Notes: generated by a model not told the origin, from the sequence alone. Shown: positions 1 through 63,775, counted from the first letter of the whole stretch. The stretch: DNA of 63,775 nucleotides, filler included, from Deltaproteobacteria bacterium (GCA_030698575.1; 14 parts of 14 records of this genome joined end to end with filler, not necessarily neighbours in it); one strand, 5' to 3'. Program-made: numbers and translations.

Positions 1-1
1 C

Positions 2-811
2 TGGACGATGGAAAAGAAACGCGACCAGATCATTCAGGCAATGGGCGCAGTCGAGGCATCCGGCACGTACTACAACTACGGCGGCACAGAAGGCGCCTAT
101 GGCTCAACTGCAGCTGCAGCTGGGAACATGGATACCTGGAACACCAACAACCAGGATCGCGTGCTGTACGGCAACGCTAAGTCGAACAACAGCTCTGGCG
201 ACCACACCACCTCGCTCGGCACAATCGACACCACGAACGACAAGCTGACCGCCGGGCACATCACGCTGCTGAAGCGCATGGCCGGTCTGGCGCGTCCGAA
301 CATCCGGCCGGTGATGCTCAAAGGCGATGTCCCGTGGTATGTGTTCTTTGTCGGCTCGCTCGGCTTCCGCGACATTTCGGCGGATTCCACGATTGTGCAG
401 GCAAACCGCGAAGCGCGCGACCGTGGCGTCGACAACCCGATCTTCGCCGGCGGTGATCTGATCTATGACGGCGTGATCATCAAGGAGGTGCCGGAAATAG
501 ACATTTTCATCGATGGCGACGGCTCCGGGTCTCCGTGGGACGGCGTATGGGGTGCGAACGCTGCGTCGGCTGATGGCCTGGACAACGGCGGCGACACTGC
601 CAGCCGCATCGGCATCGGGTTCTTTACCGGCGCGCAGGCTGTTGGCTTCGGCATCGGACGGATGGCCTCGTTCAAGCGCCGCAAAGAGGACGACTACGAG
701 CACCTGAGCGGCGTCGGCGTATCGATGAAACACGACGTCAAGAAGCTCTTCTACAACAGCAAGCAGCACGGCATGGTGACGTCTTTCCATTCCGCCGCTG
801 CTGACGCATAA
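2..811 (+). CDS. Major capsid protein, DUF4043/N4-type (5' truncated)
   Basis: Motifs IRPV..YVFFV, AREARDRGVDNPIFAGGDLIYDGVIIKE, GAQAVG, EDDYE..GVGV and KQHGMVT are typical of this capsid family. The frame is open to the window edge. Confidence 0.8.
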   Translation, partial: WTMEKKRDQIIQAMGAVEASGTYYNYGGTEGAYGSTAAAAGNMDTWNTNNQDRVLYGNAKSNNSSGDHTTSLGTIDTTNDKLTAGHITLLKRMAGLARPNIRPVMLKGDVPWYVFFVGSLGFRDISADSTIVQANREARDRGVDNPIFAGGDLIYDGVIIKEVPEIDIFIDGDGSGSPWDGVWGANAASADGLDNGGDTASRIGIGFFTGAQAVGFGIGRMASFKRRKEDDYEHLSGVGVSMKHDVKKLFYNSKQHGMVTSFHSAAADA

Positions 812-822
812 GAGGTGACCTG

Positions 823-1674
823 ATGGCTTCCAATCGGCCTTTACCCGGTGACTTGACCGTCACCGGGATGGATCAGGCATCCATGTACGCATGGATGGCG
901 AACGTCACGGATTTGGTCAACGAATTGCAGACCGATCATGCGGCGAACAAACTCGTGGTGGATGAGCTGGCAACGGATCACGCCACTACGAAAGCCACTG
1001 TTGATGCGGCGCGTACCGCGATCATTGAACTATCCGATGATCACGATACAAACCAGACGCACATGACCAATCTCAAAACCTTGGTCAACAACATGCGCAC
1101 CTACCTGACCGGGGACCGTCTCTTTTCGGGGAATCCGGCGCTTCTCATCGATACCAATTTCGATGTCAAGACCGGAGGGGCGTGCGTGGTGTCAATCGAC
1201 GGGGTGCTGGCAACCGTCGCCGCAAGCGCCAACGCCGACACCGGGACGACAAAGACAATTCCCGCTGCGCAGTGGGGCGTGTTTTTGGTGACCGGAGCGG
1301 CGAACGGCGCATTGACTGCGACGTGGGCTGCGGCTAGCGCCGGGTACGCAAATGAGGCGGCTGCAATTGCTGCCCTGCCTGCGGCTCCCGCGTCTGGAGC
1401 GCCTGTCGGCTATGTCACGGTGCAGGCTCACGCCACCGCCGGATTCACGGCGGGCACGGATGCGCTTCAAACTGGAACAGGCGGCAGCATTTCGCCGGAT
1501 ACCAATTACTACAACCTTGCTGATGCTCTTAGCACCATCACGGCTACGGTATCCACGTCGTCCGAGTCCGCTTTGGGCGCTGCTGATCCTGGCGCCGGCC
1601 CGGCCACGTTGTCGAACACCACCGGTCCCGCGACGCTGGCCAACAGCACCGCACTCACTCTTTTACGTTCTTAG
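823..1674 (+). CDS. Putative head fibre/decoration protein
   Basis: Ala/Thr/Gly-rich with an N-terminal coiled coil carrying repeated EL-x-(T/D)DH. Lies directly after the capsid gene with a GAGG RBS. Confidence 0.5.
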   Translation: MASNRPLPGDLTVTGMDQASMYAWMANVTDLVNELQTDHAANKLVVDELATDHATTKATVDAARTAIIELSDDHDTNQTHMTNLKTLVNNMRTYLTGDRLFSGNPALLIDTNFDVKTGGACVVSIDGVLATVAASANADTGTTKTIPAAQWGVFLVTGAANGALTATWAAASAGYANEAAAIAALPAAPASGAPVGYVTVQAHATAGFTAGTDALQTGTGGSISPDTNYYNLADALSTITATVSTSSESALGAADPGAGPATLSNTTGPATLANSTALTLLRS

Positions 1675-1683
1675 GAGGCCATC

Positions 1684-2181
1684 ATGGCTGATCTGACTTA
1701 TTCGCAAAAAGCAACTGAACGGCATAGCAGCACTGGCCTGGTAACGGGCAAGGGCGACGCCAACGGCCTGAAGGTGCTTGTTTCCTCAACCGTCGAAATT
1801 CCGCCATCCGCATCCGGCGCGACAGTCAAGTTCGGGCGCATCCCGTCCAATGCTCGGCTGTCGGGTATTTCGCGGGTGTATTGGGACGATCTTACGACTA
1901 CGGGAAGTCCTACGCTGGATATTGGCCTGGCTTCGGTCAACGCCAACATCACCAGTGACCCGGACGCGCTGTCGAACGGCCACGCCGTTTCATCGGCTGA
2001 TGCCGACGGGGCGCAAGCGATTGCCGACCCGGCAGAGTTCGGGAAGCCCGCTTACCTGAACGTGAACGGTCAGACGACCGATCCGGGCGGCGAGTTGGAC
2101 GTGTACGGATCCATTGTGGACGCGGCTACGGTGACCAACACCGGGACCGTGACGCTGGAACTGTTCGGGTATCTCGACTAA
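1684..2181 (+). CDS. Putative capsid decoration/cement protein
   Basis: 165 aa beta-rich protein (FGRIPSNARL..DDL..TLDIGL) with an AGGAGG RBS, located after the capsid gene. Confidence 0.55.
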   Translation: MADLTYSQKATERHSSTGLVTGKGDANGLKVLVSSTVEIPPSASGATVKFGRIPSNARLSGISRVYWDDLTTTGSPTLDIGLASVNANITSDPDALSNGHAVSSADADGAQAIADPAEFGKPAYLNVNGQTTDPGGELDVYGSIVDAATVTNTGTVTLELFGYLD

Positions 2182-2256
2182 CCAACAATTCGGGCACGCG
2201 CTCGCCCGCGTGTCGCCGTGGAACGCGGCATTTTCTAACCCTGGCGAGAGGATCAA

Positions 2257-2772
2257 ATGCAAAACGGAGAAAGACTGCATATCGGATGCGGCAACACACG
2301 CATTGAGGGCTTTATCAACATAGACCGCCGCCGTACCGAAGCGACAGACCTGGTGGCGGAAGCGTGGGACCTGGATGTGTTCGACGACGTGAAGTATATC
2401 TACACCCGCCACATGCTTGAGCACCTGAACTGCGCCGACGCGCGGCGGGCGCTCACCGCATGGCGGCGGGCGCTGGCGGCGGACGGGATTCTTCATGTTG
2501 TTGTGCCGGACATCGCCTTTCATGCGCGTCAACTGCTCGGCCTGTCGCGCTCGGACAACGCCGACCAGGAAGCTCACGCCCTCGCCGGGTTTTACGGCTG
2601 GCAGCGGGACATGGAAAACGACGTTCACCGCTGGGGGTACACCCCGGCGAGCCTGGCCCGGTTGCTCGGCGAGCACGGTTTCGCGCCAACTGATGATGGG
2701 ATTAAGGCGTTGATCGACCGCGACACCGCGCCCTGGCACATTAATTTGTGTGCCAGGCCGGAGGCTGCATGA
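2257..2772 (+). CDS. Class I SAM-dependent methyltransferase
   Basis: RLHIGCG SAM motif, INID, HMLEHL and GILHVVVPD. Confidence 0.85.
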   Translation: MQNGERLHIGCGNTRIEGFINIDRRRTEATDLVAEAWDLDVFDDVKYIYTRHMLEHLNCADARRALTAWRRALAADGILHVVVPDIAFHARQLLGLSRSDNADQEAHALAGFYGWQRDMENDVHRWGYTPASLARLLGEHGFAPTDDGIKALIDRDTAPWHINLCARPEAA

Positions 2773-4145
2773 TTCCCGGCGAGCGCCAGGTGGCGCCCAC
2801 GCTGGACGGTATCCGGGCAGACCATACTGCGCGGTATCGGTGGGCTGCAAGGCAATTGCCAGCTGGCAGAAAGGTAATCGACTTCGCTACCGGATGCGGG
2901 TACGGATCGCGCATATTGGCCGACGCCGGCCATGCCGCGCTCGGCTTTGACATAGACGCAGAGGCCATTGAATACGCCAAGAAACACTACGGCTCCAAGC
3001 CGGGGGAGCGTGGCGCGCACTTCGGCATCGCGGACGGCAACAGCCCGGGAGAATTGCTTCCGGCAGACGCCGCGGTTTGTTTCGAGACCATCGAGCACAT
3101 TGAAGACCCACGCCCGCTGCTGAAGGCGCTGGCGAAGTCTGCGCCGCTGCTGTTGGCAAGCGTGCCGAATGAGGATGTTGTCCACTGGGAACGCTCTCCA
3201 GGAGTAAAAACGCGGTTCCACTTCCGGCATTACACGAAGGGCGAGTTTGACGCCCTGCTGCGCGAATGCGGCTGGATTGTCTCGGAATGGTGGGGACAGG
3301 ACGGCACGGAGTCCGATGTCGAACGGGACATTGCCGGCCGGACGCTGATTGCGGTATGCAAGCGTGCAGAAGCGAGTCCGGCTGTAAGGCCGACGAAGAT
3401 CGCCATTGTCGGCGGGGCCCCGAGCAGCGCGCACCTGGCCCCATATGACGACGCGAGCTATGAAATCTGGGTACACGGCAACCAGATCGACCGGCACGCC
3501 GGCAAGCGGGTAACGCGGATTTTCGAGATCCACGATGACCTGAGCGAGCACGGCGACCCGCTGAAGTATGCGCAGATGCTGGTGGACAAGGGCATTCCGA
3601 TGGTTGTCGGTGAGCTTTTCCCGATCAAGGCGGCGCACGTTGAGGTTTATCCGTTCGAGGCCGTGAATCGGTTCATGGGCGAGCACCTGACCAGCACGCC
3701 GGCCTACATGATGGGCTACGCGATGCTGCGCAGCGATGTGAAGGAAATCATGATCTACGGCTGCGACATGGCCGTTGACGATCACGAGTATTTCTACCAG
3801 CGTCCGGTGATGTACGCATGGATCGGGCTTGCGATTGGGCGGGGCATCAAGATCGGAATTCCAAGGGCGTCGTCGTTGTTCAAGGATCCGTACGTCGAGG
3901 GTAGGAAGTCGGGCGGCAAGCCAAAGCTCGGCCTTGGGCCGTTCAGGGAGTCGGAATTCAAGCTCCTACACACGAAGCACGGCGCGAAGATGGCAGAAAT
4001 ACAGGACCAGATTGCGAAGCTGCAGTTGACCTACGCCGCGCACAACGGCTGTCAGCAGACGTATGAAAAGCTCGGCTCGGCAGCTCGAGCGATTGAGTCC
4101 GGGCAGCACATCGAAACCCTCACACAGACGACGGTGGTGATATGA
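2769..4145 (+). CDS. Fusion of a class I SAM methyltransferase and a CstII/Maf(DUF115)-like glycosyltransferase-type domain
   Basis: ATGA overlap with the upstream stop. N-terminal half has HTARY, VIDFATGCGYGS and CFETIEH. C-terminal half (from about 3396) has KIAIVGGAPS, TSTPAYMMGYAM and KEIMIYGCDM. Confidence 0.65.
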   Translation: MIPGERQVAPTLDGIRADHTARYRWAARQLPAGRKVIDFATGCGYGSRILADAGHAALGFDIDAEAIEYAKKHYGSKPGERGAHFGIADGNSPGELLPADAAVCFETIEHIEDPRPLLKALAKSAPLLLASVPNEDVVHWERSPGVKTRFHFRHYTKGEFDALLRECGWIVSEWWGQDGTESDVERDIAGRTLIAVCKRAEASPAVRPTKIAIVGGAPSSAHLAPYDDASYEIWVHGNQIDRHAGKRVTRIFEIHDDLSEHGDPLKYAQMLVDKGIPMVVGELFPIKAAHVEVYPFEAVNRFMGEHLTSTPAYMMGYAMLRSDVKEIMIYGCDMAVDDHEYFYQRPVMYAWIGLAIGRGIKIGIPRASSLFKDPYVEGRKSGGKPKLGLGPFRESEFKLLHTKHGAKMAEIQDQIAKLQLTYAAHNGCQQTYEKLGSAARAIESGQHIETLTQTTVVI

Positions 4146-4450
4146 AATTCGAATTCATCTACAAGACTGATGTTCCAGTGATGTCCTACGGCCGCATGGT
4201 TTCGACCGGCGATATTGTCGAGCTTGAGGGGAACCTGGCCGAGAAAGCAAAGGCGCACGTCACGCATTACAGGCTGCTTACAGAGCCGCAGGACGGCGCC
4301 GCGGCGGCAACCGATGCCGAGCAGCAGGACTACGCACAGCACGGCCTCCCGACCGGATTGGACGAACTGCGCGCGGCTTATGAGGCAAAGTTCGGAAAAG
4401 CCCCGCATCACCGGAAGTCGGCTGAAACGCTGCGCGAGGAGCTTGAATAA
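4142..4450 (+). CDS. Phage hypothetical protein
   Basis: Overlaps both neighbours. C-terminal LRAAYEAKFGKAPHHRKSAETL small helical motif of the kind seen in phage head-region proteins. Confidence 0.6.
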   Translation: MKFEFIYKTDVPVMSYGRMVSTGDIVELEGNLAEKAKAHVTHYRLLTEPQDGAAAATDAEQQDYAQHGLPTGLDELRAAYEAKFGKAPHHRKSAETLREELE

Positions 4451-4650
4451 TGGCGGCTTCCCCCGGTGATTATGACGACGAAGGCGAGCCCGTCTGGACC
4501 CCAAACATTCACGGCAACACCGGGCATGCCGGCTACGTGAGTTCTGAGCGCCGCGGCGAAACAGCGGTTCAGGAGCTGCGCGAGGTCGTCGCCGAGGTCA
4601 CACGCGGGCGCATACCGGCGCCAACCAGGCGCGGGCCTGGATTTTATTAA
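4450..4650 (+). CDS. Phage hypothetical protein
   Basis: TAATG coupling with the upstream ORF; fills the operon gap. Confidence 0.5.
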   Translation: MAASPGDYDDEGEPVWTPNIHGNTGHAGYVSSERRGETAVQELREVVAEVTRGRIPAPTRRGPGFY

Positions 4651-4660
4651 AGGCTAGGCA

Positions 4661-5008
4661 ATGGCAACGAAAGCTGAACTACGCGACCGCGCTGCGAACG
4701 ACCTGGGGCTGTTGCGCCTCGGGCAATCTCTACAGGCGCAGGACGCGACGCGCATCGAGTCGGCCTATGCCGAGGTCTATGCGGACCTGAAAACGGAGGG
4801 GCTGAACGTCTGGGCGTCTACCGGGACCTGCCCGGCCGAATTGACGCCGCACGTCGCCGCGTTGATGGCAGACAACTGCCTGAACACCTACGGCGTATCG
4901 CCGGCACGGTATCAGCGGATCAAGATCGCCGCTGGCAGGGCGAAGCCTGAGATCCGCCGCTTGCTGACCCCTCGCTTTGAGTCCGTAGAAGACGCGACGG
5001 ATTACTAA
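4661..5008 (+). CDS. Head-to-tail adaptor, P22 gp4-like
   Basis: N-terminus MATKAELRDRAANDLG resembles gp4 (TKGDLVRAALRKLG). Immediately precedes the gp10-like gene. Confidence 0.6.
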   Translation: MATKAELRDRAANDLGLLRLGQSLQAQDATRIESAYAEVYADLKTEGLNVWASTGTCPAELTPHVAALMADNCLNTYGVSPARYQRIKIAAGRAKPEIRRLLTPRFESVEDATDY

Positions 5009-6403
5009 ATGCTTGTTCCCATCAATCTGACCGGCGGGACGTACAAGCATCCCTCCCTGCCGCTGAGCGCGCAAGTCACGCGCAATTTCTGGCCGCAGCA
5101 GATCGACAACCAATCTGCGCGGTCTCCCTACATCCTCGAATCGTGGCCGGGGCTGACGTTGTTTGGCGCAGGCTCTGGTGCCGACGGTGGGCAGTTCGAG
5201 CATAACGGCATCCTGTACCACGTCTGCGGAACGACCCTGTACACTGTGGCCGCGGATGGCGCGCATACCTCCCGTGGAAGCATCCTCGGTTCCGGTCCGT
5301 GCATCTTCGACGGCATCGGGCAGGACGTCGTTATCGTGCGCGGCGGCGTGGCGAAGGTTTGGGACGGGACTACGCTCTCGACCGTATCCGGCGTTGAAAC
5401 CCCGAACAGCGCGACGCACATCAACAACCAGATGCTCTACGACGGGGACGAGGGGCGCTTTTGCTCGTCGAATGTTGGGGACGCAGCGACGATCAATGCG
5501 CTCAACTACGCGACCGCGGAAAGTAGCGCCGATGACCTGTTGAGGGTGTTTTCCTTCAACGAGCAGGCCTTGCTACTGGGGAGCAAGACCATTGAACGGT
5601 GGTGGAATTCAGGCGTTGGAAATCCTCCGTTCGATCGCGTGCAGGGCGGGACCATAGAAATCGGGCTGAAGGCCATCTATTCCGTAGCGAGCAATAAGGA
5701 CTCCGTTTACCTCCTTGGGACTGACTTTCGCATCTACCGAATGTCCGAAGGCGGGGCGCTCGCAATCACCGATCGCGCCATGTCGCGCGAATTCTCAGAC
5801 TTCTCTGATGCCTCAGACGCGATTGGCTGGTGCTTCACGAAAGACGATCAGTACTTCTACCAGATCACGTTCCCGACTGCGGACAAGTCATTCGTCTACC
5901 CGGAAGGCGGGCAGTGGTTCGAGGTTTCCTCTGGCATGTCAGGATGCCGAAGCGTCGCCAACTCCTACGCCTACGCATTCGGCAAGCACCTGATCGGCGA
6001 CTATCGCAACGGCAACCTGTATGCGCTGGATGACGACGCGTTCACGGAAAACGGCGAGACGATCCGCAGGGTACGCGACACCGGGCCGCTGCACGGCGGG
6101 CTTGTTCGTGCGCCCGGGAAGACGCTTGAAATGAGTCGCTTCGAGCTGATCATGGAGACCGGCGTCGGCCTGGTTTCGGGTCAGGGCAGCGACCCGGTTG
6201 TCATGTTGTCGTTTTCCGATGATGGCGGCCGGACGTTCTGCACCGAGACCTGGGGCACGGTCGGGCAGCTCGGGGCGTATTTGTGGAAGGTGGAATGGTT
6301 CGCGCTCGGCTCGTTCATGTCGCGGATTATCCGCATCGCCATAACCGATCCGGTTAAATGCTCTATTCACTCGGCCGCTGCTGACGTTGACATAGGAATC
6401 TGA
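5009..6403 (+). CDS. Packaged DNA stabilization / tail hub protein, P22 gp10-like
   Basis: 464 aa beta-rich protein with YATAESSAD, LLGSKTIERW, LIGDYRNGNL and LSFSDDGGRTF..G.Y..KVEWFALG. Confidence 0.85.
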   Translation: MLVPINLTGGTYKHPSLPLSAQVTRNFWPQQIDNQSARSPYILESWPGLTLFGAGSGADGGQFEHNGILYHVCGTTLYTVAADGAHTSRGSILGSGPCIFDGIGQDVVIVRGGVAKVWDGTTLSTVSGVETPNSATHINNQMLYDGDEGRFCSSNVGDAATINALNYATAESSADDLLRVFSFNEQALLLGSKTIERWWNSGVGNPPFDRVQGGTIEIGLKAIYSVASNKDSVYLLGTDFRIYRMSEGGALAITDRAMSREFSDFSDASDAIGWCFTKDDQYFYQITFPTADKSFVYPEGGQWFEVSSGMSGCRSVANSYAYAFGKHLIGDYRNGNLYALDDDAFTENGETIRRVRDTGPLHGGLVRAPGKTLEMSRFELIMETGVGLVSGQGSDPVVMLSFSDDGGRTFCTETWGTVGQLGAYLWKVEWFALGSFMSRIIRIAITDPVKCSIHSAAADVDIGI

Positions 6404-6810
6404 TGATCCCGATTCAGCCTCCGCCGCCGCCAGAAAAGACCGGCAACGCTCAGGTCGACGCCTACCTGACGCGGATTTACAAGTGGGCCTACCTGCTCTG
6501 GTTCTACATGAGCGGGGAAGGCAGAGGGGACGCGGCGATCATCGATTCGTCCACCGGTGGTGCTGGCAGCAGCGCCCTGGCGGCACTTCGCATTCCCGGT
6601 CTTGATGGCGAGGATGGCGAGGACGGGCAAATGGGCCTCCCCGGCCAACAGGGGGCGCAGGGCGTCACTGGCCAGTCAATTCCCGGCCTGGATGGGCAAG
6701 ATGGCGAGGACGGTTTCGTGTTTCAGCAGCGGACCTACGGAGCGACGTTTGGGCCAGCAGCAGTCGCATCAATTACCGTGGTCGATGGTGTTGTCACGGC
6801 TATCTCATAG
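6403..6810 (+). CDS. Small collagen-like virion protein
   Basis: G-X-Y run GLDGEDGEDGQMGLPGQQGAQGVTGQS, then a second IPGLDGQDGEDG. Confidence 0.65.
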   Translation: MIPIQPPPPPEKTGNAQVDAYLTRIYKWAYLLWFYMSGEGRGDAAIIDSSTGGAGSSALAALRIPGLDGEDGEDGQMGLPGQQGAQGVTGQSIPGLDGQDGEDGFVFQQRTYGATFGPAAVASITVVDGVVTAIS

Positions 6811-6818
6811 GGAAGATC

Positions 6819-7190
6819 ATGCAAAACAAGCCTTTCAACTTCGGCCCGGTAGCGTTGACGAACACGCTGACAACGAACATTCTCAACCCGGCCATCACAT
6901 CACTTGCAGGCCCGGTTGGCTTCACGGCGACGCAGCCCTACATCCTCCTGCGCCATATCCGCATTGTGAACAAAACAGCCGGCGCCGTGACGTTTTCGCT
7001 CTGGAAGGGCGCGACTGGCGCGAATGCGGCCGGAACGGAAGTTATCGGCATCGCCAAGAGCATTCCGGCGAACGATTCCTATGATTACTACGGCCTACTC
7101 CGTTTAGACGCTGCCGATTTCCTTGTCGGCGGGGCGAGCGCAGGCACATCATTGAGCATCCAGGGCGAAGGTGAAATTGGGTTTGTGTAG
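6819..7190 (+). CDS. Phage hypothetical virion protein
   Basis: 123 aa beta-rich ORF within the operon. Confidence 0.65.
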   Translation: MQNKPFNFGPVALTNTLTTNILNPAITSLAGPVGFTATQPYILLRHIRIVNKTAGAVTFSLWKGATGANAAGTEVIGIAKSIPANDSYDYYGLLRLDAADFLVGGASAGTSLSIQGEGEIGFV

Positions 7191-7602
7191 CATCGGCGCG
7201 CCGAGCGCTGATGAAATAAAGCGCGTCCTGCTCGACCCTGAAATCTGGGAGCGCGAGACCGACGATCACTGCGGGCCGGCTTCATCGTTTCCCGGGCTAC
7301 CGGACACTGTGCGGTGTCTCGGCGGGTACGTCGAGGATGCGATTATCGGGCTTGCCATGACGCACAAGACCGAGGTCGGCACCAAGATCCATTTCGCTGT
7401 GTTGCGGCCCTACAGGGCGCACGCAAGAGCGTTCCTGATGCGTGCCCTAGAGATTCTTGGCCCGGTGTACTGCGATATCCCGGAGTGCTACCGAGCAGTC
7501 ATCAATTTTGCGCTGCATGCCGGATTCGTTGCGACCGGGCGCGCGGGGCGTTACTTGAAACACGGAATCAGCCATCAAAGGACGCGGCTATGTCGATCAT
7601 AA
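7171..7602 (+). CDS. GNAT-like protein, P22 gp14/DUF2824-like
   Basis: IHFAVLRPYR..IPECYRAVINFALHAGF motif. Sits between tail and ejection genes, as in P22. Confidence 0.6.
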   Translation: MKLGLCSIGAPSADEIKRVLLDPEIWERETDDHCGPASSFPGLPDTVRCLGGYVEDAIIGLAMTHKTEVGTKIHFAVLRPYRAHARAFLMRALEILGPVYCDIPECYRAVINFALHAGFVATGRAGRYLKHGISHQRTRLCRS

Positions 7603-8417
7603 GTGACCTGTTTGGCGGTGGAGACGCGGCTGACGCATCCAAGGAGGCCGCTGGAGTACAGTCCGCGGCAACGCAAGAGGCGACAGCGTTCCAGCGGGAA
7701 GCGCTTGCGACAACGCGGGCAGACCTGCAGCCGTTTCGTGCGGCCGGCGAGGCCGGGCTGCCGGGTCTCAGCAAGAGCGTTTCCAGCCTGTCGGATCTGG
7801 CGAACGATCCGAATAAGCAGGTCTCCCTCGTCAAGGACAATCCATTCTTCAAGCTACTCGCCGATGACGCGCAGAGCAGGCTCTTCGCCAACCAGGCGGC
7901 CAAGGGCAAGGTCGGATCAGGCGAGACCGCCAAAGCCCTGCAAAACAGCCTGCTCCTGCTTGGCCAGGACTTGCTCAATCAGGACGTGAACCGCAAAAAC
8001 ACGGCCATCAATCAGCAGTTCAACCTCGCCACGTTGGGCGCGAACGCAGCGGCGAGGCAGGGAACAGCGACGGCGAACACGGCGAGCAATATCTCAAATC
8101 TTGCAACAGAGGGCGCAAACGCTACCGCCGCCGGGATTGTCGGCGCCGCGAACGCGAAGACCGCGGCAACCAATTCGGCAATCAACACCGGAATGTCGGC
8201 CGCGGCTTTGTTCCTGTCGGATAAACGGCTGAAAACAGACATCCGCAAGCTCGGGAAGGACGACATAGGCCTGAACGTCTACGCCTTCAAGTACAAGGGC
8301 GACGACAAGCGGCGCGTCGGCCACATGGCGCAGGATGTGGAGAAGAAATTCCCCGATGCGGTGAAGACCATCCGCGATATCAAGTTCATCGATTACGGAG
8401 AACTCCATGCCAATTGA
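7590..8417 (+). CDS. DNA ejection protein (gp7-like) with C-terminal peptidase S74-type domain
   Basis: Starts MSIISDLFGG, Ala/Gln/Gly-rich body with LQPFRAAG. C-terminus has SDKRLKTDI..YAFKYK..GHMAQDVE..FPDAV..IDY. Confidence 0.75.
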   Translation: MSIISDLFGGGDAADASKEAAGVQSAATQEATAFQREALATTRADLQPFRAAGEAGLPGLSKSVSSLSDLANDPNKQVSLVKDNPFFKLLADDAQSRLFANQAAKGKVGSGETAKALQNSLLLLGQDLLNQDVNRKNTAINQQFNLATLGANAAARQGTATANTASNISNLATEGANATAAGIVGAANAKTAATNSAINTGMSAAALFLSDKRLKTDIRKLGKDDIGLNVYAFKYKGDDKRRVGHMAQDVEKKFPDAVKTIRDIKFIDYGELHAN

Positions 8418-9651
8418 TGCGCGTATTCCGCTTCAGACGACGACCATCGACACGGCGCCCGGGCTGAATGCCCTTGCCGGCGCTTTTCGATACCGCGAGC
8501 AGCAGAAAGAGCGCAAGGAGGAACGCCAGCAGGACCTCGAGCTGCGCCGGCAGGAGCTGGGAATGCGCCAGCAGGAGATGGGGCAGCGCAAGGAGGTGCT
8601 GGACATGCAGATCGCCAGCGCGAAATACACGCAGCTGGACGATCGCGAGAAGCGCCGCATGAGAAGCACCGTATTGGGCGCTGCGCAGCTTAACGGATAT
8701 TTGGAGGCCGGAGATACAGAGGGCGCCGCGAGCTTCCTGCGGACCCGCAAAGGGCAGATCGAGCAGGCCAAGGCTATCGATCCGACAATGGACTCAAACG
8801 AGACCGACCAGGCCCTGCAAATGCTCCAATCAGGGAATATCGACCAGCTCAAGAAAACGACGCAGAGCGCCATCAAGCTCGGGCAGGATTTGAAGATTCT
8901 GGACAAGCCCGAAAAGATAGACTCGTTCGCGCCGGTGTACGGGCCGAAGGGTGAGGTCGTCGCGCAGCGCAATGTGAAAACAGGGGAAGTCAAAGCGTCC
9001 CCGCTCGCGCCGGAGAAGTCAAAGCTGATGTCGCCGGAAGAACTGCAGCAGAAAATGAGCATAGCCGCGGCCGGCAAGCCGAGCGTCACTGTCAAAGTGG
9101 ACGCCAAGATGGGCGAGAGTTTCGCCAAGGAAATCGGGCCGATGATGACCGAATCCAGGTCGGCGGCTCAGGGCGCATTGCAGGCTATCGACACAGTGAA
9201 GCGTATCCGCGGAGCCATTGAGGGCGGGAACGTATCGCTTGGCCCGACCGCAACGCTGCGGCAGAACCTGAATCAATTCGGGCAGGTATTGGGCGTTACC
9301 GGAGAGACCACGGAAGAAAAGCTAGTGAATACCCGCAACGTCATCCGTGGACTGGCTCAATTGGCGATTTCGGCTCGGAAGCAACTGAAAGGGCAGGGCC
9401 AAGTGTCCGACTACGAGGGCAAGTTGATTCAACGCGGTGAGGCCGGCGAAGTCGGAGACTTCACCATGCCGGAACTGAAAGACTTCATCGGCGTGACTGA
9501 ACAAATGGCTGGCAAGGTCGTGAAAGAGCACAAACGGACCCTGGATGTGATGCGCTCTGACCCAAGCCTTGAACGATTTGTTCCGTTTTACGGTGTTGGC
9601 GAAGACGCGGAAGAGCTGACTGTCGGCAGGTTCAAGGTCAAGGTCAAATAA
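8407..9651 (+). CDS. DNA ejection/transfer protein (gp20-like position)
   Basis: 414 aa helical, Gln-rich N-terminus, late GQVSDYE motif. Follows the gp7-like gene. Confidence 0.6.
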   Translation: MPIDARIPLQTTTIDTAPGLNALAGAFRYREQQKERKEERQQDLELRRQELGMRQQEMGQRKEVLDMQIASAKYTQLDDREKRRMRSTVLGAAQLNGYLEAGDTEGAASFLRTRKGQIEQAKAIDPTMDSNETDQALQMLQSGNIDQLKKTTQSAIKLGQDLKILDKPEKIDSFAPVYGPKGEVVAQRNVKTGEVKASPLAPEKSKLMSPEELQQKMSIAAAGKPSVTVKVDAKMGESFAKEIGPMMTESRSAAQGALQAIDTVKRIRGAIEGGNVSLGPTATLRQNLNQFGQVLGVTGETTEEKLVNTRNVIRGLAQLAISARKQLKGQGQVSDYEGKLIQRGEAGEVGDFTMPELKDFIGVTEQMAGKVVKEHKRTLDVMRSDPSLERFVPFYGVGEDAEELTVGRFKVKVK

Positions 9652-9731
9652 TGGCCGAGTACGTTGTCACTGACCCGGCGAGCGGCCGGGAAGTTACCCT
9701 CACCGGGGACTCGCCGCCGAACGAGCAGGAG
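9651..9731 (+). CDS. Start of next ejection protein (truncated by contig end)
   Basis: TAATG coupling; translates MAEYVVTDPASGREVTLTGDSPPNEQE. Confidence 0.5.
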
Positions 9732-9831
9732 NNNNNNNNNNNNNNNNNNNNNNNNNNNNNNNNNNNNNNNNNNNNTTAATTAATTAANNNNNNNNNNNNN
9801 NNNNNNNNNNNNNNNNNNNNNNNNNNNNNNN
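9732..9831. other. Artificial contig-joining spacer (first of 13)
   Basis: N-run + TTAATTAATTAA (stops in all frames) + N-run, 100 nt. The others are at 14119-14218, 17611-17710, 20276-20375, 29169-29268, 32456-32555, 35107-35206, 37748-37847, 45009-45108, 48093-48192, 53023-53122, 57967-58066 and 61106-61205. Confidence 0.98.
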
Positions 9832-10103
9832 CTTCCTGCCATCCCAACGGCGGAACGACCGGAGGGGAGACGCAGCTCCCGATGACTTCCTACATGGTTC
9901 CGATTCCCGATCTCCGCGGGGCGGCCGGCACCTTTCCGAAGTTCAAGGTACCGAACAACCGGGTCATCACTCTTGAGGAGATGGACACGAACTGCCTTCG
10001 CATGTTCGTGCTCGGCGACTATATCTCCGACGAGGACTCCAACGCTCTGGCGATGTATGTGACCTCCCTGAGCAAGGGGCAAACGATCGAGGTTGGCAAG
10101 TAG
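9832..10103 (+). CDS. SoxA/TsdA-like c-type cytochrome, C-terminal fragment
   Basis: AAGTFPKF..VITLEEMDTNC..NALAMYVTSLSKGQTI matches the SoxA/TsdA heme-domain pattern. The CxxCH motif is not within the fragment. Confidence 0.55.
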
Positions 10104-10165
10104 GGATCAGGTAGAGCGAGCGGCAGCGTTCGTACCGATACACGTCGTCAAGCGGGAGAAGCCGG

Positions 10166-11161
10166 TTGGGCGGAAACCGAAGAGTCTGGATTACATTATT
10201 CGCGGCCTGCGCGCTGCTGATTCCCAACGCCGCGCAGGGGCTCTTCGGCTCCGATTCGGAGAATCCGGCCGACCATCTCCTGAAGAACCCCGTCGCAGTC
10301 TCCCGGAGTTGCGTGAGCTGCCACACGATTGGTCAGAGCGGGAGCACCGTCGGACCGAACCTCAACCAGGTCGGGAACCGGCGGAGCTCCGACTGGCTTC
10401 GGAAGTGGCTGCGCAATCCTTCGGCGGTGAAGCCCGGGACGGCGATGCCGAACTTCGGGCTCACCGAGCAGGAGATCGAGTCGCTCGTGACCGATCTTTC
10501 TCGTGCGCGAAAAACCTTCGACCAGCAGGCAATTATCGCAGAAAGTCCAACGCCCGATGAGGCCGGTCGCCGGCTCTTCGAGGTCTACGATTGCTACGCC
10601 TGCCACCGGATCGGCCAGAAGGGCCGCTACAACGGGCCCGACTTGACGTGGGTCGGGAAGTGGCAGGACATGAACTGGGAAGCGGGCTGGCTGGCCGATC
10701 CGGACGCTCACCGTCCCGGAACGTTCATGCCCAACTTCAAGTTGAGTCCCGGGGAGATAAAGGCGCTCACGGCTTTTCTCGGGACGCTGAAGGGACAGAC
10801 GCACGCGGAAGATAAGCGCTGGGCGGATCCGCTCTATCGATCGAAGCCCGTGAAGCGGGGGGAACTCATCTTCGAGAAGCTCGGCTGTCGCGGATGCCAC
10901 GGTGAGCGAGGAACGGCGGGGGGATTCCGGAACCCGAACGCTGCTCCGAACGAAATGGTACCAGCGCTCGCCGATGTCTCGAAAAAGTATTCCATCGATC
11001 AAGTGAAGCAGATCATCCTTACCTCACGACACCCGCGCCCCCTCGACCCCGCAGGCGCGCCGCCTCCGCTGGTCTGCCCTGCATGGAGCGGTCATTTCGA
11101 AGATACGGAGCTGAACGACCTGATAGTTTACGTGATGTGCCTTGGACCGCAGCATCCTTAG
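10166..11161 (+). CDS. Periplasmic triheme cytochrome c
   Basis: Signal peptide, three CxxCH motifs (CVSCH, CYACH, CRGCH), and GP.L / PGT.MPNF motifs. Confidence 0.9.
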   Translation: MGGNRRVWITLFAACALLIPNAAQGLFGSDSENPADHLLKNPVAVSRSCVSCHTIGQSGSTVGPNLNQVGNRRSSDWLRKWLRNPSAVKPGTAMPNFGLTEQEIESLVTDLSRARKTFDQQAIIAESPTPDEAGRRLFEVYDCYACHRIGQKGRYNGPDLTWVGKWQDMNWEAGWLADPDAHRPGTFMPNFKLSPGEIKALTAFLGTLKGQTHAEDKRWADPLYRSKPVKRGELIFEKLGCRGCHGERGTAGGFRNPNAAPNEMVPALADVSKKYSIDQVKQIILTSRHPRPLDPAGAPPPLVCPAWSGHFEDTELNDLIVYVMCLGPQHP

Positions 11162-11197
11162 GCTCCACTGTCTTCCGGACTACACGGAGTTATTCCG

Positions 11198-12349
11198 ATG
11201 ACTTTGATGACGATTGCACTGCTGGGTCTAGGCTTTGCCCTGGCGTATGTGAACGGCGCCAACGACGTGTCGAAAGGCGTTGCGACCCTGGTGGGAAGCG
11301 GCGTCACCGATTACCGTCGCGCCATCCTCTGGGGTGCGCTCTGGACAGGCGTGGGCGGTCTCCTGGGCGCGACGCTCGCGACGGCCATGGTGGCGACGTT
11401 CGGAAACGGGCTCTTGGCCTCGGGTACCATGCCGACTCTGACTGCCGCCATGGCCACCCTGTTCGGCGCAGCGGCCTGGGTACTCCTCGCCACCCGGAGC
11501 GGCCTTCCGGTCTCCACGACCCACGCCATCCTCGGCTCGATCATGGGCGTCGGGGCGGTCGCATATGGTGTGCACGGCCTTCGTCTCAGCGCTCTGGTCG
11601 GGAGCATCTTTCTTCCGCTGCTGTTGAGCCCGTTCATCTCGTTGGTCGCGGCGACGGCTCTGTTGCGTCTGACGCGGCCGCGCTCTGCTACAGCAGCACA
11701 CGATGCGGACTGCCTCTGCGCCGAAGTCGAGCCTGGCGTCTCGGCGTACGCGCTTGGGGCAGAAAGCTCGATAGCGTTGGCCACCGGTGCGGCCGAGCTT
11801 CACTTCACCACGAGCAGCAGTGAGGCGTGCGCCGCCGAGCATCCGCGCGCAATTCGGCTGACGCTCGACCACCTTCACTGGCTGACGAGCGGCGCTACCA
11901 GCTTTGCGCGGGGAATGAACGATGGGCCCAAGATCGTCGCGCTCATCGTTGCGGCGGCGACGCTCCAAGGCTCGGCAACCTTCGCAAGCCCGATGCTGTT
12001 TGCGTTCGCATTGGTGACGTGCGGCATGGTAGCCGGCAGCATCGCCGCCGGCAGGCGGGTCACGCATGTGCTGGCGGAGGAGGTCACCCCCATGGACGAT
12101 CGTGAAGGTTTCATCGCGAACCTCGTGACGGCGGGCCTGGTCACGGTGGGTGCGACGCTCGGGCTGCCGATGTCAACTACCCACGTGTCGTCGGGGGCAA
12201 TCTTCGGCGCGGGCATTCAGCGGTCATCCGTCAACAAGAAGACACTGCGTGACATCGCCCTGGCCTGGATCGTCACCCTCCCCGGAGCCGCGCTTCTGGG
12301 CATCGCGGCTTTCGCCGTTGGAAGCTTCGTGAGCATGGCGAATTGGTAA
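11198..12349 (+). CDS. PiT family inorganic phosphate/anion transporter
   Basis: NGANDV, GLPVSTTHA, ARGMND and GLPMSTTHV signature motifs. Confidence 0.92.
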   Translation: MTLMTIALLGLGFALAYVNGANDVSKGVATLVGSGVTDYRRAILWGALWTGVGGLLGATLATAMVATFGNGLLASGTMPTLTAAMATLFGAAAWVLLATRSGLPVSTTHAILGSIMGVGAVAYGVHGLRLSALVGSIFLPLLLSPFISLVAATALLRLTRPRSATAAHDADCLCAEVEPGVSAYALGAESSIALATGAAELHFTTSSSEACAAEHPRAIRLTLDHLHWLTSGATSFARGMNDGPKIVALIVAAATLQGSATFASPMLFAFALVTCGMVAGSIAAGRRVTHVLAEEVTPMDDREGFIANLVTAGLVTVGATLGLPMSTTHVSSGAIFGAGIQRSSVNKKTLRDIALAWIVTLPGAALLGIAAFAVGSFVSMANW

Positions 12350-12906
12350 TCTTCTGCTTCCCGAAGGCTAGTTCTTGTCGACATCGTTGGGGATTTTACT
12401 CCACCCCGTTGCCGCCCATTTCCACTGACCTGAGCAACTGTTCAGCCCGGATTAATCTGCCTGGCAGCCTCAACCAGACTTTACCCTTCGGTTGCCTATT
12501 AAACCCGGATCTGAGAATCGCTAATGATTTGGGAGTGGACGGAATTTACGCTGGGCACAGGAAAGAGGCCTCAATCGGGGAACGGGTCGGGACAGCGGAG
12601 GGTACAAGACGCGCGGCCCGGGGTATCACGATTCGCTCCAGAATTGCACCGATTCGTACCGAGGATTAGCCCGGCAGATAGTCCTCCTCCCAGCAGGACT
12701 CTCAGTTGATTCTCTCTACCATGTCGGCGAGTTGCATGTGTGACGGTTCACTCGGCAGGCTCTCAGGGGCGCGATGTCTATGCCGAAACGCGGAATCGGC
12801 GATTCCGGTACAAATTAGGCTAATCTGGCGGGGAGAGAGCAGAGACACACAGAGAGAATGTGTTCAGGGGAGCCAAAACAGAAGCTGCGCTCCGGGCGCG
12901 GCTCGG

Positions 12907-14102
12907 TGTGGCTGGCGAATTCCAATTTGTGGCTGAAAATCAGCGATTCGGTCGGCTTGATCCCCAGGTCATTCTGCCCTAGTCTCCGCCGCCATGAAGC
13001 ACCTGTTCATCCTCCTCGGGCATCTGCTGACGACGATCGCCAGGCTCCTCGGCTCCGGCGGCGCGCGTGCCATCGTTGCCGAGACTGTTCTCCTGAAGCA
13101 GCAACTCCTGGTCGTAAATCGATCCCGCCGACGCGCGCCTAACCTTTCTCCTCTCGACCGCTTCCTGTTCGGCTTCTGGGCACTTCTTCTCGGTGAGCGC
13201 CGCATTCCCCGCGTGGCCGTCATCCTCAGGCCCTCGACGCTTTTGAGCTTTCACGACGCGCTCAAGAAGCGGAAATACCGGCTGCTCTACACGCCCCGGC
13301 ATCGAGGAAAGCCCGGCCCGAAGGGGCCTTCCCAGGAAATCATCGAGATCATCGTTGAAATGAAGCGCCGGAATCCCCGATTCGGATGTCCACGGATCGC
13401 CTGGCAGATTGCTCATACCTTCGGCGTCGACATCGACAAGGACGTGGTCAGGCGGGTCCTCGCCAAGTACTACGATCTGAGACCCGGGGACGGCGGACCC
13501 TCCTGGCTCACTTTCCTCGGGCATCTGAAGGACAGTCTCTGGAGCGTGGACCTGTTTCGGTGCGAGTCGATTCTCTTGAAAACCCACTGGGTCATGATCG
13601 TGATGGATCACTATAGCCGGCGGATTATCGGGTTTGCGGTGCACCTCGGCAACGTCGATGGCATCAGCGTTTGCCGTATGTTCAACGAGGCCGTGGGCCG
13701 GAAGGGGATTCCCTGCTACCTGAGTACGGACAACGATCCGCTCTTCACGTATCACCGCTGGCAAGCGAATCTGCGGGTCTTGGGGATTTCGGAGATCAAA
13801 ACGGTGCCCTACGTGCCACTGTCGCATCCCTTCGTCGAACGGCTGATCGGAACCACGCGCCGGGAGTTCCTAGATCAGACATTATTCTGGAGTGCCCGGG
13901 ATTTGGAGAGGAAGCTGGGGGAGTTCAAGGAGTACTATAACGAGCATCGCGTTGCCGCGTCGCTCGATGGCGAAACACCTGCTGAAGTCGCAGGCGAACC
14001 AGCTGCGGGGAGAGCGAATCCCCGGCGTTTCCGATGGCAAGCCCATTGCCGAGGGTTGTACGAACTCCCAATGGCGGCCTAAGTAGCAATTCGCCAGGCA
14101 CA
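12907..14102 (+). mobile_element. Insertion sequence with TGT...ACA ends (IS481/IS3-superfamily-like)
   Basis: IRL TGTGGCTGGCGAATT (12907-12921) matches the reverse complement of IRR, TGTGCCTGGCGAATT (14088-14102), at 14/15. The repeats flank the transposase. Confidence 0.75.
12994..14082 (+). CDS. Integrase-core (rve) DDE transposase
   Basis: WSVDLF, LSTDND, VERLIGT.RRE.LD and YYNEHR motifs. Confidence 0.9.
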   Translation: MKHLFILLGHLLTTIARLLGSGGARAIVAETVLLKQQLLVVNRSRRRAPNLSPLDRFLFGFWALLLGERRIPRVAVILRPSTLLSFHDALKKRKYRLLYTPRHRGKPGPKGPSQEIIEIIVEMKRRNPRFGCPRIAWQIAHTFGVDIDKDVVRRVLAKYYDLRPGDGGPSWLTFLGHLKDSLWSVDLFRCESILLKTHWVMIVMDHYSRRIIGFAVHLGNVDGISVCRMFNEAVGRKGIPCYLSTDNDPLFTYHRWQANLRVLGISEIKTVPYVPLSHPFVERLIGTTRREFLDQTLFWSARDLERKLGEFKEYYNEHRVAASLDGETPAEVAGEPAAGRANPRRFRWQAHCRGLYELPMAA

Positions 14103-14360
14103 GGATTTGAGGTAGGGANNNNNNNNNNNNNNNNNNNNNNNNNNNNNNNNNNNNNNNNNNNNTTAATTAATTAANNNNNNNNNNNNNNNNNNNNNNNNNN
14201 NNNNNNNNNNNNNNNNNNGTCCGACGGGCGCGCGCCGGTCACGAGCACGGCCGGAAACGATTCCAGGGCACGCTGGACGGTGACGGCAAGGCGCCGGGGA
14301 AGCTCGCGAGCCAAGTCGCCAGCCTCTCATCGGTCAAATCGAACATCTTCCCGGCCCGGC

Positions 14361-14455
14361 ATGAGCGCGCCGGACATCTCGCGGATCGAGGAGAGCCCAG
14401 GGCGCAACGTCACGCTCGGGACCATGGTGAAGCTCTTCCGGGCGTTCGGCTGTCG
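14361..14455 (+). pseudogene. XRE-type HTH fragment
   Basis: MSAPDISRIEESPGRNVTLGTMVKLFRAFG resembles HTH helices 3-4; the rest of the gene is missing. Confidence 0.45.
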
Positions 14456-14537
14456 GGGCTTGAGCCCGCGCGGGACATCGAGGGCGTCTACAGGGGACTC
14501 CGGCCGGGGGAGACGCTCACGGCTGGATGGCTGCCCG

Positions 14538-14792
14538 TCAGGCCACTTGCGATTCGAACTTGATGACCGGGACGGTCATCGTCCTTGCCCTCCGCCGATG
14601 CTTCGCGTTGCCCAAGAGGGCTGCGATCCGCCGACCAACGGGCGCCCGGACCGTTTTCTCCCCACATGTGACGCAGACACCGACGGGCACATCCTCCACC
14701 ACGACGAGCTTGCCCTTGATCCAGAACTCCAGCTTGATGCGCTTCTCAAGTACGTGGCCACGGCAGACGTGGCAGTCACCATAGTCGTACAT
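14538..14792 (-). CDS. YgiT-type zinc finger protein (MqsA N-terminal-like)
   Basis: CHVC...VEDVPVGVCVTCGE with a GGAGG RBS. Confidence 0.85.
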   Translation of the reverse strand: MYDYGDCHVCRGHVLEKRIKLEFWIKGKLVVVEDVPVGVCVTCGEKTVRAPVGRRIAALLGNAKHRRRARTMTVPVIKFESQVA

Positions 14793-14812
14793 TGATTCCC
14801 CTCCCTGCGGGT

Positions 14813-15091
14813 TCATTCGACGAGGTAGGTCGTGACCAGCAGCAGCGTTCCCGTCCCTTTGACCCGGCAGATCACGGCGACCTTCCGCCCGTCGGTCGTC
14901 GGGCCCACGACCTCGTAGCGGGTTCCGCGCGGATCATGCGTGAAGCGGCGTCTTATCCGACCCCTCGCGATGGCCATCTCGATGTCACCGAATCCCAGGC
15001 CGTCGTTGATCATCTCTTCGACGAAATGGGGAACCACCACCTCATACTCTTCCGAGCGGATCTTCCTCCGGATCGTGTCAAGAGCGCCCAG
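14813..15091 (-). CDS. DUF4258-like (RelE-fold) putative toxin
   Basis: HFVEEM..DI..AI..G..YEVVGPT..V.C..LVTTY pattern, upstream of the YgiT finger. Start uncertain (CTG after GGAGG). Confidence 0.75.
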   Translation of the reverse strand: MGALDTIRRKIRSEEYEVVVPHFVEEMINDGLGFGDIEMAIARGRIRRRFTHDPRGTRYEVVGPTTDGRKVAVICRVKGTGTLLLVTTYLVE

Positions 15092-15228
15092 GTGCTTCCT
15101 CCGCGTTTCAAACGGCCCGTGATCGCTCCGGTGCCGGGCCACACCGCCCCTCGCCGTCGAGCCTGTCTCTACAGCTTGGCATACCGGGATGGGGGCCCAC
15201 AAGCGGCATGTAGCCGGGCAACCGCCCG

Positions 15229-15840
15229 TCACCGCAGCTTGGCCAGCGTCCTCCTCGCCCCTTCCTTTCCCTTGAACGCCGCCGGCGACCCCGCCGCGAA
15301 AGCCAGGGCCTTCCGCGCGAGGTCCCTGCCGCCCGTCCTGGCCGCGGCCATCCCCAGGTGGTACTGCAGCTCCGCGTTGTCGGGCAGCCGGACCGCGCCT
15401 TCCCGCAGCAGCGCCAGGGCCCGCTGATACACCCCGCGCGCCACCTGCTTGGCCATCTGGGCCAGGGCCAGCGCCTTGTCCTTGGCCTGCTCCCCGCCGT
15501 GCTCGGAGTCGATCCAGGCCAGGTTGTTCGCCGCCGGGGCGAAGCGCGGGTTGAGCGCCAGGATCTTCGCGTAGGCGGCCTGGGCCTGCGCGATGTCGCC
15601 CCGCTGCTGGTGAATGACGCCCGCGAGCATCAGCGTCACCACGTTCTTCGGGTTGACGGCGAGCCCCGCGCTGAGCTTGGCCAGGGCCTGGTCGTACTTG
15701 CGCGCGGAGCCATAGAGACGCCCCAGCTCCACATAGCCCTCGATCAGCCGGGGCTCGAGCCCGAGCGCCCGGAGGAAGGCTGCCTCCGCCCGGTCCGTCT
15801 CGCGCCGCGCCAGGTGGACGCGCCCGAGCAGGGCGTGCAT
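15229..15840 (-). CDS. TPR-repeat protein (probably a fragment)
   Basis: Repeated TPR units (AFLRALGLEP, YAKILALNP..AANNLAW, YHLGMA). Confidence 0.75.
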   Translation of the reverse strand: MHALLGRVHLARRETDRAEAAFLRALGLEPRLIEGYVELGRLYGSARKYDQALAKLSAGLAVNPKNVVTLMLAGVIHQQRGDIAQAQAAYAKILALNPRFAPAANNLAWIDSEHGGEQAKDKALALAQMAKQVARGVYQRALALLREGAVRLPDNAELQYHLGMAAARTGGRDLARKALAFAAGSPAAFKGKEGARRTLAKLR

Positions 15841-16057
15841 CGGCGCTGAGCGGGGCTCCTGAAGGTGATCCCCGCCCTCGCCGCCGCCGCCGTTCAGCGG
15901 GCCAGTCGCCGCGAGCGGCGGATCCCTGCCATCGCTGTCGCTGGCGGGTAAGGGATCCCAGATCCCGCCGGTCGGCTCGGCCCCGCCGGCCAGCAGGTCG
16001 CCCCCGGAGCGCAGCCCCGCGCTCTCGTGTGGACCGAGAGCCCGTCGCCCTGGGCTC

Positions 16058-17213
16058 TCACCACGCGAGGTGCCAGGGGACGGCGCGTATCCCTGGCCTG
16101 AGCGGCGTGGGCGCCTCGATGCGGCAGGCGAGGACTCCGCGGGCGCGGGGGCCCGCGAGGGCGAGCCAGCGGGCGAGCGCCTCGGCGTGCGGCGGGGCCG
16201 GCGTGGCGGTGGCCTTGACCTCCATGGCGTACAGGTGTCCGTGGCGCTCGACGATGAGGTCCACCTCGAGCCCGCCGGTCGAGCGCCAGTGGAACAGCGA
16301 CGGCGGTTCCCCGGACTGGCGGAACGCCTTGACCCACTCGGCGACCACCGCGGTCTCCACCAGCGCTCCGGCGGTCGGGCTGCCGAGTAGCGCCTCCCCG
16401 CTCTGCAGGCCCATGAGGAAGCCCGCCAGCGCCGGGTCCATCAGGTACACCTTCGGGCTCTTGGTGATCCGCTTGCCGAGATTGCCGTGGAAGGGCCGCA
16501 GCAGATAGACCACCTGGCTTGCCTCCAGCACCGACAGCCACCGCTTGACCGTCGGGGCCGTGACGCCGGCGTCCCGCGCCAGGTCGGTCATGTTGAGCAA
16601 GGTTCCGGTCCGCGCGGCGACGAGTGCCACGAAGCGGCCGAAGGCGCCGAGGTCGCCCACCTGGAGGAGATCGCGCACGTCACGCTCGAGGTAGGTCTGC
16701 ACGTAGCTCCCGAACCAGAGCGGCCGATCGACGGCCTGTGTGAGGCAGATCTCCGGGAACCCGCCCCGCAGCAGCCAGTCGCCGAGGTCGGGTCGATTCG
16801 GGAGCCTGGCGCCGAGTGTTGCCTCGCCCCACACCCGCTGCAGCAACCCGTCCACGTCGGGCGGCGCGGGATGGCGGACCACCTCGGTCACGGACAGGGG
16901 ATCCAGCGTGAGCACGGCCACGCGTCCGGCGAGCGTCTGGCTCACGCCGCGCATGAGCGGGAAGCTCTGCGATCCGCTGAGGAGCCACTGGCCGGGGCGC
17001 CGGTCCCGGTCGATCTGGTCCTTGAGGTAGTGAAGGAGCTCGGGCGCGCACGTCCGGGCGCTCGAGTGAGATGTACGCGCAGCGCTCCCCGAACTCCGTC
17101 CGCAGCAGCGTCGTCTTGCCCGACTGGCGCGCGCCGGTCACGAGCACGGCCGGAAACGTCTCCAGGGCACGCCGGACGGTGACGGCAAGGCGCCGGGAAT
17201 GTGTGATCTGCAC
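16058..17213 (-). pseudogene. AAA_14 + DUF4143 ATP-binding protein, frameshifted by an internal deletion
   Basis: Walker A GARQSGKT lies in one frame and APELLHYLK..SGSQ..LAGR, GGFPE, YLERD, EVDLI in another. The frames join near 17045 and Walker B is absent. Confidence 0.85.
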
Positions 17214-17710
17214 ATCTGGACGGTGGCCGCCAGGGCGCTGCTCGATCTCCTTGATCCAGGCCAGGTTGCTCGCCGCCGGGGCCGAGCGCGGGTTGAGCGC
17301 CAGGGCCTTCTCGTACGCGGCCTGCGCCTGTGAGCCCGAGCGCAGTTCACTGGAGGGTCGGAAAGCTCATCACGCTCGACCGTCGGCTCATCCGGCGGAC
17401 TCTCGGGCGTCTCGCCGACGCAACGATGCGACGGGTCCGGGGTCGTCCGGGGTCAGGTCTTGCATTCCGACATTGGTGATGGGCCGAGCGCATGGTCGCC
17501 TGCACCCAGCTGCTCCCGTTCGCTGCCGGGGCAAGCTCAGCGCGTGGGACAGGCGCGTCGCCAGCAGTTCCCGGAGGGGCCCCATCACGTGACGGCCCCT
17601 CGCAACGGGCNNNNNNNNNNNNNNNNNNNNNNNNNNNNNNNNNNNNNNNNNNNNTTAATTAATTAANNNNNNNNNNNNNNNNNNNNNNNNNNNNNNNNNN
17701 NNNNNNNNNN

Positions 17711-18322
17711 CGGTTCCAGCTGACGAATGCCCCGGTACAGCGTGTACGGGCAGGGAACGTAGCCGAAGCTGAGATATGCCGCCAGAAACTCGACTGCGAC
17801 CTCCGCGGGCACCCGCGGATCGGTCAAGAGAGCCTTGATCTCGGAGCCGAAGGCGAAGATCTCAGTGCTCCGGTAGTAGAAAAGCGGCTTCTTGCCGGCA
17901 CGGTCCCGTGCCAGAACGAGTTGCTGGTTCCGCTCGTCCGACAAGGCGAGCGCGAACATCCCGTCCAGCTTTTCGACGAAGGACATTCCCATCTCCTCGT
18001 AGAGATGGACAAGGACTTCGGTGTCCGAGTACCCCTGGAATCGGTGGCCGTCTCGGATCAACGCTGCGCGGAGCTCGCGGTGATTGTAGATCTCTCCGTT
18101 ATGGACTACATGTACATTCCGGCTCTCGTTCGAAATGGGCTGATTTCCGGCCGCAGACAAGTCGATGATCTTCAGCCGGGTGTTGCCCAGGGCGTCCGGG
18201 CCGTACACACCGTAGCCCGTCGCGTCCGGGCCCCGGTGATGAATGGCTGCGCACATCGTGAGGATTTGCTCGGGCTCAGGGGGCGCCGCTTTGAGGCTTA
18301 TGCGGCCAGCGATTCCGCACAT
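17711..18322 (-). CDS. asnB: Asparagine synthase (glutamine-hydrolysing) family amidotransferase, N-terminal part
   Basis: MCGIAG, RGPD, NGEIYN, SDTEV and RDRAGKKPLFY motifs. Confidence 0.92.
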
Positions 18323-18328
18323 GGCGTT

Positions 18329-19270
18329 TCAGCTCGAGCTGGATCGGGCGAGCCACTCGGGCAGGTCCCGATAGCCCTTCTCTCGGAGCATCTTCAGCAG
18401 CCGTTGGTTGTATGGCCTGTAGACCTGCCCGAGCTCGGCCCGCCGGTCCGGTGACAAGCGTTCACCCCCGGAGCGCGCCTCGTTCAGCCAGCTATAGAGG
18501 TCCCTCACGACCTGCTTGATCCGTCCGTGCCTTCTCCAGAACGGCTCGTACCTGTCGTTGATGCGCTCCGCGATCCGGGCCAGCATCTGATTCTTGTGCT
18601 TCATGGTCCGGTTTTCCCAAGAGAATTCGACGTGCTCGTACACCGCCGCATTGAGGCCGAGCCATGCGCACAGGTCGCGCATAACGGCGCCCGGGTCCCT
18701 GGTCAGGTCCTCGAAGAAATACACACGGATCGAGTCCGCGAAGACAGAGTACCACTCCCCCAGGTAGTCGGCGTAGAAGCCCTGGGCGAGACCACGAATG
18801 AAGATGCTCTCGCCGTAGACGTTCACCGGGGCGCCGCTCGTCCGTGCCTTCACGGCGGGCAGCTCTTCCAAGGCACGCCGGGCGTAATCGTCGCACCGGG
18901 TGTCGGGCGGCAGCTCGGCCGAGGTCTTCATGTGGTCGAAATAGGACCGGAGCCGATCGATCGGCTGGCGGAGAACGAAGACGATCCGGATGGGGCCGAG
19001 CCGATCGCGGATGGACTGCGCCAGCTTGAGCCCGCCGAAGATGTAGCGCGGCGACGCCTCCATGCGGTACCGGCGCTGATTGCAGCTATCGAAGTACCCA
19101 GCGTACGTCTCGATCGGCGCGAGCGGTTCCCCGAAGGCGATCGGCATGAAGTAGTTGGTCTCTTTGACGCTCGAGCCGCAGATGTCCGGGTGTCGCGCCA
19201 GATACGTGTAGAGCGACGTCGTGGCGGCCTTGTTGACGCCGGCGATGATTAGATTCGGGAGCTGGCTCAT
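18329..19270 (-). CDS. Sulfotransferase
   Basis: PNLIIAGVNKAATTSL PAPS-binding motif, KETNYF, EASPRY and LRQPIDR..S. ATGA overlap with the upstream gene. Confidence 0.88.
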   Translation of the reverse strand: MSQLPNLIIAGVNKAATTSLYTYLARHPDICGSSVKETNYFMPIAFGEPLAPIETYAGYFDSCNQRRYRMEASPRYIFGGLKLAQSIRDRLGPIRIVFVLRQPIDRLRSYFDHMKTSAELPPDTRCDDYARRALEELPAVKARTSGAPVNVYGESIFIRGLAQGFYADYLGEWYSVFADSIRVYFFEDLTRDPGAVMRDLCAWLGLNAAVYEHVEFSWENRTMKHKNQMLARIAERINDRYEPFWRRHGRIKQVVRDLYSWLNEARSGGERLSPDRRAELGQVYRPYNQRLLKMLREKGYRDLPEWLARSSSS

Positions 19271-20275
19271 CGGTGACTCGTGACGCGCGAAGCGCTCAGC
19301 ACAGCGTCGAACTCTCTCGCTAGGGTCCAGGTGAGGGTGCGCCGGTCGAAGGCGCGGAGGAACTCCCGATTCACCGGCGGCGGTTGCTTCTTCTCCTTCC
19401 ACCGTCCGTAGACCTCACTCAAGATGCGGACCATGCCGTCGCGGTCGTCCGGGCGACAGATGAGCGCCGTGCCCACCTTCGCCAGGACATCCCTCGCGTC
19501 GCTATCCGGGACGGCGGCGAGGATCGGCCGGCCCGACGCCATGTACTCGTACATCTTGCTCGGCGCACTCGTCGAGCGCCGGCCGTGGGGCAGGTTGTGC
19601 ATGGCGAGGAAGAGAATGCCCGCCGTTCGCACGAGCTCCAGGCTCTTGTCCCGGGGCAGATACCCCGTGAAGTCCGTGAGGCGATGCACAATATCCACGC
19701 TCAGCTCCGGGGCCGGGGACCGGGCCGCGTTTCCGGCAAACACGATCTGCAGATTGTCCTTGACGGTCGGATCGGACTCGCACCAGCGCTGGACGGCCTC
19801 GAAGAGCACAAGGTGCGAGCGCGTGGCGATGTCAACCCCCGGCACAGCCCCGCCCAACCCTTCGTAGAGCCGCCTTCTCCTGCGGTGGAGCAGCCCCGCG
19901 TCGGTGAGGAAGGAGCCGGCATGGACGATCGTGAACTTGGCGGTCTCCTCGCGCAAGGCGCAATTGAAATCGCCCGGATCGAAGCCATTCGTGATTGTCA
20001 CAACGCGCTTCCCTCGAAAGTCTGGGAAGGTCCGCGTGAGGCAGGCGGCGGCCTCCGGAGTGTTCATGACGATGACCGCCGCGCTCGAGAGGAGCCGGTG
20101 CATCTTTGCGAGCGCCACCTTCCTGTGGAGAAGCGAGGGGTAGACCTGGATCTCGTCGATGGCCCACGCATCCCGGAGATCGGCCACCCAGGGAATGTGA
20201 TGCCTCCGCGATAGATAGGCCGCGACGTCGGCGCTCTCGAAGGGAGACATAGAGGCGTAGATCAGGCTTGCACCT
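19267..20275 (-). CDS. GT4 family glycosyltransferase (5' truncated)
   Basis: PWVADLRDAW, ITNGFD and PSKMYEYMASGRPIL motifs. Confidence 0.88.
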
Positions 20276-20375
20276 NNNNNNNNNNNNNNNNNNNNNNNNN
20301 NNNNNNNNNNNNNNNNNNNTTAATTAATTAANNNNNNNNNNNNNNNNNNNNNNNNNNNNNNNNNNNNNNNNNNNN

Positions 20376-20704
20376 AGGTTCAGCAGGAAGTCCCATACCT
20401 GAAGGGACTGCTCCAGCCTGTCGAGGATCTCCCCTTGCAGGAGCCGATTCTGGGCCGGCGCCACCGGGAGATCGCTCGCCTGGCCCAGCACCTCATCTTC
20501 CTGCTCGACATAAAGGACGGCGCGCGATGGATGAACCTTGTCGCCTTCCTCGAAGACCCGAGCCGCCTTGCAGACTTCGTCACCTTCTATTTCCTGCAGG
20601 ATCTGACGGTGAAGCAGGACCTTCTGGAGACGCTCGACGTGTCGGTGCGGATGCGGCGGCTGAAGGGAGCGCTGGAAGGCGCGATCCAGGGGCTGGAGGG
20701 TTAA
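20376..20704 (+). CDS. LON substrate-binding domain protein, C-terminal fragment
   Basis: PSRLADFV..KQDLLETLDV..R motif. Confidence 0.6.
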
Positions 20705-20842
20705 GGGGCGCGCGGCAACGTCGTACCGACGACATCGCGCTGTCACAGAGCCTTGCTAGCTTCTCGCGGGATGAACCGGGCAAACGATCTGGCGGGCAGA
20801 CGGGCCGATCGCCCCGAACCATCCGGCAAGGAGGTTATCAGC

Positions 20843-21091
20843 ATGGTTTCCTGCCCCCGGTGCGGCTCCGGCCAGGTCGAGTCCGATCTTGCGGCCGACT
20901 CCCGCATCTATCTCGCGTTCTGGGCCTGTTCGGCTTGCGGCCAGCGCGGCGTTTCGCGAGTCATCGATCGTCACCCGCCGGCCGACCAGACCGCCCTTTC
21001 GCCCACACCGGCATCTCACGCCCCGCAGCGGGGGCACCTGCCGGGCCGGGCCCTGCGCCGTCCACCGCGCGAGGGCCGTTCCCGCGCCTGA
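20843..21091 (+). CDS. Small zinc-ribbon protein
   Basis: AAGGAGG RBS; CPRC and CSAC pairs. Confidence 0.5.
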   Translation: MVSCPRCGSGQVESDLAADSRIYLAFWACSACGQRGVSRVIDRHPPADQTALSPTPASHAPQRGHLPGRALRRPPREGRSRA

Positions 21092-22660
21092 TCATGGCTT
21101 CACGATGAGCGAAGACTCTCCCTCGTCCTTTGCTCTCTTCTCCTTCTCATCCTCGTCCCGCGTGAGTATCTCGACCGTTTTTTCGACCAGCGCGTATAGG
21201 AACGGCGTCATTGAGGCGCTGGCCTCCGGGGTGACCAGGCGATCCGCCACCGCCCGGGCCTGCGCCGCCGCCTCCGTCTCTCCCCGGACCTGGAGGAGAT
21301 AGGTCATCTCACGCATCCGCTGCGCGTAACGGCTTCGCAGCGCCTCCCCGCCTCCCGGGGCGAAGATCGCATCCGTGGCCTCCCGGACCAGCCCTGCAAG
21401 GCGCTCGTTCTTTTGCATCAGGTTGAGCACGATCGGGGAGCTTGTGGCTTCACGCGCGCGCTCCACGTAGGGCTGGACAAGATCCGGCGCCACGTACCAG
21501 CCCCGGAAAGCCTCGTGATCGAGCAGGCGCGATGAAGACGCGAGCGCGCTCCCGTCCTCGTCGGAACCGATGCCCGCGAGTTGCTCCTCGGCCAACGGAA
21601 CGGGGGCGTCGTCTCCCACGTCCCAGTAGGCACGCAGCTCGGTCGCTCCCTTGGGAAGCCGGGTGCCCGAACGCACGTTACGCTCCATCGCAGCGCCGAT
21701 GAGATGTCGCGCGTGCCCTGGCGTGGTCTCCGCCAGCAAAAGCGAGGCTCGTTCCTGGAGCGAGCTCATGAACTTCTCCAGGCCCCTGCGCTGCGTCTCG
21801 TAGGCGTTCAGCTCGACCAGACCCTTCTCATCGCTGATCAACGCCTCGAACAGATGCAGTCCCTGGGGACGGCGCGGCTGCGCCAGAAAGACGAGACGCG
21901 CGCCATGGCCGTCGATCCCCGTCACGAACGCCACCGGTTCGACGGGTTCGGCGGGCCTGTACACCGGGGCCCCCTCCTGGGGGAGATCGACCTGAATGCC
22001 GCGCCTTCGCAGATTCTGGATCCCGCGCCGGATGGCTTTCACCTGCTTCTTGTCCGAGGTCACCGCGAGGAGTTCCAGGAGATAGTCGGCGACGGCTGGC
22101 GACGGGATTTCCGCGACCCATTCAGCCATCGTCTCCGCAAGGCCCGGATCACGCCCGGTCAAGGCTCTGGCCACGGGCACGACCTTCTCTCCGGCGGCAC
22201 GGGCCAGCGACTCGAATGCCGCACGCCGGAGCGGAGAAGGCATGCCAGCGAGCAGATCGCCCTCATGATCAGCATCGACCGCATCACCTCGAGCAAGCTC
22301 CCCGGCCAGCCGCGACATCGACTCCCTCACTTCCGGCGCCCGCAGCAGCCACTCGGGCGCATCATCGGCAAGCGGCGCGAGTGCGGTGATCTCCGCTATG
22401 GAATCCAGATCGAGATCGACGGCCTTGTCGAGGATGCGTTTCGCCATGAGCGGCGAGCGGAGCTTCAGGGCCAGCCGGATTATCCCGTGGCGGGTGTCGG
22501 CGTCGGCCTTGTCGAACCGCCTGTCGCTCACCGCGGCCAGTTCCTCCTCCGTGAGCCCCTCGGTGCCCGCCCCCCCCCCGGCGGCCAGGAGCCGGCTCAG
22601 CTTCTCATCGGCCTCACGCCAGCGACCAGGCTGTCCAATTTTCTCTCGAGCCTTTTTCAC
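21092..22660 (-). CDS. Hypothetical helical protein
   Basis: 522 aa ORF with plausible composition, co-oriented with cutA and dgt. Confidence 0.7.
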   Translation of the reverse strand: MKKAREKIGQPGRWREADEKLSRLLAAGGGAGTEGLTEEELAAVSDRRFDKADADTRHGIIRLALKLRSPLMAKRILDKAVDLDLDSIAEITALAPLADDAPEWLLRAPEVRESMSRLAGELARGDAVDADHEGDLLAGMPSPLRRAAFESLARAAGEKVVPVARALTGRDPGLAETMAEWVAEIPSPAVADYLLELLAVTSDKKQVKAIRRGIQNLRRRGIQVDLPQEGAPVYRPAEPVEPVAFVTGIDGHGARLVFLAQPRRPQGLHLFEALISDEKGLVELNAYETQRRGLEKFMSSLQERASLLLAETTPGHARHLIGAAMERNVRSGTRLPKGATELRAYWDVGDDAPVPLAEEQLAGIGSDEDGSALASSSRLLDHEAFRGWYVAPDLVQPYVERAREATSSPIVLNLMQKNERLAGLVREATDAIFAPGGGEALRSRYAQRMREMTYLLQVRGETEAAAQARAVADRLVTPEASASMTPFLYALVEKTVEILTRDEDEKEKRAKDEGESSLIVKP

Positions 22661-22673
22661 GTTGCCCTTTCTT

Positions 22674-23039
22674 TCAGGTGGTCTGTTCCAGCAGCCAGTT
22701 CATGTAGGGGCGCGCCCCACCCGCGATCGGCAGCGCGATGACCTCGGGAACGTCATAAGGATGCAGCGCGGTGAGCCTTCGGATGAGTTTCGGCAGAAGC
22801 GGCTTCCGCGTCTTGATCAGACAGAGGACTTCCCGGTCCCGCTCGATCTTCCCCTTCCACCGGTAGAGCGACGTCAGGCCCGGGATCACGTTGACGCAGG
22901 CAGCGAGCCTCTCGCCGACCAGCGCGCGCGCAATGCGCTCCGCAGTGGCCCGGTCGGGAGCCGTCGACAGCACCAGCAGGCACGACCCGCCCCCTGCACG
23001 CGCCTTGCGCCCCCCGGATGCGCTTCTACCCCCTGCCAT
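22674..23039 (-). CDS. cutA: Divalent-cation tolerance protein CutA
   Basis: RLAACVN, SLYRWKG and HPYDVPEVI motifs. Confidence 0.93.
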   Translation of the reverse strand: MAGGRSASGGRKARAGGGSCLLVLSTAPDRATAERIARALVGERLAACVNVIPGLTSLYRWKGKIERDREVLCLIKTRKPLLPKLIRRLTALHPYDVPEVIALPIAGGARPYMNWLLEQTT

Positions 23040-23077
23040 GGCTCCTCCAGCCAGAACGTCACCGCACACACCCGCCG

Positions 23078-24223
23078 CTAGACGCGCTCGTGCGGATCGA
23101 AAAGTTTCTTGTGCTCGTCCATCGCGTAGCGATCGGTCATTCCCGCGATGTAGTCGGCGATAACGCGGTGTATCTCGTCGCCCTCGGAGAGGCGCGACAC
23201 GAAACGGGAGGGCATCTGCTCGGGCTGGGACAGGTAGGTGTTGAAAAGATCCTCCAGAATGCGCTCCGCCTTTGTTCCCATCCGGATGACGCGCGTGTGA
23301 CGGTAGAGATTGTCGTAGAGAAAGGCCTTGAGCTCCGCCTTCTTCTCCTCGACTTCCCCGGAGAAGCCCACGATGCGCTCAGCGCATCGCCTGACGTCGT
23401 CCGCGCTGCCGATCCCCAGCTCCGTCAACCGGCTCTCCGTGGTGCGGATAGCGTCGCTTACAAGGAGGTCGATGAGGGATCGGATAGTGGCGAGAATGAT
23501 GAGCCGCTCCTCGGCCCCCGCGAGCCTGCGCGTCGCCTCAGCGTGATTCTCCCGCCAAAGCACGACATCCCCGAGCGCGGCCTGATCGAGCATCCCGCTG
23601 GCGATGCCGTCGTCAATGTCGTGATTGTTGTAGGCGATTTCGTCGGAGAGATCGGCCAACTGCCCCTCGAGGGCGGGCTGGTGAAAGGTCTCCCCCCCGG
23701 GGCCATCGTAGCTGCTCCGGTGCTTCTGAATCCCCTCCAGGGTCTCGAAAGTGAGGTTCAGCCCCTTGAAGCCGGGGTATCGCTCTTCCAGAACTTCGAC
23801 GATTCGCAGGCTCTGCTCGTTGTGCTCGAAGCCCCCGTGGTCCTTCATGAGTGCGCCCAGGGCCCGCTCGCCCGAGTGTCCGAAGGGCGTGTGGCCGAGG
23901 TCGTGCGCGAGAACGATCGCCTCGGCGAGATCCTCGTTCAGTCGAAGCGCCCGGGCCATCGTGCGGGCGATCTGCGATCCCTCCATCGTGTGCGTCAGGC
24001 GGGTCCGGTAGTGATCGCCCTCATGATTGACGAAGACCTGGGTCTTGTACTCGAGCCGGCGGAAAGCTGAGCAGTGGATTACCCGGTCGCGATCGCGCTG
24101 ATAGGCCATGCGCAGCGGGTGCTCCTCCTCCGGGTAGCGCCGGCCGCGGGATTCTGCGCTCCTGAGGCCGTAGGGCGCCAGGCGTTCCGCTTCCTGCTTT
24201 TCGAAGTAATCCCTTGCGAGCAT
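23078..24223 (-). CDS. dgt: Deoxyguanosinetriphosphate triphosphohydrolase
   Basis: RDRDRVIH..FRRL..KTQV, RTRLTH, HDLGHTPFGHSGE and DYIAGMTD motifs. Confidence 0.95.
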   Translation of the reverse strand: MLARDYFEKQEAERLAPYGLRSAESRGRRYPEEEHPLRMAYQRDRDRVIHCSAFRRLEYKTQVFVNHEGDHYRTRLTHTMEGSQIARTMARALRLNEDLAEAIVLAHDLGHTPFGHSGERALGALMKDHGGFEHNEQSLRIVEVLEERYPGFKGLNLTFETLEGIQKHRSSYDGPGGETFHQPALEGQLADLSDEIAYNNHDIDDGIASGMLDQAALGDVVLWRENHAEATRRLAGAEERLIILATIRSLIDLLVSDAIRTTESRLTELGIGSADDVRRCAERIVGFSGEVEEKKAELKAFLYDNLYRHTRVIRMGTKAERILEDLFNTYLSQPEQMPSRFVSRLSEGDEIHRVIADYIAGMTDRYAMDEHKKLFDPHERV

Positions 24224-24271
24224 GCTTACCTTCTCCTCCAGCGGCGCTGATGCACGGCCACGCGGGAGCCG

Positions 24272-24718
24272 TTACCCGCCCCGGCCAGCTCCCTTGAAAT
24301 CCCGCTGCTCGAACTTTCCCGCAAGCTCCCGGAAGCGATCCGGAACGCGCGTCGGGCCGCCCGTTCGTCGATCGATCACCACATAGACGGCCTCACCCGT
24401 GGTGAGCAGAAGTCCATTGTCGCGGTTGTACATCTCGAAACCGAATCTGATGCTCGAATTGCCGATACGATCGATCCCGGTGTAGGTCTCGACCGGATCG
24501 TCAAAGGCCGCCGGCCCCTTGTAGTCGATGGCGAATCGCGCCAGCACGAATTCGAGCCCCTCCCCCACCGCCTCCTGGTAAGCCAGACCCATGGCCCGCA
24601 GATACTCGGTCATGGCGACATCGAAGTACGTCAGGTAGTTCCCGTTCCACACCACGCCCTGCGCATCGGTCTCGGCGAAACGCACGCGAACGGTGTCCTT
24701 GAATTTGTAACGCTTCAT
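24272..24718 (-). CDS. Acyl-CoA thioesterase (YbgC/4HBT family)
   Basis: VRFAETDAQGVVWNGNYLTYF motif. Confidence 0.88.
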   Translation of the reverse strand: MKRYKFKDTVRVRFAETDAQGVVWNGNYLTYFDVAMTEYLRAMGLAYQEAVGEGLEFVLARFAIDYKGPAAFDDPVETYTGIDRIGNSSIRFGFEMYNRDNGLLLTTGEAVYVVIDRRTGGPTRVPDRFRELAGKFEQRDFKGAGRGG

Positions 24719-24802
24719 GACGGACTCGGCTCTCCGGCCCCGCGGGGCGGGGGCGGGCGGGCAGGACGTCAAATTCGGACGGCGCGGGTCGGGGCGATGC
24801 GC

Positions 24803-25144
24803 TCAGCCGGGCGGCCAGCGCATGATTCTCCCTCCGAGAAGATGGTAGTGAAGATGATAAACCGACTGCCCGGCCCCCGCGTTCGTGTTCAGGACCACGC
24901 GATACCCTTCCGAGGCAATGCCTCGCTCGCGCGCCAGTTTCGCAGCTACGAGGAAAATCTCGCCCACAAGTTCCCGATCGTCCCCCGTGAGGTCGAGCCC
25001 CGTCGCGATGTGCTTCCGCGGGACAATCAGAATGTGAACCGGCGCCTGCGGGGAGACGTCCTCGAAAGCCACCAGCCGGTCGTCCTCGTGGACGATTCCG
25101 GCCGGTATCTGCTTCTCGACGATCTGGCAGAAGAGACAGGCCAT
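24803..25144 (-). CDS. Histidine triad (HIT) nucleotide-binding protein
   Basis: CLFC, PQAPVH and GQSVYHLHYH motifs. Confidence 0.93.
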   Translation of the reverse strand: MACLFCQIVEKQIPAGIVHEDDRLVAFEDVSPQAPVHILIVPRKHIATGLDLTGDDRELVGEIFLVAAKLARERGIASEGYRVVLNTNAGAGQSVYHLHYHLLGGRIMRWPPG

Positions 25145-25196
25145 GATCTCCGCAACATGACGACGCCGCCAAGCAGGCGCGCCGAAGAATGACCGA

Positions 25197-25590
25197 TCAG
25201 GCGAAACCCAGCGCGCGCCTCGCCTCGAGGCGCCGCCCCAGAAGGCCCTCTATCACACCCGCGTCGCCCGCCTCAAAATCCGTGAAACGCACCCCGAATC
25301 CGTGCAGCCGACCCGCACCGGCCCGCCGCACCCAGACCACCTCACCTCTGGCGCGAAGCGTGCACACAGCCCCCGGCGTCGAGAGCCTGAAGGCCAGTTC
25401 GAGCCGCGTTCCGGCGGCATAGGGCGCGGGCGCGTGGATAAAAAGCCCCCCCTCGCCCAGGTTGCCCACCGCCCCGTCGTACGCGCCCCCCGCGAGCGCC
25501 ATGCAGGCGACCCGCGTCCGCAGATAGACACGGTCGCCGCTGCGGCGGTTCCGAACCGTCGCTGATTCGCGCGGCGGCGGACGGCTTCAC
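25197..25590 (-). CDS. PilZ domain protein (possible frameshift near 25548)
   Basis: NLGEGGLF, GEVVW and GFGVRF motifs. The RRSGDR motif is in frame upstream of the first ATG. Confidence 0.75.
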
Positions 25591-25734
25591 GATCTGCGGA
25601 CTATTCTACATGAAGAGGCGATCGTAAAAATACCCCTCCATCGTGTCAAACTTATTGTTGCGGCTTCTCTCGCCCGGCCGCTAGGATGCCGGCCAAATGC
25701 TTGGTGGGCGCGCGCCGCGCCCTGGGGAGGTGGC

Positions 25735-26955
25735 GTGACCAGCAAGGGTGGCGGCAAGGATCGTGGCGGGCAGGATCGGTCGGCGCCCTTCACCGTTTCG
25801 CGGCGAATCCTGCTCGGACCGGGGCCAAGCAACGTGCACCCACGCGTCCTGGATGCCCTCGCACAACCGCTGCTGGGCCATCTGGACCCGGAATTTCTCG
25901 CCCTGGCCGATGATACGCAGGCGCTTCTCCGCGAAACCTTCCGCACCACCAATGCCGTCACCTTTCCCGTATCGGGCACCGGAAGCGCGGGAATGGAATC
26001 CTGCTTCGTCAATCTGATCGAACCGGGGGATCGCGTTCTCGTCTGCGTGAACGGCGTGTTTGGCAACCGCATGGCGGACGTTGCAGCGCGCTCTGGCGCG
26101 GAAGTCGCGCGCGTCGAGGCTCCCTGGGGCCGCGCGATGGATCCCGACGCGGTCCTGTCCGCCGGCAGACAGTTCGGCCCCAAGATCATTGCCATGGTCC
26201 ACGCCGAGACCTCCACCGGGGCGCTCACCCCGATTCCCCCGATCGCCGCGGCGGCCCGGGCCTGCGGAGCGCTCCTTGTCGCGGACACTGTGACGTCCCT
26301 TGCCGGCATACCCGTCGAGGTGGATCTCTGGGGCGTCGACGCGTGCTACAGCGGCACCCAGAAGTGCCTCTCCTGCCCCCCCGGCCTCGCGCCCGTCAGC
26401 TACTCGTCCACGGCGATCGAAGCGGTCCGGGCCAGGAAGAGCCGCGTGGCCTCCTGGTACCTCGATCTCACGATGCTCACTCGCTACTGGAGCGACGATC
26501 GGGTGTATCACCACACCGCGCCCATCTCGATGATCTACGCGCTCCGGGAAGCGCTCCGCCTCGTCCAGGAGGAGGGGCTCGAGGCCCGATGGGCCCGTCA
26601 CGCGCTCCATCACCGCGCTCTCGCGGCGGGTCTCGAAGCCATGGAGCTTTCGCTCGTGGTTCCAGGAGAGGAACGGCTGCCCCAGTTGAACGCAATCGCG
26701 GTCCCGGAGGGCGTCGAGGACGCCCCCGTCCGCCGCCGGCTGCTCGAGGAGTTCGGCATCGAAATCGGGGCTGGCCTGGGCGTGTTCCAGGGCAAGGTCT
26801 GGCGCGTTGGCCTCATGGGCTACAGCGCCTCCCGCGAAAATGTGCTCGCGCTTCTCGAGGCGCTGGGCGTCATCCTGCCCGCACAGGGCCACCGTGTGGA
26901 GGCGCTAGCCGGCGTCGATGCGGCCGAGAAGCTCTACCGCGACGCCGGCGCCTGA
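25735..26955 (+). CDS. Alanine/serine-glyoxylate aminotransferase (class V PLP)
   Basis: LLGPGPS, GTGSAGME, VHAETSTG, SGTQKCL.CPPG and YHHTAP motifs. Confidence 0.93.
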   Translation: MTSKGGGKDRGGQDRSAPFTVSRRILLGPGPSNVHPRVLDALAQPLLGHLDPEFLALADDTQALLRETFRTTNAVTFPVSGTGSAGMESCFVNLIEPGDRVLVCVNGVFGNRMADVAARSGAEVARVEAPWGRAMDPDAVLSAGRQFGPKIIAMVHAETSTGALTPIPPIAAAARACGALLVADTVTSLAGIPVEVDLWGVDACYSGTQKCLSCPPGLAPVSYSSTAIEAVRARKSRVASWYLDLTMLTRYWSDDRVYHHTAPISMIYALREALRLVQEEGLEARWARHALHHRALAAGLEAMELSLVVPGEERLPQLNAIAVPEGVEDAPVRRRLLEEFGIEIGAGLGVFQGKVWRVGLMGYSASRENVLALLEALGVILPAQGHRVEALAGVDAAEKLYRDAGA

Positions 26956-27017
26956 GCACGCGCAGCACCCCTGCCCGCCCCTTTGCCCGCTCCCTTCGCC
27001 GTGATACCGTTCCGGAG

Positions 27018-28442
27018 ATGCTGCCGGACGACAAGAAACGCGCGCTCGCGCGTGAGCTCTCCCAAATCGCGGGATCCGCCCACGTCATCACCTCGCCCGT
27101 CGAGCTCGAGGCCTACGGCTACGACGCCTCGCTCGAATCAGCGCGCCCCGATCTCGTCGTTTTGCCCGCGTCGACCGCGGAAGTGGCCGAGATCGTGCGC
27201 CTCGCCTGCGCCATGCGCGTCCCGGTCGTGGCGCGTGGCGCGGGCACAAGCGTATCGGGCGGTTCAGTCCCCGTGGAGGGAGGCGTGATGATCGCCTTCT
27301 CCCGGATGAACCGCATCCTCGAGATTGATCCCGAAAACCTCTGCGCCACCGTCGAGCCGGGGGTGGTCAATCTCGATCTTTCTCGCGCGACCGCCCCACA
27401 CGGGCTCCGCTATCTCCCCGACCCCTCCAGCCAGAAGACCTGCACGCTCGGCGGTAACGTGGCCGAGAACGCCGGAGGCCTGCTCTGCTTCCGGTACGGC
27501 GTGACCGTCAACCACGTCACCGGGCTGGAGCTTGTGACCGCCGACGGTGAGATCTGCCAGATCGGCGGCAAGGCGCCCGGCGCGCCGGGCTACGATCTGC
27601 TCGGCGTCCTCACCGGATCGGAGGGGACGCTCGGCATCTTCACCAAGATCACGGTGCGACTGATGCCCCTCCCCCGATCCTCCTGCACGGTGCTCGCAAG
27701 CTACGGCAGCGTCGACGAAGCCAGCGCCACGGTGGCGGAGGTCGTGGCCTCCGGGATCGTACCTGCCGCGCTCGAAATGATGGATCGCGAGATCATCCAT
27801 GCGGTGGAAGCCTATGTTGGCGCGGGCTACCCCCTCGATGCCGAGGCGGTGCTCATCATGGAGCTCGAGGGCGATCCACGCGCGGTAGAGGCGCAGGCCG
27901 TCCGCATCGACGCGATATGCAAACGGAACCAGGCGCGCGAGGTCCGCCTCTCGCGTGACGCCGAAGAGCGTGAGCGGCTCTGGTCGGGACGCAAGGGCGC
28001 GCTTGGAGCGGTCGCCAGGCTGCGCCCGCGCTACTACCTTCACGACGGCGTGGTGCCGCGGAGCCGTCTCGTCGGCACGCTCCGGGAGGTCCAGGCCATC
28101 GGGAAACGGTATCGTCTCCAGATCGTCAACGTATTTCACGCGGGGGATGGAAATCTGCATCCCATGATCCTCTTCGATACGCGCGACGCGGACGAAACCG
28201 CGCGCGTCCGCAAGGCGGGCGACGAGATCATCCGCGCCTGCGTGGCGGCCGGGGGAACCATCACGGGCGAGCACGGCATCGGGATCGAGAAGCGCCATCT
28301 CATGCCACTCATCTTCACCCCGGACGATCTCTCGGCCATGGCACGCCTGAAACACGCCTTCGATCCCGACGGACTTCTCAATCCGGGAAAGATATTCCCC
28401 ACGGGCGCCCTCTGCGGCGACGTGAAGCCCGTAGCAGCCTGA
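27018..28442 (+). CDS. glcD: Glycolate oxidase-like FAD-linked subunit GlcD
   Basis: RGAGTSVSGG, PDPSSQ, GSEGTLG, HAGDGNLHP and GEHGIG motifs. Confidence 0.85.
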   Translation: MLPDDKKRALARELSQIAGSAHVITSPVELEAYGYDASLESARPDLVVLPASTAEVAEIVRLACAMRVPVVARGAGTSVSGGSVPVEGGVMIAFSRMNRILEIDPENLCATVEPGVVNLDLSRATAPHGLRYLPDPSSQKTCTLGGNVAENAGGLLCFRYGVTVNHVTGLELVTADGEICQIGGKAPGAPGYDLLGVLTGSEGTLGIFTKITVRLMPLPRSSCTVLASYGSVDEASATVAEVVASGIVPAALEMMDREIIHAVEAYVGAGYPLDAEAVLIMELEGDPRAVEAQAVRIDAICKRNQAREVRLSRDAEERERLWSGRKGALGAVARLRPRYYLHDGVVPRSRLVGTLREVQAIGKRYRLQIVNVFHAGDGNLHPMILFDTRDADETARVRKAGDEIIRACVAAGGTITGEHGIGIEKRHLMPLIFTPDDLSAMARLKHAFDPDGLLNPGKIFPTGALCGDVKPVAA

Positions 28443-28465
28443 CCTCGCGGAGGGAGGAAGCGGCC

Positions 28466-29168
28466 CTGGCCCATCACGCACCGGATCTGGCCGCCCGCCT
28501 CGCCGCGCGGTTCGGCGATGATCGGATATCGACCGCCGATGACCCCCGCCCGTCCTTCGACGGCGCAACGCCGCGCGCGACCCTTTATCCCGCCAGCCCG
28601 CAGGAGGTGGCCGGCATGCTGGCTTTTGCCGCTGCCGAGAAGCTTCACCTGGCGCCGGTGGGCGGGGGCACGCGCGCCACACTCGGCAACCCGACGCAAT
28701 CTCTCGACTTGCTTGTCTCCACGTCACGCCTCGATCGCATCACAGAGTACGCGCCCGACGATTTCGTCGTCACGGTGCAAGCCGGCGTGAGGCTCTCCCG
28801 GCTTCAGGCAGCCCTCGCGCCGCAGGCGCAGTGGTTCCCCCTCGATCCGCCCGCCACCGACCCCTCGACACTCGGCGGGATTCTGTCCGCCGACGCGAGC
28901 GGCCCCCATCGGTTTCTGCACGGGACGGCCCGGGATCTCGTGATCGGCGTCGAGGCCGCCCTCCCGAACGGCACGGTCGTCCGCTCGGGAGGCCGCGTCG
29001 TCAAGAACGTCGCGGGCTATGACTTCAAGAAGCTGTTCATCGGCGCCATCGGCACGCTGGGCGTCATCACATCGGTCTCCCTCAAACTGCAGGTGATCCC
29101 GGAGGACGAAACGCTAATCGCCGCCGGCTTCCCCGATTTCAAGAGCGCCGGAGCCGCGGCGGGCGCCC
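28466..29168 (+). CDS. glcE: Glycolate oxidase FAD-binding subunit GlcE (3' truncated)
   Basis: GGRVVKNVAGYD and GTLGVI motifs. The frame is open back to a CTG preceded by GGAGG. Confidence 0.8.
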
Positions 29169-29555
29169 NNNNNNNNNNNNNNNNNNNNNNNNNNNNNNNN
29201 NNNNNNNNNNNNTTAATTAATTAANNNNNNNNNNNNNNNNNNNNNNNNNNNNNNNNNNNNNNNNNNNNTTCATGCTTCTCTTCTACCATACATCTGTAAC
29301 ATAATCTAGTGCGAGTTGCCGGCCCTCCGCCGGCCCTCGGCCCATGTCGAATCAAGGGGTTGCGCCGGCTATGTCAGGAGGTCTGGATTCCGGAGCGTCC
29401 GGATGCTCAGGCCCGAGTAGCCGGCCAGTGCCCGGAGACTCAGGAACGGGTCGAGGTTCGTTGAGACGACCACGCGCTCGGCGAGCACGCCGCGGACCTG
29501 GGCCACGTTCACGCGGACCCCTCGGTCGCCGTCTCAGCGACCCGCCGCTCGTCCA

Positions 29556-29747
29556 TCATCCTCGGGCCTCCTCCCTGCGCTGCCGGCTCAGGGCGGCCCG
29601 ACACCGTGAGGAGCAGGCCGCCGGCTTGCCCTCGGGCATGGGCCGGCGGCAGACCGGGCAGGGGGCGGGTGAGCCTATCACGCCGGTGATAGAGGGCGCA
29701 TGTGCGGCCTGGGACGAGACTTCGGGCACGCGGGCTGGGTTGGGCAT
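29556..29747 (-). CDS. Small Zn-ribbon protein
   Basis: CPVC..CSSRCR motif. Confidence 0.5.
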   Translation of the reverse strand: MPNPARVPEVSSQAAHAPSITGVIGSPAPCPVCRRPMPEGKPAACSSRCRAALSRQRREEARG

Positions 29748-29752
29748 GGGGG

Positions 29753-30145
29753 CTAAAGGATGGAGGCCTTGAACTGCGTCGAAGTGCGCGCTACCGCCAG
29801 GGAAGCGGCCTGGGCCTCAGAAATGACCTTCCGGCACCGACACCGGAGCAGCCGGGCGACGGCCGGGACCGCGGCGGGGGCCACCAGCCCCCGGAACTCG
29901 GCGTCCCCCGTCTGGTGCTTCGTCACGCCGTCCAGGGCCAGGAGTCGGCGCCAGAGCCGCCGGCTCGTGGTGAAAGCGGCGAGCTGGGGAGCGTGTCCCG
30001 GGAGCGCCCCGAGGTGCTCAAGGCGGCCGTACCGGCCGGGGCTCACCGGCCAGCCTTCGGCGTCGGCCACTACGCGATAGCCTCGGGCGGCAGTCGCCAG
30101 CTCCTTCGCGACGGCCATCTGCTCCTGGGTCCGGTGCTCAGCCAT
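29753..30145 (-). CDS. Hypothetical protein of mobile element
   Basis: GGAGG RBS, overlaps the upstream ORF, co-oriented with the primase. Confidence 0.55.
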   Translation of the reverse strand: MAEHRTQEQMAVAKELATAARGYRVVADAEGWPVSPGRYGRLEHLGALPGHAPQLAAFTTSRRLWRRLLALDGVTKHQTGDAEFRGLVAPAAVPAVARLLRCRCRKVISEAQAASLAVARTSTQFKASIL

Positions 30146-30556
30146 CTCGTCGTCCTCCTGGGCTCCAGCGTCCAGCCCGGGGCTGTGCGGCGTCCCCCGA
30201 GGCTGGCGAGACGGCGAGGAGCCGCCAAGGGCGGACCGGGCGGGCGAGCGGGGTCAGGCGCAGGCCCGCAGCCTCGAGGATCGCGGCGGACTTCTCCAGG
30301 TCGGACTGGGCGAGGGCCTCGGGGGGGCGTATCGACAGCCCCCCAGGGGCGGACATGTCCGGCGGACAAGCGGGCAAGCTGTCCGGTTCGTGCGTGAGCG
30401 TCATTCGCCCTCTCCGGGGGGGGTGGGACAACGGGACACCCCCTATAGAAAAACTGTCCTGTCCCGGTACTCTCGAAGGGTCAGAGACCCCCTTCGATGA
30501 GCGTCCCGGGACAATCTTGTCCCGCTGTCCCGGGACACTTGTCCCGCTCAGGCGAG

Positions 30557-32455
30557 TCATGCCGGCAGGCCCCACGTGCCATCGGGGAGCTTGACGGCGC
30601 CCCGGTTGGCCATCCGGTTGAGTGTTCGGCGCACCGTGTCCTCGCTCTTGCCCAGCGCTTTGGCGAGGTCTGCCACGCTCAGGGCGCGCGCCCGGAGGGC
30701 TTCGCGGAGTTGGTCGCGGAGGCCGGCGCGGGCGAGCAGGTCGGGTTCTTTCGAGAGGTCGTGCGGGGCCACGGTGACGCGCTCGGGGTGCTCCGGGTTC
30801 GGCTCGAAGGTGAGGCGCAGGCCGAAGGGGGGATGCTTCGCGGTGTTGTTGGTCTTGATGTGGTAGCAGCCCACGAGCAGCTCGTCGGGGGCGCCGTCCG
30901 CGCGGCGCCACTCCCAGACAGCCCGGGGGAAGTTGGTGTTGAACACGCTGCCGAAGGGCTTGGCCCCCTGGCCGGGTCGATCGGCATCGGACCTGGACAG
31001 GTGGGCGAGGATGAGCTGGGCGGTCGGCCCGAAGGTGCGGAGCGTGGTGAACACCGTGTTGGACACGTCGTGCCAGGAGCGGTCACCGCCGCTGCCGCCA
31101 GCCGGCATGAGGCTATCGATCACGATGAGCTGCACGTCTCCGATGCTGTGCAGGTCCGCGCGGATCTCCGCCGCCACGTCCGGGAGCGCGCGGCTCATGC
31201 GCCGGTAGAAGATACCGCTGGGGTCCACCCCGAGGTCCCGTCCCAGCAGCGCGAGGCGCTCCTGCTGATCCTCCTGGTCGGCCTCCCAGTCCAGGTAGAG
31301 CACCTTGCCCTGGCGGGTGGGCACGAGCCCGGCGACGGGGGTGCCGCTCGCGACGACAAGGGATGCCAAGAGCGCGGCCCAACCCTTCCCAGCGCCGCCG
31401 TCGCCGAAGAGCACCGTGGCGTGGCCCGCGACCAGAAGGGGCTTGACGAGGTAACGCTCCCCCCCGCGCATCTGGGGCTTCAGCTCCACGGCCGGCCCAT
31501 CGCCGGTCCGCGAGTAGTCCACCAGGACGCGGCAGGCGTGCGCCAGTAGGTCGCGCCACGGCACGGTCGGGTCGATGTCGTCCAGCGCCTTGACTTCGGT
31601 CCGACGGCTCGCGGTGGAGGCGAGGGGGAAGTCCGCCAGATGCAGATGGCGGCCGGCGCGGGTGACGTTCAGCTCGGCGCGCACCGCCCCGCCGCTCTCG
31701 CGGATGCGCGGGCGAGCGGCCGTGATCGTCACGTCGTAGCCGCCCCAGGTGAGCACCACGTCGTCACCCGCGACCACGAGGCCAGCGGGCTCGAGGGCGG
31801 GGCCCGCCGAGGCGGCAGGCTGTCGTGTCTCGTCGGCGGGCTCGGCCTGGGCGCTCTCGTCGGGCCGGACCACAGGATCACCCTCGGTCCCGGGCGTGTC
31901 GTCGAAGAACGGCGCCACGTTCGCGAGCGCCTCCAGCTCTTCCCGCGTGTGCCCGGCGTCGAGCCAGTCGGAGACATCGCCCTTCGGGGGCAGGCCCGGC
32001 AACGCCAGGACGCGGGCTTGCAGCGCGTGACGCCGGCAGGCGCGGGCCACGGCGGTGGCGTACTGGCGGCCAGGTGCGTCGTTGTCCGGGAGGATCACCA
32101 CCTCCTGCGCCCCGAGGCGCGCGAGCTGCTCCGCGTACTCATCGCGGAAGGCCTGCGCCCCGCCGGGTGACGTGGTGGCCGTGATGCCAAGTCCTGCGAG
32201 GCGGTCGCTGTCTTTCTCGCCCTCGGTCCAGAACACCCGTCCCTGCTCGACAAGCCCGGGGAGGCGGTAGAGGACGCGCGGCACTCCCTCGAGGCTCCAG
32301 ATCCAGCCGCCGCGCTCGTCTGGCCGGCGCTGGCGGAAGTCCTTGGGCGCGAAGCGCACCACCTGGGACAGGAGCGCCCCGGCGCCGTCCGTGTAGTCGT
32401 AGGTCGCGAGGATTCGCCCGGCCCCGTCGCGCCCCTGGCCGTCGGCCTTCGTGTT
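30557..32455 (-). CDS. Toprim primase fused to AAA (RepA/SF4-like) helicase with C-terminal HTH (5' truncated)
   Basis: EGEKD, ILPDND.PG and GDVSDW (Toprim); GDGGAGKG Walker A, LYLDWE, LIVIDS, ILAH; terminal SVADLAKALGKSEDTVR HTH. Confidence 0.88.
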   Translation of the reverse strand, partial: NTKADGQGRDGAGRILATYDYTDGAGALLSQVVRFAPKDFRQRRPDERGGWIWSLEGVPRVLYRLPGLVEQGRVFWTEGEKDSDRLAGLGITATTSPGGAQAFRDEYAEQLARLGAQEVVILPDNDAPGRQYATAVARACRRHALQARVLALPGLPPKGDVSDWLDAGHTREELEALANVAPFFDDTPGTEGDPVVRPDESAQAEPADETRQPAASAGPALEPAGLVVAGDDVVLTWGGYDVTITAARPRIRESGGAVRAELNVTRAGRHLHLADFPLASTASRRTEVKALDDIDPTVPWRDLLAHACRVLVDYSRTGDGPAVELKPQMRGGERYLVKPLLVAGHATVLFGDGGAGKGWAALLASLVVASGTPVAGLVPTRQGKVLYLDWEADQEDQQERLALLGRDLGVDPSGIFYRRMSRALPDVAAEIRADLHSIGDVQLIVIDSLMPAGGSGGDRSWHDVSNTVFTTLRTFGPTAQLILAHLSRSDADRPGQGAKPFGSVFNTNFPRAVWEWRRADGAPDELLVGCYHIKTNNTAKHPPFGLRLTFEPNPEHPERVTVAPHDLSKEPDLLARAGLRDQLREALRARALSVADLAKALGKSEDTVRRTLNRMANRGAVKLPDGTWGLPA

Positions 32456-32924
32456 NNNNNNNNNNNNNNNNNNNNNNNNNNNNNNNNNNNNNNNNNNNNT
32501 TAATTAATTAANNNNNNNNNNNNNNNNNNNNNNNNNNNNNNNNNNNNNNNNNNNNCCGGGTGTGACGACGGCCGCCGCGGGATCGCTGGCCACCATCGGC
32601 GTCGTCGCCGCCGACCTCCACCGCCGGGCCTCGTAGCCTAGCCGCAGCCCTCTCCCTGAAAATGCAGCGGCACTTACCCTTGCCCCTCGCGAGCCACGAG
32701 GCCACTAACGTCAGGGCGCGACCGGCGTGGGGCATGTCGGACCACCTCGCGCGACGCAACAGCGGGCCGTCCGCGAGGGCCTTCGGGACGAGATGGGCCT
32801 CGGGGCAAACGATTGCAGGCCCCAACGATTCTGACGCCATGGGCTGGGGCGTGGGTCCGTCCCCGAGTCCCTCAATAGTTCATACACTTACGGTCTTTAG
32901 ATGTGGCCAGCCCGTCGGGTTGCC

Positions 32925-35031
32925 CTAGCCTGATTTTCCACGGAGGGGGGATCGCCTAACGCCGGGGCGCCTCCGACCAAGCGTCTTGTCGGCTCGGGAA
33001 GAGATCCGCGCGGCCAGCCGCTTGGCCGAGTACGATCTCCTGCTCGCACTCCAATCTAACCTGTTGTCAGTATGATTGGTGTCCTGATAGGTCATATTTG
33101 GTCTGTTACTCTGCGGTATAGTTAGACTGCGTGGCCGGAAGTGTGACCCGATCCGCCCGTTTTGGCGGCTCTTGAGCGTATCAATGCCACAACGGCTGGT
33201 GGGCCTCTTCGGTTGTTGACACCAGCCCTTGGATATACGACAATTGGCCGTGGCTATCAGGGAACCAAAGTCCCTTACATGGTGCCAGCGGTTCTTCACC
33301 GTGCCGCGCCTCCCGCGGCAGCGCATGTACGAGGCATTGCGCGCCTACTTCGTAGAGGGGCGGCCGTCGGGCAAGGTGGCCGCGGCCTTCGGCTATACAG
33401 CGGCTTCGTTCCGCGTCCTCTGCCACCAGTTCCGCCGTGACCCGCCGGAGTTCTTCGCAGCTCCCAGGCCGGGGCCTCGCCTCCAGCCGCGCAAATCCGC
33501 GGCCCGCGATCTCGCCGTCAAGCTGCGCAAGCAGAACCACTCCATCTACGAGATCAGCGCGGCCCTCAAGGAGGCCGGGCACCCGCTGAGCTCCACCGCC
33601 GTGCGGGAAGTGCTCCGCGAAGAGGGCTTCGCACGCCTTCCTCGCCGGCTCGACGAGGAGCGACTGGCCGAGCCCCGGCCCACCGTGGAGGCCGTCGCCG
33701 ACGTCCGCCAGTTCTCGCTCGACGCCCGCTCGTTCACGACGCCCTGTGGCGGTCTCTTCCTCTTCCTTCCGGATCTCGTGCGCCTTCAGATCGACAAGGT
33801 CGCCGCATCTGCGCAGTTCCCGGGCTCCCGGATGATTCCCGCCGCGCATGCCCTGCGCGCCTCTCTGGCCCTCAAGCTCTGGTCGATCGAGCGCAAGAGC
33901 CATGTCATGCCGCTCGCGGCCGACGAGGGGCTCGCCCTCTTTTCGGGCCTCAACGCCACTCCTAAGAGAAGCTATCTCTCCGAGTACTCCTCGCGCCTCT
34001 CGCACGCCAAGACGATGAAGCTCATCGCGACCTGGCACGACCTCGTCGCGGGCGACAAGCTCTTCGACGCCGAGTCGTTCAACCACGACTTCCACTCCGT
34101 GCCCTACTACGGCGAGCACCCCGTCGTGCAGCGGCACTACGTCTCGTCCCGCAGCCGGCGCCAGCTCAGCGTCCTCGTCTTCGCCGCCCAGGACGCCGAG
34201 GGCCGGGCCTTCTGCTACACAAACGCCGACCTGCGCAAGGGCGAGGAGTCCGACGAGATCCTCCGCTTTGTCGACTTCTGGACGCGCACGCACGGCGCGC
34301 TCCCGCCCCATCTGGTCTTCGACTCCAGGCTCACCACCTACGACAACTTGGCCAAGCTCGACCAGATGGGAATCCTCTTCATCACCCTGCGCCGGCGCTC
34401 GCCGAAGCTGCTCCAGGAGATCGCGAACCTGCCCCGCTCGGCCTGGCGCCAGGTCGAGCTCGACGTCCCGACGCGCAAGTTCAAGACGCCGCGGGTCTAC
34501 GAGCAGCAGGTCGTCCTCGCCGCGCGCTCATTCCGCCAGTTCTACATCCAGGATCTCGGACACGACGAGCCGACGATCCTACTCACCAACGAGCCGCGGA
34601 CGCCCGCCAAGATCATCACGCGCTACGCCCAGCGCATGCTCATCGAGAACGCCCTCTCGGATGCCGTCCGCTTCTTCCACATGGACGCGCTCTCCTCCGC
34701 CGTGGGCATGAAGGTCGACTTCGACATGGGCCTGATGGTGCTTGCCAGCGGCCTCTACCGCCTCCTCGCCCGGCGGATGCGCGGCTACTCGGATGCGCAG
34801 GCGCGCCGCATCTTCCGCGACCTCGTCGACATCCCGGCCGACATTAACGTTACCCCCGAGGAGATCGTGGTCGGGTTTCACCGGCGCGCACACTTGCCCA
34901 TCGTGGTCGCGTCGGGCCTCCTCAACACGCCCGTCGCCATCCCGTGGTGGCGCGGTGCTCGCCTCCGCCTCGTCACGTGAGCCGACCGCGCCGGTGTTAG
35001 CGGAATTCCGGTCCGTGGAAAATCAGGCTAG
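32925..35031 (+). mobile_element. Complete IS element, IS1380/IS4-superfamily-like
   Basis: Perfect 20-bp inverted repeat CTAGCCTGATTTTCCACGGA at 32925-32944 and 35012-35031. The outer CTAG may be the target duplication. Confidence 0.88.
33229..34980 (+). CDS. DDE transposase with N-terminal HTH
   Basis: NHDFH, VFDSR and YAQRMLIEN (Y-2-R-3-E) motifs; lies inside the inverted repeats. Start uncertain. Confidence 0.82.
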   Translation: MDIRQLAVAIREPKSLTWCQRFFTVPRLPRQRMYEALRAYFVEGRPSGKVAAAFGYTAASFRVLCHQFRRDPPEFFAAPRPGPRLQPRKSAARDLAVKLRKQNHSIYEISAALKEAGHPLSSTAVREVLREEGFARLPRRLDEERLAEPRPTVEAVADVRQFSLDARSFTTPCGGLFLFLPDLVRLQIDKVAASAQFPGSRMIPAAHALRASLALKLWSIERKSHVMPLAADEGLALFSGLNATPKRSYLSEYSSRLSHAKTMKLIATWHDLVAGDKLFDAESFNHDFHSVPYYGEHPVVQRHYVSSRSRRQLSVLVFAAQDAEGRAFCYTNADLRKGEESDEILRFVDFWTRTHGALPPHLVFDSRLTTYDNLAKLDQMGILFITLRRRSPKLLQEIANLPRSAWRQVELDVPTRKFKTPRVYEQQVVLAARSFRQFYIQDLGHDEPTILLTNEPRTPAKIITRYAQRMLIENALSDAVRFFHMDALSSAVGMKVDFDMGLMVLASGLYRLLARRMRGYSDAQARRIFRDLVDIPADINVTPEEIVVGFHRRAHLPIVVASGLLNTPVAIPWWRGARLRLVT

Positions 35032-35326
35032 TGTCGCAGCGGTGGATAAAACCCGGAAGGACGGGTTCCTTGAGCCCTTGGCGGCCCTAACGGGATCCGC
35101 CAGAATNNNNNNNNNNNNNNNNNNNNNNNNNNNNNNNNNNNNNNNNNNNNTTAATTAATTAANNNNNNNNNNNNNNNNNNNNNNNNNNNNNNNNNNNNNN
35201 NNNNNNGGCGTTATCGAGTGGGTGACACCGGCTTTACGTGCGCGATAGCGCGCATGGTTACATAAGTAGGCCGCAAGCTGCCTGCCGTTCGGGTGTCGCA
35301 ATGTTTGCGGCCGGGGTACTACGTGT

Positions 35327-35464
35327 TCAGCTTTTCCTGCGGTGCCACCCGAGACGCAAGATGAAGATCAGCGCCGCGAGGTGGCTGACGCCCGCCCACA
35401 GGATGAGGAGGACGAGCGCAACCGCTGGCAGGGCTACCACCAGCAGGACGAGGAGTAGGTCCAC
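35327..35464 (-). CDS. 45-aa membrane peptide (not in ORF track)
   Basis: GTG overlaps the protease stop. Translates MDLLLVLLVVALPAVALVLLILWAGVSHLAALIFILRLGWHRRKS. Confidence 0.55.
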   Translation of the reverse strand: MDLLLVLLVVALPAVALVLLILWAGVSHLAALIFILRLGWHRRKS

Positions 35465-36168
35465 TATCCGAGTCGACCGCCGGCGTAGTCATTCAGCTTG
35501 GGGTCCACGCGCGGGGGCTTGTAGCTAAAGTAAAAATCGATCATCGTCTTCGTATCGACGGCGCGCGCGAGGTGGAAGATATGGGTTATGGTGAACATCC
35601 CGTCACCCGCGCTGATGAGCTCGACCACGATACCGACGAGCTCGCCATCGACGAAGAGACCGCCACCCGAGTTACCGCCGGAGATCGGGGCAGAAAACAT
35701 AAGGCGCCTGTCCGACGGAACGTAGCCCTGGATGCGGCCGGTCGTAAGTATCTGCGTGGCGGCGTGGTTGAACGAGGGGTGACCGATCGCAATCGCTTCG
35801 GCGTCGACCTGGGGGTTAACCCAGGCGACGGGCGCGCACGGGCACCCGAGTGCCACCTGCAAGAGCGCGATGTCCGCAAGCACGTCGACCTTGATGACTT
35901 TCGCTGGCGCCTGCTCGATGCCTACGCGCAAGGTGCGATCGCCGATGCCGGAGACATGTGCGGCCGTAAGCATCAGCCGGGGGGCGACCATCACGCCGGA
36001 GCCGTTGCCGACTACCGTACCGTCGGGGGCTACTATGGTGACGATGTGGACGGTGTCCCGGAGGTTGACGGGGGTTGTCTGCGTCACCGGGGTGGCGACG
36101 GGCCACACCATAACGGCAAACGCCAGAAGGATAGCGGCGAGAATCGGAATCGAATAGCGCGTCTTCAT
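35464..36168 (-). CDS. Trypsin-like serine protease with N-terminal signal/anchor
   Basis: Catalytic triad motifs LTAAHV, DIALL and GGNSGG; GGAGG RBS. Confidence 0.9.
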   Translation of the reverse strand: MKTRYSIPILAAILLAFAVMVWPVATPVTQTTPVNLRDTVHIVTIVAPDGTVVGNGSGVMVAPRLMLTAAHVSGIGDRTLRVGIEQAPAKVIKVDVLADIALLQVALGCPCAPVAWVNPQVDAEAIAIGHPSFNHAATQILTTGRIQGYVPSDRRLMFSAPISGGNSGGGLFVDGELVGIVVELISAGDGMFTITHIFHLARAVDTKTMIDFYFSYKPPRVDPKLNDYAGGRLG

Positions 36169-36190
36169 GGCGACGTCCTCCGTTAACAAA

Positions 36191-36228
36191 AGACTAGCAT
36201 TTGCTAGCCGCTCTGTCCAAAATGATTT
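36191..36228 (-). promoter_or_regulatory. Sigma70-like promoter, copy 1, with CTAGC..GCTAG palindrome
   Basis: Minus strand reads TGGACA-17nt-TAGTCT with extended TG. 33/38 identical to 37291-37328. Confidence 0.65.
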
Positions 36229-36303
36229 GGGCTCCGGAGGATGGTCTCGAACCACCGACCCACGCCTTAACAGAGCGCCGCTCTACCCCTGAGCTACTCC
36301 GGA
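36229..36303 (-). tRNA. tRNA-Asn(GTT)
   Basis: Acceptor stem TCCGGAG/CTCCGGA, loop CTGTTAA, T-loop TTCGAGA. 3' end reads G-CCCA. Confidence 0.88.
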
Positions 36304-36308
36304 ATTGG

Positions 36309-36382
36309 TGGAGCCCCCGCTACGAATCGAACGCAGGTTGGCGGTTTACAAAACCGCTGCTCTACCACTGAGCAACGGGGGC
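36309..36382 (-). tRNA. tRNA-Thr(TGT)
   Basis: Acceptor stem GCCCCCG/CGGGGGC, loop TTTGTAA, T-loop TTCGATT, CCA encoded. Confidence 0.9.
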
Positions 36383-36384
36383 GC

Positions 36385-36459
36385 TGGCGGCCACGGCAGG
36401 ACTCGAACCCGCATCGTCTCGATAGACAATCGAGCGCCTGACCTCTCGACCACGCGGCC
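36385..36459 (-). tRNA. tRNA-Asp(GTC)
   Basis: Acceptor stem GGCCGCG/CGTGGCC, anticodon arm CTCGA-TTGTCTA-TCGAG, GCCA end. Confidence 0.9.
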
Positions 36460-36460
36460 T

Positions 36461-36537
36461 TGGCAATCACCCAGGGAATCGAACCCCGCTCAGTCGGATT
36501 TGGAGTCCAACTCGCCAGCCTTGGGACATGGGCGACT
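36461..36537 (-). tRNA. tRNA-Trp(CCA)
   Basis: Acceptor stem AGTCGCC/GGTGATT, anticodon arm TTGGA-CTCCAAA-TCCGA, GCCA end. Atypical D-arm. Confidence 0.8.
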
Positions 36538-36545
36538 ACAGAAAA

Positions 36546-36824
36546 TCAGCCAACCCATCCGGTCGGAGTAAGAAGGAGAAGGCGCCCATCGACGCCGTAC
36601 TTGAAGGCGGGGGCGTCACAGTGCTTACGGAACCAGAAGCCGAAGTCCTTTACGTCCCAGTCCGAGGAGCGGGCGACGTCGTAGTGATAGATGTCCCGGC
36701 GCGCGATCGCGAGCGTCGTCCCGCAGTGCGGGCAGATCCACTCGGTCCCCTCGAGAAACTTCACGGGCCGCGGTGCCGCGCGCGGCGGCTGGAAAAACTT
36801 GAGGAGCCACTCGAGGAGTTTCAT
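36546..36824 (-). CDS. Phage hypothetical protein (CPHC, possible Zn-binding)
   Basis: ATGA overlap with the HNH stop; 92 aa. Confidence 0.65.
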   Translation of the reverse strand: MKLLEWLLKFFQPPRAAPRPVKFLEGTEWICPHCGTTLAIARRDIYHYDVARSSDWDVKDFGFWFRKHCDAPAFKYGVDGRLLLLTPTGWVG

Positions 36825-37283
36825 GGCATGTCCGGCCAGTGCCGATTTCCTTTTGCGAGGTTATGGACCGCCGGTATGACGCGGAGGTTGAACTCGACGT
36901 GCAGCCCGCAGACGATCTTCGACCTCAACGGGACCACATGGTCGACGTGCCACTCGTACCCGGTGAGCCGCGTGCGGAGCTGCGCGAGCTCATAGATCTC
37001 TTCGATGAAGAACTCGTTTGCCCAAGCGGGGGTGGCCGTTCTCTCCTGCCTCGCGGTGTTGCTCGCCACCACCTTGCCGGGGTTGCTCTTCCGCCAGCGG
37101 CGTTTCACATCCGCCCATTTTTCGGGGTTTGCTTCACGCCACGCCTTGCCGTTCACGGTTCGCCCGGCCCCATGCGACGGCCTCGGCGTTACCGCATGGC
37201 TTGCACCACGACACGTAGCCAGACTTACGCACGTAGAACTCCGCGAGCGGCTTTTCAACCGCGCACTTCGAGCAGATCTTCAT
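36821..37283 (-). pseudogene. HNH endonuclease, frameshifted
   Basis: N-terminal MKICSKC..WCKPC lies in one frame and TPAWA..HVDHVVPL..VCGLHVEFNL..N..KGN in another. The switch is near 37150-37160. Confidence 0.8.
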
Positions 37284-37290
37284 CCTGGAT

Positions 37291-37328
37291 AGACTAGCAA
37301 AGGCTAGACACTCTGTCCAAAATGATTT
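37291..37328 (-). promoter_or_regulatory. Sigma70-like promoter, copy 2
   Basis: TGGACA-17nt-TAGTCT. The HNH ATG lies 7 nt after the -10 box. Confidence 0.65.
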
Positions 37329-37335
37329 AACGCCG

Positions 37336-37747
37336 TCAACCCAGGCAACCCATGCCAGGCACTGTCGGCTTCCACCCCTCGACCTTCGCCTCCTTCGGGA
37401 GCTCACGCACCTTCATGTGGCGGACCATCATCAGGAGCTTGAGCGTCGCCGACATCAGGTCATCGTTCTCGCGGACGACCAGACCGTCCTTCCGGTGATA
37501 GAGCCGGAACTCGTCGAACCAGTCGACCAGGTGCTTCGCGACCTTCAGCCGGTTGGTCTGTATGCGGTCGAACATCAGTGTGAGGCCGTTCTCGAGCGAT
37601 ATGCCGCCGTCGCCCTCCTTCTGCCCCTTCGCGGGCGCGTGTGTCGCACGCTCCCTGAACATATTCACGCCCATGTCGCGGTACTGCTGCGCGTGGGTGA
37701 TGCCGCTGCCGCGGCTGTCGCGGGTCTCGCCGTCATGCGGCCAGAAG
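37336..37747 (-). CDS. terL: Terminase large subunit, C-terminal nuclease part (P22-like)
   Basis: WPHDG..SG..QY, EFRLYHRKDG.VV.ENDDLMSA motifs. Confidence 0.88.
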
Positions 37748-37847
37748 NNNNNNNNNNNNNNNNNNNNNNNNNNNNNNNNNNNNNNNNNNNNTTAATTAAT
37801 TAANNNNNNNNNNNNNNNNNNNNNNNNNNNNNNNNNNNNNNNNNNNN

Positions 37848-39050
37848 GGCGGTATCGACCATGGAAGCTTGAATGACATCAAAGCGGTCCTTCGATCTGG
37901 CGATATAGCTTCTGCCCTCGTCCACGGCCGCATGGACACCGGGGTAAGTGTAGATCCGATCCGTGAAATCACCAAAGTCGTTCTGTACGAAATCCACGAT
38001 AAGGGCGTTGATCTCGACCGCATGAACCCGCGAAGCCTTGAACAGGAGGGCCGTGATGATGTCGCGGCCCCCTCCCGCTCCGATGATGAGCACGGAGCCT
38101 CCAGGCGGCATGAAATAGTAGCCTGAGCTCGATAAATCCTTCTTCAGAAACTCCATCTTTGTGAAGTCACCGTCAAACCGCATCATCGGGGTGCCGGCGT
38201 AGGCATCGATCGAAATGTTCCTGCTCTCCACGACAGGGAGGGGGCCTACGTTTCGGCCGATGCCCCACACCAACGGCATGGCTTCATGAACGCTGACCCG
38301 CGAATATGCGTTCCATCGATCGTCGCTAACCCTGCGCATCTCTGTAGCTTTGCCTGCCACCAGCACGGGAATATCAAGAGCCGAGAAGGCGGGTACCAGG
38401 GCCGCCAGGAGTGCGACAAGCGCTCCCAATGCCCACCTGCGCGACTTACTGGACGAGAGTGAAAAGCTGAACGCGGCCAGAGAAGCGAGCACGGCGGTCA
38501 CCTGCACCGTTCCTGCTCCTCCGAACCGGGCAAGCAGCGGTGCCACAAGGATGCAACCGAGCCCCGCGCCCGTCAGATCATAGAAGTAGACGCGGCTCAC
38601 GTCTTGTTTGAACCTGGTCAGTGCGAGGGCGACACAAGCGCCGGAAAAGAAGAAAGGCACGGTGAACACGACGTAGGTCAATACCCATCCCAATACCTCG
38701 CCCAGGAGGGGCGCCTTGATCCATGCGATGAGGGACTTCTGCCCGATGAACATGACGAAGGAGGCCGGCACCGACAGCCCGAACAATATCGCCGATCCCT
38801 GAAGGAGAGTTATCGCCCGGATGGCCCTTAACTTCGGCCCGGCGACATAGATGAGCACGCCGGCCGCGCCAGCCCCGCAGAGCGCTACGGACACCGCGAG
38901 GAACGCGAAATGGTACCAGAGAACCGCCGAGAACACGCGGGTAAGCGTAATCTCCAGTGTCAAAGTGGCGAGAGTGGTGAGGAGAACGCCGCAGAATATT
39001 GAAGCCGAGGCCCGAGGGTCTTCCTGTACAGGGCCGGAGTAGGATGACAT
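37848..39050 (-). CDS. Membrane protein fused to spermidine-synthase-like SAM domain (3' truncated)
   Basis: Multiple TM helices (LEITLTR, YFYDLTGAGLG), then VLIIGAGGGRD, AVEIN and DEGRSY. Confidence 0.85.
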
Positions 39051-39092
39051 GGGATGATTTCCTAGCATAGAGCCACGATAGCGCGCAAGGTC

Positions 39093-40988
39093 TCAGCGAC
39101 CTCCGATGTAGCCGAGCGCGCGCAATTGCTCCGTTCGCTCTGGGGAGAGGCTTAGCGGAGTCGCTGGAAGACGGTTCGACTGAACGCGGGCCTTCCAGGC
39201 GTCGAGGACGCCCGCGAGTTCGCGCGTTTTCAAGTTGTCCACCTCAGCGAGGTTCGCCCGCTCCAAGGGATCGGGGCCCAAGGCGAAGAGCCAGTGATTG
39301 CCCTTGTTGTCCCGGATGAGTTTCCACGAATCCTCGTAGACGGCCTCGAGATTGCGATCGAAACGGGCCCCGTAAACGCCGGCGAACCAGCTGTTTCGCT
39401 TGAGCTCGGCGAAGTGGTGCCGTCGCGCTCGATGGACCCCGTAGGAATCCAGGCGCTTCGGGAGGGCGAGGTCGAGCTGGCGGCAGATCGTGGCGTACAC
39501 GTCCAGCTGATCCACCCGATCCGTGATCGTTCGGCCGCGCCTCCAGAATCGAGCCAGGTTGGGATACTTGATGATGAGGGGGACACGAACCACGTCCTCA
39601 TAGAGGCTCTGCCCATGATCGACCATGTAGTGTTCGCCGAAGGACTCGGCGTGATCGCCCACCGCAACGACCAAGGCCGAATTGTATTGACCGTGCTCCC
39701 TGAGCCAGTCGATGAGCCTTCCGATGGCACGGTCCATCGCGGCGATCTCGCCGTCGTAGTGAGTGATCATGGATTCTTTTTCTTCCGCCGCGATCGGCCT
39801 CTGATCGCGCATGACCGCCTCCCAGATCTTTCTCTGGTCCCCGTCGGGAATCGCCGAGACATGCGGGGGCACCCAGGCTTGCAGGAGATCGGGAGGGGGC
39901 CGGTAGGGCCAGTGGGGATCAAAGTAATTCAAGAAGAGGAAATAAGGTGCATCGACGGCCTCCAGCCAGGCGATGGCGAGATCCGTGACCTCATCGGCCG
40001 TTCGAGGCTTGAGTTCCTCCGGAACCGGATTGTTGTAGTACTGAAAACCCTGAGCCAGGCCGAACTCGGTAGCGACCATCGGGCCCGCCGTTATGCCCGC
40101 GGTTTGATAGCCATGATCCAACAGCTGCTCCGCCAGGGTCACCGCGCTGTCGTTCAAGCCGTTGAACTTCCAGACGCCTTCGTGCTCCCCCTCCGGATTG
40201 GTATCTGCGCCATGCTCGCTGGGGTACAGACCGGTGAAGAGGGAAGCATGCGTGGGGAGCGTCCACGAGGAGTTCGCAACGGCGTTTGTGAACAGTTCGC
40301 CCTCGCCGGCCAGCGTGTCCAGGCGAGGAGTCGTAGGCAGCGGGTAACCCGCAGCAGAGATATGATCCCCCCGTGTCGTGTCGAGGGTTATCAGGAGGAG
40401 ACTGGGACGACCGGCGTACGCGGCCGTGGAGTGGGTCCGTCGAATTCTTGGGTTTCCCACCCAGAACTGAAGGGAACCGCTCGCGGGATCTCTGGCGTCG
40501 CGCGGCGTGGGCGCCTCCAAACCGAAACAGAGCGTCAACTCTTCCAGACCGTTTTGACCCAGATCGACTTGGTGGCTGTTCCAGCGTGGCTCGTCAAGCG
40601 TCAGATGGTCCAGTGCGACAGAGAACAGAACCTTGGTGGACCCGGTCATGCCCGCCTTGGAGACCTTGACCGTGAAGTTTACGTTCTTCATACTCTGGTC
40701 TGAATCGTGGCCGGTAACAGCCGTGTAGAAAATGATAAAGGCGTCCCGAGGAGGATTGATATGCACGCATTCCGGTTGACGAAGCGAGACGGGAATTCCG
40801 GCGCGAGTTATCCTTCCAACGGTGGTCTGAAACGCAGACGACATTTTGAGGTCTTTTTGGAAAAGCCAGGCGTCCAGCAAGTTCATGGACGAGGCTGGAT
40901 CATGATCGTCGCAGGAGATCGTCAGACAGGCAAGAGAGACTAGTACCGCAAGGATACGGAGACGGATGGGACGGGTGCACTTGTGCAT
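39093..40988 (-). CDS. Sulfatase-like (alkaline phosphatase superfamily) exported protein
   Basis: LITLDTTRGD, WTLPTHASLFTG, YFDPH, YDGEI, GDH.E and LRALGY motifs; lipoprotein-like N-terminus. Confidence 0.88.
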   Translation of the reverse strand: MHKCTRPIRLRILAVLVSLACLTISCDDHDPASSMNLLDAWLFQKDLKMSSAFQTTVGRITRAGIPVSLRQPECVHINPPRDAFIIFYTAVTGHDSDQSMKNVNFTVKVSKAGMTGSTKVLFSVALDHLTLDEPRWNSHQVDLGQNGLEELTLCFGLEAPTPRDARDPASGSLQFWVGNPRIRRTHSTAAYAGRPSLLLITLDTTRGDHISAAGYPLPTTPRLDTLAGEGELFTNAVANSSWTLPTHASLFTGLYPSEHGADTNPEGEHEGVWKFNGLNDSAVTLAEQLLDHGYQTAGITAGPMVATEFGLAQGFQYYNNPVPEELKPRTADEVTDLAIAWLEAVDAPYFLFLNYFDPHWPYRPPPDLLQAWVPPHVSAIPDGDQRKIWEAVMRDQRPIAAEEKESMITHYDGEIAAMDRAIGRLIDWLREHGQYNSALVVAVGDHAESFGEHYMVDHGQSLYEDVVRVPLIIKYPNLARFWRRGRTITDRVDQLDVYATICRQLDLALPKRLDSYGVHRARRHHFAELKRNSWFAGVYGARFDRNLEAVYEDSWKLIRDNKGNHWLFALGPDPLERANLAEVDNLKTRELAGVLDAWKARVQSNRLPATPLSLSPERTEQLRALGYIGGR

Positions 40989-41040
40989 TTAGGGTCCACT
41001 GCGGGCGTCGCGTGCCCAGTTTAAATGAAAAGGACGGGCG

Positions 41041-42741
41041 CTACGAATTCCTATCGAGGGTTCTTGCCGGGACACGGCGCCAGCGCGCCTGCGCAAAGGT
41101 TCCGAGCACGGTCTTGAACTCTCTGTCGACCTTGAAATGGGTAGTGAGGTAGTGATGCAGGCGCGGGTAGGAGCCTTCCGGGCTAGGCGCATCCGGGAAT
41201 CTCGCACCGGTGAAGTAGAAAACCACGGGAACTTTCCTGTGTTCCAGCTGCGCGATGATCTCATCCTCGGCGTCGGCGCCGGGCGAGTGCGGTCGCAGGT
41301 CGACGAAGCGGGCTGGGTGATTCATGCCGGTCAGAAAATAGAAAAGCGCATCGTGCGGAAATACAAAAATGGTCGCCTCGGGAGGAAGCTTCTCTCTTGC
41401 GTAGGCGAGCATCTCGTTCAATGGTTGCGCCGTGAGGGGATCCAGGAACAGAGGGCCGACCTTTGTGCGCACGATGGCTCTCGGATGCAGCACATAGACC
41501 GCAAGCGTCGCGCTGGACACGAGCAGGTAAATCGCAAGCGCGGACACGGCGGAGGCGCGGAGTAGGCTTCGAGCCTGTTGGTGAGAGATATTCCAGACAC
41601 GCGCGCCGAGAAAGCATGCAAGGACCACCGCGGGAACCTGGGCCGGCAGCAGGTAGTGGATTGCGGGAAAGGGAATCACGCTGAGGTAGAGGGCCGCCGT
41701 GACGGACAGGACGAGTAGGGCGACCTCGTCACGCGCTGTCCAGTCTTTACGCCACAATCGAATTGCGAGATACAGGAGGGTGCCGAGCAGAATCAATGGC
41801 ATGGAGTATTGGATGATCCGTACGAGGGCGTCCACCCACAAAGTGTGGTCGACCAGGTATGCGAACCCGGAATCGAACATGAGGGCTGAGTTCAAGATTC
41901 CGGGCAACGACAGCAGGGGATCGAGCCGCATGGTCTCGAGCTGGCGTGTCAACGGAAAGAGGGCGGGGAAAAGATCCGGGGGCAGCTCTCCATAAAGGGC
42001 GAATACTTCGCGGAGGCTCTCGATCATAGAACCGAGCGTCCGCGTGGCGGACAGATAAAGGATGAGCGGCAGGCTGGCGCATGCGGTCCCCGCCGTGGCC
42101 AGGAGGCCCTTCCGGAGGAGCCCGGCGATGCTCTGGTCCCGGTAGGTAGGAGCGCCGATGGCGGATCGGATGAGCCCCAGGATCCAGTAGAAAAGCACAC
42201 CCACGGCCGCAAGAAAACCCAGGTTGGGTTTCGCCCATCCGGCGCCGGCGATGGCCGCACCCAGGAAAAGAAGCGGCCATGATGCACGAGAATGAATTTC
42301 CGCCTGCCACGTGAAGTAGATCGCGAGCACACAGAAGAAGATCGACAAGGGCGTGTAGGTAAAGAACTGCGCGTGAGGCCACCCCCAGACTTGCAGAACC
42401 GCCGCCACGAGACCGGCGACCAGCGCGAAGGCGTATGGCATGCAGGACGTGGCGATGATGAACACGAGAGAGACCATTGAGGCGTAGAGGATGCTCATCA
42501 AGAGCCGGCTCAACAGAAAGCTGCCGCCCAGCATCTTGAAAGCGAAACCCTGGAGTAGGTATACTAGAGGCGTGAGGGGTACGTGGATGTCCTTGTATAG
42601 ATGCTTCCCCTTCGCCACGTCATCGGCCGCAACCAGGACGATCCCCTCGTCGGCGGAAAAAGCATCAAGCCATATGAAGGACATCTGAAAGGCCATGCTG
42701 GCGAAGAAAAGCAACACCGCGGGCAAGAAGGTGGATCGCAT
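41041..42741 (-). CDS. GT-C fold (ArnT/PMT-like) membrane glycosyltransferase
   Basis: DEG motif in first loop, G..LYKD..PL, AKPN.G, HYLLP and about 12 TM helices. Confidence 0.72.
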   Translation of the reverse strand: MRSTFLPAVLLFFASMAFQMSFIWLDAFSADEGIVLVAADDVAKGKHLYKDIHVPLTPLVYLLQGFAFKMLGGSFLLSRLLMSILYASMVSLVFIIATSCMPYAFALVAGLVAAVLQVWGWPHAQFFTYTPLSIFFCVLAIYFTWQAEIHSRASWPLLFLGAAIAGAGWAKPNLGFLAAVGVLFYWILGLIRSAIGAPTYRDQSIAGLLRKGLLATAGTACASLPLILYLSATRTLGSMIESLREVFALYGELPPDLFPALFPLTRQLETMRLDPLLSLPGILNSALMFDSGFAYLVDHTLWVDALVRIIQYSMPLILLGTLLYLAIRLWRKDWTARDEVALLVLSVTAALYLSVIPFPAIHYLLPAQVPAVVLACFLGARVWNISHQQARSLLRASAVSALAIYLLVSSATLAVYVLHPRAIVRTKVGPLFLDPLTAQPLNEMLAYAREKLPPEATIFVFPHDALFYFLTGMNHPARFVDLRPHSPGADAEDEIIAQLEHRKVPVVFYFTGARFPDAPSPEGSYPRLHHYLTTHFKVDREFKTVLGTFAQARWRRVPARTLDRNS

Positions 42742-42769
42742 GGCGGGTCTATATCACGCGACTCCGTGG

Positions 42770-44410
42770 GTGTCAATTTTGCCTGTGCGCTCGGCGTCGA
42801 TCCGCCTACTCATCATCTCGGTCGTGATCGGTTTGAGCGTACTCGCCTCGGCTTCAACTCCAGCACGAGGCAGTTCTGCAGACGATGAAGCGAACCTCAG
42901 AGAAACCTTGGCGCTCATTCGCGCCAGCGCGGAGCAGCTAGAGCAACCCCTTTCCCTCACCGAACGCATTCAGATCCGGCTGTACCAGTCGGGCGTCTGG
43001 ATGGTCGGCTCAGGACCTCATCTGACATCGATCTTGATATTAGGGCTAACGGCGCAGCCTGAAGCGGCGCCTCCCCTCATCCGGGTCTTGTCGGATCGCT
43101 CGTCGCCTTGCCGGCCCGAGGCCGCGAGGGCGTTGGCGGGAGTGCCCGATTCGAGGGCCTTCCCGGCGCTGAAAGCGGCCCTGGAGGATTCCGATCCGCG
43201 TCTGCGCGCCGAGGCAGCCATGACTCTGGCCGTCCATCTGAAGGCCGGCATCCTCGACAAGGAAGCGGATCGCGATGCCCTTGGACGGATCGCGAAGCTA
43301 TTCAGAACGGATCCGAAGCTGTCCGTCCGCCTGAAGGCTTATGATGCGCTTGCCGGTCTGGTGTTCGATAGAGGCGCCTTGCTCGTACTCTCGCAGGCTG
43401 GTGAAGAGTCGCACGTTTTCGGTTCTGTCCTGACCTGCCGGGCCGTAAGGCAGTTTGCCCTCGCTATCATGGAAGCTGGAGGGGAGCCCGATAAGCGACA
43501 GGCAGCGGAACGGCTCCTTCGTATTCTCAGGCAAGAGGATGCCTGGCCGTTGCGCTCCTCCATTCTTCGTGCCTACTTTGAATCCCGTTTCCATTGCGCC
43601 AGCCCGCGCGTCCAGGCTGCAGGCAGCCTGGGTTTCCTCGGGTCCCGAATGGCCCTGCCCGACCTGATCCGCCTTGCTCGAACGAGCTCGGACTCGGCGC
43701 TGCGAACAGCCTCGATCGAGAGCATCGGTGAGATCGCCGGCGAAGGCGTCCTGGAAACCCTTGCGGCGGCGCTCGGGGACCGCAACGTGACGGTGCGCCG
43801 GACGGCGATGGAGGCCCTGGGGAAATCTGGCGACCCCCGGGCGGCGGGCCTCGTGCGCGAGATCCTCGAGAACGGGACCGATTACGAGCGGGCGGGCGCA
43901 GCGGCTGCGCTTGGCTCCCTCGGGGGCCATGCGGACGCCCTGATCCGGGCGCTCGGGGACGATGTGGTCCAGGTTCGCGCTACGGCTGAGTCCACACTCG
44001 CGAGGGACGCCGATGAGAAAACGGCCGAAGCGCTGGTCGCAGCCCTCGGGGACCCGAACGAACACTTACGCATGGCCGCTGCGCGGGTCCTTGCCCAATT
44101 CAGCGGGAAGGCGAGCCGATCCGGCCTTATCGAGGAGCTGAGGCGGGGCAAGCAGCCGAGCGCGAGCCTTGCGGCATTCGCGCTCGGTCTTCGGCAGGAA
44201 CCCGAATCGCGCATGGCGCTGGAGCAGGCGCTCAATAATTCCCAGCCGTCGGAGATGCTGGCTATCGTGCATGCGCTTCAGGACCTGAACGACCCCGCCT
44301 CGCTTCCGCAGCTCGGGGCATTCGCAGAGAATGCCCCGACCCCGGAGCTGGAAGCGGCCGCGAGGCTGGCATCCAGGGTGCTGGGTGGTGCCGAAGCGCC
44401 GGAACGCTGA
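42770..44410 (+). CDS. Exported HEAT-repeat protein
   Basis: Signal-like N-terminus and repeated AL.D....VR..A..AL units. Start uncertain. Confidence 0.82.
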   Translation: MSILPVRSASIRLLIISVVIGLSVLASASTPARGSSADDEANLRETLALIRASAEQLEQPLSLTERIQIRLYQSGVWMVGSGPHLTSILILGLTAQPEAAPPLIRVLSDRSSPCRPEAARALAGVPDSRAFPALKAALEDSDPRLRAEAAMTLAVHLKAGILDKEADRDALGRIAKLFRTDPKLSVRLKAYDALAGLVFDRGALLVLSQAGEESHVFGSVLTCRAVRQFALAIMEAGGEPDKRQAAERLLRILRQEDAWPLRSSILRAYFESRFHCASPRVQAAGSLGFLGSRMALPDLIRLARTSSDSALRTASIESIGEIAGEGVLETLAAALGDRNVTVRRTAMEALGKSGDPRAAGLVREILENGTDYERAGAAAALGSLGGHADALIRALGDDVVQVRATAESTLARDADEKTAEALVAALGDPNEHLRMAAARVLAQFSGKASRSGLIEELRRGKQPSASLAAFALGLRQEPESRMALEQALNNSQPSEMLAIVHALQDLNDPASLPQLGAFAENAPTPELEAAARLASRVLGGAEAPER

Positions 44411-44520
44411 GACTCGGGCCGAGGGCGATGGATGGCTCCGCCGCGGTCGGGCGCCGACGATCAGGAAGGCTTGTGGTGCTCTCGGTTCCAGGGGCTGGCT
44501 AACCCTCGGAGGATGCGCGG

Positions 44521-45008
44521 ATGGGCGATCGATTGACAATCTCCATCGTCGTTCCCTGTTACAACGAGGAGGAATCGTTGCCCCAGCTGAGCGGGGTGCT
44601 GCAACAGCTGATAGCGGCCTATGAAAAAACAGACGATGTCGAGATCTTGCTGGTGGACGACGGTTCCACCGACGGCACCCTGGCCGCCCTCGAGCGACTG
44701 GCGCCGGGTCTCAGGGGCCACGTGCTGAAACACGTGGGCAACAAGGGCATAGCGGAAGCCTATCGCACGGGTTTTCAGGCGGCCAAGGGAGACATCGTCT
44801 GCACCATCGATGCTGACTGCACCTTCGACCCTCTCGAGCTGGTTCCGATGCTCGCCGAGTTGAGGGCGACCGCCGCCGATCTCGTTGTCGCTTCTCCCTA
44901 TCATCCTAGGGGACGCGTGGAGGGGGTCCCGGGCTGGCGCTTGATCTTGAGCAGGGGGGCCTCATGGATCTATCGTCTTCTTCTTCCCGTCAAGCTCTAC
45001 AGCTATAC
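44521..45008 (+). CDS. GT2 polyprenol-phosphate glycosyltransferase (DPM1-like), 3' truncated
   Basis: SIVVPCYNEE, VDDGSTDGT, IDAD and ASPY motifs. Confidence 0.9.
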
Positions 45009-45108
45009 NNNNNNNNNNNNNNNNNNNNNNNNNNNNNNNNNNNNNNNNNNNNTTAATTAATTAANNNNNNNNNNNNNNNNNNNNNNNNNNNNNNNNNNNN
45101 NNNNNNNN

Positions 45109-45386
45109 ATGCCCTTCTGCCCGCCGGGATCCTCCGCCACGGTGAAGAGCGGCCGCGAGTTGAACCAGAAGGGAGTGCTCTGGATGCGCGCCTTGTCCAG
45201 CGACTCGCCGTCGAGCCCCGCATCGGGGAAGGGCCAGTCGCCCCAGGGCGGCTGGGCGGCGGCGGGGGCAACGAGGGCAGGCCCGAGCAGGAGAGTCAAT
45301 ATAAGAAGGGGCAATAGAACGGGGCATCTCGGCAAAAGAAGCGGGGCGGGGCGTGTCAGACATTTGGCGAGAAGCGCGTTTTTCAC
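45109..45386 (-). CDS. Exported protein, N-terminal fragment
   Basis: GTGA overlap with the hydrolase stop; hydrophobic signal peptide ending APAAA. Confidence 0.5.
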
Positions 45387-46255
45387 CTGGCGCCGACCGG
45401 GACGGAGCCGTCCGCCGGCGGGGTAGTGGCGGCGTCGCCCTTGTCGAGGGAAGCGAGGAAGCGCACGTAGGCCTGGATGTAGGCTTCCCCGCCGGAGACA
45501 TAGGTATCGTTGTGCCCGGCGTGGCGAATCCGGAAGAACGTCTTCGGCTCCGGCGCCGCCTCGTAGAGCCGCAGCCCCTGCTCGAAGGGAATGATCTCGT
45601 CGTGCTCGCCGTGCATCACGAGCAGCGGGCAGTCGATGCGGGGAATTTTTTCGAGGTTCTCGTAGCGCGTCGAGAGAAAGATTCCGAGCGGCAGAAAAGG
45701 GATGACCTGCTTGGCCATATCAGAGACCGAGGTGAACGCGCTCTCGAGCACGAGTCCCGCCGGCGCGACGCGCAGCGCCAGCTCGATCGCCACGGCCGCC
45801 CCCAGCGAGTGCCCGGCGAGAATGATGCGGCCAGGGTCCACGTCTCCGCGCTCGGTCAGGGCCTTCACCGCCGCTTCGGCGTCGAGATAGGTCCCCTGTT
45901 CGGAGGGCTCGCCCTCGCTTCTGCCGTAGCCGCGGTAGTCGAGAAGGAAGACGTTCACGCCGAGCCGATCGCGGTAGAGCTTCGCCCAGTCGATGCGATG
46001 GCTGATGTTGCCCGCGTTGCCGTGCAGCATGACAAAGGTGTAGGGCGGCGCGCTCGCGCCCACGCGCGCCTCGGGCGCGGGGATGAACCAGCCGTGCACC
46101 GCGACGCCGTCGCTGGTCGTCACGGTGAGATCCTCGAAGGGGAGACCGTAGGCGTCGGGCGTCGCGACCAGGACGGGGTCGGGAAAGAAGATGAAGCGGC
46201 GATCCATGCAGAAGGCTCCGAGGAGGGCGAGCGCAACCCACGCGAAAAAGGCCAT
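45383..46255 (-). CDS. Alpha/beta hydrolase (ABHD13/YhcX-like)
   Basis: HGNAGNI, DYRGYG.S.G, GHSLG, HG..DEII and GHND motifs. Start uncertain. Confidence 0.9.
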   Translation of the reverse strand: MAFFAWVALALLGAFCMDRRFIFFPDPVLVATPDAYGLPFEDLTVTTSDGVAVHGWFIPAPEARVGASAPPYTFVMLHGNAGNISHRIDWAKLYRDRLGVNVFLLDYRGYGRSEGEPSEQGTYLDAEAAVKALTERGDVDPGRIILAGHSLGAAVAIELALRVAPAGLVLESAFTSVSDMAKQVIPFLPLGIFLSTRYENLEKIPRIDCPLLVMHGEHDEIIPFEQGLRLYEAAPEPKTFFRIRHAGHNDTYVSGGEAYIQAYVRFLASLDKGDAATTPPADGSVPVGAR

Positions 46256-46733
46256 GCCAAGAACGCGAACCGGGCGGAAGCCCGGCCCCGCGCTGCCTGA
46301 AGGAGATCCCTGGGAGCTGGCCGCTGGCACGTTCCGCCCTCGCGCGAAGACCCTAGCAAAGCGGCGGCCCCGAGGCGACGCCGAAAAAACAGCCCTGATA
46401 TCAATAGTTTGGAGGGGCCTTCGCGGGCCGTTTTTTTCTTCGTTTTTTTTTGCCACCCCTTCGGCTAAGCGGCCACTTACCAGGTGAGCGCAAACTCCAA
46501 CATAGGAACGGCGCTTACCCCTCCAGGGGCGCTGTTCCTGACCCGATTTTCAGGGTTGAAGAGACCACCGGACCCACCCTATCGCCCCCGACAGGAACCC
46601 CGGTGGTTTTCTTTATGCGCCGCCCAAAATAAGTGGGACAGTCCCTCTTCCGCGATCAGCCGCCCGTCCCCCCAAGCCAGCCAACCTGCTATATAAACAG
46701 GACACGCCCGCACCTGCCCGGAGGAGCCCCGCA

Positions 46734-48092
46734 ATGCCCATAGATCCCAGGTCCCGCAGCCGCGTTCTGCTCGAAGGCCCCGATCGGTCGCCCGCGCGCG
46801 CCATGATGAAGGCCGTGGGCTACACCGACGAGGACCTCGCGAAGCCCCAGATTGGCGTGGCGCACTGCTGGATCGAGACCATGCCCTGCAACTGGAACCA
46901 CCGGAAACTCGCCGAGCGCGTGAAAGAAGGCGTGCGCGCGGCGGGCGGCACGCCCATCGAGATAAACACCATCGCCATCACCGACGGCATCTCGATGGGG
47001 ACCGAGGGAATGAAGGCGTCGCTCGTGAGCCGCGAGATCGTGGCCGACTCGGTCGAGCTTGTCGCGCGCGGGCACCTGCTCGACGGGCTCGTCACCATCT
47101 CGGGCTGCGACAAGACCATCCCCGGCATGGTGATGGTGCTCGGCCGCCTGAACATCCCGGGCGTCATGCTCTACGGCGGCTCGATCCAGTTCGGCGAATG
47201 GAAGGGGAAGCACCTGACCATCCAGGATGTGTTCGAGGCGGTGGGCGCCTACAACGCGGGCAACCTGCCGCTCGCCGATTTCCAGGGCATCGAGAACAAC
47301 GCCTGCCCGGGCGCGGGTGCGTGCGGCGGTCAGTTCACGGCGAACACGATGGCCACCGCCTACGAGATGCTCGGCGTCTCGCCCATGGGGTGGAACGGCG
47401 TGCCCGCCACCGACATGAAGAAAGAAGAGGTTGCGTTCGAGTGCGGCAGGCTCGTGATGGAGCACTTGCGCAAGGGCATCACGCCGCGCTCGCTCGTCAC
47501 GCGGCGGAGCTTCGAGAACGCCATCGCCGGTGTCATGGCGACCGGCGGATCGACCAACGCGGTGCTGCACCTGCTGGCGACCGCGCGCGAGTACGGCGTC
47601 CGGCTCAAGCTCGATGACTTCCACCGCATCGCGAGGAAGACCCCCGTGCTCGCCGATCTCAAGCCCTGGGGGAATTACACCGCCGTCGAGATGTACGCGG
47701 CGGGCGGCATGGCGGTTGTCGCGAAGCGGCTCGCGGAGGCGGGCTTGCTGCACAAAAACGAAAAGACCGTGACCGGCCGCACGATCGGCCAGGAGATCGC
47801 GCGCGCGATGGAGCCGGCCGGGCAGAAGGTCATTCATCGGGCCGACGACGCGCTCAAGCCCACGGGCGGCATGGGGGTCCTGCGCGGAAACCTCGCGCCC
47901 GGCGGTTGCATCATCAAGCTGTCGGGCCAGACGAAGGTTTTCCACCGCGGGCCGGCGCGCGTGTACGAGCGCGAGGAGGATGCTTTCGAGGCGGCCAAGA
48001 AGGGGAAGATCAAGGCGAACGACGTGGTCGTCATCCGCAACGAGGGGCCCAAGGGCGGCCCCGGCATGCGCGAGATGCTGCACGTGACGGGC
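46734..48092 (+). CDS. ilvD: Dihydroxy-acid dehydratase (3' truncated)
   Basis: PCN, DGISMG, GCDKT.PG, CGGQFTANTM, GGSTN and GPKGGPGMREM motifs. Confidence 0.95.
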
Positions 48093-48192
48093 NNNNNNNN
48101 NNNNNNNNNNNNNNNNNNNNNNNNNNNNNNNNNNNNTTAATTAATTAANNNNNNNNNNNNNNNNNNNNNNNNNNNNNNNNNNNNNNNNNNNN

Positions 48193-49224
48193 TACACCTC
48201 CGGCACCACCGGGAAGCCCAAGGGCGCTGTCCGCGACGCCTCCAAGGCGGGCATCGGCACGCTCGTCGAGCTGCTCCGCATCGTCCCCTTCCGGCGCGAC
48301 GACCGCCATCTCGTCGCCGCGCCGCTGTACCACGCCACCGGTTCGGGGTTCCTGACCGTGCACGTGGGGCTCGGCTCCACCATCGTGATGATGGACAAGT
48401 TCGACCCCGTCGAGTTCCTCGAGATCGTCGACCGCGAGAAGATCACCACCACCGCTCTTGTTCCAACCATGCTCCGATCCGTTCTGATGCTCCCGGAAAA
48501 GGTCCGCAGCAAGTACGACGTGTCGAGCATGCGAATCATCATCTGCACCGGTTCGGCGCTCCCCGAGAAATTGAAGGAAGAGTCGCGCGCCTACTTCGGC
48601 GAGGTGCTCTACGATCTCTACGGCTCGACCGAGATGGGCTGGGTGACCGTCGCCACGCCCGAGGCGCAGCGCGAGAAGCCCGGGAGCATCGGCAAGGCCG
48701 TGCCCGGCGTTGACATCGTCCTGCTCTCGGAGGACCGGAAGATCGTCGGCCAGGGCGAGCTGGGTGAGCTGTACGCCAAGAACAAGCTGCTCATCGAGGG
48801 CTACCACAAGAACGACGAGGCCACGCGCAACTCCCTGTGGAACGGCTACTTCAGCGTGGGCGACCTCGCCGTGCGCGACGAGAAGGGCTACATCACGCTC
48901 GTCGATCGAAAGACCGACATGGTCATCAGCGGCGGAATGAACATCTACCCCGCCGAGATCGAGCTGGTCTTGATGGGACACCCCAAGGTTCACGAGGTCG
49001 GTGTCATCGGCATCGCCGACGAGCACTGGGGCGAGGCCCTGCTGGCCTGCGTGGTCGCGAAGGCCGGCCAGTCGATCACCGAGGACGAACTGACGGATTT
49101 CTGCCGGAAGAGCCTGGCCGGCTACAAGATCCCGCGCCGCTTCGAGCTGCTCGAGGAGCTGCCGCGCAATCCCACGGGGAAGATTCTGAAGAAGGAGCTG
49201 CGCGCGAAGTACGCAGCCAGCTGA
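48193..49224 (+). CDS. Acyl-CoA synthetase (AMP-binding), 5' truncated
   Basis: Begins at YTSGTTGKPKG; also YGSTE, GDL, DRKTDMVISGG.NIYP and LPRNPTGK. Confidence 0.92.
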   Translation, partial: YTSGTTGKPKGAVRDASKAGIGTLVELLRIVPFRRDDRHLVAAPLYHATGSGFLTVHVGLGSTIVMMDKFDPVEFLEIVDREKITTTALVPTMLRSVLMLPEKVRSKYDVSSMRIIICTGSALPEKLKEESRAYFGEVLYDLYGSTEMGWVTVATPEAQREKPGSIGKAVPGVDIVLLSEDRKIVGQGELGELYAKNKLLIEGYHKNDEATRNSLWNGYFSVGDLAVRDEKGYITLVDRKTDMVISGGMNIYPAEIELVLMGHPKVHEVGVIGIADEHWGEALLACVVAKAGQSITEDELTDFCRKSLAGYKIPRRFELLEELPRNPTGKILKKELRAKYAAS

Positions 49225-49270
49225 GCGCCGGGGCGCGGCCCGGTCCATTCAACCCGCCAGCGAGCCTCCC

Positions 49271-50461
49271 ATGCCGGCGAGCCTCAGGCCCATCTTCGAG
49301 AAGGCCCGCAGCGGTGGCGTGCTCGACGCCGACGAGGGCACGCGGCTTGCCGAGGCGCCGCCCGAGGCGCTCGACGACCTGCTCGACGTGGCCGGCTTCC
49401 TGCGCGACCGCGGGCACGGCCGCACCGTCACCTACTCGAAGAACGTCTTCATCCCGCTGACCAACCTCTGCCGCGACATCTGCGACTACTGCACCTTCGC
49501 CAAGAAGCCCGGCGACCCCATGGCGCGCACCTGGACGCCCGGGGAAATTCGCGCGATCTCCCGCAAGGCGCGTGCCGCGGGTTGTCTCGAGGCGCTCTTC
49601 TGCCTGGGAGACAAGCCCGAGCTGGTCTACGAGAGCTACCGCGAGACGCTGCGCGGACTCGGCTTCGAGAAGACCTCGCAATATCTCGTGCAGGCCTGCG
49701 CCATCTCCCTCGATGAGAACGTCTTTCCGCACACGAACGCCGGGCTGCTCACACGCGACGAGATGGCGGCGCTGCGCCCGCTGAACCATTCGATGGGGCT
49801 CATGCTCGAGAACGTGAGCCCGCGGCTCATGGAGCCCGGCATGCCGCACCACGGCTGCCCTGACAAGGTTCCGCGTCGCAGGCTTCGCATGATGGAGGAG
49901 GCGGGGGAGCTCGGCATTCCCTTCACGACGGGAATTCTCCTGGGCATCGGGGAGACGGCGCGGGAGCGCGTCGAGAGCCTCATCGCCATCCGTGAGCTCG
50001 GCGAGAAGCACGGGCACATCCAGGAGGTCATCATCCAGAACTTCCTGCCGAAGCCGGGGACGGACATGGCGGACCGGCCCGAGGCGGGCGAGGCCCTCGA
50101 GGTCAGGACGGTCGCGCTTGCCCGGCTCCTTCTCGGCGAGCGCTGCCACATCCAGGCGCCCCCCAACCTGAATCCGGCCGCCCTCGGCCGGCTCCTGGCC
50201 GCCGGCATCGACGACTGGGGCGGCGTATCGCCGCTCACCATCGATTTCGTGAACCCCGAGGCCCCCTGGCCCGGGCTCCGGCGACTCGAGTCCCTCACCA
50301 CTGACGCGGGATTCCAGCTGCGCGAGCGCCTGGGCATCTACCCCGAATATCTCCTTGAACGGCGGGGATTTATAGACCCGGCGCTCCTGGAGCGGACCCG
50401 CCCCTTCATGGACGCCGAGGGCTTCGCCCGTCCCCTTCCCACTACGGCCGGCCCCGGCTAA
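49271..50461 (+). CDS. cofG: FO synthase subunit CofG (radical SAM)
   Basis: VTYSKNVFIPLTNLCRDICDYC, SMGLMLE, PFTTGILLGIGE, IQAPPNL and GIDDWGGVSP motifs. Confidence 0.92.
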   Translation: MPASLRPIFEKARSGGVLDADEGTRLAEAPPEALDDLLDVAGFLRDRGHGRTVTYSKNVFIPLTNLCRDICDYCTFAKKPGDPMARTWTPGEIRAISRKARAAGCLEALFCLGDKPELVYESYRETLRGLGFEKTSQYLVQACAISLDENVFPHTNAGLLTRDEMAALRPLNHSMGLMLENVSPRLMEPGMPHHGCPDKVPRRRLRMMEEAGELGIPFTTGILLGIGETARERVESLIAIRELGEKHGHIQEVIIQNFLPKPGTDMADRPEAGEALEVRTVALARLLLGERCHIQAPPNLNPAALGRLLAAGIDDWGGVSPLTIDFVNPEAPWPGLRRLESLTTDAGFQLRERLGIYPEYLLERRGFIDPALLERTRPFMDAEGFARPLPTTAGPG

Positions 50462-50552
50462 AGCCCCCTATCGCTCCCGCCGAAGAGCCTACTGGACCTG
50501 TTTTGCGCCGCCACGCGCGCACCCCTTAATCTTTACCGAGCGGTGAGGCTTC

Positions 50553-51290
50553 GTGCCATCCACGAAAAACAAGAAACGCATAGTCATTGCCGACGATTCG
50601 AAGTTCTGGCGGGAGAAGATTGCGACGGTCATCGCCCGGGGCGGGCATGAAGTCATCGCGGTCGAGAACGGCGTTTCGGCCATCCGGCTCTGCATGGACA
50701 GCCGGCAGCCCGTCGACATGCTGGTGGTCGATCTGATCATGCCCGGCGTCGACGGCTTCGAAGTGGCGCGCTACCTGCGCGCGGAGCAGACGAGCGAGAA
50801 GATACCGATCATGGCCGTCACCGGTCTGTTCAAGCGGGACGATTTCCCGGAAGGGCCGGAGAGCCAGGGGTTCGAGGAGATTGTCGAGAAGTCATCCCCG
50901 CCCGATGAGTTCATAAAGTTCTTCAACAAGTGCCTGTACAAGTCGAACCGGAGCCGGCAGCCGGCGCCCCGGATCCTCGTCGACTTGCCGGCCGAGTTCC
51001 GCCAAAACGAGGGGCAGAGCGGCCGCTGCGTCATCTCGAACCTGTCCGCCACGGGCGCGTTCCTGAGCACCAACACACCGCTCGAGCACGGAACGGAGAT
51101 CTCGGTCGTCTTCGGGCTGCCCGAGGGGCCCTCGATCCGGACCTCGGCCCTGGTCGCATGGGTTAGGGAGACAAACGGCGGGAAGAAGGGAGAGCCACCC
51201 CGCGGCATGGGTGTGCTCTTCAGGCGGATGCAGCTCGGGCTGCAGACGGCGCTCGAGCGATTTGTGAAGGACAAGCTGGTTCAGAACTAG
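50553..51290 (+). CDS. Response regulator receiver + PilZ domain protein
   Basis: IADD and DLIMPGVDG receiver motifs; RQPAPR, NLSATGAF and GMGV.F PilZ motifs. Confidence 0.88.
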   Translation: MPSTKNKKRIVIADDSKFWREKIATVIARGGHEVIAVENGVSAIRLCMDSRQPVDMLVVDLIMPGVDGFEVARYLRAEQTSEKIPIMAVTGLFKRDDFPEGPESQGFEEIVEKSSPPDEFIKFFNKCLYKSNRSRQPAPRILVDLPAEFRQNEGQSGRCVISNLSATGAFLSTNTPLEHGTEISVVFGLPEGPSIRTSALVAWVRETNGGKKGEPPRGMGVLFRRMQLGLQTALERFVKDKLVQN

Positions 51291-51318
51291 CGCCAGCCGG
51301 CTATCGAGAAGGAACAGA

Positions 51319-51349
51319 GCCCGGGGCAATGCCGCCTCGGGCGTTTTTT
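51319..51349 (+). terminator. Rho-independent terminator
   Basis: GCCCGGGGC-6nt-GCCTCGGGC stem followed by GTTTTTT. Confidence 0.65.
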
Positions 51350-51444
51350 ATCGCCTGTCGATCTTCCCCCCGAAACGTTTTATCTTCTCTGCGACGGTGC
51401 CCCGGGCTTTCGGGGCCACGAATTGCAACGACGGGGAGGATTAC

Positions 51445-51981
51445 ATGGCCGGAAAGTTTCTGACCGACATCAAGACCCTTCGCAAGCGCGCCCGGCAACA
51501 CATCGAGAGAGGCGCGGTGACGCAGGGCTACAAGGCCGACCTGAAGACGGCCATAAAGATCCTGAACGAAGCGCTGGCGACCGAGATCGTTTGCGTGCTC
51601 AGGTACAAACGGCATTTCTACATGGCCAATGGCATCAACGCGCAGGCGGTCGCGCAGGAATTTCTGCAGCACGCCAACGAGGAGCAGGTGCACGCGGATG
51701 AAATAGCAGCCCGGATCACCCAGCTCGGCGGCGAGCCGGATTTCTCACCCGACGGACTGACCACCCGCTCCCACGCGGAGTACGTCGAAGGGGAGACGCT
51801 GCTCGACATGATCAAAGAGGATCTGGTCGCCGAGCGGATTGCGATCGATTCCTACCGGGAGATGATCGATTTCTTCGGGAACAAGGACTCCACCACGCGC
51901 CGGATGCTGGAGGGAATCCTCGCCATGGAAGAGGAGCACGCGGATGATCTTGTGACGCTTCTCGGAGAGCTGGACGGTTAG
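51445..51981 (+). CDS. Ferritin-like / bacterioferritin-DPSL family protein
   Basis: LNEALATE, EEQVHAD, EDLVAERIAI and EEEHADD motifs; GGAGG RBS. Confidence 0.88.
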   Translation: MAGKFLTDIKTLRKRARQHIERGAVTQGYKADLKTAIKILNEALATEIVCVLRYKRHFYMANGINAQAVAQEFLQHANEEQVHADEIAARITQLGGEPDFSPDGLTTRSHAEYVEGETLLDMIKEDLVAERIAIDSYREMIDFFGNKDSTTRRMLEGILAMEEEHADDLVTLLGELDG

Positions 51982-51992
51982 ACGGCCATTCC

Positions 51993-53022
51993 TCAGGCCT
52001 TTCCCTTGACCACCTCGTCCCAGTTGGCGGTGAGAAACTTCGCGTGGTGGTGCGCGACGCCGTAGGTCGTGATCTGCGGATTGACGCCCGAGGGAGTCGG
52101 AAACGCGCTCGCGTCGGCAACGAGCAGGTTCTTGGTGGTGTGCACGCGGCCGTTCGAGTTCACGACCGAGTTCGCCGGGTCCTCGCCCATCCGGGCGCTC
52201 CCCATCTGATGCATGCTGAAGACCAGCACCTGCCCTGGCCCCATGGGCGCCTCGTCGATCATGGCGAGGTCCGCTTTGGACTTGATGACCCTGGGCGTCA
52301 TGACGGCGGGGTAGACCGCCTTTGCGCCCGCCGCCAGATACGCCTCAGCGGCGCGCTTGACGCCGTCGCGCCAGACGTTCTGTTGCGTGGCGCTGGCCGC
52401 GTACTCGATCTTCCTGTGACCGTCGCCGTCGAGGGTGACGCTTCCGGCATCGTCCCGGTCGCGAACGAGCACCGCCTGCATCGTGAGCTTGTGGTAGCGC
52501 TCCATCAGATCCCCGTGGAAGATTCCCTGGAAGGGCAGCGCCGTCGAGCTCAGCCCGGGTTGCCCGCCGACGCCCTCGAGCAAATAGCCCGGCTCCAGCC
52601 CGTCGTGGTGCACGTCGCTGAACTGATCGATGAAGTATCCCTGCTTCACGCCGTAGTAGCTGTGAATCTCCTCGTCGAACTCCCCCCAGACGGGAATCGC
52701 CGGATGCAGGTGGAGGTTCTTGCCCACCATGGGCCCTCCGATGCCGGATCGGAGGAGGACCTCCGGCGTGTTGATGCTGCCGCAGGCGAGCACCGTCACG
52801 TCAGCGCGCACCTTGAGGGTTCCGCGCACAGCGTCGGTTTCCGGATCAATCGTCACGCCGTCGACTCCGATCGCACGATCACCCTCGGTGACGATGCGGT
52901 CGACGCGGCAGCCTGCATAGACATCCGCGCCGCGGTTCACCGCCTGCTGGAGAAAGGCGAGCAGCGCGCTCTGCTTGGCGTCGTAGGAACAGCCCTCGCC
53001 GCAGAAGCCCGAGCCCCAGCAG
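51993..53022 (-). CDS. GMC oxidoreductase (5' truncated)
   Basis: LACGSINTP.LL.SG, VGKNL.LHP, HQMGSARMG and DASAFPT.SGVNP motifs. Confidence 0.9.
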
Positions 53023-53122
53023 NNNNNNNNNNNNNNNNNNNNNNNNNNNNNNNNNNNNNNNNNNNNTTAATTAATTAANNNNNNNNNNNNNNNNNNNNNN
53101 NNNNNNNNNNNNNNNNNNNNNN

Positions 53123-53313
53123 ATGGCCTTGAAGAGCGCCTCCTTCGCCGCGAAGCAGAGCGCGAGGCGCCGCGCCTCATCGGGTTTCCCCCTGGCGCGA
53201 AGCGTCTCCCCTTCCGTGAACACGCGGCGGCGGAAGCGATCGCCGCCACGCGCAATCGCGGCGGCCATGCGTCCGGCATCCACGATGTCGATTCCAACGC
53301 CGACGACCCGCAT
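53123..53313 (-). CDS. acpS: Holo-ACP synthase (3' truncated)
   Basis: GVGIDIV, RVFT..E and FAAKEALFKA motifs. Confidence 0.9.
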
Positions 53314-53497
53314 CTGTTGCACTCCGCGCCCCGATTCTCCGGCCCCGCGGCGGGCCTGCACCGTGCCCGCAACCCATTGACTTTAATCTCCTTTGGAATA
53401 TATTTCTTGGCCTTCCCGAGCGCTTATCGAGTCACCGGTCCCCAGGGGGCCCTTCCCGACTCCGCCGGACGCCACATCAGCCTTTGAAGGAGATCTC

Positions 53498-54502
53498 ATG
53501 TCCATCCGCGTGGGAATCAACGGATTTGGCCGCATCGGGCGGCGCGTTCTCCGCGCTGTCGCGGACGACAAGGACTTCCAGGTCGTGGCCATCAACGACC
53601 TGACCGACGCCAAGGTGCTGGCCCATCTTCTGAAGTACGACAGCGTGCACGGGCGTTTCAGCGGCAGCGTCGAGGTCAGAGACAAGGCCATTGTTGTCAA
53701 CGGGCGGGAAATAGCGGTCCTGGCGCTGAAGGATCCGGGGGAGCTGCCCTGGAAGGAGCTCGAGGCGGACATCGTGCTCGAGAGCACGGGGCGCTTCGTC
53801 GATCGGGAGAGCGCCTCCCGGCACCTGTCCCAGGGAGCGAAAAAAGTCCTCATCTCGGCGCCCGCGAAGGACGAGGACATCACCATCGCCGTCGGGATCA
53901 ACGAGAAGAACTACGACCCCAAGAAGCACCACGTCATCTCGAATGCTTCCTGCACCACGAACTGCCTCGCCCCGGTGGCGAAGGTCCTGCACGAGGGCTG
54001 GGGGATCGAGCGCGGGCTGATGACCACGATTCACTCCTACACCAACGATCAGCGCATTCTCGATCTGCCTCACACGGATCTCCGGCGCGCCCGGGCCGCG
54101 GCGGTCTCGATGATCCCCACGACCACCGGCGCCGCCAAGGCGGTCTCTCTCGTGCTGCCCGAGCTCAAGGGCAAGCTCGACGGCATGGCGATCCGCACGC
54201 CGAACTTCAACGTCTCGGTGGTGGATCTGACGGCGAGCCTCGCCAGGCCCGCGACCGCAGAGGACATCAACGCGGCTTTCCGGAAGGCCGCAGCCGGACC
54301 CCTCAAGGGGATCCTGGCCGTGAGCGACGAGCCCCTGGTGTCGATCGATTACAACGGCGACACCCACAGCTCCACGGTGGACGCCCTCAGCACGCGCGTG
54401 ATCGACGGCACCCTGACGAAGGTTCTCGCCTGGTACGACAACGAGACGGGCTACGCGCAGCGCTGTGTCGATCTCATCCGTTACATCGCGAAGAGCCTCT
54501 AG
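53498..54502 (+). CDS. gap: Glyceraldehyde-3-phosphate dehydrogenase type I
   Basis: [19 protein letters not shown] and WYDNE motifs. Confidence 0.97.
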
Positions 54503-54510
54503 GCGGACAC

Positions 54511-55698
54511 GTGACCTTCCCTTCGATCGCCACCGCCGATCTCGCGGGCAAGCGCGTGTTCATCCGCGCCGACCTGAACGTCCCCCTCGACGAGGCGGGC
54601 GGTGTAGCGGACGATACGCGCATTCGCGCCTCGCTCCCGACCATCCGTCTCGCTCTCGATCGCGGGGCCTCGGTCGTGCTTGCCTCGCATCTGGGCAGGC
54701 CCAAGGGAAAGCCCAGTCCGAAACTCTCGCTCCGGCCGGTCGCCGGGCGCCTTTCGGAGCTGCTGGAACGCCCGGTCGCCCTGGCGCCTGACTGCGTCGG
54801 ACCGGAGGTCGAGAAGCGCGCAGCGAATCTCGCTCCCGGCGAGGTGCTGCTGCTGGAGAACCTGCGCTTCCACGCCGGGGAGGAGAAGAACGACCCCGCC
54901 TTCGCGCGCGCCCTCGCCTCGCTCGCGGACGTCTGGGTCAACGACGCATTCGGGGCGGCCCATCGAGCCCACGCGAGCACGGCGGGCATGGCGGCGCATG
55001 TGAAGGAGAAGGCCGCCGGGCTCTTGCTGCAGGCGGAGGTCGAGGCACTGTCCCGGCTTCTCTCGGGGCCAGCGCAGCCCTTCGTGGCGATCATTGGCGG
55101 CGCCAAGGTTTCCGACAAGCTTGCCGTCCTCGAGAACCTGCTGGGCCAGGCCGACCGCATCCTCATCGGCGGGGCCATGTCCTACACCTTCCTTGCGGCG
55201 GAGGGGAAGCCCACGGGAACCTCGCTCGTCGAGCCCGAGCGCATCGACGACGCCCGGGCTCTCCTTGCCAAATCCGGCTCATCCGGGAAGATCGCCCTTC
55301 CCACTGATCACGTCATCGCCCGGAAGGTCGAGCCGCACGCCGAATCGCGCGCAACATCCTCGGCCGACATCGCCGACGGCTGGGCCGGCGTTGACATCGG
55401 CCCCGTGACGGCCCGGTCCTACGCGAACGAGATCGGGAAGGCCAGAACCATCTTCTGGAACGGACCCATGGGGGTCTTCGAGATCGAGCCCTGGAATGCC
55501 GGCACGCTCGCCGTGGCGCGGGCCGTGGCCTCGGCCACCGGGGATGGGGCGCTGAGCGTCGTGGGCGGAGGCGATTCGGTGGCCGCCATTCACGCGGCTG
55601 GGGTTGCCGATCGCATCACGCACATAAGCACCGGCGGCGGCGCGTCGCTCGAGTTCATCGAGGGTCGGACGCTGCCGGGAATTGCGGCGCTCCAGTAG
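54511..55698 (+). CDS. pgk: Phosphoglycerate kinase
   Basis: [28 protein letters not shown] and STGGGASLE motifs. Confidence 0.97.
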
Positions 55699-55742
55699 CA
55701 GCCAGAATTTCCCGGAATTTCGCGGAATCTCAAGGAGGGGGC

Positions 55743-56519
55743 ATGGAGAACGGGCGCAGGCCGGTGGTCGTGGGTAACTGGAAGATGTACAACACTCAGT
55801 CCGAGGCGTCGGCGCTCGTGAAGGAGTTGCGCCGGCTCGTCGACGACGTGAGCGACGTGGATATCGGTGTTGCGCCCCCGTTCACGGCGCTCTCCATTGT
55901 GAACCGCGATCTGCAGGGCAGCACCATGCGCCTGGCGGCGCAGAATTGCTTCGTCGAGGAGAAGGGCGCCTTCACGGGCGAGGTCTCGGCCAGAATGCTC
56001 GCCGATGCGGGGTGCGCCTACGTCATCGTGGGCCACTCGGAGCGGCGGCACATGTTCGGCGAGCCTGACGACGATATCTCAAAGAAGGTCAAGATCGTGC
56101 TGCACCATAACATGACGCCGATTCTCTGCGTGGGCGAGACGCTCGACCAACGCGACGAAGAGCAGACCTTTCGCGTGGTCGGCCGCCAGGTGGAGATCGG
56201 GCTCTCGGGATTCACGGCGCGAGGGGTCGAGAGGACCGTCATCGCCTACGAGCCCGTCTGGGCGATCGGGACGGGGAAGACCGCCACGCCTGATCAGGCC
56301 CAGGAAGTGCACGCCTACATCCGGGAGTACGTGAAGGACGTGTACGGAGAAGAGGCGGCAAGCAAGATCAGAATCCAGTACGGCGGTTCCGTGAAGCCGT
56401 CGAACGCCCGCGAACTCATGGCCCAGCCCGACATTGACGGGGCTCTCGTGGGGGGCGCCAGCCTGGAAGCCCCCTCTTTCGCCGAGATCATCAGAGCCGC
56501 CGCTACCGCGCGTGCCTGA
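55743..56519 (+). CDS. tpiA: Triosephosphate isomerase
   Basis: GNWKM, GHSERR, AYEPVWAIGTG and YGGSV motifs. Confidence 0.97.
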   Translation: MENGRRPVVVGNWKMYNTQSEASALVKELRRLVDDVSDVDIGVAPPFTALSIVNRDLQGSTMRLAAQNCFVEEKGAFTGEVSARMLADAGCAYVIVGHSERRHMFGEPDDDISKKVKIVLHHNMTPILCVGETLDQRDEEQTFRVVGRQVEIGLSGFTARGVERTVIAYEPVWAIGTGKTATPDQAQEVHAYIREYVKDVYGEEAASKIRIQYGGSVKPSNARELMAQPDIDGALVGGASLEAPSFAEIIRAAATARA

Positions 56520-56545
56520 CAGGCCCCCATCGAAGGAGTAACCGA

Positions 56546-57031
56546 ATGATCGCCCTGCTGACCACAGTTCACGTCATTATCTGCTTCCTGCTGGTCGCCA
56601 TCGTGCTCCTGCAGGCGGGCAAGGGCGCCGAGATCGGCGCGGCCTTCGGCGGCGGCGCCAGCCAGACGATGTTCGGAAGCCGCGGCGCCGCAACCGTGTT
56701 CCAGAAGGCGACGGCCGCCGTGGCGATCACCTTCATGCTGACCTCGCTCGGGCTCGCCTACTTCTCGCGCCAGACGCGCGGTGGCAGCGTCGTCGACGAG
56801 GCGGGCGGACCTCCGGTCACGCAATCGGCCCCCGCCGAGGCCGGTGCAGGCGCCGCTGGAGCCGCGGGAGAATCCGGAACGGAAGGCGCGGCCGGCGAAA
56901 CGGGCCTTCCCGGCGCGCCGGGCGATGCGGTGCTGCCGGGGATCCCCGTCACACCCGGCGCTGAAAGCGCCGGCGACGCGCCGGCGCCACCGGCGACCCC
57001 CGCGGAAGACGCGCCGCCTGGCCAGCCGTGA
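56546..57031 (+). CDS. secG: Preprotein translocase subunit SecG
   Basis: VLLQAGKGA..GAAFGGG motif, two TM helices, follows tpiA, low-complexity tail. Confidence 0.93.
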   Translation: MIALLTTVHVIICFLLVAIVLLQAGKGAEIGAAFGGGASQTMFGSRGAATVFQKATAAVAITFMLTSLGLAYFSRQTRGGSVVDEAGGPPVTQSAPAEAGAGAAGAAGESGTEGAAGETGLPGAPGDAVLPGIPVTPGAESAGDAPAPPATPAEDAPPGQP

Positions 57032-57095
57032 CGCTTCCTGCTAGTATTTCGCGCTCGCGCCGCCGGAACGCCTCCAGGCGCGCGCGGTTTCCCGA

Positions 57096-57182
57096 GCCCA
57101 GGTGGCGGAATTGGTAGACGCACCAGCTTGAGGGGCTGGCGTGGGCAACCACGTGCTGGTTCGAATCCAGTCCTGGGCACCA
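57096..57182 (+). tRNA. tRNA-Leu(GAG)
   Basis: GCCCAGG..GGCGGAATTGGTAGAC, arm CCAGC-TTGAGGG-GCTGG, long variable arm, ACCA end. Canonical position after secG. Confidence 0.96.
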
Positions 57183-57355
57183 TATCAAGGGCCGGCCGCC
57201 GGCCCGAGACGACCGGAGCGCCACGTCACGCGACGTGGCGCTTCCCGTTGGGGCGCCTCGACTCTGTCACCCCTTCGCGTTACCCTCGGAGCTTGCCTGG
57301 CACGCGCCGGGCGCTTTCCCTGGCCCTCCCCCGGGCCTCACCCTGAGAGGCACCC

Positions 57356-57966
57356 ATGGCCGACATCCTGCTCTGGGCCATCGCCGGGCTCGTCGCGGTT
57401 GCCTGTGCGCTGCTGGCGATGCTGCTGGCGCGCCTCTCGTCGAAGGGGCAGGAAGCCCTGCAGAGCGGACTGCGCGAGGATCTGCGCGCGGCGAGGGAAG
57501 AATCGAACCGGGCAGCTCGCGATCTTCGGGAAGAGATCACAAAAAACCTTCAGGGCATGGCGCAGGGCATGACGACCCAGTCGCAAAACTTCGTCGAGAC
57601 GAACCAGGTCACGATCGATCGCCTTCGGAACACAATCGACGAACGCCTGAAAGGGCTTCAGGAAGGGAACGAACGGAAGCTCGACGAGATGCGCAAGACC
57701 GTCGACGAGAAGCTGCACGATACGCTGGAGAAGCGGCTGGGCGAGTCCTTCAAGCTGGTCAGCCAGCATCTCGAAGCGGTCCAGAGGGGGCTCGGCGAGA
57801 TGAAGAGTCTCGCCGACGGCGTGGGCGATCTCAAGAAGGTCCTGACGAACGTCAAGACGCGGGGCACCTGGGGTGAAGTCCAGCTGGGCGCCATCCTGGA
57901 ACAGGTCATGAACGAGGATCAGTACGCGAAGAACGTCCAGACCAAGGATGGATCGGGCGAAATAGT
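57356..57966 (+). CDS. rmuC: DNA recombination protein RmuC (3' truncated)
   Basis: TVDEKL..TLEKRLGESF and LTNVKTRGTWGEVQL motifs. Confidence 0.92.
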
Positions 57967-58066
57967 NNNNNNNNNNNNNNNNNNNNNNNNNNNNNNNNNN
58001 NNNNNNNNNNTTAATTAATTAANNNNNNNNNNNNNNNNNNNNNNNNNNNNNNNNNNNNNNNNNNNN

Positions 58067-58298
58067 GCAGCACCCCGGCGTGGGGCCAGCCCAACTCCCA
58101 AAATGAGCGCGTGAGCATCGCGTAATCCGCGTAGTTCCTGGTTACGACACACCGGCCATCGGCTGCCGCCAGCCTCAACTGGTCTTCGTCCGACAGACCG
58201 TCTCGGCCGCACTCATGCGAGCTCACTACGTCAAGGTCGCTAGTTCGGCCGATCGCTGCTATTTGCTGCGACAGGTCCTCATCGAGGTAGAAGCGCAC
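58067..58298 (-). CDS. DUF5615 PIN-like toxin (3' truncated)
   Basis: MRFYLDEDL..SDEDQL..A..GR.VVTRN..D..HAGV motif. Confidence 0.85.
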
Positions 58299-58724
58299 CT
58301 ACCGGCCCTGTTCCGGCCTTGTAAAAGGGTGCGCTTCCCAGACGGACTCCGGTGTCCACTGCTTCTCCAGGGCAATCCTGTCCTCGATCTCCTCAGGATA
58401 GGCTTGAGCGTAGGCCAGGGCAGCCCGCAACTGAATATCCGAAAGCCAGTGGTAGGCGCTTTGCAACCGCCCCCGGTCCTGGCCCATCTCACGGTACGCC
58501 TTGACAATCTCGAAAACATCGATGCCAGTCCCTGCGACCCTGGCCACCCGCCCACTTGGGCTATCGACGAATACTATTCCTGCGATGCGTCGCATCTTCA
58601 CGGCTTCGGAGAGCATCTGGTTGGCTACAGTCGAGAAGTCGCGGCCGGTCCGGCGAGACGCCTCCTCGATTGCGGTGCGCGTTTCCTCGGGAATACGTAT
58701 GCTAATCGGTTTCGCAGATGACAT
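58299..58724 (-). CDS. RHH + DUF433 antitoxin-like protein
   Basis: N-terminal ISIRIP ribbon; ARVAGTGIDV..Y..L...QLRAALAY motif; abuts the PIN gene. Confidence 0.85.
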   Translation of the reverse strand: MSSAKPISIRIPEETRTAIEEASRRTGRDFSTVANQMLSEAVKMRRIAGIVFVDSPSGRVARVAGTGIDVFEIVKAYREMGQDRGRLQSAYHWLSDIQLRAALAYAQAYPEEIEDRIALEKQWTPESVWEAHPFTRPEQGR

Positions 58725-58822
58725 GGTCGCCTCCGTCGGCTATGTAGCCGTTGTCATACATATGATACAGCAGTCAGGCGCACTACGTCAAAGGGGAGGA
58801 ACTCCTATCCTCACGGGGTAGT

Positions 58823-58913
58823 CAAGAAGGGGCTGGCCCCTTCTTGGGGGGACCATAGGGGTCTCCCCTATTGCCCCCCCAACCCTTTTCTCCCTGAAAG
58901 GGAGGGGAGGGTT
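58823..58913. repeat. Three tandem GC-rich hairpins (REP-like)
   Basis: CAAGAAGGGGC/GCCCCTTCTTG, ATAGGGG/CCCCTAT within G/C runs, and AACCCTTTTCTCCCT/AGGGAGGGGAGGGTT. Confidence 0.6.
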
Positions 58914-58937
58914 ATCGATGGATGAGAAGCGATGAAA

Positions 58938-58967
58938 TTGACGAGCCGTTCGTCCGTATGCTAAACT
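58938..58967 (+). promoter_or_regulatory. Sigma70-like promoter
   Basis: TTGACG-18nt-TAAACT with extended TG, just upstream of the riboswitch. Confidence 0.6.
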
Positions 58968-58984
58968 TCAGTTGATCCACAGTC

Positions 58985-59151
58985 TTGATAGAGGTGCGGA
59001 AATCATTAGTACCGGCACGGAGCCGGGGGCGGTGTGGAGGTGTCGGGAAAGGGGTTTTCGCCGAAGTTGGGGGAAGTTCCCGCTTCCTCCGGCTGGGACG
59101 AGGTCAAACAGGCCCCGGACTGTCACTGGGCGGCCAGTGGAGCGCTATTGA
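58985..59151 (+). ncRNA. Lysine riboswitch (L-box)
   Basis: Conserved elements in order: ATAGAGGTGCG, AGTA, GAAAGG, CGCCGAA, CTGGG, GACTGTCA, TGGAGCGCTAT. P1 pairing TTGATAG/CTATTGA. Confidence 0.88.
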
Positions 59152-59158
59152 AGGCGGG

Positions 59159-59192
59159 AAAGGCTGACGATGAACGCTCGTCAGCCTTTTGT
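59159..59192 (+). terminator. Intrinsic terminator (riboswitch expression platform)
   Basis: AAAGGCTGACGA-7nt-TCGTCAGCCTTT perfect stem ending in TTTTGT. Confidence 0.8.
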
Positions 59193-59233
59193 GGCGTTGG
59201 GGACCGGGGACGAATCGCGGAGGGCACAGCAGG

Positions 59234-60955
59234 ATGAAGTACAAGCCGATCGCCAAAACTCCTTGGGAAGATATGGCCATCAAGTCCAACCTGCGAGACT
59301 ACGAGGCGACCCGCCGGGACTTCGATTGGGAAACCGTCAGGAGCAGCCTCAGCTGGCTGCCCGGCGGGGGTCTGAACATGGCCTTCGAAGCCATAGACCG
59401 CCACTGCTTGACCTGGCGCAAGAACAAGGTTGCCCTCCACTGGATAAGCAAAAACCTTACCGCAGAGAAGTACACCTTCCAGGACCTGAAGCGCCTGACA
59501 GACCGCTTCGCGAACGTGCTTCAAGACCTGGGCCTGCAGAAAGGCGATCGGGTCTTCATATTCCTGGGACGCATCCCGGAGCTCTATATCGCCGCTTTTG
59601 GAACGCTGAAGGCGGGAGGCGTGGTCGGCCCCTTGTTCTCCGCCTTTGGGCCGGAGGCCATCCGGGACCGGCTGCGCGACAGCGGCGCCAAGGTCCTGGT
59701 TACCTGCCCGGAACTGAAGGTGCGGGTGGATGAGATTCGTGCCGAGCTGCCGGACCTCCAGCACATCATAGTGGTTGAACGTGACCAGCCGGCTGGAAGC
59801 TCGCTGGGCGCGGGAGAGATAAACTACCGGGACGCCATGGCCCAGGCATCGAGACAGGCCAAGATCGTCCAGACCACCGCTGATGACTACGCCGTGATGC
59901 ACTACACCTCCGGCACGACCGGCAAGCCCAAGGGGGCGATCCTGACACAGGCGAACTACTTCATCCCCAACGGCTACATCAACGCCATCGAGTGGGGCCT
60001 CACGGCGGCGGACCGCCAGCTCATCACCACCCCGCTGACCCACCGCACGGCTTTCGGGCGGGTCATCAACATGCTGTGCTTGGGCACGACGCTGGTCATC
60101 CTGCCGAAGTTCGATCCGCGCGAGACGGCGCGCCTGTGCGCCGCGGAGCGCATCACCGTGCTGGGCATGGTGCCCACCGTGGGCCGCATGCTGCTGCCGG
60201 AAATCGAGGCCTCGGCGCGCTCGTTCGCGAGCCTGCGCGTGATGGTCGCGACCGGGGAAGCGTTCCCGCGCGAGGTCAAGGAGCGCATCCTCCGCGCGCT
60301 GCCGCACGTCGGCATCCACTCCTACTTCGCCATGACCGAGTGCGGCGCGCTCACCAGTCTGGGTCCGGCGCACCAGCTCTCGCATCCGAACTCGGTCGGC
60401 CGGCTGGTACCGGGCGTGGAGGTGCGTTTCGTCGATGCCGCGGGACGCGACACTGCGCCGGGCGAGGCGGGCGAGCTGTGGGTCCGCAGCGGCGAGCCCG
60501 GGCGCTTTCTCACCCTGCGCGGCTACTGGGGACAACCCGCGGAGACCGCGGCCGCTCTACACGACGGGTGGTTCGCCACCGGCGACATGGGGCGCATGGA
60601 CGCGAACGGCTTTCTCTACATCGTCGACCGCAAGAAGGACATGGTCCTCTCGGGGGGCTACAACATCTATTCGAAGGAGGTCGAACTGGCGATCCTCGAA
60701 CATCCGTCGGTGCTGGACGTCGCGGTGGTGGGCGTCCCGGACGCGGTGTACGGCGAAGCGGTGGCCGCCTTCGTCGAGCTGAAGCCGGGCGCCGCGCTCA
60801 CCGAGGAACAGCTTGTCGCCCATTGCCGCGACCGCATCGCCGGCTACAAGAAGCCCAGGCACGTGCGCTTCGTCGGCCAGTTGCCGAGAAACAGCGTGGG
60901 GAAGATCATCAAGTACAAGCTGCGCGAGGAACTCGCGGCGGCCGCGGCAAGCTGA
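59234..60955 (+). CDS. AMP-binding CoA ligase: AcsA-like N-terminus, fatty-acyl-CoA-ligase-like C-terminus (probable chimera)
   Basis: GLNMAFEAIDRH and GPLFSAFGPEA..DRL are AcsA-type. After YTSGTTGKPKG the sequence (TPLTH, TGDMG, DRKKDMVLSGG.NIY) is FACL-type. Confidence 0.8.
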   Translation: MKYKPIAKTPWEDMAIKSNLRDYEATRRDFDWETVRSSLSWLPGGGLNMAFEAIDRHCLTWRKNKVALHWISKNLTAEKYTFQDLKRLTDRFANVLQDLGLQKGDRVFIFLGRIPELYIAAFGTLKAGGVVGPLFSAFGPEAIRDRLRDSGAKVLVTCPELKVRVDEIRAELPDLQHIIVVERDQPAGSSLGAGEINYRDAMAQASRQAKIVQTTADDYAVMHYTSGTTGKPKGAILTQANYFIPNGYINAIEWGLTAADRQLITTPLTHRTAFGRVINMLCLGTTLVILPKFDPRETARLCAAERITVLGMVPTVGRMLLPEIEASARSFASLRVMVATGEAFPREVKERILRALPHVGIHSYFAMTECGALTSLGPAHQLSHPNSVGRLVPGVEVRFVDAAGRDTAPGEAGELWVRSGEPGRFLTLRGYWGQPAETAAALHDGWFATGDMGRMDANGFLYIVDRKKDMVLSGGYNIYSKEVELAILEHPSVLDVAVVGVPDAVYGEAVAAFVELKPGAALTEEQLVAHCRDRIAGYKKPRHVRFVGQLPRNSVGKIIKYKLREELAAAAAS

Positions 60956-61205
60956 ATTACGCCCCCGCCCAATTGGAGAGCTGCGATGTTGCGCGGACGG
61001 GTTCCCGTCCGCGCGGATCACTGATTCTGCACGGATAAAAACCATCCGTGCAGAATCAGCGATCTTGAATAAAAGCCCAGAACCGTTTTTGCTGCTAATC
61101 AGAACNNNNNNNNNNNNNNNNNNNNNNNNNNNNNNNNNNNNNNNNNNNNTTAATTAATTAANNNNNNNNNNNNNNNNNNNNNNNNNNNNNNNNNNNNNNN
61201 NNNNN

Positions 61206-62314
61206 GCACGGTCCTCGAGTTCCGGGGCGCGGACTTCGAGCACCTGATGGCCGACTACCCGGACATCGAGTTCCGGCTGCTGCTCAAGATGAGCGAGCGG
61301 CTTCGCAACGCCAACGAGCAGGTGATGGGGCTCCAGGGGACCCTCGACGAGAAGCTCAAGATCTTCAACCTCAAGCTGGACACCGAGCAGAGGCTCGTCG
61401 ACGTCACGCTCAAGGCCGCCCAGACGATGTTCGATCAGACCAAGCTCCGCGCCGACGAAGTGATCAGCAGCGCCGAGCGGAGCCGCGGCCGACTCCAGTG
61501 GGCGGCGACAGTGATCGGCGGATTCATCACCGCTGTCATCGCGGTGCTGGGCTTCGTCGGTGCGAAGCAGATCTACGACATCAACCAGGTCAAGAACGAG
61601 ACTGCGAGTTTCCGCGATGGCGCAAAGACCGCAAGCGGCGAGATGGAGAAGCACGTCCTGAAGATACAGGAAGTCGTCAACACGATCACGCAGAGTCGGG
61701 ACGCGATCCGGGAGGCGGTCGAGGTCAGCCAGACGGCAAAGAAGGAGATCGACCCCCTGAAGCAAGAGATGATTGCGGCGAGAGACCTCCTCGACGAGGC
61801 AAAGAAGAGCGTGTCCTACGTCCTGGTCCGGGGCCTGTTCGACGCGGTCCACGGGCGGTCCGCGGACGTCGCGAACCGATCCTATGTCAAGCTCAAGGGG
61901 CTGGGGGTCATGGACCCCTCCGACATGCAGCAACTGCTCTTCGAGCTCGACGAGGTTGTGGCCTCGGCGCTATCCCCGAAGGCGGACGACGCAACCCAGA
62001 AGGCATACGACTCCTTCGCGTTCCTCCTGCAACAGGTCGTGAACGACGCGCCGGGGTCCAAGGAGAAGGTGAAGGCCTACTATCTCCTCCTCGCTTACGC
62101 CATCGCGACCAATAAGGAAAAGGTCCCCGGGAAGAACCCGGAGCGGTCCCGTCAGGACGTGTACGCCGAGCTGCGGGAATTCCTGAAGAGCCACCCGGAG
62201 GCAAAGCTGCAAAAGACCGACATCTCCGACGAACTCCGCCAGAGGAGCAGCCAGCCGACCGGCCCGCTGTCCCGCGAGCTGCAGAGCCTCTATCAGCTCG
62301 CCATCAAGTCCTAG
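61206..62314 (+). CDS. cNMP-binding-domain membrane protein with coiled coil (5' truncated)
   Basis: VLEFRGADFEHLMADYPDI..LLKMSERLR is the cNMP C-helix pattern. One TM helix (WAATVIGG..GFVG), then a helical domain. Confidence 0.6.
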
Positions 62315-62326
62315 ATCGCGCTGGAC

Positions 62327-62578
62327 CTAGCGGCAGGCCCGGTCCCACCACACCAAACCGCTCGGTTCGAAGAGGTCGTCCTTGTCTTTCTGGCTGTTCT
62401 GATCCCGGCAGGCGGCGAGGGTCATGTCCGGGCGCTTGGTCCAGGGGGCGTTGAGCGCCGGGCGCATCTTGCAGCAGCCGGCCTGGGCCATCAGCGGGTT
62501 GCTGCATGGGGGCAGCAGCGACAGCGCGAATGCACCGAGGGACAGCCCCCCGACGAGCACGATCCATCTCATCCTCAT
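62327..62578 (-). CDS. Small exported Cys-containing protein
   Basis: GAGG RBS, signal peptide, GCC..C..WW..C pattern. Confidence 0.55.
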   Translation of the reverse strand: MRMRWIVLVGGLSLGAFALSLLPPCSNPLMAQAGCCKMRPALNAPWTKRPDMTLAACRDQNSQKDKDDLFEPSGLVWWDRACR

Positions 62579-62798
62579 CTCCGTGGCCTCCTCTCCCGGC
62601 AGCCCAGCCGATGGGGCCAGCCGCCGGACCGGTTGCTGACGTCGCGCCGACAAGGATAACGGACGGGACGGCATTGCACTCTCTTTTTCTTGCCCTGCCG
62701 GTCCCGGACTCGGGCACGCGTCAACTGGATCGGGCCGAGGCGGTCCAATCCTCGAGGCCGAAGGTGAAGGCGGCCCGGGTCTCCCCGCGCCACCGGGG

Positions 62799-63610
62799 TG
62801 TTGCGGGAGCCGTCACTTTCGGGTTCCGGTTGAAAGATCTCGTTGAGAATAGGCCCTGGGTCGAGAGGATGACATGAGATCCCCCAGGAGGACTATCTGA
62901 TGGAGACGATCGTGATCGCTCCGCAGTACCGCTTGAGAGTGAAGCAGCGGGTGGGCGTCGTCGCCTACGCGCTTGAGCATGGGCTCAAAGGGGCCAGCCG
63001 GCGCTTCGGGCTGGACCGCAAGACCGTCCGGGCCTGGGTGCGACGCCGGCGGGCGGCCGGGGCGACCGGGCTCCTGCCCCGGTACCCGAGGACCCGCCCC
63101 ACTCGCCTGCCTGACGAGGTGGTGCGGCGCATCGAGCCCGCGCGGCGAGCACTGCGCTACGGCGCGCCGCGGACGCGGATCTGGCTCCGGCGGGTGCACA
63201 AGCGCACCGTGTCCATTGCACCACCCGGCAGACCTTTCGGAAGCTCGGCCTGCCGCGGCTGGCCCGCGGTCGTGCACGCACGCCCACGCCGCGGCAGCTC
63301 ACGCTATTCGAGAAGCCGCACCCGGGTGACTCCGTCCAGGTGGATGTCAAGGTCGTGAAGATCGCCGGGCCGAAGGTGTTCCAATACACCGCTCTGGACG
63401 ACTGCCCCCGCCTGCGGGTCCTCCGCCTCTATCGGCGCCAGAATCAGGTGTCGAGTCTCGAGTGTTTTGCAGAGTTACGGAAAGCCTTCCCATTCCCGAT
63501 CCGCCAGCTCCAACATGGCAACGGCTCCGAGTTCCTCCTGGCCTTCTCGCTGCGTGTCCAGGAGGCGGGGATCCGGCACCGGTACATCCGGCCGCGCCGG
63601 CCGCAGCAGA
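62799..63610 (+). pseudogene. IS481-family transposase, frameshifted and truncated
   Basis: HTH ASRRFGLDRKTVRAW, frameshift near 63220, then PGDSVQVDVK, QYTALDD and NGSEF. Ends at RPRRPQQ before the catalytic E. Candidate left end TGTTGCG at 62799. Confidence 0.8.
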
Positions 63611-63775
63611 AGTCTCAGGCTTCATTCTGCAGCTCCTTTCGCACTTGCGTTGCACCCTGGGGATGCTGGCGACGATCCCGAAACCGCTTGCCCGGGTGCG
63701 CCCGGGGGAGGGGGCCCGTCGGTGGCGCGAACAGCATATCCCCGCGGTCATCGGCGCGCATGGCCTGAAGCACCC

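Follow-up and report, generated by a model that had tools for sequence, protein, structure and literature searches.

The window, by which we mean the whole 63,775-nt stretch of DNA analysed, consists of short contigs of a binned genome joined together, and the cassette described here lies on one of them, C455 (1-9731). This single 9731-nt contig is the phage part, the remaining window being other contigs of the binned genome. C455 carries a podovirus-type, P22-like virion module, and both cassette genes sit inside its head operon (Table 1). The initial annotation had placed a decoration gene upstream of the cassette, and we assign the 165-aa product to this role because its jelly-roll model matches phage capsid-associated chains, namely 8h89_J of the Ralstonia phage GP4 capsid (Z 13.4), 7eel_H of the cyanophage Pam1 capsid (Z 12.7) and 7dou_4, the KHP40 cement protein (Z 9.5). 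The 283-aa accessory gene that precedes it has no Pfam, PHROG or NCBIfam family over cut-off and is optional, with a patchy occurrence among relatives. The weak hairpin ahead of the cassette may reduce downstream expression; terminator-like sites number 9 in positions 700-5100 vs 4.6 +/- 2.2 in shuffles. A scan against the consensus found no sigma-70-like promoter upstream of the cassette genes. Downstream follow the 102-aa ORF, a 66-aa ORF, the 115-aa gene, Hc3 and a P22 gp7-like ejection gene. The 115-aa gene is called the adaptor by position, its sequence match being one weak unnamed PHROG.

Table 1. Features of the phage head operon on contig C455, with positions counted in the window
Feature	Position	Strand	Evidence or remark
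Major capsid protein gene, 3' part, cut by contig start	2..811	+	PF13252 E 2e-25, phrog_334 E 2e-29
Accessory gene between capsid and cement genes, 283 aa	823..1674	+	21% Ser+Thr
Capsid cement (decoration) protein, jelly-roll, 165 aa	1684..2181	+	Model pLDDT 86; fold matches
Short terminator-like hairpin ahead of cassette	2215..2229	+	Consensus match only, weak
MT1, class I SAM-dependent methyltransferase, 171 aa	2257..2772	+	PF13489 E 3e-7
MT2, N-terminal class I methyltransferase domain of 458-aa fusion	2769..3383	+	PF13489 E 1e-11
GTL domain, residues 209-373	3393..3887	+	Cst/Maf-type Rossmann fold; candidate CMP-ulosonic-acid transferase
Long C-terminal helix, coiled-coil-like, residues 394-443	3948..4097	+	DSSP H186-235 of model
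102-aa gene, ATGA-coupled to fusion gene	4142..4450	+	phrog_590, function without name
Presumed head-tail adaptor (115 aa) and head closure Hc3, right border of slot	4661..6403	+	phrog_578 E 9e-76; synteny

The two genes that the initial annotation saw as translationally coupled, between the capsid and decoration genes and the adaptor, are present as open reading frames, MT1 overlapping the fusion gene (2769-4145, 458 aa) in an ATGA at 2769-2772 and the fusion gene overlapping the 102-aa gene at 4142-4145. Both MT1 and MT2 are class I SAM-dependent methyltransferases: the motifs quoted for them earlier, including the glycine-rich motif I, all occur in the translations, and Methyltransf_23 (PF13489) scores over its cut-off of 27 in each (30.6 bits for MT1, 44.8 bits for MT2; E 8e-11 for the whole fusion protein). 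Neither has the hallmarks of an N6/N4 or C5 DNA methyltransferase, as had been noted before; no DNA-methylase Pfam family matches at E up to 0.1, and the motifs [DNS]PP[YFW], PC[QN] and ENV are absent from both translations. The nearest solved relatives of MT2 are small-molecule O-methyltransferases such as UbiG (weak, E 6e-4), and the MT1 profile finds N-methyltransferases in the PDB, also weakly (phosphoethanolamine N-methyltransferase, E 0.0015). No substrate-specific family model in Pfam or NCBIfam matches either enzyme. MT2 may resemble mycobacterial Rv3030, a sugar O-methyltransferase. The length of the fusion is not rare, since MT2 is matched at TM 0.93 by an Atlas cluster whose 105 proteins, 98% of them viral, are about 442 aa long.

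The extra domain of the fusion, which had been described as echoing CstII and Maf and whose quoted motif is likewise present in the translation, indeed models with such a fold. The GTL model (pLDDT 94, pTM 0.81) comprises a Rossmann-like domain (1-165) followed by a helix of 50 residues, the latter being the trailing coiled coil of the initial annotation. In a search over 48,161 chains the best match is to Maf of Magnetospirillum magneticum (PDB 5mu5, central domain residues 273-499) with Z 11.9, rmsd 2.7 and 153 aligned residues, followed by Cst-I (Z 10.8, rmsd 3.1, 149 aligned), and a second comparison adds CstII (Z 10.9, rmsd 3.2, 152 aligned). The GTL domain therefore has the Cst-like modified GT-A central domain of Maf and the fold of GT42. 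It equally has the Rossmann variant of MptE/HPPK and thiamine pyrophosphokinase (TPK): an archaeal HPPK scores Z 9.9 in the former search and 10.1 in the second comparison, a TPK 9.5 and SteA 9.2, and the two best Foldseek matches by E-value are TPKs. GT29 sialyltransferases and further TPKs reach Z 6.4-7.6 in the 48,161-chain search. We regard the fold class of the predicted model as secure, and since thiamine and pterin pyrophosphokinases have the same fold, the fold alone is no proof of a glycosyltransferase. Our preference for a glycosyltransferase over a pyrophosphokinase draws on small score margins together with context. CstII presumably has a lid subdomain and a catalytic His188; the GTL span aligned to it is about 55 residues shorter, and no GTL histidine was mapped to His188. 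Spacing suggests that H255, S309 and D333 may be the counterparts of the essential 5mu5 acid pair E324/D415 and a conserved Ser. Co-modelling of GTL and the cement protein gave a score of 0.00, which is informative neither way.

At the sequence level GTL belongs to a large viral family. Among 1.84 billion representatives its profile collects 4346 clusters (50% identity) with E no higher than 0.001 and 2771 with E no higher than 1e-10, the Atlas clusters nearest to it are 94-100% viral, and the best 120 homologs, in a search limited to lengths of 105-335 aa, are stand-alone proteins of 201-296 aa. Residues 209-458 match no Pfam, PHROG or NCBIfam family and no Pfam model at E up to 1, and the single GTL domain finds nothing in the PDB by phmmer at E up to 10. 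Both family profiles rank sialyltransferases first in the PDB, weakly (E 0.092 and 0.027), with no TPK or HPPK among the PDB profile matches listed. The profile alignment sets CstII 132-163 on GTL residues ~309-342, with D333 on Asp154 and E340-Y341 on Ser161-Tyr162, and gives CstII Tyr156 no aromatic counterpart. Near-invariant positions are G215, W234, F252, H255, P295, G331, E340, Y341 and Q344; among 115 diverse members H255 is conserved in 98%, G331 in 100%, E340 in 98%, Y341 in 94% and Q344 in 97%, while D333 is kept in 75% and position 255 is Asp in two other subfamilies. The CST-I model (PF06002) matches weakly in 13 of 117 close members (best E 0.028) and 2 of 115 diverse ones (best E 0.017), the window fusion protein itself has no such match, and at these best E-values no member matches a Cst or Maf Pfam model convincingly. 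PF01973 occurs in 17% of the members of the nearest named Atlas cluster (score 0.81), which is a lead only; window GTL does not match PF01973, and when profiles were compared, a phage PF01973 protein reached a probability of 2%. Nor do the Pfam and NCBIfam models for MptE/HPPK and TPK match it. True Maf sequences were found in none of 3 genomes of relatives of the bin. The C-terminal helix is typical of the GTL subfamily of the window and absent in the L165-L170 subfamily.

The family is tied to phage structural genes. Among 37 close loci (L001-L037, two of them from one contig), 35 have the cement gene no more than 2 genes upstream of GTL, and the 2 remaining contigs end there. In 44 distant loci, not dereplicated, a capsid gene is recognised within 4 genes upstream in 30; 11 precede the terminase and 3 are without assignment. 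An N6/N4 DNA methylase is found near the homolog in two distant loci (L044, L079), GT2 genes adjoin GTL in the clusters represented by L077, L079 and L081, and in relatives small variable genes flank GTL on either side. In 185,579 species genomes the close-family profile finds 3 loci, which all represent this phage module carried on MAG contigs, and therefore no host can be assigned from them. Among 50,697 GenBank phage records, in which no mycobacteriophage matched, one carries a homolog, that of the isolated Microcystis phage Mvi-Yong1342-1; this is a stand-alone protein of 267 aa (XAN61349.1) encoded before the small terminase and annotated as a 'type 11 methyltransferase', yet it has no methyltransferase match. 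None of the three observations that the initial annotation had named as contrary to its reading (no GT-like fold, no linkage of homologs to structural genes, methylation of DNA or RNA only) was made, the last as judged by motif only.

To avoid selection on GTL itself, 80 loci were fetched via the cement protein. Ten were dropped, their slot being cut, ambiguous or not called (L085, L101, L111, L132, L134, L135, L140, L143, L151, L153), and addition of the window and dereplication at 90% left 61, of which 45 have GTL and 16 do not. In 26 of the 45 there is no methyltransferase; 13 have a separate one (that of L112 called by BLAST linkage, not Pfam), 2 a methyltransferase-GTL fusion and 4 a fusion in the opposite order. 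A slot methyltransferase is thus present in 19/45 GTL-positive vs 0/16 GTL-negative loci (Fisher p 0.0012, relatedness ignored), or 14/30 vs 0/11 after dereplication at 70% (p 0.007, relatedness again ignored). These methyltransferases belong to six families with no linkage between them, Methyltransf_24 and a TylF-like family among them. Sister phages differ in GTL (L093 vs L097, L123 vs L102), and in the 15 GTL-negative loci with scanned slot genes no other glycosyltransferase takes its place. Methylation is not essential, since 26 of the 45 GTL loci do without it. GTL is the conserved core, mostly stand-alone (~250 aa), and the methyltransferases are exchangeable add-ons. The proposal that the cassette adds a methylated glycan is partly supported: its Cst/Maf fold, its linkage to structural genes and its non-DNA methyltransferases stand, and the amendment is that the conserved element is the GTL domain.

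We rejected MT1 as a conserved partner within its own clade, as 0/37 close loci carry it; the nearest relative, L001 (GTL 88% identical), cleanly lacks MT1 behind the same leader sequence. MT1 has 75 homologs, and its profile fetched 85 loci; five rows on four distinct contigs (L165, identical with L171; L166; L167; L170) have MT1 at 56% identity or more. On all four, MT1 precedes an MT2-GTL gene, and both lie behind a PF05065 capsid and, if one is called, a small gene of no family, so the full cassette is found again in four phages whose capsids are of other types; the remaining 80 of the 85 have no GTL within the sequence covered. Window MT2 is 44-59% identical to the MT2 of these four, and window GTL 29-33% identical to their GTL over 67-120 residues vs ~55% to methyltransferase-free GTLs of its own clade. 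Most simply, the window fusion would be a mobile MT1-MT2 pair grafted onto a resident GTL. As GTL tracks the head clade and the methyltransferases travel, this distribution suggests that GTL may read the protein acceptor and the methyltransferases the sugar.

The best candidate acceptor is the cement protein. Its Ser+Thr content is 20.2% in GTL-positive vs 17.5% in GTL-negative loci (p 2e-4, uncorrected). In four loops at one end of the jelly-roll (residues 40-46, 68-76, 102-105 and 146-153), which we infer to face outward, it is 34% in 45 GTL-positive vs 26% in 15 GTL-negative loci. On a tree built without the loop columns, loop Ser+Thr is higher with GTL in 6/6 untied independent contrasts (p 0.03, 1 tie), the loops having been picked after the per-column counts were known, and control loops at the opposite end give 3/6; on a capsid-based tree of 42 loci the loop contrast is 4/5 and not significant (p 0.375). 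Capsid and adaptor Ser/Thr do not differ by GTL state (p 0.28 and 0.43), and Hc3 shifts in the same direction as the cement protein to a smaller extent (16.2% vs 14.4%, p 0.007). This covariation lends modest support to the cement loops as a putative acceptor, and the major capsid protein and the 283-aa accessory protein are possible ones.

We also considered the sugar donor. In 22 GTL-bearing viral records, picked for long contigs, NeuB and a cytidylyltransferase are both present in 2, L069, which has NeuC over cut-off before the capsid gene, and L074, in which PseH-, PseB- and NeuB-like genes lie directly 3' of GTL. None of 5 near-complete GTL records has either NeuB or a cytidylyltransferase, so if a CMP-ulosonate is the donor, most GTL phages have to obtain it from the host. 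The bin containing C455 encodes KdsB, PseB, PseC and PseG over cut-off, together with NeuB-family genes and another cytidylyltransferase; C455 has a GC content of 60.5% vs 65.4% for the bin genome, and binning is the sole link between the two. Maf enzymes are described in bioRxiv 2020.06.03.131540 as attaching Neu5Ac and Kdo directly to Ser/Thr in E. coli.

We propose that the cassette is a late-expressed virion-glycosylation module, which would transfer CMP-ulosonate of the host to virion proteins in a Maf-like manner and methylate the sugar, and we hold this to be its probable function. GTL would initially bind a CMP-ulosonic acid (pseudaminic, legionaminic, sialic or Kdo) supplied by the host pool, since a pathway of their own is absent from most of these phages, and this step we consider quite likely. 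Once donor binding is granted, there is an equally good chance that GTL would link the sugar, in the cytoplasm and like Maf, to Ser/Thr of outer virion proteins, with the cement loops as best candidate sites, H255 as candidate base, and D333, E340 and Y341 at the predicted nucleotide site. MT1 and MT2 would then probably act on the sugar and not on the protein, given that methyltransferases move between phages of unrelated capsids while GTL stays with its head clade. The outcome would likely be a charged, variable coat that alters adsorption, aggregation, or resistance to proteases or grazers. More tentatively, and with somewhat less than an even chance of holding as a whole, a very large, unmodelled enzyme family of phages may attach host pseudaminic acid, Kdo or sialic acid directly, by O-linkage as on flagellin, to outer loops of capsid cement proteins, with a hot-swap slot for methyltransferases of at least six families giving environmental phages a variable 'capsular serotype'.

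Most probably GTL works like Maf without membership in Maf or GT42, and this unnamed enzyme family extends a known kind of system, phage virion glycosylation. The chemistry we propose is that of the Maf flagellin nonulosonic-acid O-glycosyltransferases (GkMaf and CbMaf, bioRxiv 2020.06.03.131540), in which, within the cytoplasm, Ser/Thr residues of a surface protein that self-assembles receive the sugar of a CMP-ulosonate. GTL differs from Maf in its 12% identity and lack of a PF01973 match, and in architecture, with a 165-residue catalytic-type domain and one long helix vs the 632-residue multi-domain protein of 5mu5; Maf belongs to a flagellar glycosylation locus with flagellin as acceptor, whereas GTL lies in a phage head operon and is paired with methyltransferases. 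The GT42 enzymes CstII and Cst-I of Campylobacter jejuni and Pasteurella 9c08 (Z 10.6-10.9) are 12-17% identical to GTL and align over residues 2-220 vs 1-165; CstII Tyr156 is not conserved in GTL, and Cst uses a glycan acceptor where that of GTL is probably a protein. Among phages, cluster O mycobacteriophages have an O-methyltransferase followed by three glycosyltransferases said (PMC11600133) to modify capsid and tail tube, and virion glycosylation of mycobacteriophages, including the F1 phage Che8, is attributed to Freeman et al. 2023 in PMC11256854, PMC12619734 and PMC12691614. The resemblance lies in phage-encoded methyltransferase and glycosyltransferase(-fold) genes in tandem, and the difference is that here there is one enzyme only, of Cst/Maf fold and from an unmodelled family, which occurs with P22-like podovirus and several other head types. 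The best-ranked matches of a literature search, with most subscription journals outside its scope, included nothing on enzymes of Cst/Maf fold encoded within head operons of phages.

A different division of labour, in which GTL modifies the virion and the methyltransferases act on virion protein residues or an unrelated metabolite instead of the sugar, is unlikely. It would agree with the weak N-methyltransferase matches of MT1, with the want of a substrate-specific model for either enzyme, and with a host enzyme that is reported to methylate a phage tail protein (PMC13445384). It does not account for slot methyltransferases being confined to GTL-positive loci and fused to GTL in both orders, or for their retaining 44-59% identity across unrelated capsid types while GTL falls to ~30%. 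A little less likely again is an action of the cassette on the host surface, where lipopolysaccharide, capsule, flagellin or pilin would be modified so as to mask receptors or exclude superinfecting phages. In its favour, the substrates are lipooligosaccharide for Cst and flagellin for Maf, capsule-synthesis genes adjoin distant relatives of MT1 in L182 and L212, and temperate phages are reported (PMC12619734) to alter host serotype via glycosyltransferases. The translational coupling inside the head operon, the same placement across unrelated head types, the missing promoter in the consensus scan and the Ser/Thr shift of the cement protein speak against it, and of the two targets we favour the virion.

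A pyrophosphokinase-like or other small-molecule transferase role for GTL (MptE/TPK type), with the cassette making a metabolite, is improbable. The HPPK, TPK and SteA scores, the Foldseek ranking and the PF01973 lead all point in that direction, but this group as a whole (Z 8.8-10.1) aligns over 121-136 residues vs 149-155 for Maf and Cst, which also score higher; sialyltransferases rank first in the profiles, where pyrophosphokinases and SteA leave no signal among the matches listed, and the neighbours of GTL are sugar genes rather than those of a cofactor pathway. We think it still less probable that GTL is catalytically dead, a structural virion part such as a sugar-binding head appendage on a coiled coil. 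Its location among structural genes and its long terminal helix would fit such a part, but it is missing in 16 of 61 relatives, sisters of GTL-positive phages included, it is fused to enzymes, and the polar residues of the predicted donor site are 94-98% conserved in the 115 diverse sequences. Hypermodification of phage DNA or RNA is the least likely of all, for although virus-encoded glycosyltransferases and methyltransferases are reported to hypermodify DNA (bioRxiv 2023.12.21.572611), some homologs precede the terminase or adjoin a DNA methylase, and the SAM-binding part of the L167 homolog weakly matches a 'DNA methyltransferase' PHROG (E 2e-4), the window enzymes have no DNA-methyltransferase motifs or Pfam families, and the cassette has a late structural location and draws on six interchangeable methyltransferase families of small-molecule type.

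In the literature we reached, tailed-phage virion glycosylation is documented for mycobacteriophages. If our model of virion glycosylation by GTL is true, a second and chemically different route, using acidic ulosonic sugars and a Maf-like enzyme, is common in uncultured phages. A compact (~250 aa) protein Ser/Thr ulosonyltransferase would furthermore be a useful tool for glyco-engineering. Finally, this route would span podovirus-type and other heads, and would matter for how particles are charged, adsorb, persist in the environment and are recognised by immune systems.

The bin that contains the window carries a further phage contig (G000:C417) on which a 460-aa gene has a P22-type coat region on one side and an SU10-type adaptor on the other. 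Its product has a Methyltransf_24 domain at the C-terminal end, and the N-terminal part, to which no family was assigned, looks glycosyltransferase-like by eye. The same bin also holds a pseudaminic-acid-like cluster (L251; G000:C394) containing a methyltransferase, a NodU-like carbamoyltransferase and two NeuB-family genes.

Two paralogs of the GTL, the candidate CMP-ulosonic-acid transferase domain of Cst/Maf fold, are present within a single head region in L042, L048, L064 and L167, and a minimal 153-aa GTL, which lacks the long helix, directly precedes the terminase genes in L055, L057, L058, L060-L063 and L065-L067. The database label on the stand-alone GTL of the isolated Microcystis phage Mvi-Yong1342-1 was probably taken from the annotation of a fusion protein; a second gene of this phage, about 8 kb from the GTL, is labelled 'sugar O-methyltransferase'. 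Relatives of MT1, the 171-aa class I methyltransferase, are flanked by radical SAM genes in L168, L169 and L204.

Coordinates of a stand-alone GTL, of genes at GTL loci and on a further phage contig, and of virion proteins with additional domain matches
Feature	Location	Remarks
Radical SAM/SPASM gene	L120:4597-5523	In place of methyltransferase between cement gene and GTL
HNH-type gene	L004:6345-6830	Inserted between cement gene and presumed head-tail adaptor/Hc3, adjoining GTL
HNH-type gene	L013:9127-9612	As for L004
Stand-alone GTL, isolated phage	L160:8902-9705	PP496355.1, XAN61349.1; annotated 'type 11 methyltransferase'
460-aa gene, further phage contig	L250:835-2217 (G000:C417)	Minus strand
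NeuB and NeuC (nonulosonic-acid pathway)	L069:2398-4646	Phage-borne, within virion operon
PseH-, PseB- and NeuB-like genes, cytidylyltransferase (same pathway)	L074:8966-11060	Phage-borne, within virion operon
Portal protein	L165:1-1230	C-terminal match to Acb1 (anti-CBASS) domain, E 3e-40
P22 gp7-like ejection protein	Window 7590-8417	C-terminal Peptidase_S74 chaperone domain
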